DNA of 25,758 nt, taken from NCBI GenBank assembly GCA_036399875.1, contig DASWMG010000292.1:1-25758 (forward strand), written 5' to 3'. Made by a program: the position numbers and the translations under genes. Under the pieces are notes generated by a model that saw nothing but the letters and a program-made list of their open reading frames with translations, made no database searches and was not told the origin of the DNA. Below, piece after piece: positions 1 through 25,758 of this stretch (positions are counted from its first letter, which is position 1; every line of letters begins with the position of its first letter). The DNA is from Solirubrobacterales bacterium. GTDB taxonomy: Bacteria > Actinomycetota > Thermoleophilia > Solirubrobacterales > 70-9.

Positions 1-1155
1 GAGGCGCTCCCCGGCGTCGACGAGTAGCGCCCGACTCCCTTCGGACCCCGCACCGGACCCCGCACTGCCCGCGCGGCCCTGCCCGACCGCAGCTTCGATC
101 GAGGCGAAGCCCGACTCGCGCAGGAGGCGGGAGAGGCCGCGGTTGACGCGACGGGGCCAGAGCGGTCCGCCGTAGACGAAGCCGGTGTAGGTCTGGATCA
201 GGGAGGCGCCGGCGAGGATCCTCTCCCAGGCGTCCTCGGCGGTCTCGATCCCGCCCACCGAGACGATCGGGAGTCGCCCGCCGACCCGCTCGTGGAGCCT
301 TTTCAGGACGGCGACGGCGCGGGCCTGGAGCGGCGCTCCCGAGATCCCACCGCGCCCTTCGAGGCAGCTCTCGCTACCCGGCGCGACCGAGCGGTCGACG
401 GTGGTGTTGACGGCCACGATGCCATCGGCGCCGACCTCGAGCGCGGCTGCGGCGACCGCGTCGACTTCGGCGTCGTCCAGATCGGGCGAGATCTTGACCA
501 GCAACGGCACTCCCGGACGCACGCTCTCCGCCTCCTCGCGGGCGCCGCGGAAGAGCGCGATGAGCTGCTCGGCCGCCTGCATTCTCCTCAGGCCCGGCGT
601 GTTGGGCGAGCTGACGTTGAGGACGAGGTAGTCGGCGACGGGGGCCACAGCGCGCACAGCGCGGCGGTAGTCCTCGACCGCATCGGCCAGGTCCACCGTC
701 ATCGTCTTGCCGACGTTGACGCCGACGACGGCGCCTGGCAGGCGACGCCGCCCAAGCCGTTGCGCCACCGCGGCGGCGCCCTCGTTCGGAAAGCCCATCG
801 CGTTGACCAGGGCCCGCTCGCGGGGGAGGCGCGCAACCCGCGGCCGCGGGTTGCCGTCCTGACCGACCGCCGTCACCGAGCCGACCTCGACCGCGCCGAA
901 GCCGAGCGCGTGGAGGGCCTCGAACCAGGTGCCGCTCTTGTCGACCCCGGCGGCGCACCCGAGCGGCGTGGCGAAGTCGAGCCCGAGCGCCTTCACCCGC
1001 AGGGCCGGGTGGCGCGGGGCGAGCAGCCGGTGCAGCGCTCGCAGGACCGGCGCCGGGGCGGTCAGCGCCCGCAGCGAGAACGCCGCGACCCGGTGCGCCG
1101 TCTCCGCATCGATGCGGAGCGCGACGAGCAGTCCGAAGCAGGCGCGGTAGATCAC
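1..1155 (-). CDS. pyrD: Quinone-dependent (class 2) dihydroorotate dehydrogenase; 3' end runs off the window
   Basis: Translated by hand (absent from the ORF track because there is no stop in the window). GTG at 1155 gives MIYRACFGLL..., with motifs AAGVDK, EVGSVT, NAMGFPNEG, LNVSSPNTPGLR, VKISPD, NTT, GGISG, VSVGGI and QTYTGFVYGG. The start overlaps the HNH stop (GTGA, 1152-1155). Confidence 0.95.
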   Translation of the reverse strand, partial: MIYRACFGLLVALRIDAETAHRVAAFSLRALTAPAPVLRALHRLLAPRHPALRVKALGLDFATPLGCAAGVDKSGTWFEALHALGFGAVEVGSVTAVGQDGNPRPRVARLPRERALVNAMGFPNEGAAAVAQRLGRRRLPGAVVGVNVGKTMTVDLADAVEDYRRAVRAVAPVADYLVLNVSSPNTPGLRRMQAAEQLIALFRGAREEAESVRPGVPLLVKISPDLDDAEVDAVAAAALEVGADGIVAVNTTVDRSVAPGSESCLEGRGGISGAPLQARAVAVLKRLHERVGGRLPIVSVGGIETAEDAWERILAGASLIQTYTGFVYGGPLWPRRVNRGLSRLLRESGFASIEAAVGQGRAGSAGSGAGSEGSRALLVDAGERL

Positions 1156-1658
1156 GCCGCCGCCGGCAGGTATTGCTGCCAGGCCGGCGGGATCGACGGG
1201 GTCGCGACCTGGATGAAGACGGTCGGCGGCGGCGCCTTCGGGCGCTTGCGGGGGTGCATCTGGATCTCGCGCGGCAGGCGGTTGCCCTTGCGGCGGTTGC
1301 AGGCGGCGCAGGCGGCGACGATGTTCTCCCAGACCGATTTGCCGCCGCGGCTGCGCGGGATCACGTGGTCGACGGTGAGGCCGGACTTGCGCGAGCCGCA
1401 GTACTGGCACGTCCAGGCGTCGCGGGCGAGCACGGCACGCCGGGTGATCCGCCGCCGGTGCGCCTCGCGCGGCACCCGCACGTAGTTGACGAGCCGGATC
1501 ACGTCGGGCCGCTCCAGCGTCATCCGCTCCGAGTGGATCGCCCCTTCGCGCCTCTCCAGCATCTCAGCCTTTTCCTTGAGAAGCAGCACAGCCGCCCGTC
1601 GCAACGTGCACACGTTGATCGGCTCATACGTAGCGTTGAGTACGAGGACTCGTGCCAT
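1152..1658 (-). CDS. HNH endonuclease (actinobacterial McrA/HNH_5-like), 168 aa
   Basis: MARVLVLNATYEP...RDAWTCQYCG...TVDHVIPRSRGG...WENIVAACAACNRRKGN, with two CxxC pairs and HNH residues. ATG 1658 chosen over 1769 because GGAG and a TAGAAT box lie just upstream. Confidence 0.92.
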   Translation of the reverse strand: MARVLVLNATYEPINVCTLRRAAVLLLKEKAEMLERREGAIHSERMTLERPDVIRLVNYVRVPREAHRRRITRRAVLARDAWTCQYCGSRKSGLTVDHVIPRSRGGKSVWENIVAACAACNRRKGNRLPREIQMHPRKRPKAPPPTVFIQVATPSIPPAWQQYLPAAA

Positions 1659-1669
1659 GTTGCTCCAAG

Positions 1670-1675
1670 ATTCTA
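1670..1675 (-). promoter_or_regulatory. Putative SigA/HrdB-type -10 box TAGAAT for HNH-pyrD
   Basis: Minus strand reads TAGAAT-cttggagcaac-ATG. No clear -35. Confidence 0.5.
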
Positions 1676-1697
1676 CGCAGGCGCAAGGAGGTGCAGG

Positions 1698-1769
1698 GTG
1701 GGGGCACGCCCCGCCCGGACTCGCCCGCTTCGCTCGCTCTGAGTATCCGCCCGTTCGGGGCGCGCCCAC
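1698..1769. repeat. Intergenic imperfect palindrome (REP/REPIN-like doublet) between pheA and the HNH gene
   Basis: GGGCACGCCCCG (left) pairs with CGGGGCGCGCCC (right) at 11/12. Each end starts with GTGG on its own strand. Inner pairing GGACTC/GAG-TA-TCC. Confidence 0.55.
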
Positions 1770-1776
1770 GACCTGC

Positions 1777-2610
1777 TCAGCCGGCCGGATAGGACCCCAA
1801 GATGCGCACGGACTCCGCTTTCGTTCGCAGCGACGCGAGGGCCTCGGATATAGCTGGGTCGTCGGCCCTGCCTTCGGCGTCGCAGAAGAACATGTAACGG
1901 CCGAGGCCGCGGCGCAGTGGCCTCGACTCGATCCGCGAGAGATTGACGTCGCGACTCGAGAACTCCTGCAGCGCCTCGACCAGGGCGCCCGGGTGGTCGG
2001 CGCCCAGCTCCGAGAAGACGAGCGAGGTGCGCCAGTGCTCCCCGCCCGCCGCCGCGGTCCCCGCCGGCGCGATCCAGACGAAGCGGGTGACGTTGTCGGG
2101 CTCGTCCTCGATCCCCTCGCGCAGGACGACGCAGCCGTAGAGGTCGGCGGCGGCGCGGGCGCCGATCGCCGCCCAGGGCCGCACCGACTCGCCGACCATC
2201 CGCACGGCCTCGGCGGTGCTGCTGACGCTGCGCCGTTCGACCCCGGGCAGCTGCTCGCGCAGGAAGCGGGCGCACTGGGCCAGGGGCTGGGGGTGGGAAA
2301 GGACCGCGGCGACGTCCTCCAGCCCGACCCCCTCGCGGGCGATCAGGTGCGCGTGCACCTCGAAGTCGTGCTCTCCGACGATCGTCACCGCCTCCGCCTC
2401 GAAGGCGAGCGTGTCGAGCGTGCTGCGGACCGAGCCCTCGATCGAGTTCTCGAAGGGGACGAAGGCGCGCTCGGCCTCGCCGCGATCGACCGCGAGGATC
2501 GCGTCGGCGACGGTCGGCATGCGCAGCGACTCGATCTCCTCGCCCGGCGCCGCTTCGCGCAGAGCGTCCTCGGTGAAGGTCCCGGCTGGCCCCAGGTAGG
2601 CGACCCTCAT
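1777..2610 (-). CDS. pheA: Prephenate dehydratase with ACT domain
   Basis: YLGPAGTFT, PFENSIEGSV, DNVTRF and LSRIESRP motifs. ATGA overlap with the upstream gene. Confidence 0.97.
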   Translation of the reverse strand: MRVAYLGPAGTFTEDALREAAPGEEIESLRMPTVADAILAVDRGEAERAFVPFENSIEGSVRSTLDTLAFEAEAVTIVGEHDFEVHAHLIAREGVGLEDVAAVLSHPQPLAQCARFLREQLPGVERRSVSSTAEAVRMVGESVRPWAAIGARAAADLYGCVVLREGIEDEPDNVTRFVWIAPAGTAAAGGEHWRTSLVFSELGADHPGALVEALQEFSSRDVNLSRIESRPLRRGLGRYMFFCDAEGRADDPAISEALASLRTKAESVRILGSYPAG

Positions 2611-3638
2611 TCGAACGTGACCGTGAAGGCGTCCTCGTTGTTGTCGGAGATCTGCTCGCCCGGGACCGGCTCGGCCACGACTTCGAGCGTCACTTCGCCT
2701 TTCGGCGTCGGGACCAGTGGGATCGTCGCCGTCGCCGTTTCGCCGGCGCCGACGGTGCTGATCTCGCCCTGCAGGGTGGTGCCGCCGACGGTCACCGAGA
2801 CGGTCACCCCGTTCTCGGTCGATTCGCCCTGGTTTTCAACCGTCGCTTCCAGTTCGGGCGTTTCTTCGGCGCTGATCGAGACCGCTTCTTCGGACGACAG
2901 TTCGGTGCCGTCGATCGCGACGCCGGTCAGTTCGAGCCCGTGGACGCCCGGCGTCGCCGCCCCGGTCGCGCCGCTGACCTGGCTGAGGGCGTCGGCCACT
3001 TCGCTCTCGTCGAGCCACTTGGTGTCGTCGGGTACGAAGACGCTCTCCGGCACCTCCTCTTCGATCCCGTTGTCGGTGAGCGCCGCCTCCATCTCAGGCC
3101 GGACGACCGCGGCGTAGAGGACGTCGCTCGCAAGCAGCTTGCGGATTTGGTTGGCGATCGCGGCGGTCGCCCGCTCCGCCCCAACGTCGCCCAGGGCGGT
3201 GCTCATCTTCGCCGAGATTTCGGCCATCGCGTTTCCCCGCAGGGCGTAGGTCAGCTCCAGCGCCTCCTGCGCTTCGCTCATGTCGCCCGGCGCGTCGAGC
3301 CCGTCGATCCGCGAGAGGTAGTTGTCCATCGCGCTGCGGTCGGCTTCCACCTCGGCGACGAACTCGGTGACCGAGAGGCCGCCCGGGTCCGAGAGCTTGC
3401 CGAAGAAGCTCTTGCTCGTCTGGTCGGTCTCGTCGACGATCTGGGCGACGTCGGTGGCGTAGTCGCGCAGCGCCCGGTCCTTGCGCGCGTCGAGGCAGCC
3501 GCGCACGCCGAGCACCAGAAGGATCAGGATCAGCAGGCCGGCGCCGAGGGCGAGCCCCCGCCGCAGCATTATCTGCTGGCGTTCCGGGCGACGTTTGGGC
3601 CGCTGGCGCGGCGGGCGGGATGCGGGGGAATCCTCCAC
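2607..3638 (-). CDS. Single-pass membrane protein with a helical mid-region and a C-terminal CARDB/Ig-like domain
   Basis: GTG start with GGAG 8 nt upstream, basic N-terminus, TM GLALGAGLLILILLVLGV, and a C-terminal beta pattern (ATVENQGES...VTVSVTV...VPGEQISDNNEDAFTVTF) typical of CARDB. Confidence 0.8.
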   Translation of the reverse strand: MEDSPASRPPRQRPKRRPERQQIMLRRGLALGAGLLILILLVLGVRGCLDARKDRALRDYATDVAQIVDETDQTSKSFFGKLSDPGGLSVTEFVAEVEADRSAMDNYLSRIDGLDAPGDMSEAQEALELTYALRGNAMAEISAKMSTALGDVGAERATAAIANQIRKLLASDVLYAAVVRPEMEAALTDNGIEEEVPESVFVPDDTKWLDESEVADALSQVSGATGAATPGVHGLELTGVAIDGTELSSEEAVSISAEETPELEATVENQGESTENGVTVSVTVGGTTLQGEISTVGAGETATATIPLVPTPKGEVTLEVVAEPVPGEQISDNNEDAFTVTFE

Positions 3639-3772
3639 GAGCGGCTCTCCAAGCTGGTTGGCTGGGCGGGGAGAGTATGCACAGCGGACAGGTCGCCGCC
3701 GTCAGACCCCCCGCAAACGGTGACTTTTTTGCACCTCTGGCGCAGGAAAACCCGCTCCTCGCGGCGAAGTCG

Positions 3773-4693
3773 GTGGACGCTGTGGTGGGCTCGCTCGTAC
3801 TCGACCGGTTCCTGATCGAGCGTCGCATCGGCAGCGGCGGGTTCGGCGTCGTCTACGAGGCCTGGGACGGTCGGCTGGAGCGCAGCGTCGCCGTCAAGGC
3901 GATCGAGTCGCGCGGCGAGGCCCGCCGGCGGGTGCTGCGCGAGGCGCAGGCGGCGGCCCGGCTCAACCACCCCGGCATCGTCACCCTCTACGAGATGGGT
4001 GAGGAGGACGGTAACGCCTTGCTCGTCACCGAGATGGTCGAGGGCGGCACCCTCGCGACGCTCAGCGCCGACGCCGCCCTCAGCGACCGCGCAATCGCCG
4101 AGATCGGCGCCGACCTCTGCGAGGCGCTCGATCACGCCCACGCCCGCGGCGTCGTCCATCGCGACGTCAAGCCGCAGAACGTGCTGGTGGACGACCGCGA
4201 CGGGGAGCCCCGCGCCAAGCTGATGGACTTCGGCGTCGCCCGTCTTGCCGACGCGGCCGCGCTGACCGCCCCCGGCGACGTCGTCGGCACCCTCGCCTAC
4301 ATGTCGCCCGAGCAGGCGGAAGGCAGACCGGCCGGGCCCGAGGCCGACGTCTACTCGCTCGCCCTGACTTTGTACGAGTGCTGGGGTGGGGAGAACCCCA
4401 ACCGGCGCTCGACCCCCGCCGCCACCGCGCGGGCGATCGGCGCCCGGCCGCGGTCGCTGCGCCGCCTCCGGCCCGACCTGCCCCGTGAGCTCTGCGACAC
4501 GATCGACGCCTGCCTGGAGCGACGCCCCGGCAGGCGCCCCGGCCTGGAGGAACTCGGCGCGGCGATCGAGGACTCGCTCGACGACCTTGCCGACCAGGTC
4601 TCGTCCGCCTCGCCCTCGCTGGGGTTTCGCACCGCAGCAGCAGCGGCCGCGATCTTCGCCGGCGTCTGGCTGGCGGCCGGCCACGGCATCTAG
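3773..4693 (+). CDS. Hanks-type Ser/Thr protein kinase with a short C-terminal hydrophobic tail
   Basis: GSGGFG, VAVK, HRDVKPQN, DFG and GTLAYMSPE are all intact. Start uncertain (ATG 3677, GTG 3773 or GTG 3782). Codons in 3677-3772 (TTT TTT GCA CCT AGA) look non-coding, so 3773 is preferred. Confidence 0.9.
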   Translation: MDAVVGSLVLDRFLIERRIGSGGFGVVYEAWDGRLERSVAVKAIESRGEARRRVLREAQAAARLNHPGIVTLYEMGEEDGNALLVTEMVEGGTLATLSADAALSDRAIAEIGADLCEALDHAHARGVVHRDVKPQNVLVDDRDGEPRAKLMDFGVARLADAAALTAPGDVVGTLAYMSPEQAEGRPAGPEADVYSLALTLYECWGGENPNRRSTPAATARAIGARPRSLRRLRPDLPRELCDTIDACLERRPGRRPGLEELGAAIEDSLDDLADQVSSASPSLGFRTAAAAAAIFAGVWLAAGHGI

Positions 4694-4698
4694 ACATC

Positions 4699-4704
4699 TA
4701 GGAT
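4699..4704 (+). promoter_or_regulatory. Putative -10 box TAGGAT, leaderless layout for fhaA
   Basis: TANNNT followed by exactly 6 nt and then the inferred first codon (4711). Same geometry at 5526 and 23417. Confidence 0.55.
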
Positions 4705-4710
4705 TCCCCA

Positions 4711-5475
4711 ATCGGCGTCCTGCGCAACCTCGAGAGTCGGATCGAAGGCCTCGTCGAGGGGGTCTTCAGCCGTGCCTTCAGCTCCGAGGTGCAGCCAGTC
4801 GAGCTGGCCCGCAAGCTGGCCAAGGAGATGGACGCGAACAAGACCGCGGGAGTGGCCCGCGTCCACGTGCCGAACGAGTACACGGTTTACCTCTCCAGCC
4901 GCGATCGCAGCCGCCTCGAAGGCTACGAGCGCTCGCTCGAGCAGGAGTTGACCGGCTACCTGCTCGAGCATGCCCGCCGCCGCGGCTACGACCTGCTGAC
5001 CCGGCCGACCGTCAGCTTCGAGACCGACGAGCGACTGCGGCTCGGCGAGTTCGGCATCCAGGCCCGCCTCGTCAAGCCGCCCGCCCACGAGGGGGCCAGC
5101 CCCAGCCAGGGCGAGGAGGGGCACACGATGGTCTACTCAGCGGTGCGCGACGCGCAGCCGTCGGGGCAGGCAGCCGGTCGGGCCGAGGTGGCGACCCGCG
5201 CCGTCGTCTCGCTCGGCGATCGCCGCTACGTCCTCGACGGGCCGCGGGCGACGATCGGCAGGGCCAAGGACGCCGATTGCGTGCTGCGCGATCCCAACGT
5301 CTCGCGCCACCACGCGGAGCTACGTCGCTCGCCGTCGGGCGAGTGGACGATCGCCGACCTCGGCTCGACCAACGGCGTCAAGATCGACGACCGGCGCGTC
5401 TCCTCGGCGCGCCTGCGGGGCGGCGAGCGAGTGACCCTCGGCACGACGACGTTTCGGTTCGACGTCGAGCAATGA
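4711..5475 (+). CDS. fhaA: FhaA (DUF3662/DUF2662 N-domain plus C-terminal FHA)
   Basis: The conserved N-terminus (I/M)GVLRNLESRIEGLVEGVFSRAFSSEVQPVELARKL begins at ATC 4711, 26 codons before the ORF-track start 4789. FHA motifs IGR, VSRHHA and LGSTNG. Confidence 0.9.
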   Translation: MGVLRNLESRIEGLVEGVFSRAFSSEVQPVELARKLAKEMDANKTAGVARVHVPNEYTVYLSSRDRSRLEGYERSLEQELTGYLLEHARRRGYDLLTRPTVSFETDERLRLGEFGIQARLVKPPAHEGASPSQGEEGHTMVYSAVRDAQPSGQAAGRAEVATRAVVSLGDRRYVLDGPRATIGRAKDADCVLRDPNVSRHHAELRRSPSGEWTIADLGSTNGVKIDDRRVSSARLRGGERVTLGTTTFRFDVEQ

Positions 5476-5503
5476 GGACTAGGAGGGTTTCGCCTCCTAG
5501 TCC
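5476..5503 (+). terminator. Perfect 11-bp stem-loop right after the fhaA stop (terminator/attenuator-like, no U-tract)
   Basis: GGACTAGGAGG-gtttcg-CCTCCTAGTCC. Confidence 0.6.
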
Positions 5504-5525
5504 GGCGGCGATCTGGGGCCGTCAT

Positions 5526-5531
5526 TAGGGT
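5526..5531 (+). promoter_or_regulatory. Putative -10 box TAGGGT, leaderless layout for fhaB
   Basis: TAGGGT + 6 nt + GTG 5538, with no Shine-Dalgarno. Confidence 0.55.
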
Positions 5532-5537
5532 GCTGGC

Positions 5538-6011
5538 GTGGACTACGACCCCATCAGCGTCGCGCTGAAGTTCGGCTTCCTCGCCGTCCTCTACCTCTTC
5601 CTGCTCGGGATCGCCCGCAGCGCGCTCAAGGACCTGCGCCGCACGGTGGCGCCGGCCCCCGACGCCACCGGCTTCCACGCGGTCGCGCCGCTTGGCGACG
5701 CCCCCGCCAGCGCCGACGCCTGGCTGGTCGCGATCCGCGGCGGCGGCGTGCGCGAGGGGGAGCGCTTCGACCTGCTCGGCGGGCTCTCAATCGGGCGCTC
5801 GGCCGAGGCCGACCTGCGCATCGACGACCGTTACGCCTCCGGCATCCACGCCAGGATCTTCTCCCGCGATGGCAGGACCTACGTCGAAGACATGAAGTCG
5901 ACCAACGGCACGCTGCTCAACGACGCCAGCCTCTACGGCGAGGCCGAGCTGGTCGACGGCGACGTGGTGCGGATCGGCGACACCGAGTTCAGGTTCGAGG
6001 CGGGCCGGTGA
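5538..6011 (+). CDS. fhaB: FhaB/FipA: N-terminal TM plus FHA domain
   Basis: LKFGFLAVLYLFLLGI TM, FHA motifs IGR, ASGIHA and MKSTNGT, and canonical position in the operon. Confidence 0.92.
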   Translation: MDYDPISVALKFGFLAVLYLFLLGIARSALKDLRRTVAPAPDATGFHAVAPLGDAPASADAWLVAIRGGGVREGERFDLLGGLSIGRSAEADLRIDDRYASGIHARIFSRDGRTYVEDMKSTNGTLLNDASLYGEAELVDGDVVRIGDTEFRFEAGR

Positions 6012-6039
6012 GGCGCGCGCTCCGGGGCGGAGGCCGGCG

Positions 6040-7269
6040 ATGCTGCGGGTAGACGACCAGGCGTTCCGCACCGACACCGGCCGCCAGCGCAGCGAGAACG
6101 AGGACTCGTTCTACGTCCGTCCGCCGATCTTCGTCGTCGCCGACGGCATGGGGGGCGCCCAGGCCGGTGAGGTCGCCTCCAAGGCTGCTGCCGACGCCTT
6201 CGACCGCGACCTCCCCGACGCGCCGCCCGAGCGGGTCCTGCGCGAGACGATCGAGGCGGCCAACCGCGAGATCCACGAGCTCGCTCGCTCCGACCCTTCG
6301 CGGGCCGGAATGGGGACCACGATCACGGCGGCGATCGTCCACGCCGAGAGCGAAGAGGTCGGCATCGGCCATGTCGGCGACAGCCGCGCCTACCGTTTGC
6401 GGGGCGGCAAGCTCGAGCAGCTGACCCGCGACCACTCGCTGGTCGAGGAGATGCGGCGCAAGGGGCAGATCACCGACGCCCAGGCCGTCGACCACCCGCA
6501 GCGCTCGATCATCACCCGCGCCCTCGGTCCCGAGCCGCGGGTCGAGGTCGACGTGCACACCGTGCCGGCGGCTCCCGGCGACGTCTTCATGCTCTGCTCC
6601 GACGGCCTGACGACCATGGTGGACGAGGAGAAGATCGCCGCCGTGCTCGGCGGCGCCCGGTCGATGAAGGAGGCGGTCCGCGCGCTTGTCGACGCCGCCA
6701 ACAAGGCGGGCGGCCGCGACAACATCACGGCGCTCGCCTTCCGGGTCGAGGACGCCGCCGCGCCCCGCCGCGCCGCCGCCAACGACGACGCTGGCGACGC
6801 GACGCTGGTCGGCTCCGCCGCCGAGGAGGCGGGCCTCACCGCGACCGAGGTGCGCAAGCGCGCCGCCGCCGCGGCGGCGAGGGAGCGCCGCGAGCAGCTC
6901 GCCGCGCAGCCGCGCCGCCGCCCGCTGCGCACGGCGGCCAAGGCGCTCGCGACGCTTGCGCTCCTCGCCGTGCTCGTGTTCGGCGGCTGGTACGCGAGCC
7001 GCCAGGTCTGGTTCCTCGGCACCGACGAGGCGGGCCGCGTCGCCCTCTACCGCGGCTTCCCCTACGAGCTGCCGCTGGGGATCGAGCTCTACGAGGAGCG
7101 CTACGCGAGCCCGATCCAGACTGCCTCGCTCGCCGGCAAGCGCCGCGACGCGGTCACCGGCCATGAGCTGCGTTCGCGCGAGGACGCCGTCTCGCTGGTC
7201 GAAGAGATCGAACGCGGCCAACTGAGGGCCCCGCCGAGCGAAGACCGCGCTCCCGCCCCGAAATCGTGA
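6040..7269 (+). CDS. pstP: Membrane-anchored PP2C-family Ser/Thr phosphatase (PstP/Stp1)
   Basis: RSENED, VADGMGG, HVGDSRAY, LCSDGL and GGRDNIT motifs, a TM near the C-terminus, and GGAGG 6 nt before the ATG. Confidence 0.95.
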   Translation: MLRVDDQAFRTDTGRQRSENEDSFYVRPPIFVVADGMGGAQAGEVASKAAADAFDRDLPDAPPERVLRETIEAANREIHELARSDPSRAGMGTTITAAIVHAESEEVGIGHVGDSRAYRLRGGKLEQLTRDHSLVEEMRRKGQITDAQAVDHPQRSIITRALGPEPRVEVDVHTVPAAPGDVFMLCSDGLTTMVDEEKIAAVLGGARSMKEAVRALVDAANKAGGRDNITALAFRVEDAAAPRRAAANDDAGDATLVGSAAEEAGLTATEVRKRAAAAAARERREQLAAQPRRRPLRTAAKALATLALLAVLVFGGWYASRQVWFLGTDEAGRVALYRGFPYELPLGIELYEERYASPIQTASLAGKRRDAVTGHELRSREDAVSLVEEIERGQLRAPPSEDRAPAPKS

Positions 7270-8600
7270 GGTCCGCCCGCAACCGCGAGCTGGTCGCCCT
7301 CGTCCCTGTGGCGTTGCTGCTCAGCGCCGGCTTCGCGGCCGTCTTCGCCCAGGAGCAGGCCAAGGTCGGCGACCTCAGCCTCATCTACGGCGCCTACTTC
7401 CTCGCGGTCTGCCTCGCCACCCACGTCTTCCTGCGGCTGAGGCTGCCCAACGCCGACCCCTACCTCTTCCCGCTGGCGGCGCTGCTGACCGCCTTCGGGC
7501 TGGTGATGATCTACCGCATCGACGCCGACCTCGCCCGCGACCAGGCCAACTGGTTCGTGCTCGGCCTCGTCCTCTTCGCGCTGGCGATTCAGTTCCTGCG
7601 CGATTACGAGGTGCTGGAGCGCTACCGCTACACGATCGCGATCGCCGGCCTGCTGCTCCTGCTGGCGCCGCGGGTGCCCGGGATCGGCCAGCAGGTCAAC
7701 GGCGCCTATCTCGGCGTCAAGCTCGGGCCGCTCGCCTTTCAGCCGGCCGAGTTCTCGAAGATCTGCATCGTCATCTTCCTCGCCAGCTACCTGCGCGAGC
7801 ACCGCGAGATGCTGATCGTCGGCGCGCGGCGCGTGCTGGGGGTGACCCTGCCGCCGCTCAAGCACCTCGGCCCGCTGCTCGTCGTCTGGGGCGCGGCGAT
7901 GTTCATGCTCGTCTTCATCCGCGACCTCGGCAGCTCGCTGATGTTCTTCGCCGCCTTCCTGGCCCTGCTCTACGTCGCCACCGCGCGCTTCTCGTTCGTC
8001 GCGATCGGGATGACGATGTTCCTCGCCGGCGCTTGGTTCTTCGCCTCGACCGTGCCCCACGTCCACGACCGCATCCAGATCTGGCTCGACCCCTACCAGG
8101 ACCCGACCGACACCGGCTACCAGATCCTGCAATCGATCTTCGCCCAGGCCGACGGCGGCCTCTTCGGCGTCGGCTTCGGCCAGGCGCTGATCGAGATCCC
8201 GGGCACCAATGCGCCGCTGCTGCCGGCGGCGCAGACCGACACGATCTACTCGCTGATCGTCAACGAGGTCGGCCTCTTCGGCGCCTCGGCTCTCGTCCTC
8301 ACCTACCTGCTGTTCGCGGCGCGCGGCTTCAAGATCGCCCTGCTCGCCGACGACGGCTTCTCGAAGCTGCTGGCGACGGGGCTGACCGCGGTCTTCGCGA
8401 TCCAGGCCTTCGTGATCATCGGCGGCGTTACCCGGGTGATCCCGCTGACCGGCGTCACGCTCCCCTTCGTCAGCTACGGCGGCAGCTCGATCGTCGCCAA
8501 CTTCGTGCTGCTGGCCCTGCTCCTGCTCGTCTCCGACCGGGCCCGCCGCGAGGCTGCCGCCGCGGCGCGGACCGGACCCCTCGCCCCGGAACCGGCGTGA
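7266..8600 (+). CDS. rodA: SEDS-family peptidoglycan polymerase RodA
   Basis: Multi-TM protein with FQPAEFSK, RDLG, AQTD and IPLTGVTLPFVSYGGSS. GTGA overlap with pstP; precedes a class B PBP. Confidence 0.95.
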   Translation: MRSARNRELVALVPVALLLSAGFAAVFAQEQAKVGDLSLIYGAYFLAVCLATHVFLRLRLPNADPYLFPLAALLTAFGLVMIYRIDADLARDQANWFVLGLVLFALAIQFLRDYEVLERYRYTIAIAGLLLLLAPRVPGIGQQVNGAYLGVKLGPLAFQPAEFSKICIVIFLASYLREHREMLIVGARRVLGVTLPPLKHLGPLLVVWGAAMFMLVFIRDLGSSLMFFAAFLALLYVATARFSFVAIGMTMFLAGAWFFASTVPHVHDRIQIWLDPYQDPTDTGYQILQSIFAQADGGLFGVGFGQALIEIPGTNAPLLPAAQTDTIYSLIVNEVGLFGASALVLTYLLFAARGFKIALLADDGFSKLLATGLTAVFAIQAFVIIGGVTRVIPLTGVTLPFVSYGGSSIVANFVLLALLLLVSDRARREAAAAARTGPLAPEPA

Positions 8601-8604
8601 CGCG

Positions 8605-10056
8605 ATGAACGGCCAGATCGTCAAGCTCTTCGCCCTGATCGTCGCCCTCTTCGCCGTGCTCGTCGGCTTCACGTCCTACTGGTCGGTCTTCGACGCCGAG
8701 GCGCTGAAGGAAAAAACCGCGAACAAGCGGCCGTTGCTCGAGCAGCAGCGGATCGAGCGAGGGCGCATCCTCGCCGCCGATGGGACCGTGATCGCCCGCT
8801 CGGTGGCCAAGGGGCGCGGCGACGACCTGCGCTACGTGCGGCGCTACCCCGAAGGCAGCCTCTTTGGCCATCCGGTCGGCTACAGCTTCGTGCGCCAGGG
8901 CGACAGCGAGTTCGAGCAGTTCCACAACGACGAACTGGTCGGCAACGAGTCCGAATTCGTCTCGCTGATCGACGAGCTGCGCGGCCAGGCGCAGGAGGGC
9001 AACGACGTCGTCACCAACCTCGACCCCGAAGCGCAGCGGATCGCGATGGGGGCGCTGGAAGCGGCGGGATTCGGCGCCGTCGTCGCGATCGAGCCGAGCA
9101 CCGGGCGGGTGCGGGTGCTGGCCTCCAATCCGCCCTACGACCCGAATCGCATCCCCTTCGAACAGACCGAGCTGAACACGAGCGAACCGGAGTCGCCGCT
9201 GCTCAACCGCGCCACCCAGGGCCAGTATCCGCCCGGCTCGACCTTCAAGGTGGTGACCGCCGCCGCGGCGCTCGACAGCGGCGCGATCACCCCGGAGACG
9301 ACCCTCGACGCACCTGGCACCCTCGAGGTCGAAGGCCAGCCGCTCTCCAACGATTTCAACCAGAGCTTCAGCGGAATCGGGCTCGACACGGCGCTGACCA
9401 ACTCGGTCAACACCTGGTTCGCGCAGGTCGGCGAAGAGGTCGGCTCCGAAACCCTCTTTGACTACATGGACGGGTTCGGCTTCGGCTCGACGCCGGCGAT
9501 CGACCTGCCCGACGATCAGGTCTACCGCAGCGGCGTCTTCGAAGGCGGCGACCTGCTCGGCCGGGGCGACCCGGTCGACGTGGCGCGGATGGCGATCGGC
9601 CAGGAGCGCCTCGCCGTGACCCCGCTGCAGATGGCCGAGGTGGCGGCGGCGGTCGCCAACGGCGGCACCCTGATGAAGCCGCAGATCTGGAGCCGGGTGG
9701 TCGACCCAGACGGTCGCGTCACCGATCGCCTCGACCCGTCCCGCTACAGCCAGCCGATCGAGGAGGAGACGGCGGCGGCGCTCACCACGGCGATGGAAGG
9801 GGTGGTGAGCGAAGGGACCGGCACCAATGCCGCCATCTCCGGCGTGCCGGTGGCCGGCAAGACCGGGACGGCGGAAACGCCCTTCAACGACGCCTGCGGC
9901 GGCGCCGACGTCAACCAGGCCTGGTTCATCGGCTTCGCCCCCGCCGACGACCCCCAGATCGCGATCGCCGCTACGGTCGAGTGCACGACCGCGTTCGGCG
10001 GCGACATCGCGGCGCCGATCTTCCGTGAAGTCGCCGAAGCGCTGATCGATGAATGA
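8605..10056 (+). CDS. pbpA: Class B penicillin-binding protein PbpA
   Basis: Transpeptidase motifs STFK, SVN and KTGT, an N-terminal TM, and synteny with rodA. Confidence 0.95.
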   Translation: MNGQIVKLFALIVALFAVLVGFTSYWSVFDAEALKEKTANKRPLLEQQRIERGRILAADGTVIARSVAKGRGDDLRYVRRYPEGSLFGHPVGYSFVRQGDSEFEQFHNDELVGNESEFVSLIDELRGQAQEGNDVVTNLDPEAQRIAMGALEAAGFGAVVAIEPSTGRVRVLASNPPYDPNRIPFEQTELNTSEPESPLLNRATQGQYPPGSTFKVVTAAAALDSGAITPETTLDAPGTLEVEGQPLSNDFNQSFSGIGLDTALTNSVNTWFAQVGEEVGSETLFDYMDGFGFGSTPAIDLPDDQVYRSGVFEGGDLLGRGDPVDVARMAIGQERLAVTPLQMAEVAAAVANGGTLMKPQIWSRVVDPDGRVTDRLDPSRYSQPIEEETAAALTTAMEGVVSEGTGTNAAISGVPVAGKTGTAETPFNDACGGADVNQAWFIGFAPADDPQIAIAATVECTTAFGGDIAAPIFREVAEALIDE

Positions 10057-10071
10057 GATAGAAGGCAGCGC

Positions 10072-11949
10072 ATGCTCGAGGTGACCGAGGGCGCCGTCGT
10101 CGACCAGCGCTACCGGCTGCTGCGCCGGCTCGGCTCGGGCGGCATGGCAGACGTCTGGCTGGCCGAGGACTCCCACCTGCAGCGGCAGGTCGCGCTCAAG
10201 GTCCTGCACGCGCGCTTCGCCCAGGATCGCGAGTTCGTCGAGCGCTTCCGCCGAGAGGCGGAGGCCGCGGCGGGACTGCAACATCCCAACGTCGTCGCCG
10301 TCTTCGACCGCGGCGACGTCGACGGCACCTACTACATCGCGATGCAGCTGCTCGAGGGCCGCTCGCTGAAGGAGCTGATCGACCAGGGGCTGACGCCGGA
10401 GCAGGCGGCCGGGCTGGTGCGCCAGGTGCTGGAGGCGGCCGGCTTCGCCCATCGCCACGGCGTCGTCCACCGCGACCTCAAGCCGCAGAACGTGATCGTC
10501 GACGCTGAGGGGAAGGCGACCGTCACGGACTTCGGCATCGCCCGCGCCGGCGCCTCGGAGATCACCCAGGTCGGCTCGGTGATGGGCACCCCGCACTACC
10601 TCTCGCCCGAGCAGGCGCAGGGCCAGGAGGTGACCGCGGTCTCCGACCTCTACTCGGTCGGGGTGATCCTCTACGAGGCGTTGACCGGGCGGGTCCCGTT
10701 CGAGGCGGACTCCGCCGTGGCAATCGCGATGAAGCAGGTCTCGCAGGCGCCGCGGCGGCCCAGCTCGATCAACCCGAGCGTCTCGCCGGCGCTCGACGCG
10801 GTGACGATGCGGGCGCTGGCAAAGGATCCGGGGCAGCGCTTCCAGAGCGCCGACGCCTTCGTCGCCGCCCTCGACGCGGCGCTGCGCGAACCGGGCGTCG
10901 CCGGCCAGGGAACGGCCGCCTTCGCGCCGCTGCCGCCCCCCGTCGTCGGGTCCGAGGAGGCAGCCGCCGCGGCCGCCGCCGCGGAGGAACGCCGCCGCGC
11001 CAACTGGCTCTGGGGGGCGCTCGCCCTCGCCGTGCTGCTCGGGATCCTCGCCGGCTTCGCCCTGACCCGCGACACCAGCACCGAGGTGCCGCCGGTGACC
11101 GACAACCAGCTCAACGTCGCGATCTCGCTGCTGGAGCAGGACGGCTTCAAGGTGGGGGAGGTCAAGAAGGTGCGCCGCGACGTCGCCTCCGGCACCGTGC
11201 TGGAGCAGGACCCGCCGGCCGGCGAGGCGTCGCTCGAGTGCGCCTTCCTCAGCTTCTTCTGCTCGAAGCCGAAGGTGGGCCTGACGGTCAGCTCCGGCCC
11301 GGGCTCGGCGAAGGTCCCCGGGCTCGCCGGCGAGGCCCAGGACGACGCCGTGGCGGCGCTCGAAGAGGCGAGCTTCGAGCCGCTCGTGCGCCAGGTGAAC
11401 TCCGACGAGGTGGAAGCGGGCGTCGTGATCAAGTCGAGTCCCTCGGGCGGCTCGACGGCGACGCGCGGCTCCACCGTCGTCCTCACCGTCTCGAAGGGCC
11501 CGCGGCTGATCAAGGTCCCGGTCCTGGTCGGCACGCAGCGCTCGCTGGCGGTGCAGCAGATCCGCTCGCGCGGGCTCTCGCCGAACGTCGAAGAAGAAGA
11601 AAGCTCGGCGCCCGCCGGCGAAGTGATCCGGCAGGGCCCGAGCGCCGGCTCGGAGCTGCCGCTTGGATCGAGCGTGACGATTGTCGTCTCGCAGGGCGAA
11701 GAGCAGGTGAGCGTGCCGAGCGTGATCGGCGACGAGCGCGCCGACGCGGTGGAAGCGCTGCGCGCCGCCGGGCTCGAGCCCAACGTGACCGAAGAACCGA
11801 CCGAAGTCGAAGCGCAGGTGGGGCGGGTTACCGACCAGTTCCCGCCGCCGGGCTCCGAAGTGGAGCCCGGAAGCGGCGTCAGCGTGGTCGTCGGCAAGCG
11901 CACCCCGGGCGCCGCGGGCGTCGCCGAACCGGAAGAAGAAGTCGAATGA
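10072..11949 (+). CDS. pknB: Stk1/PknB Ser/Thr kinase with TM and four PASTA repeats
   Basis: GSGGMA, VALK, HRDLKPQN, DFG and YLSPE, TM WLWGALALAVLLGILAGFAL, and four VP-x-V/L-G...G.V...P repeats. Confidence 0.95.
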   Translation: MLEVTEGAVVDQRYRLLRRLGSGGMADVWLAEDSHLQRQVALKVLHARFAQDREFVERFRREAEAAAGLQHPNVVAVFDRGDVDGTYYIAMQLLEGRSLKELIDQGLTPEQAAGLVRQVLEAAGFAHRHGVVHRDLKPQNVIVDAEGKATVTDFGIARAGASEITQVGSVMGTPHYLSPEQAQGQEVTAVSDLYSVGVILYEALTGRVPFEADSAVAIAMKQVSQAPRRPSSINPSVSPALDAVTMRALAKDPGQRFQSADAFVAALDAALREPGVAGQGTAAFAPLPPPVVGSEEAAAAAAAAEERRRANWLWGALALAVLLGILAGFALTRDTSTEVPPVTDNQLNVAISLLEQDGFKVGEVKKVRRDVASGTVLEQDPPAGEASLECAFLSFFCSKPKVGLTVSSGPGSAKVPGLAGEAQDDAVAALEEASFEPLVRQVNSDEVEAGVVIKSSPSGGSTATRGSTVVLTVSKGPRLIKVPVLVGTQRSLAVQQIRSRGLSPNVEEEESSAPAGEVIRQGPSAGSELPLGSSVTIVVSQGEEQVSVPSVIGDERADAVEALRAAGLEPNVTEEPTEVEAQVGRVTDQFPPPGSEVEPGSGVSVVVGKRTPGAAGVAEPEEEVE

Positions 11950-12914
11950 GGGTGGCGGTGCTCTGCGGCGGCCGCTCCTCCGAGCACGAGGTCTCGCTGC
12001 GTTCCGGCGAGGCGGTCGCGAAGGGCCTTGCGGCGGCCGGCCACGAGGCCGTGCCGGTGCGGATCGCCCGTGACGGCACCTGGGAGTGGGAGGGCGGCCC
12101 GGTGGCGCTCTCGCCGGGGGCGGGACTGCTGGCCGCCGACGTCGTCTTCCCGGCTCTGCACGGGCCGTTCGGCGAGGACGGCTGCATCCAGGGGCTGATC
12201 GAGTGGCTCGACGTGCCGTACGTGGGCTCCGACGTGCTCGCCTCCGCGGTCTGCATGGACAAGCTGACCCTGAAGCGGCTCTGCGCCGAGCGCGGCCTGC
12301 CGCAGGTCGAGTTCGTTGCCGTCGGCGAGGAGGGCTGGCGCGAGCGCTGCGCCGCGCTCGGCTCGCCGCTCTGGGTGAAGCCGTCGCGGCTCGGATCGAG
12401 CGTTGGCATCAGCCGGGTCGAGGGCGCCGGCGAGGAGCTCGACCGGGCGGTCGAGCTGGCGCTGCGCCACGACCCCCGGGTCATCGTCGAGGCCTCGGCG
12501 CACGGCCGCGAGGTCGAGTGCTCGCTGCTCGGCAACGAGCGGCCAGAGGCCTCGCTGCCGGGCGAGGTGGTCGCGCACGGCGATTGGTACGACTATGAGA
12601 CGAAGTACGGCGAGGGCGGCATGGAGCTGGTCGTCCCGGCTGAGATTCCGGAGGAGCAGGCGGCCCGCGTGCGCGAGCTGGCGGTCGAGGCATTCGCCCT
12701 CGGCGGCTGCGCCGGCCTAGCCCGTTGCGACTTCTTCGTCGAGCCCGGCGGCGCCGTCCTCGTCAACGAGATCAACACGATGCCCGGCTTCACCGAAACC
12801 AGCGTCTACGCCAAGCTCTGGGAGGCAAGCGGCCTGCCCTACCCGCAGCTCTGCGACCGCCTGGTCGAGCTCGCCTGCGAGCGCTACGAGCAGGTGCGGT
12901 CGCATGAGTTCTAG
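11946..12914 (+). CDS. ddl: D-alanine--D-alanine ligase, 322 aa
   Basis: ATG 11946 (ATGA overlap with pknB) gives MRVAVLCGGRSSEHEVS, LHGPFGEDG, CMDK, GSSVG, WYDYETKY and NEINTMPGFT. The Tyr in the YDYxxKY loop indicates D-Ala-D-Ala type. Confidence 0.96.
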   Translation: MRVAVLCGGRSSEHEVSLRSGEAVAKGLAAAGHEAVPVRIARDGTWEWEGGPVALSPGAGLLAADVVFPALHGPFGEDGCIQGLIEWLDVPYVGSDVLASAVCMDKLTLKRLCAERGLPQVEFVAVGEEGWRERCAALGSPLWVKPSRLGSSVGISRVEGAGEELDRAVELALRHDPRVIVEASAHGREVECSLLGNERPEASLPGEVVAHGDWYDYETKYGEGGMELVVPAEIPEEQAARVRELAVEAFALGGCAGLARCDFFVEPGGAVLVNEINTMPGFTETSVYAKLWEASGLPYPQLCDRLVELACERYEQVRSHEF

Positions 12915-14431
12915 TCCAGCAGCTTCACGTCGCTGACCTCGACCTGGTAGCGGCCGGCTTCGTCGCGCGCTCCGGAGGGCCGCGTGAACCAGAGCAGGAA
13001 GTAGGTCGAGCGCTGCCGCACCTTGAGATCGATCTCCTGCGTGCCGCCGGCGTCCGTGACCTCGCCGACCGGCTCGCCCCACCCTTCGAGGTCTTCCGGC
13101 GGCCCTTCTGAAGCGGCGTAGACCTTGGCGTCCCAGCCGGGCGTGGGGGAGCGGACGATCATCCGCGCCGGGGTCGAGGGCGAGGAGACGGTCACGTAGA
13201 GGCCGACGCCCGCGTCCGGGCCGGTCTTGATTTCCGCGAACGAGTCGGCGTCGTAGTGCTCGCTCTCCCAGGCGGTGCCGGTCGGGTTGCCGTCGGCGGC
13301 GAAGTCGACCGTGTCGCTGCCCTCCTCGCCGTCGCCCTGCGGGTCGTAGTCGGTGGCGGAGGCGATCTTGACTGGCGTCCCTTTGCCCTCGTTGGCGCCT
13401 CCTCCGCCGATCCCGCTCGAGATCAGCTGCACGGCGAGCAGCGCCCCGCCGGCGACCAGGAGAAGGGCCGCGATCGCCGCCCAGGACAGGCGGGTGCGCC
13501 GCGACAGCTTGCGCCTCGGCGGCGGCACCGCCTCGAGGACGCTGGTCGCCTCACCCGTGGTCGTGCCCGCCCGCGCCGCCTCGACTTCGAGCGCGGTCTC
13601 CAGGTCGTCGACCATCTCGGCGACCTGCTGGTAGCGCTCGGCCGGGTCCTTCGCGGTCGCGCGCTCGACGACTAGCGCCACCGCCGCCGAGACCTCCGGT
13701 CGGCGCCGCTGCACATCGGGCAGCTCCTCGTTGACGTGTTTCATCGCGACGCCGACCTGGCTGTCGGCGCTGAACGGCACCTGGCCGACCAGCATCTCGT
13801 AGAGGACGACCCCGAGCGAGTAGACGTCGGAGCGCGGGTCCACCGGCTTTCCCATCGCCTGCTCGGGGGCGACGTAGTCGGTCGTCCCGAGCACCCGGCC
13901 CGTCGCCGTCACTCCGTCCTGTTCGAGCTGGCGCGAGATGCCGAAGTCGGTCAGCTTGGCGCGGCCGTCCTCGTCGATCAGCACGTTCTGCGGCTTGATG
14001 TCGCGGTGGACCATGTTGCGGGCGTGGGCGACCCCGAGGCCGCGCGCCACCTCGATCGCGTAGGCGATCGAGTCCTGGACGTCGAGCGCGCCCTCGCGCT
14101 TGATCCGCTGCTTGAGCGTCTCGCCCTTGACGTACTCGAAGACGATGTAGGGGTGGCCGCCGTCCTCGCCGGCGTCGATCACCGAGACGACGTTGGGATG
14201 GGAGAGCTTGGCGACGGCGCGCGCCTCCTGGCGAAAGCGCTGCAGTTGGTCCTCCTGCTCGGACATCTCGCGGTGCATCACCTTGACCGCGACCGGCCGG
14301 TCGAGCGTGGCGTCGCGCGCCAGGTAGACGGTCGACATGCCGCCGCTGCCCAGTTTGGCCTCCAGTCGGTAGCGACCGGAGAGCACGGTGCCGATCATCG
14401 AGCTGGAGGGCTGGGAGGGCTGGGTGGTCAT
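12911..14431 (-). CDS. Ser/Thr kinase with TM and an extracellular galactose-binding/discoidin-like beta-sandwich domain
   Basis: GSGGMS, VAVK, HRDIKPQN, DFG and GTTDYVAPE, TM WAAIAALLLVAGGALLAVQLI, and a C-terminal DGNPTGTAWES/GVGLYV/YFLLWFT domain. ATGA overlap with purM. Confidence 0.93.
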   Translation of the reverse strand: MTTQPSQPSSSMIGTVLSGRYRLEAKLGSGGMSTVYLARDATLDRPVAVKVMHREMSEQEDQLQRFRQEARAVAKLSHPNVVSVIDAGEDGGHPYIVFEYVKGETLKQRIKREGALDVQDSIAYAIEVARGLGVAHARNMVHRDIKPQNVLIDEDGRAKLTDFGISRQLEQDGVTATGRVLGTTDYVAPEQAMGKPVDPRSDVYSLGVVLYEMLVGQVPFSADSQVGVAMKHVNEELPDVQRRRPEVSAAVALVVERATAKDPAERYQQVAEMVDDLETALEVEAARAGTTTGEATSVLEAVPPPRRKLSRRTRLSWAAIAALLLVAGGALLAVQLISSGIGGGGANEGKGTPVKIASATDYDPQGDGEEGSDTVDFAADGNPTGTAWESEHYDADSFAEIKTGPDAGVGLYVTVSSPSTPARMIVRSPTPGWDAKVYAASEGPPEDLEGWGEPVGEVTDAGGTQEIDLKVRQRSTYFLLWFTRPSGARDEAGRYQVEVSDVKLLD

Positions 14432-15441
14432 CCCCGCAGGACTTCGCGCGATCCCTCGACGGCCCTGCCAATCGGCTTCGCGTCGGGGTAGTGGCGGCGC
14501 AGAAGTTGCAACGCCGCGGCCTCGTGTCCCGCGCCGACGACGCAGCAGAAGCCGCAGCCCATGTTGAAGACCTCGTACATCTCGCTGTCGGGGACGGAGC
14601 CCCGCTCGCGGATCAGCTCGAAGACCGGCGGCACGGACAGCGGGTCGTCGATCTCGAAGCCGCCCTCGAAGGCGAGCCGCAGCAGGTTGCCGAGGCCGCC
14701 CGAGGTGATGTGGGCGAGGCCGCGCACCTCCACGTCGGAGCGCAGCAGCTCCAGCACGGGCTTGACGTAGATCTCGGTCGGCTCCAGCAGCGCCTCGCCG
14801 AGCGGGCGGCCGAGCCGTCCTTCGGGGTCCTCGCCGAGCTGCAGGCCGTCGAGCGCGGTACGGGCGAGCGTGTAGCCGTTGGAGTGGATGCCCGAGGAGG
14901 GGAGGCCGATCACGACGTCGCCGGGGCGGATCGCCGAGCCGTCGACGATCGCGTCGAGCGCGACCGTGCCGAAGCAGGCGCCGGCGACGTCGAAACCGCG
15001 CACCATGTCGCCGAGCTGCGCCAGCTCTCCGCCCGGGATCTCGACGCCGGCCAGTTCGGCGCCGCGCGCCAGGCCGACGCCGATCTGCTCGCAGACGGCG
15101 GGGTCGGCGCGCTCGATCGCGATGTAGTCGAGCATCGCCAGCGGCTCGGCACCGACGCAGATCACGTCGTTGACGTTCATCGCCACGCAGTCGATGCCGA
15201 CGGTGTCGAAGCGTTCCAGCTGCTCGGCGACGAGCAGCTTGGTGCCGACGCCGTCGGTGGAAAGGGCGATCCCGAGCCGCTCGTCGATCCGGATGACGCT
15301 CGCGTAGTGGCCGGGCAGCGGCACCTGCCGCGACGGACGTCCCAACTCGATCGCCCCGAGCGCCCGGACCAGCCCGGCGACGGCGGAATCGGCCGCGTCC
15401 TGGTCGACCCCGGCCTTCGCGTAGGCGTCCGTATCGCTCAC
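14428..15441 (-). CDS. purM: Phosphoribosylformylglycinamidine cyclo-ligase (AIR synthetase)
   Basis: YAKAGVD, TDGVGTK, DCVAMNVND, GAEP, SSGIHSNGYTL, HITSGG and FNMGCG motifs. Confidence 0.95.
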   Translation of the reverse strand: MSDTDAYAKAGVDQDAADSAVAGLVRALGAIELGRPSRQVPLPGHYASVIRIDERLGIALSTDGVGTKLLVAEQLERFDTVGIDCVAMNVNDVICVGAEPLAMLDYIAIERADPAVCEQIGVGLARGAELAGVEIPGGELAQLGDMVRGFDVAGACFGTVALDAIVDGSAIRPGDVVIGLPSSGIHSNGYTLARTALDGLQLGEDPEGRLGRPLGEALLEPTEIYVKPVLELLRSDVEVRGLAHITSGGLGNLLRLAFEGGFEIDDPLSVPPVFELIRERGSVPDSEMYEVFNMGCGFCCVVGAGHEAAALQLLRRHYPDAKPIGRAVEGSREVLRG

Positions 15442-16781
15442 GTCGGCGATTCTTTCAGGCGCTTCGGTAGGTCGGGCGCGGGCTCGAAGATGTACTCGCG
15501 ACCGACCTTGCGGCGGGTCAAAAGACCATGCCCGGTCAGTCGCGTGAGATCGGACCGGGCCGTCTCATGCGTCACTCGGTGGATGTCGGCGTGACCGCTC
15601 AGCGTGTAGGAGCGATCAGGATGCCTCAGAGCGTCTGAAAGGAGACCGAGTTGGCGGTTGTTGAAGCCGTCCGAGCCGCGTATCAGCTCCTCCACCTCCC
15701 TGATCTCGGCCGTCTTCTTGGCGAGGTATCGATGCAGATCCTCGATTGCTTGCTCGATCGCCTTCAGTTGATGGATCAGGAAGTAAGTCGTGTCTCCCGC
15801 GTCGGTCTCCGTTTCGAGAAAGGCGCGGGCGTATTTCGCCGGCGCGTCACGAAGGATCTTCGAGATCGGTAGGTACTCGACGAGCCAGTAGCCGCTGTTG
15901 CGCATTGACCAGAAGAAGAGGATGCGCGCGGTCCGGCCATTGCCGTCCTCGAACGGGTGGTCATAGGCCAGCCAGAAGTGGAGGAGGATCGCGCGAATCA
16001 CCGGGTGAATGAATCGCTCTGCGTCTTCCCCTTCGTTCGCGAAGTCGCAAAGGAGCCGCAGCCGCTCGGGTAATTGCTCGGCGGGCGGCGGGCGGTGGAT
16101 CGGCCGACCGTCGTCGCGGTCGAATACCGCCACCCTTTCTTCCCTGGGAAGTTGAAGACGTCCGGCGGCCTCGGGGTCGTCGAGCGTCCCCGCGGTCACG
16201 ATCCGGTGCAGCTCCAGGATCGACTCAGGGCTCAGGCGCGTCCCGATGTCCTCCCGCATGAACTGCAGGGCGCGGAAGTTGTTGACGATCATTCGCTCGC
16301 TCCGGTCCTTCGGCGCTCGGCCGCTGCGCAGCAGCTCCTTGGCGACCTGCCGCGACGTGGTGGCGCCCTCGAGTTGGCTTGAACGGATCGCCTCCTCCAT
16401 CAGGGAATTGACGAGGTAGCGCTGCCTCGCGCCGCGCTCGGAGGTGATCACGTCCTCCATCGCCACCTCACCGCTGCAATGCCTATCGACCGAGCGAAGG
16501 CTCTTCAGCACCAGGTCGGGTAGGCCATACCTGAAGGGCTTGCCCTCCGGGTCGCTGAGCGGAAGCTCCCGGAGGCCGCTGTTCCGCTCGAATTTGATCT
16601 TCCACCACCACTCCTGGCGGCTCAGGGTGGGGGGAGGATCCAGCCGCCGCACCTTGTCCCAGTGCAGGTATTGGGTCCGAGTCCTCCGGTCGATCGGCGC
16701 ACTTATGGCAACCATCTTCCGCTCGACCTCGAGATCGGTCTCGAAGATGTCGCCCTGGAAGGGCGGCGGCTCTACATACAC
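15438..16781 (-). CDS. Class II Fic (AMPylation) protein with C-terminal winged HTH
   Basis: Intact Fic motif HPFEDGNGRTAR, N-terminal inhibitory motif SSQLEG (S/T-x-x-x-E-G), and a C-terminal HTH/wing (RVTHETARSDLTRL...RRKVGREYIF). Lower GC than flanks: hand counts 53-58% in 15601-15660 and 15721-15780 versus 75% in 14881-14940. Confidence 0.93.
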   Translation of the reverse strand: MYVEPPPFQGDIFETDLEVERKMVAISAPIDRRTRTQYLHWDKVRRLDPPPTLSRQEWWWKIKFERNSGLRELPLSDPEGKPFRYGLPDLVLKSLRSVDRHCSGEVAMEDVITSERGARQRYLVNSLMEEAIRSSQLEGATTSRQVAKELLRSGRAPKDRSERMIVNNFRALQFMREDIGTRLSPESILELHRIVTAGTLDDPEAAGRLQLPREERVAVFDRDDGRPIHRPPPAEQLPERLRLLCDFANEGEDAERFIHPVIRAILLHFWLAYDHPFEDGNGRTARILFFWSMRNSGYWLVEYLPISKILRDAPAKYARAFLETETDAGDTTYFLIHQLKAIEQAIEDLHRYLAKKTAEIREVEELIRGSDGFNNRQLGLLSDALRHPDRSYTLSGHADIHRVTHETARSDLTRLTGHGLLTRRKVGREYIFEPAPDLPKRLKESPT

Positions 16782-16786
16782 GGGCT

Positions 16787-16855
16787 TTGTCCAAATTCAT
16801 CCAAATTCATCCAAGAACTTGGAAGTCTATCCAAGTCCAGAGATAATTTGGACAA
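16787..16855. repeat. AT-rich direct/inverted repeat array upstream of fic (operator-like)
   Basis: 11-bp perfect inverted repeat TTGTCCAAATT/AATTTGGACAA, tandem TCCAAATTCA x2, internal palindrome TCCAAG-aa-CTTGGA. 25/69 GC (36%). Confidence 0.85.
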
Positions 16856-17665
16856 CTAGCGTCGCAGTTTGCGAAAAACGATCGTGGCCAGCACCGTCCT
16901 GTACGCCGCGTACGGCCACAGCGCCCGGTCGCGCTCGACCAGGCGGATCAGCCGTTGCGAGGCGAGGGTCGAGGCGAAGGAGGTGCCGGCGCCGAGCGCC
17001 ATCGAGCGCCGCAGCTCCGGCGAGGCGCCGCGCTGGTGCAGCCGCACGCCCTTGAGCGCGGTTGCGCCGACGATCACCGGCAGGGCAATCGTGCGCGAGA
17101 GCCGATTCGCCTGCTCGCGGGAGAAGCGTCGCCAGCGGGCCGCGGCGAGCGTGATGCCATTGCGCGAGACGCCCGGCGCGAGGGCGGCCGCCTGGGCGAC
17201 GCCGAGCGCCAGCCCGTCGGCGGGCGTCGCCTCGTGGTCACCTCGCTCCTGGGGCCGCGTGTCGCCGGCCAGCATCGCCGCGGACCCGGCCAGCAGACCG
17301 ACGGCGGTCGCCCTCGGCCCTCCGAGCCGGCGCTCGATCCAGCGCTCGAAGAGGTAGCCGACCGCCGCCGCGGGCAGGAAGGAGAGCGCCAGCAGCAGCG
17401 CCCGGTGGCGGTCGAACGAACGCAGCTCGCTGACGATCTCGTGCCGCTGCCCGATCAGCAGCGCCGCCGCGGTGCCGGCGTGCAGCGCCACCTCGAAGCT
17501 CTTGCGCACCTCCGGGTCGAGCTCCTGCCAGCGCCAGCCCGCCAGCCAGGGGAGCAGGACGATGTGGGCGGAGCTGGAGACGGGCAGCAGCTCTGCCGGG
17601 CCCTGGACGGCGCCGAGGGCGACGGCGCGGCGGCTGGCGATGCGGCCGTCGGCGGGCGCGCTCAA
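16856..17665 (-). CDS. uppP: Undecaprenyl-diphosphate phosphatase (UppP/BacA), 269 aa
   Basis: C-terminal part of the 1115-aa track ORF. TTG 17665 overlaps the dedA stop (TTGA). Motifs VQGPAELLPVSSSAH, FEVALHAGT and PGVSRNG. Confidence 0.92.
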   Translation of the reverse strand: MSAPADGRIASRRAVALGAVQGPAELLPVSSSAHIVLLPWLAGWRWQELDPEVRKSFEVALHAGTAAALLIGQRHEIVSELRSFDRHRALLLALSFLPAAAVGYLFERWIERRLGGPRATAVGLLAGSAAMLAGDTRPQERGDHEATPADGLALGVAQAAALAPGVSRNGITLAAARWRRFSREQANRLSRTIALPVIVGATALKGVRLHQRGASPELRRSMALGAGTSFASTLASQRLIRLVERDRALWPYAAYRTVLATIVFRKLRR

Positions 17666-18354
17666 GCGTCGGCGGCCGGGGAGACCGGATCGGCCGGACG
17701 GTCCTCGCCGACCGGCTCGGCCCCCGGCCCGTTGCCGCGCCGCCGCCTGATCAGCAGGTAGGCGCCGCCGATCAGGATCGCCGCGACGACCGCGTAGTCG
17801 AGGTAGTGCAGGTGGTCGCGCCACTCCTCCCAGTTCTTGCCGACCGACTCGCCGATCAGGCCCAGCATCAGCACCCAGGGGATGCAGCCGAGCAGGGTGA
17901 GCAGGGTGAAGCGCCAGAACGGCATCTTCGCCACCCCGGCGGGCAGCGAGATGAAGGTGCGGATGATCGGCAGCATGCGGGTGAAGAAGACGGTCGCGTC
18001 GCCGTAGCGCTCGAACCAGTCGTCGGCCCACTTGAGGTACCTGGGCGGCAGGTGGATCAGCCGGTTCTTCTCGAGCAGGTCGAGGCGCGCGTAATAGCCG
18101 ACCGCGTAGGCAGCCCAGGACCCGACCAGGTTGCCGAGCACGCCGGCGGTGACGATCCCGAACATCGTCAGGTCGCCGGCGGCGACGCTGGAGCCGGCGA
18201 AGAGCATGATCGCCTCGCTCGGGACCGGCAGGCAGGCGGACTCGAGCGCCATCAGGATGAACACCGCCGGCAGGCCGGTGCTGCTGATGAAGTCCGTCCC
18301 CGCGTTGACGATCGGGTCGAGGAAGAAGTCGGTGACGCTGGCGAGCAGGAGCAT
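17662..18354 (-). CDS. dedA: DedA-family membrane protein
   Basis: ALESACLPVPSE, GNLVGS...Y..G and FFTRMLPIIRTFISLPAG. Start at ATG 18354 (alternative 18369). Confidence 0.93.
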   Translation of the reverse strand: MLLLASVTDFFLDPIVNAGTDFISSTGLPAVFILMALESACLPVPSEAIMLFAGSSVAAGDLTMFGIVTAGVLGNLVGSWAAYAVGYYARLDLLEKNRLIHLPPRYLKWADDWFERYGDATVFFTRMLPIIRTFISLPAGVAKMPFWRFTLLTLLGCIPWVLMLGLIGESVGKNWEEWRDHLHYLDYAVVAAILIGGAYLLIRRRRGNGPGAEPVGEDRPADPVSPAADA

Positions 18355-18367
18355 GCGCGAGCGGGGC

Positions 18368-18400
18368 ATTGTAGGGATCGGCCCTGGCACGAACTAAACT
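18368..18400. promoter_or_regulatory. Back-to-back -10 boxes: TACAAT (minus, 18368-18373) for dedA and TAAACT (plus, 18395-18400) for the capD-like gene
   Basis: The hexamers lie 13 and 12 nt before the respective ATGs in a 58-bp divergent gap. Confidence 0.45.
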
Positions 18401-18412
18401 CGGGCGGTCTAC

Positions 18413-20293
18413 ATGCACCGCTTGAACCACCCCGTCTACCGCAACCGGGTCTTGCAGACGATGGCCGACGCGGCGCTCGTCGCGCTCGCCTTCTACCTCG
18501 CCTTCCGCCTGCGCTTCCTCGACGCGGCGCAGGGCATGCCGCCGCGCTACGAGGAGATGTTCGTGCAGGCGGTCGGCTTCGTCGCCGTCGGCAAGGTCGC
18601 CGTCTTCGCCGCCTTCGGGCTCTACCAGAAGTGGTGGCGCTACGTCAGCGGTCGCGACTTCCTCACGATCGTCCGCGCCGTCGCCGTCGCCAGCGCCCTG
18701 CTCGTCGTCCTCTTCACCGTCCTGCAGCCCTTCGGTCCGGACCTGCCGCGCTCGGTGGCGATCATGGACTTCGTCCTCACCGCGCTCCTGATCGCCGGCG
18801 CCCGCCTCGCCGTGCGGCTGATCGTCGAGCGCCCCGCCCACGGCCACCGGCTCCCCAAGCACGAGGTGCTCGTGGTCGGCGCCGGCTCCGGCGGCCAGAT
18901 GGTCGTCCGCGAGCTGCAGCTCAACCCCAACCTCGGCGCCACCGCGATCGGTTTCCTCGACGACGACGCTCGCAAGCGGGGCATGCGGATGCTGGGGCTG
19001 AAGGTGTTGGGCTGCACCGACGAGATCGAGAGGATCCTCGACGAGACCGAACCCGACGAGGTCGTGATCGCGATCCCCTCGGCGCCGGGGACGCTGCGCG
19101 CCAAGGTCGTTGCCGCCTGCCGCGAGCGCCAGATCCGCGTCCGCACCCTGCCGACCGTCTTCGAGCTGCTGCGCGGCGGCGTCCAGCTCAACAAGCAGCT
19201 GCGCGAGGTCCAGGTCGAGGACGTCCTCGGCCGTGACCCGATCGTGGTCGAGCTCGATCGCGTCGGCGCCTACCTGCGCGACCGCATCGTCCTCGTCACC
19301 GGCGCCGGCGGCTCGATCGGCTCCGAGCTCTGCCGCCAGATCGCCCGCGTCGGCCCGCGCCTGCTGGTGATGCTCGACCACGCCGAGGACAACCTCTTCG
19401 AGATCGAGCGCGAGATGGTCGAGGAGCGCCACTTCTCGAGCGTCGAGGCGGTGCTCGCCGACTGCAAGGAGCCGCACCGGATGCTGGAGACGATGCAGCG
19501 CTTCAAGCCGAGCGTCGTCTTCCACGCCGCCGCCTACAAGCACGTGCCGCTGATGGAGGCCAACCCGCTGGAGGCGGTCCGCAACAACGCGATCGCGACC
19601 CGGGTCGTCACCGACACCGCCGCCGCCTCGGAGGTCGAGCGCTTCGTCCTCGTCTCCACCGACAAGGCGGTCAACCCGAAGACGGTGATGGGGGCCTCGA
19701 AGGCGATGGCGGAGTGGATCGTCGAGGCCGCCGCCCACAAGCACCCCGGCACTCGCTTCGCCAGCGTCCGCTTCGGCAACGTGCTCGCCTCCTCGGGCAG
19801 CGTCGTGCCGATCTTCCGCAGCCAGATCGAGCGCGGCGGGCCGGTCACCGTCACCCACCCCGACATGTGCCGCTACTTCATGACGATCCCGGAGGCCGTG
19901 CAGCTGGTGATCCGCGCCGGCGACATCGGCGCCGGCAAGGGCGAGGTCTTCGTCCTCGACATGGGGGAGCCGGTGAAGATCGTCGACCTGGCGACCAACA
20001 TGATCCGGCTGGCGGGGTACGAGCCCGGCACCGAGATCGCGATCGAGTTCACCCAGCCGCGCCCCGGCGAGAAGCTGCACGAGGAGCTGGTCGGGACCGC
20101 GGAGAGGCTGCAGCCGACGGCGGCGAAGAGGATCCACCGCGCCGTTCGCGCCACCCCGCTCGACCCGGATTGGGTCGAGTCGACGCTGAACTCGCTCGAG
20201 CACCTGGTGCTCGCCGGCGACGAGGCAAATCTGGCCGAGCGGGTCGTCGCGATGATCGCCTCACCGGGCGGCGACGCGGCGGCGGTCGGGTAA
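18413..20293 (+). CDS. Membrane-bound nucleoside-diphosphate sugar 4,6-dehydratase (CapD/PglF/WbpM family)
   Basis: N-terminal TMs, VVGAG domain, VTGAGGSIGSEL, FHAAAYKHVP, STDKA, MGASK (Met-type triad), VRFGNVLASSGSV, RYFMTIPEA and RPGEKLHEEL. Confidence 0.95.
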   Translation: MHRLNHPVYRNRVLQTMADAALVALAFYLAFRLRFLDAAQGMPPRYEEMFVQAVGFVAVGKVAVFAAFGLYQKWWRYVSGRDFLTIVRAVAVASALLVVLFTVLQPFGPDLPRSVAIMDFVLTALLIAGARLAVRLIVERPAHGHRLPKHEVLVVGAGSGGQMVVRELQLNPNLGATAIGFLDDDARKRGMRMLGLKVLGCTDEIERILDETEPDEVVIAIPSAPGTLRAKVVAACRERQIRVRTLPTVFELLRGGVQLNKQLREVQVEDVLGRDPIVVELDRVGAYLRDRIVLVTGAGGSIGSELCRQIARVGPRLLVMLDHAEDNLFEIEREMVEERHFSSVEAVLADCKEPHRMLETMQRFKPSVVFHAAAYKHVPLMEANPLEAVRNNAIATRVVTDTAAASEVERFVLVSTDKAVNPKTVMGASKAMAEWIVEAAAHKHPGTRFASVRFGNVLASSGSVVPIFRSQIERGGPVTVTHPDMCRYFMTIPEAVQLVIRAGDIGAGKGEVFVLDMGEPVKIVDLATNMIRLAGYEPGTEIAIEFTQPRPGEKLHEELVGTAERLQPTAAKRIHRAVRATPLDPDWVESTLNSLEHLVLAGDEANLAERVVAMIASPGGDAAAVG

Positions 20294-20352
20294 GAGCCGC
20301 GCGCGCGTACTCTCGGATCTCCTCTAACGGATAGCCTCCGCGCCGCCGTCTC

Positions 20353-21141
20353 TTGGAGCTGATCAAGGAAATCGGGGCCTTCGCGGGCTTGGTCGCGTTC
20401 CTCGGCCTGGCCGTCCTCGCCCTGCTCTCTTTTTCGCAGGGACGCGACATCCGGCGCCTGCGCGAATGGGCCGGCTCGGCCCCCGAGCGCGACGCCGAGC
20501 GCAAGGAGACGACCTCCGAGGCCGCGTCGGAGCGGGCGGAGGAGATGCGCAGGGCCGAGGAGGCACGCGAGGCCGAGCGCAGGGCCGAGGAGTTGCGCGA
20601 GGAGCGCCGGCGCCGGCGCGAGGCGGGCCTGCCGGAACTGACCCGCGGTGAGCGCCTGCGCGAGCGCTTCGCGGGAGCGGGCGGCGACGTCGGCGGCAGG
20701 CTCGGCGAACCGCGTTACCTGGTCGCGCTCTTCGTCGTCTTCGTGCTGGTGGCTGGCGGCGCGGCCTACGCCGCGCTCGAGGGCTTCGGCGGCGAGGAGG
20801 GCGGCAACGGAGGCGGCAAGAACGGCAAGGCCGCGACGCTGAAGCCGGGCGACATCGAAGTGACCGTCCTCAACGGGACCGCCGTGCCCGGCCTGGCGGC
20901 AACCTTCGGCGACATGCTCGAGCAGAGGGGCTTCCAGCTCGGCGACGTCACCAACAGCGAATCGAGCTTCGCCGAGAGCGTCGTCATGTTCGAGCCGAAC
21001 AACGGCCGCGCCGCGCACCTGGTCGCCCGGGCGCTCCAGGTCCAGCGCGTGCGGCAGATGACCTCCGACATCGTCGCGGTCTCCGGCGGCGCCCCCGTCT
21101 CGGTCGTCGTCGGCGAGGACAACGCCTCCACGGCGGGCTGA
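20353..21141 (+). CDS. Two-TM protein with a stand-alone LytR C-terminal (LytR_C) domain
   Basis: TTG start, TM1, an E/R-rich helical region, TM2, then VTVLNGTAVPGLAA...GF..G..TN...VVVGED. Confidence 0.85.
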   Translation: MELIKEIGAFAGLVAFLGLAVLALLSFSQGRDIRRLREWAGSAPERDAERKETTSEAASERAEEMRRAEEAREAERRAEELREERRRRREAGLPELTRGERLRERFAGAGGDVGGRLGEPRYLVALFVVFVLVAGGAAYAALEGFGGEEGGNGGGKNGKAATLKPGDIEVTVLNGTAVPGLAATFGDMLEQRGFQLGDVTNSESSFAESVVMFEPNNGRAAHLVARALQVQRVRQMTSDIVAVSGGAPVSVVVGEDNASTAG

Positions 21142-21150
21142 GGCGAGCGC

Positions 21151-21633
21151 ATGAGGCGCGCTCCCAGCGCGGCCACGGTCGTTTTCGCCCTGCTCGTCGT
21201 GGCGACGCTCGCGGCCTTCGCCTGGTCGCAGCGGCTCAAGCGCGACCCGCTCGTCCTCGACCGGGTCAGCTTCCTGGCGGTGCCGCAGGGCAAGGACCAG
21301 CGACCGCGCGTGCGCGCCTTCACCCCCAACGGCGACTGCCGCTTCGACCGGGTCCGGATTCGCTTCCGCGTCACCCAGTCCGACCGCGCCCACGTCCAGG
21401 TCGTCAAGCCGGGCGGCAAGCTCGTCGTCACCCTGGCCCGCGACCGCTACCTGAAGCGCTACACCTTCTCCGACTTCTACTGGGACGGCCGCTCGCGCGA
21501 GGAAGGCCGTGCGCGTCCGGGCCGCTACAAGCTGCGGGTCAAGATGCTCGGCGAGGATCGCGTCCTGGTGCCGGGCGGCGCGATCCGCCTGCACGAGGGG
21601 CGGCGGCGGCCAACCAAAGGGTGCGGCCGATGA
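21151..21633 (+). CDS. Secreted or anchored small protein with an FlgD-Ig-like fold
   Basis: Hydrophobic N-terminus, beta-rich body, and the WDGR...PGRYKLRV motif. Confidence 0.7.
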   Translation: MRRAPSAATVVFALLVVATLAAFAWSQRLKRDPLVLDRVSFLAVPQGKDQRPRVRAFTPNGDCRFDRVRIRFRVTQSDRAHVQVVKPGGKLVVTLARDRYLKRYTFSDFYWDGRSREEGRARPGRYKLRVKMLGEDRVLVPGGAIRLHEGRRRPTKGCGR

Positions 21634-21695
21634 GCGGGTGTGGCGACTTTTCCGTCGTATCGACGGGTTTCTCGCCACGGGGGACCCTCTTGTGA
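21630..21695 (+). CDS. Possible 21-aa bridging mini-ORF MSGCGDFSVVSTGFSPRGTLL
   Basis: ATG overlaps the upstream stop (ATGA 21630-21633) and TGA overlaps the downstream GTG (GTGA 21692-21695). No direct evidence of translation. Confidence 0.35.
   Translation: MSGCGDFSVVSTGFSPRGTLL
21640..21678. repeat. REP-like hairpin inside an insert flanked by TGAGCG direct repeats
   Basis: GTGGCGA...TCGCCAC outer stem, CCGTCG-tat-CGACGG inner stem, and TGAGCG at 21631-21636 and 21693-21698. Confidence 0.65.
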
Positions 21696-23419
21696 GCGAG
21701 GTGCTGGCGGGAGCGGGCGTTGTCGCGGCCGCGGGCTTCGCCGCCGCCGCGATCCTGCTGCCCCGCGGACGCGCGCGCAGCGCCGCGATGCTCGCGGCGC
21801 TCGTCCTCTTCCCGCTGCTGATCGCCGGCGACCAGTGGCACTCGCCGCAGTTTGTCGACCTACGTGACGAGCCGCTCGGCTTCGCGGCGCTCGTCGCGGC
21901 GGCGCTGGCTGGGGCGACCCTGCTCGCGGCCGCTTTTCGACGCTGGCCAATCGCCCTTCCCCTCGCCATCGTCTTCGCCCTCCCCTTCCGCATTCCGCTG
22001 GAGGCGGGCGGCGACACGGCGAATCTCCTCGTCCCGCTCTACCTCGTCATTGCCGGCGGGGTGCTGGCGGCGGCGCTGAGGGATTGGCGGATTGCCGAAA
22101 CCGCTCCTCCGGCGGTTGGCGTCGTAGGGGGGACCACCCCTGAGGACGCTTTAGCGACCGGAAGGGGTGGTGGGTCCCCTGCGGCGACAGGACCCGCCGG
22201 CCCCGCGCTCTGGCTACCCCGTGTACTCGCGGCCGTCGTCCTTCTTTATGCCCTGCAGACCCTCTACTCGCCTGACTTTTCGAAGAGCCTGCAGAACGTG
22301 TGCTTCTTCTTCGTGCCGTTCTCGCCGGTGTATGCGCTGCTGCGAGACGTGAGGTGGACTCAGAAGCTGCTCGGACTCGTACTCGCCGTGGTGGCAGCGG
22401 AGGCGGTCGCATTCGTCTTGGTCGGCTCAATCGAGTACTTGACCCGGGAGTTGTTCTGGAACGACCAGGTGATCAGGTCGAACGAATTCCACACCTACTT
22501 CCGGGTCAACTCGATCTTCTGGGACCCAAACATCTACGGCAGGTATCTCGCACTGGTCGCGACGATCGCGATGGCGGTGCTGCTGTGGGTGAGGGAGAAG
22601 AGGACGTTCGCGATGCTCACCGCGCTCATAGCGGTGTTGTGGATCGGCCTCGTGCCGACCTTCTCGCAGTCGAGCTTCGCGGCGTTGCTGGGAGGGCTTG
22701 CGGTTCTGGCCGCGATTCGGTGGAGCGTCAAGTGGACGGCCGTGGCCGTCGGCGCTGCCGCCGTGCTCGGGATCGCCGTCGTGGTCTTCGCCGGCGGCGT
22801 CTCGAAGCTCAGCCCCGACCGCTGCAACGTGGACACGGGCGGCCGCTGCAGCCTGATCGCCGGCGGCGCCAAGATGTTCGGGCAGCGGCCCCTTTGGGGC
22901 TACGGGGCAGGCAGCTTCCCGCGCGCCTACCGCGAACATGCCGCCACGAAGAAGGCACCCGTCTCGGTCTCTCACACTGAGCCGGTAACCGTGGCGGCTG
23001 AGCAGGGCCTCCTCGGCCTGACCGCTTACTTCGCTTTGCTTGCCGCGGCGGTGTGGACCCTCGCGGCCAACCTTGGGACCTCGCTGTCCAACTCCTCCGC
23101 TTCTCGCGCGGGTGGCACGGTAGGGGGAACCACCCCCGAGGACGCTTTAGCGACCGGAGGGGGTGGTGGGTCCCCTGCCGTGACAGGACCCGCGCGCCCC
23201 GCGGCCGGCCCCGCGCTCGGACCCGCGCGCCCCGCGGCCGGACCCGCGCTAGGACCCGCCCGCCCGGCGATCCTCGCCGCCTTCGTCGCCCTCCTCGTCC
23301 ACACCATGGCCTACGCCGGCTTCTTCGAGGACCCGATCGCCTGGGTCCTGCTCGCGATCGGCGCCTCGCTCGCGGCCGCCCCCACCGGCTCGGCCAGCCA
23401 AGTCCGGCCCTCCGCCTAA
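21692..23419 (+). CDS. O-antigen ligase/polymerase (WaaL/Wzy_C-like) membrane protein, 575 aa, with two repeat-derived loop insertions
   Basis: Multi-TM protein with FRVNSIFWDPNIYG, TFSQSS, P.WGYGAGSF and SHTEPVTVAAEQGLLG. GTG 21692 gives MSEVLAGAG. Confidence 0.88.
   Translation: MSEVLAGAGVVAAAGFAAAAILLPRGRARSAAMLAALVLFPLLIAGDQWHSPQFVDLRDEPLGFAALVAAALAGATLLAAAFRRWPIALPLAIVFALPFRIPLEAGGDTANLLVPLYLVIAGGVLAAALRDWRIAETAPPAVGVVGGTTPEDALATGRGGGSPAATGPAGPALWLPRVLAAVVLLYALQTLYSPDFSKSLQNVCFFFVPFSPVYALLRDVRWTQKLLGLVLAVVAAEAVAFVLVGSIEYLTRELFWNDQVIRSNEFHTYFRVNSIFWDPNIYGRYLALVATIAMAVLLWVREKRTFAMLTALIAVLWIGLVPTFSQSSFAALLGGLAVLAAIRWSVKWTAVAVGAAAVLGIAVVVFAGGVSKLSPDRCNVDTGGRCSLIAGGAKMFGQRPLWGYGAGSFPRAYREHAATKKAPVSVSHTEPVTVAAEQGLLGLTAYFALLAAAVWTLAANLGTSLSNSSASRAGGTVGGTTPEDALATGGGGGSPAVTGPARPAAGPALGPARPAAGPALGPARPAILAAFVALLVHTMAYAGFFEDPIAWVLLAIGASLAAAPTGSASQVRPSA
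22124..22197 (+). repeat. Palindromic coding repeat, copy 1
   Basis: 69/74 identical to 23120-23193. Begins GTAG; encodes VGGTTPEDALATGRGGGSPAATGPA. Confidence 0.9.
23120..23193 (+). repeat. Palindromic coding repeat, copy 2
   Basis: Same frame as copy 1 (996 bp apart). Encodes VGGTTPEDALATGGGGGSPAVTGPA. Confidence 0.9.
23186..23269 (+). repeat. 33-bp in-frame tandem repeat, about 2.5 units (GPARPAAGPAL)
   Basis: Units at 23186-23218 and 23219-23251, plus a partial unit from 23252. Confidence 0.85.
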
Positions 23420-23422
23420 GCT
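23417..23422 (+). promoter_or_regulatory. Putative -10 box TAAGCT (includes the upstream TAA stop), leaderless layout for the flippase
   Basis: TAAGCT + 6 nt + GTG 23429. Confidence 0.45.
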
Positions 23423-23428
23423 CGCCGC

Positions 23429-24970
23429 GTGTCGGGCTACCTCCGCCGCCTAGCGACGACCGGCGCGGCATACACCGCGGCCAACATCCTCTCGAAGCTG
23501 ATCGCGGTCGCGCTGCTGCCGCTCTACACGCGCTATCTGGCGCCCGCCGACTACGGAGTCGCGGAGGTCCTCTTCGCCGCCGTCGTCGCCGCCAGCATCG
23601 TCGTCCGCTTCGGCGTGATCGAGGCGGTGCTGCGCTTCTACTACAAGGCCGGCGAGGACCCCGACCGCGTAGTCGCCGCCTCCTTCGCGGCGCTCTTCTG
23701 GTTCGCGACGGCGGCGGCGCTGATCGCGCTGCCCTTCGCCGCGCCGCTCTCCGAAGCGCTGCTCGACCAGCGCGCCCCGGACCTGATGCGGATCGCCATC
23801 GCCGGCCTCTGGGTGGCGACCCTGCACGAGTATTTGCTGACCCTCTTCCGGCTCGAGGAGCGCGCCCGCGCCTTCTTCGCGGTGACGATCGCCAACGTGA
23901 TCGCCGCGATCGCGCTCACCGTGGCGCTGGTGGTCGGCGCCGACGAGGGGGCGCGGGGACTGCTGCTCGGCAGCTACGTCAGCGGCGGCCTCTTCGTCCT
24001 CGGCCTGATCGTCGTCCACTGGCAACGCCTCTCGCTCGACCCCGACCCTCCCCTGCTGCGACGCATGCTGCGCTTCGGGCTGCCGACGATGCCCGCCGAG
24101 CTCTCGCTCTACGCGCTCAACTTCGTCGACCGGATCATCATCATCCGCACCCTCGGCGCCGCCGAGGCCGGCCTCTACGCGCTGGCGATCAAGTTCGCCC
24201 AGGGCGTCAACATCCTCGCCCGCGGCTTCCAGCTCGCCTGGCCGCCCCTTGCCTACTCGATCGAGGACGACGACGAGGCGCGCCGGGTCTACGCGCGCGT
24301 CGTCACCCTCTTCCTCGCCGCCTGCGCCCTGGTCGTCGCCGGCCTCTGGCTGTTCGCGCGCTGGATCGCCCGCGCCCTCGCCGCCCCCGAGTTCTTCGAG
24401 TCCTACGAAGCCGTCGGCCTAATCTCGGCGGCGATCGCCCTCTACGCCCTCTACATGGTGCAGCTGGTCATCCTCGGCCGCACCGGCCGCACCGAGCTCA
24501 ACTTCCCCGCCACCTTCGCCGCCCTCCTCGTCAACGTCGTCCTCAACCTGCTGCTGGTGCCGCCGCTCGGCATCGTCGGCGCCGGCCTCGCGCTGGTCGC
24601 GTCCTACCTCGTCGTGGTGGCGCTGATGTACGGGTTCACCCAGCGGCTCTTCCCGGTGCCCTACGAGTGGGGCCGGCTGGCCCGCGTCGTCCTCGGCGCG
24701 GCTGCGGTCGTCGCGATTGGCGAGCTGTTGCTGCCCACCGATGGCCTCGACGGACTGCTCGCTCGCGCCGCGCTGCTGGCGACCTATCCGCTGATCCTCC
24801 TCCTCAGCGGCTTCTTCACCGCCGAGGAGCGCGCCCAGCTCGCGCGGCTGCGCCATCCCGGCGAGCTCGTCGAGCGGTTCCGCGCGGCTCGCGACCAGCC
24901 GACCGCCGTCGACGGCGGCATCCCCGAGGCGGCGGAGGCGGCGCAGATGGACCAGGACGCCCGCGGCTAG
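23429..24970 (+). CDS. Wzx-like oligosaccharide flippase (MOP superfamily)
   Basis: Many TM segments, LPLYTRYLAPADYG, LRFGLP and DRIII..TLG..EAGLYALA.K. Confidence 0.9.
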   Translation: MSGYLRRLATTGAAYTAANILSKLIAVALLPLYTRYLAPADYGVAEVLFAAVVAASIVVRFGVIEAVLRFYYKAGEDPDRVVAASFAALFWFATAAALIALPFAAPLSEALLDQRAPDLMRIAIAGLWVATLHEYLLTLFRLEERARAFFAVTIANVIAAIALTVALVVGADEGARGLLLGSYVSGGLFVLGLIVVHWQRLSLDPDPPLLRRMLRFGLPTMPAELSLYALNFVDRIIIIRTLGAAEAGLYALAIKFAQGVNILARGFQLAWPPLAYSIEDDDEARRVYARVVTLFLAACALVVAGLWLFARWIARALAAPEFFESYEAVGLISAAIALYALYMVQLVILGRTGRTELNFPATFAALLVNVVLNLLLVPPLGIVGAGLALVASYLVVVALMYGFTQRLFPVPYEWGRLARVVLGAAAVVAIGELLLPTDGLDGLLARAALLATYPLILLLSGFFTAEERAQLARLRHPGELVERFRAARDQPTAVDGGIPEAAEAAQMDQDARG

Positions 24971-25758
24971 ACGGCACGGTCGCGGATGCTCTCGCCGCGC
25001 TGGGGCAGCAGCGCCTGGCGGGCGTGGGCCCAGAAGATCGGCGCCGGCCGGTTCGGGAGGACGGTGGCGGCGAGGGCGCGCAGCGCGTAGGACCAGGCGG
25101 TGAGCAGGCGCACCGCCAGCGCCGCCGCGACGGAGTGGTGCTTGCGTATGTAGAGGTCGCGGTTGCGGTGGAATTCGACGATCCGTGGCAGGCCGGCGGC
25201 CAGGTCGGTGGAGAGCTGATCGTGGTGGACGGCCTCGGCGGCGGGGACGAAGAGGGTGCGCCAGCCGGCGTCGGCGAGGCGCCTGCAGAAGTCGCACTCG
25301 TCGTAGTAGACGAAGAAGGCGGGGTCGAGGTAGCCGACCTCCTCGGCGGCTCGGCGGCGCACGAGCAGGGCGCTCGACTGCGCCCAGTCGACCCGGCGCG
25401 TCGCGGACCCGCGGCTCTGCACGGTGAGCCGGCGGTGGAGGAAGAGCGCCCCGACCAGCGCCGTGCGGACACCCGGGAAGCGCCAGGCGCAGGGCACCGG
25501 CGCGCCGCCGGAGTCGAGCAGCTGCGCGCCGGCGGCGCCGGCGCGGGGATCGGCCTCCAGCGCGTCGAGCAGGGCCCGCGTCGCCCCCGGCCGCAGCTCG
25601 GAGTCCTCGTTGAGCAGCAGGCAGTACTCGCCCCCGGCCTCGCGCAGGAGCGTCGAGTCGTTCTCGGCCTTGCCGGCGCGCCGCTCGAGCGCGATCAGGC
25701 GCAGCCCGCCGGCCACGCCTGCGCGCTCACCTACCGTGTGCGCCCGCTCGCCCGCCCG
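24967..25758 (-). CDS. GT2-family glycosyltransferase (WbbL/GT2_like); 5' end outside the window
   Basis: LLLNEDSEL, VDWAQSSALLVRR and LDPAFFVYYDECDFCRR. The frame stays open from 25716 to the window edge, so the real start is probably upstream. Confidence 0.88.
   Translation of the reverse strand, partial: RAGERAHTVGERAGVAGGLRLIALERRAGKAENDSTLLREAGGEYCLLLNEDSELRPGATRALLDALEADPRAGAAGAQLLDSGGAPVPCAWRFPGVRTALVGALFLHRRLTVQSRGSATRRVDWAQSSALLVRRRAAEEVGYLDPAFFVYYDECDFCRRLADAGWRTLFVPAAEAVHHDQLSTDLAAGLPRIVEFHRNRDLYIRKHHSVAAALAVRLLTAWSYALRALAATVLPNRPAPIFWAHARQALLPQRGESIRDRAV

Follow-up and report, generated by a model that had tools for sequence, protein, structure and literature searches.

The 69-bp block in front of the fic gene is very probably the fic promoter together with an operator for the DNA-binding tail of Fic itself. 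Judging from the sequence and its relatives, we consider it likely that dimeric Fic regulates this promoter autogenously. The most likely sign of this regulation is repression, as suggested by the analogy with CccR and by the positions of the sites. An earlier note on this DNA had proposed an autoregulatory site for the Fic wHTH, and our analysis supports this proposal: the array follows fic, and its half-site co-varies with the recognition helix of the protein.

The window, that is, the whole stretch of DNA analyzed (25,758 nucleotides), is the entire 25.8-kb contig of a 2.0-Mb draft genome (347 contigs, 70% GC), whose nearest relatives are Solirubrobacterales/Thermoleophilia MAGs from soil. 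The locus is present in three soil DNA sequencing runs, and no RNA run is among the matches listed. On the minus strand the gene order is uppP/bacA, fic, purM, and a Ser/Thr kinase gene. The features discussed below are as follows.

16856..17680, minus strand: uppP/bacA, undecaprenyl-diphosphate phosphatase; its stop abuts the array, and the position of its true start is approximate
16787..16855, minus strand: putative promoter-operator array, 69 bp, 36% GC, recognized from sequence and kept at homologous loci
16848..16852, minus strand: distal half-site S1, TCCAA on the coding strand, -71, within the inverted-repeat arm 16845-16855
16836..16840, minus strand: degenerate half-site, CTGGA on the coding strand, -59
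16830..16834, minus strand: half-site S2, TTGGA on the coding strand, -53, immediately 5′ of the -10 hexamer
16824..16829, minus strand: -10-like hexamer TAGACT, -48 to -43, with a putative promoter role
16810..16823, minus strand: proximal palindrome TCCAAG-tt-CTTGGA with half-sites S3 (-42) and S4 (-33)
16800..16804, minus strand: half-site S5, TTGGA, -23, 10 bp from S4
16790..16794, minus strand: half-site S6, TTGGA, -13, 10 bp from S5, within the inverted-repeat arm 16787-16797
15438..16781, minus strand: fic, GTG start, 447 aa, class II Fic
15474..15668, minus strand: segment within fic, taken from the AF2 model, with Foldseek matches to SoFic, CccR, and CbFic2
15531..15572, minus strand: recognition-helix codons, residues 404-417 (T-H-E-T-A-R...), of which 405-406 co-vary with the half-site
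14428..15441, minus strand: purM, downstream of the array and fic and co-directional with them

Both uppP and fic lie on the minus strand, separated by 74 bp. The uppP stop codon TAG occupies 16858-16856, and the array runs from the adjoining base to a point 5 bp short of the GTG of fic (16781). A 1115-aa uppP ORF (16856-20203, minus strand) was rejected as an over-extension, an artifact of high GC; only its last ~250 residues match BacA/UppP. The remainder of this ORF is spanned by a polysaccharide-biosynthesis gene (Polysacc_synt_2) on the plus strand at 18413-20293.

The block (16787-16855) has a GC content of 36.2%, against 71.1% for the window. On the plus strand TCCAA occurs at 16790, 16800, 16810, and 16830, with TTGGA at 16819 and 16848 and TCCAG at 16836; the block thus holds six TCCAA/TTGGA words, three of them at 10-bp steps. 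Its termini are the two arms of a perfect 11-bp inverted repeat, TTGTCCAAATT, at 16787-16797 and 16845-16855. The palindrome TCCAAG-aa-CTTGGA is found at 16810-16823, and the -10-like hexamer TAGACT is read on the minus strand at 16829-16824. All of the words listed in the earlier note, the inverted repeat, the palindrome, TAGACT, the GC content, and the borders are present as it had described them. Read along the coding strand and numbered from the GTG, the order is TCCAA (-71), CTGGA (-59), TTGGA (-53), TAGACT (-48 to -43), TCCAA (-42), and TTGGA (-33, -23, and -13). The clustering of words in the array exceeds chance: 6 of the 15 TCCAA words of the window fall inside 63 bp, and when the 69-mer was shuffled 20,000 times with its dinucleotides kept, the word count never exceeded five. 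In its own 2.0-Mb draft genome the array is single-copy.

Conservation of this arrangement was traced by scanning 185,579 species genomes, which gave 80 loci encoding proteins 50-72% identical. Nearly all loci of the Thermoleophilia type carry five to nine TCCAA/TTGGA words in the last 110 bp 5′ of the start codon. The positions of these words are regular. At the 52 loci whose start codon is secure, the preferred positions relative to this codon are -40 for TCCAA and -32, -22, and -11 for TTGGA, and a second unit has its peaks at -88, -80, -70, and -59. Consecutive proximal TTGGA words are spaced by 10 bp in 79 cases and by 11 bp in 45 (together 124 of 131), while the proximal TCCAA stands exactly 40 nt from the start codon in 43 of 75 loci. 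Immediately 5′ of the proximal TCCAA the related loci have a -10-like element of the type GCTAnAAT; TAGACT in the window corresponds to this element, which is conserved in 75 related loci. The 10-bp phasing and the -10 role that had been suggested for TAGACT are therefore both kept in relatives, as 10/11-bp steps and as a -10-like element. The half-sites overlap their own putative core promoter, since they flank the -10-like hexamer and occupy the 40 nt up to the start codon. The transcription start is predicted to lie inside or just 5′ of the proximal palindrome, some 6-8 nt beyond TAGACT.

No good -35 hexamer matching TAGACT was found in the window, and a simple sigma-70/terminator scan gave no promoter on the fic strand. 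A sigma-70-like match, TTGGAA-17-GATAAT, is present at 16819-16847 on the plus strand, opposite to fic and reading antisense into uppP; visual comparison with the nearest relatives, L001 and L002, showed no conservation of this match.

Two layouts of the array can be distinguished. In the first, a unit of ~38 bp is directly duplicated on either side of the -10 element. The second is a mirror, in which three TCCAA words and a TTGGA are followed by the -10 element and then by a TCCAA and three TTGGA words. The mirror layout, with a decayed upstream half, is that of the window and of its closest relatives (L001, L002, and L008), and one locus, L012, has only a single operator unit. The two 38-bp units of a locus resemble each other closely. 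In 33 loci (L004-L034 and others), compared over the 130 bp 5′ of fic, distal and proximal units of the same locus are on average identical at 35.4 of 38 positions, and units of different loci at 31.5 of 38. At the 16 variable columns the paired units agree in 88% of cases, with 61% expected, and even "defective" cores such as TGGGA and CTGGA are mirrored in both units. This pattern suggests that the two operator units evolve in concert, by ongoing gene conversion or slippage.

Which protein reads these words? More distant homologues carry other words at the same place, and the half-site was therefore compared with the residues of the recognition helix. The distant homologues came from Chloroflexota, Rubrobacteraceae, Planctomycetota, and Acidimicrobiales genomes; six loci from Chloroflexota genomes (four of which entered the table) and 80 metagenome loci were added. 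The resulting co-variation table comprises 156 homologues, whose residues 405-406 and half-sites are paired as follows.

HE: nTCCAA, 81 of 82
YQ: TACTA (TACTAA), 28 of 37, the other nine unclear and none of another class
YA: TATC(A/G), 5 of 5
YD: TACCA (TACCAA), 3 of 3
R/H/P/S/T-Q and LM: (G/T)GCTA (GCTAA with R/H/P/S-Q), 14 of 17
NQ: TCCTA, 2 of 3

The first line answers the expectation of the earlier note that TCCAA arrays should precede close Fic homologues: the array layout stands upstream of 81 of the 82 homologues with the recognition-helix residues His405-Glu406. On a FastTree phylogeny, however, the HE/TCCAA loci form a single clade of 81 and count as one event, so that it is the smaller classes that give the co-variation its statistical weight. 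Here all 6 phylogenetically independent pairs link Tyr405 to a TA prefix (p 0.03), and Gln406 goes with a CTA core in 6-7 concordant independent pairs and none opposite (p about 0.02). Ala406 with TATC (4 of 4 independent pairs) and Asp406 with TACCA (3 of 3) behave in the same way. The tree behind these counts was built with both helix columns included (2 of 448 columns). For the N-terminal domain no comparable pattern with the half-site was seen. The co-variation of the half-site with the first residues of the recognition helix points to the Fic wHTH as the reader of the sites.

The geometry of the sites differs between classes. In the non-TCCAA classes most sites (65 of 82 pairs) are palindromic with 11 nt between the half-sites, from which it follows that the TCCAA clade switched the geometry of its site as well as the word. 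In the TCCAA class the half-sites follow each other at 8, 10, and 11 bp center-to-center, unlike these N11 palindromes and unlike the N26 operator of CccR. Most other non-TCCAA classes have two palindromes with the 11-nt spacer. The non-TCCAA relatives L077/L105, L125, and L143 have instead three direct repeats, GCTGCTAA, at 10-11 bp, followed by an inverted TTAGCAGC; this "three plus one" is the upstream layout of the mirror-type TCCAA arrays. A -35 hexamer inside the palindrome spacers of the non-TCCAA classes was considered and rejected, as a TTGACA-like word matching at 5 of 6 positions was present in only 9 of 52 loci.

The genomic context of the array bears on the question of whether some other host transcription factor or a nucleoid protein controls fic through this operator, with the Fic wHTH binding elsewhere. 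The AT-rich block in a 71% GC genome is typical of the targets of nucleoid-associated proteins. Nevertheless, the array travels with fic and not with its neighbors. While ~46 loci share the order uppP-fic-purM, the other 34 stand in differing contexts, with no more than three loci per family of flanking ORFs, and most of them retain the repeat array. In five complete genomes (2.5-2.7 Mb) the pattern TTGGA-N5-6-TTGGA occurs two to four times at the fic promoter, and outside it there are only 1-3 isolated matches per genome, a number near that of the control with the reversed pattern (0-1). A recurrence of the array without fic, which the earlier note had regarded as an argument against its proposal, was looked for in these five genomes, and none was seen away from fic. 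A host factor would have to account for an array that is restricted to fic in the complete genomes and accompanies it into 34 unrelated contexts, and for a half-site that tracks the Fic recognition helix in several independent lineages. We regard this explanation as improbable.

A second explanation, to which we give an equally small chance, places the function mainly in the RNA: a hairpin of the 5′ UTR or of uppP read-through, or UUGGAG words serving as Shine-Dalgarno decoys or sites, would control the mRNA of fic and perhaps of purM. The minus-strand RNA of 16770-16860 does fold at -29.6 kcal/mol (z -3.9). Furthermore, the last repeat is usually TTGGAG, which supplies a GGAG 5 nt 5′ of the start codon in most relatives; GGAG is found no more than 20 nt from the start codon in 61 of 81 relatives, mostly within this last repeat. 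But the hairpin is a by-product of inverted symmetry, and roughly every second relative has a direct and not an inverted copy as its upstream unit. Since the inverted symmetry is not kept at these direct-copy loci, a long RNA hairpin is rejected as the primary function. The words 5′ of the -10 element stand in either orientation, which fits recognition of double-stranded DNA, and the other half-site classes use words without GGA. An Rfam scan of 16500-17100 with E values up to 1 gave no match. Besides its probable role as a DNA operator, the downstream unit, which lies in the predicted 5′ UTR, may have an additional role at the RNA level.

The gene fic together with its array is an insertion, because in five genomes of the same family without fic (L195-L199) uppP adjoins purM directly, and at least two of these genomes (L195 and L199) show an ATGA in which the uppP stop and the start of purM overlap. 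The inserted segment of ~1.42 kb (15438-16858) falls precisely between uppP and purM. The purM start of the window has stayed in place but now overlaps the fic stop, the GTG of purM and the stop sharing GTGA at 15441-15438. The distribution of fic is very patchy, and whole-genome searches always found it in single copy: of 151 genomes sampled from the window's order, 4 carry it, while the 38 others that belong to the family of the window all lack it; among 401 genomes sampled from Chloroflexota, 7 carry it. At syntenic loci the identity is ~65% for Fic, ~77% for UppP, and ~83% for PurM, and fic therefore evolves faster than its neighbors.

The alternative of the earlier note was a recombination or mobile-element end scar; the array would then be an end scar, terminal inverted repeat, or recombination site of the mobile unit that brought fic in. 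The insertion is real, the GC content of fic is lower than that of its neighbors, and the array bears the 11-bp terminal inverted repeat. Yet the fic/purM junction at the other end of the insertion has no TCCAA array, and in six genomes the array is single-copy; with neither a matching repeat nor a second copy the alternative is unsupported. Moreover, the positions of the words are set by the start codon and the -10 element and not by the border of the insertion, and the words change with the recognition helix of the protein, so that a mobile-element scar is very improbable. Least credible of all are functionless slippage repeats in an AT-rich spacer, for, although the near-identical 38-bp pairs within each of the 33 loci indicate that recombination or slippage does act, the words, their spacing, and their distance from the start codon are kept across proteins 50-70% identical, and no shuffle in 20,000 reached the observed word count.

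The protein itself has the features of a class II Fic AMP-transferase with a C-terminal wHTH. The catalytic motif HPFx[D/E]GN[G/K]R is found as H275-P-F-E-D-G-N-G-R283, with H275, P276, F277, D279, and G280-R283 invariant in 38 homologues, and Pfam Fic matches with E 9e-18. The class II inhibitory motif S134-S-Q-L-E138-G139 lies on the same chain, N-terminal to the core, and is invariant in the alignment; the AF2 model places it in helix 116-137. This model (pLDDT 86.8) comprises an N-terminal domain (1-105), the Fic core, and a C-terminal wHTH with helices 375-386, 394-401, and 405-417 and a beta wing 421-434. The N-terminal domain (16466-16781) is specific to the family and has invariant Y38, H40, W41, W59, and R66. 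When residues 1-112 were folded alone (pLDDT 78), no convincing match was obtained among 48,161 PDB representatives; the best Z was 3.6, and the matches at or below this value are homeodomain-like three-helix bundles.

A dimer of Fic is also supported by modeling. The homodimer model scored 0.48, with 0.00 for the best of three controls, and the mark used for this score is reached by 20 of 30 proteins solved as same-chain pairs and by 1 of 23 solved single. Between runs, at least 46% of the contacts are shared and the partner pLDDT does not fall below 76; the predicted interface consists of helix 87-105, which is the last helix of the N-terminal domain, and residues 252-260. The model supports self-association of Fic, with the reservation that its pass may stem from likeness to solved Fic dimers.

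Among the best Foldseek matches are the M. marinum Fic 7cb8, SoFic (3eqx/3zcn), CccR (7xux), and CbFic2 (8cil), and the alignments with the last three extend over ~365-370 columns. The PADLOC SoFic model matches residues 120-433 with 2.3e-39. Pfam SoFic-like_C gives only E 0.028, under its cut-off, and the NCBIfam SoFic equivalog NF046030 gives 37.2 bits where the cut-off is 550. So far under this cut-off, the window Fic is a distant relative of SoFic and not its orthologue. A phmmer search of residues 330-447 against PDB sequences returned spurious matches only, and for this reason the helix residues of CccR and SoFic are absent from the co-variation table. The branch to which the window Fic belongs is large: a protein search found at least 7,988 related proteins at E <1e-10, mostly from soil Thermoleophilia.

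The principle of autoregulation is already published for two Fic proteins, and the precedent that the earlier note named for binding to the own promoter is real. In Yersinia pseudotuberculosis, CccR represses its own promoter via inverted repeats near the -35/-10 boxes (PMC9755527). The window Fic shares with it (PDB 7XUX; Foldseek E 4e-10) the class II Fic core, the SxxxEG motif, the C-terminal HTH, and, by its model, the dimer. However, the identity of the two proteins is ~18%, and the window Fic has an extra N-terminal domain of 105 residues. Their operators also differ: that of CccR consists of two inverted 10-bp repeats separated by 26 bp, while the window has six to eight copies of a 5-bp word, phased by 10-11 bp on both sides of the -10 hexamer. 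Finally, CccR is an effector secreted by the T6SS, and no sign of secretion was seen for the window Fic.

SoFic of Shewanella oneidensis (3EQX/3ZCN), a defense gene in PADLOC, resembles the window Fic in its inhibitory helix, Fic core, and wHTH. Its dimers bind within the 100 bp 5′ of its own start codon (bioRxiv 10.64898/2026.07.09.737422); its operator is not defined at the base level. A small antitoxin gene like AS1 (PMC12249575) is absent beside the window fic, where purM follows directly. In CbFic2 of Coxiella burnetii generic double-stranded DNA drives dimerization and turns the AMPylase into a deAMPylase (PMC10628234). Of the solved structures, this protein (8CIL) gives the best match by sequence profile (6e-15), and it likewise has a wHTH-dependent DNA-binding domain. 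It was assayed with generic DNA, whereas the putative sites of the window are sequence-specific and private to its own promoter. Toxin-antitoxin systems of types II and IV (for instance, the AbiEi wHTH on the abiE operator) are similar in that a wHTH on repeated sites feeds back negatively on the promoter of an enzyme that inhibits growth. In contrast to them, the window Fic unites the DNA-binding domain and the toxin-like enzyme in one polypeptide and has an internal inhibitory helix in place of a separate antitoxin.

Taking the array as an operator for Fic, we can propose how it would work. The recognition helix of the Fic wHTH (T404-H405-E406-T407...) would bind the half-sites. Spaced by one helical turn, the sites would accommodate several dimers, upstream as well as downstream of the -10 hexamer. 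These dimers would also span the predicted transcription start, by which RNA polymerase would be blocked. Through this negative feedback, the amount of an enzyme that may be toxic would stay low and buffered.

A wider version of this proposal can also be formulated, though we think it unlikely. Fic bound to the phased sites would then also gate or roadblock the read-through from uppP into purM and the kinase gene, and the operator DNA, as in the case of CbFic2, might in turn keep Fic dimeric, non-toxic, and deAMPylating. Such a roadblock is possible because fic and its operator stand at the uppP/purM junction, with the fic stop overlapping the purM start. If this were true, purine synthesis and expression of the kinase would be tied to the occupancy of the operator by DNA-bound Fic, and perhaps to AMPylation or the nucleotide state. 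As a separate part of this wider version, the pairing of HE, YQ, YA, YD, and RQ at positions 405-406 with five half-site variants could serve as a usable recognition code for this wHTH family.

The array does not reveal a new kind of mechanism. What is added here to the autoregulation of CccR and SoFic is a Thermoleophilia-centered branch, a multi-site, helically phased operator, and a table relating residues to half-sites. For a large, uncharacterized branch of Fic-wHTH proteins this amounts to a base-level model of the operator, with half-sites, a -10-like hexamer, and a fixed distance from the start codon. It also yields a testable rule that connects two residues of the recognition helix with the sequence of the half-site. 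The locus further shows that Fic-wHTH genes can reside stably within a housekeeping operon (uppP-purM). On this reading autoregulation, shown for CccR and suggested for SoFic, would extend from two proteobacterial cases to a family-wide and apparently co-evolving principle.
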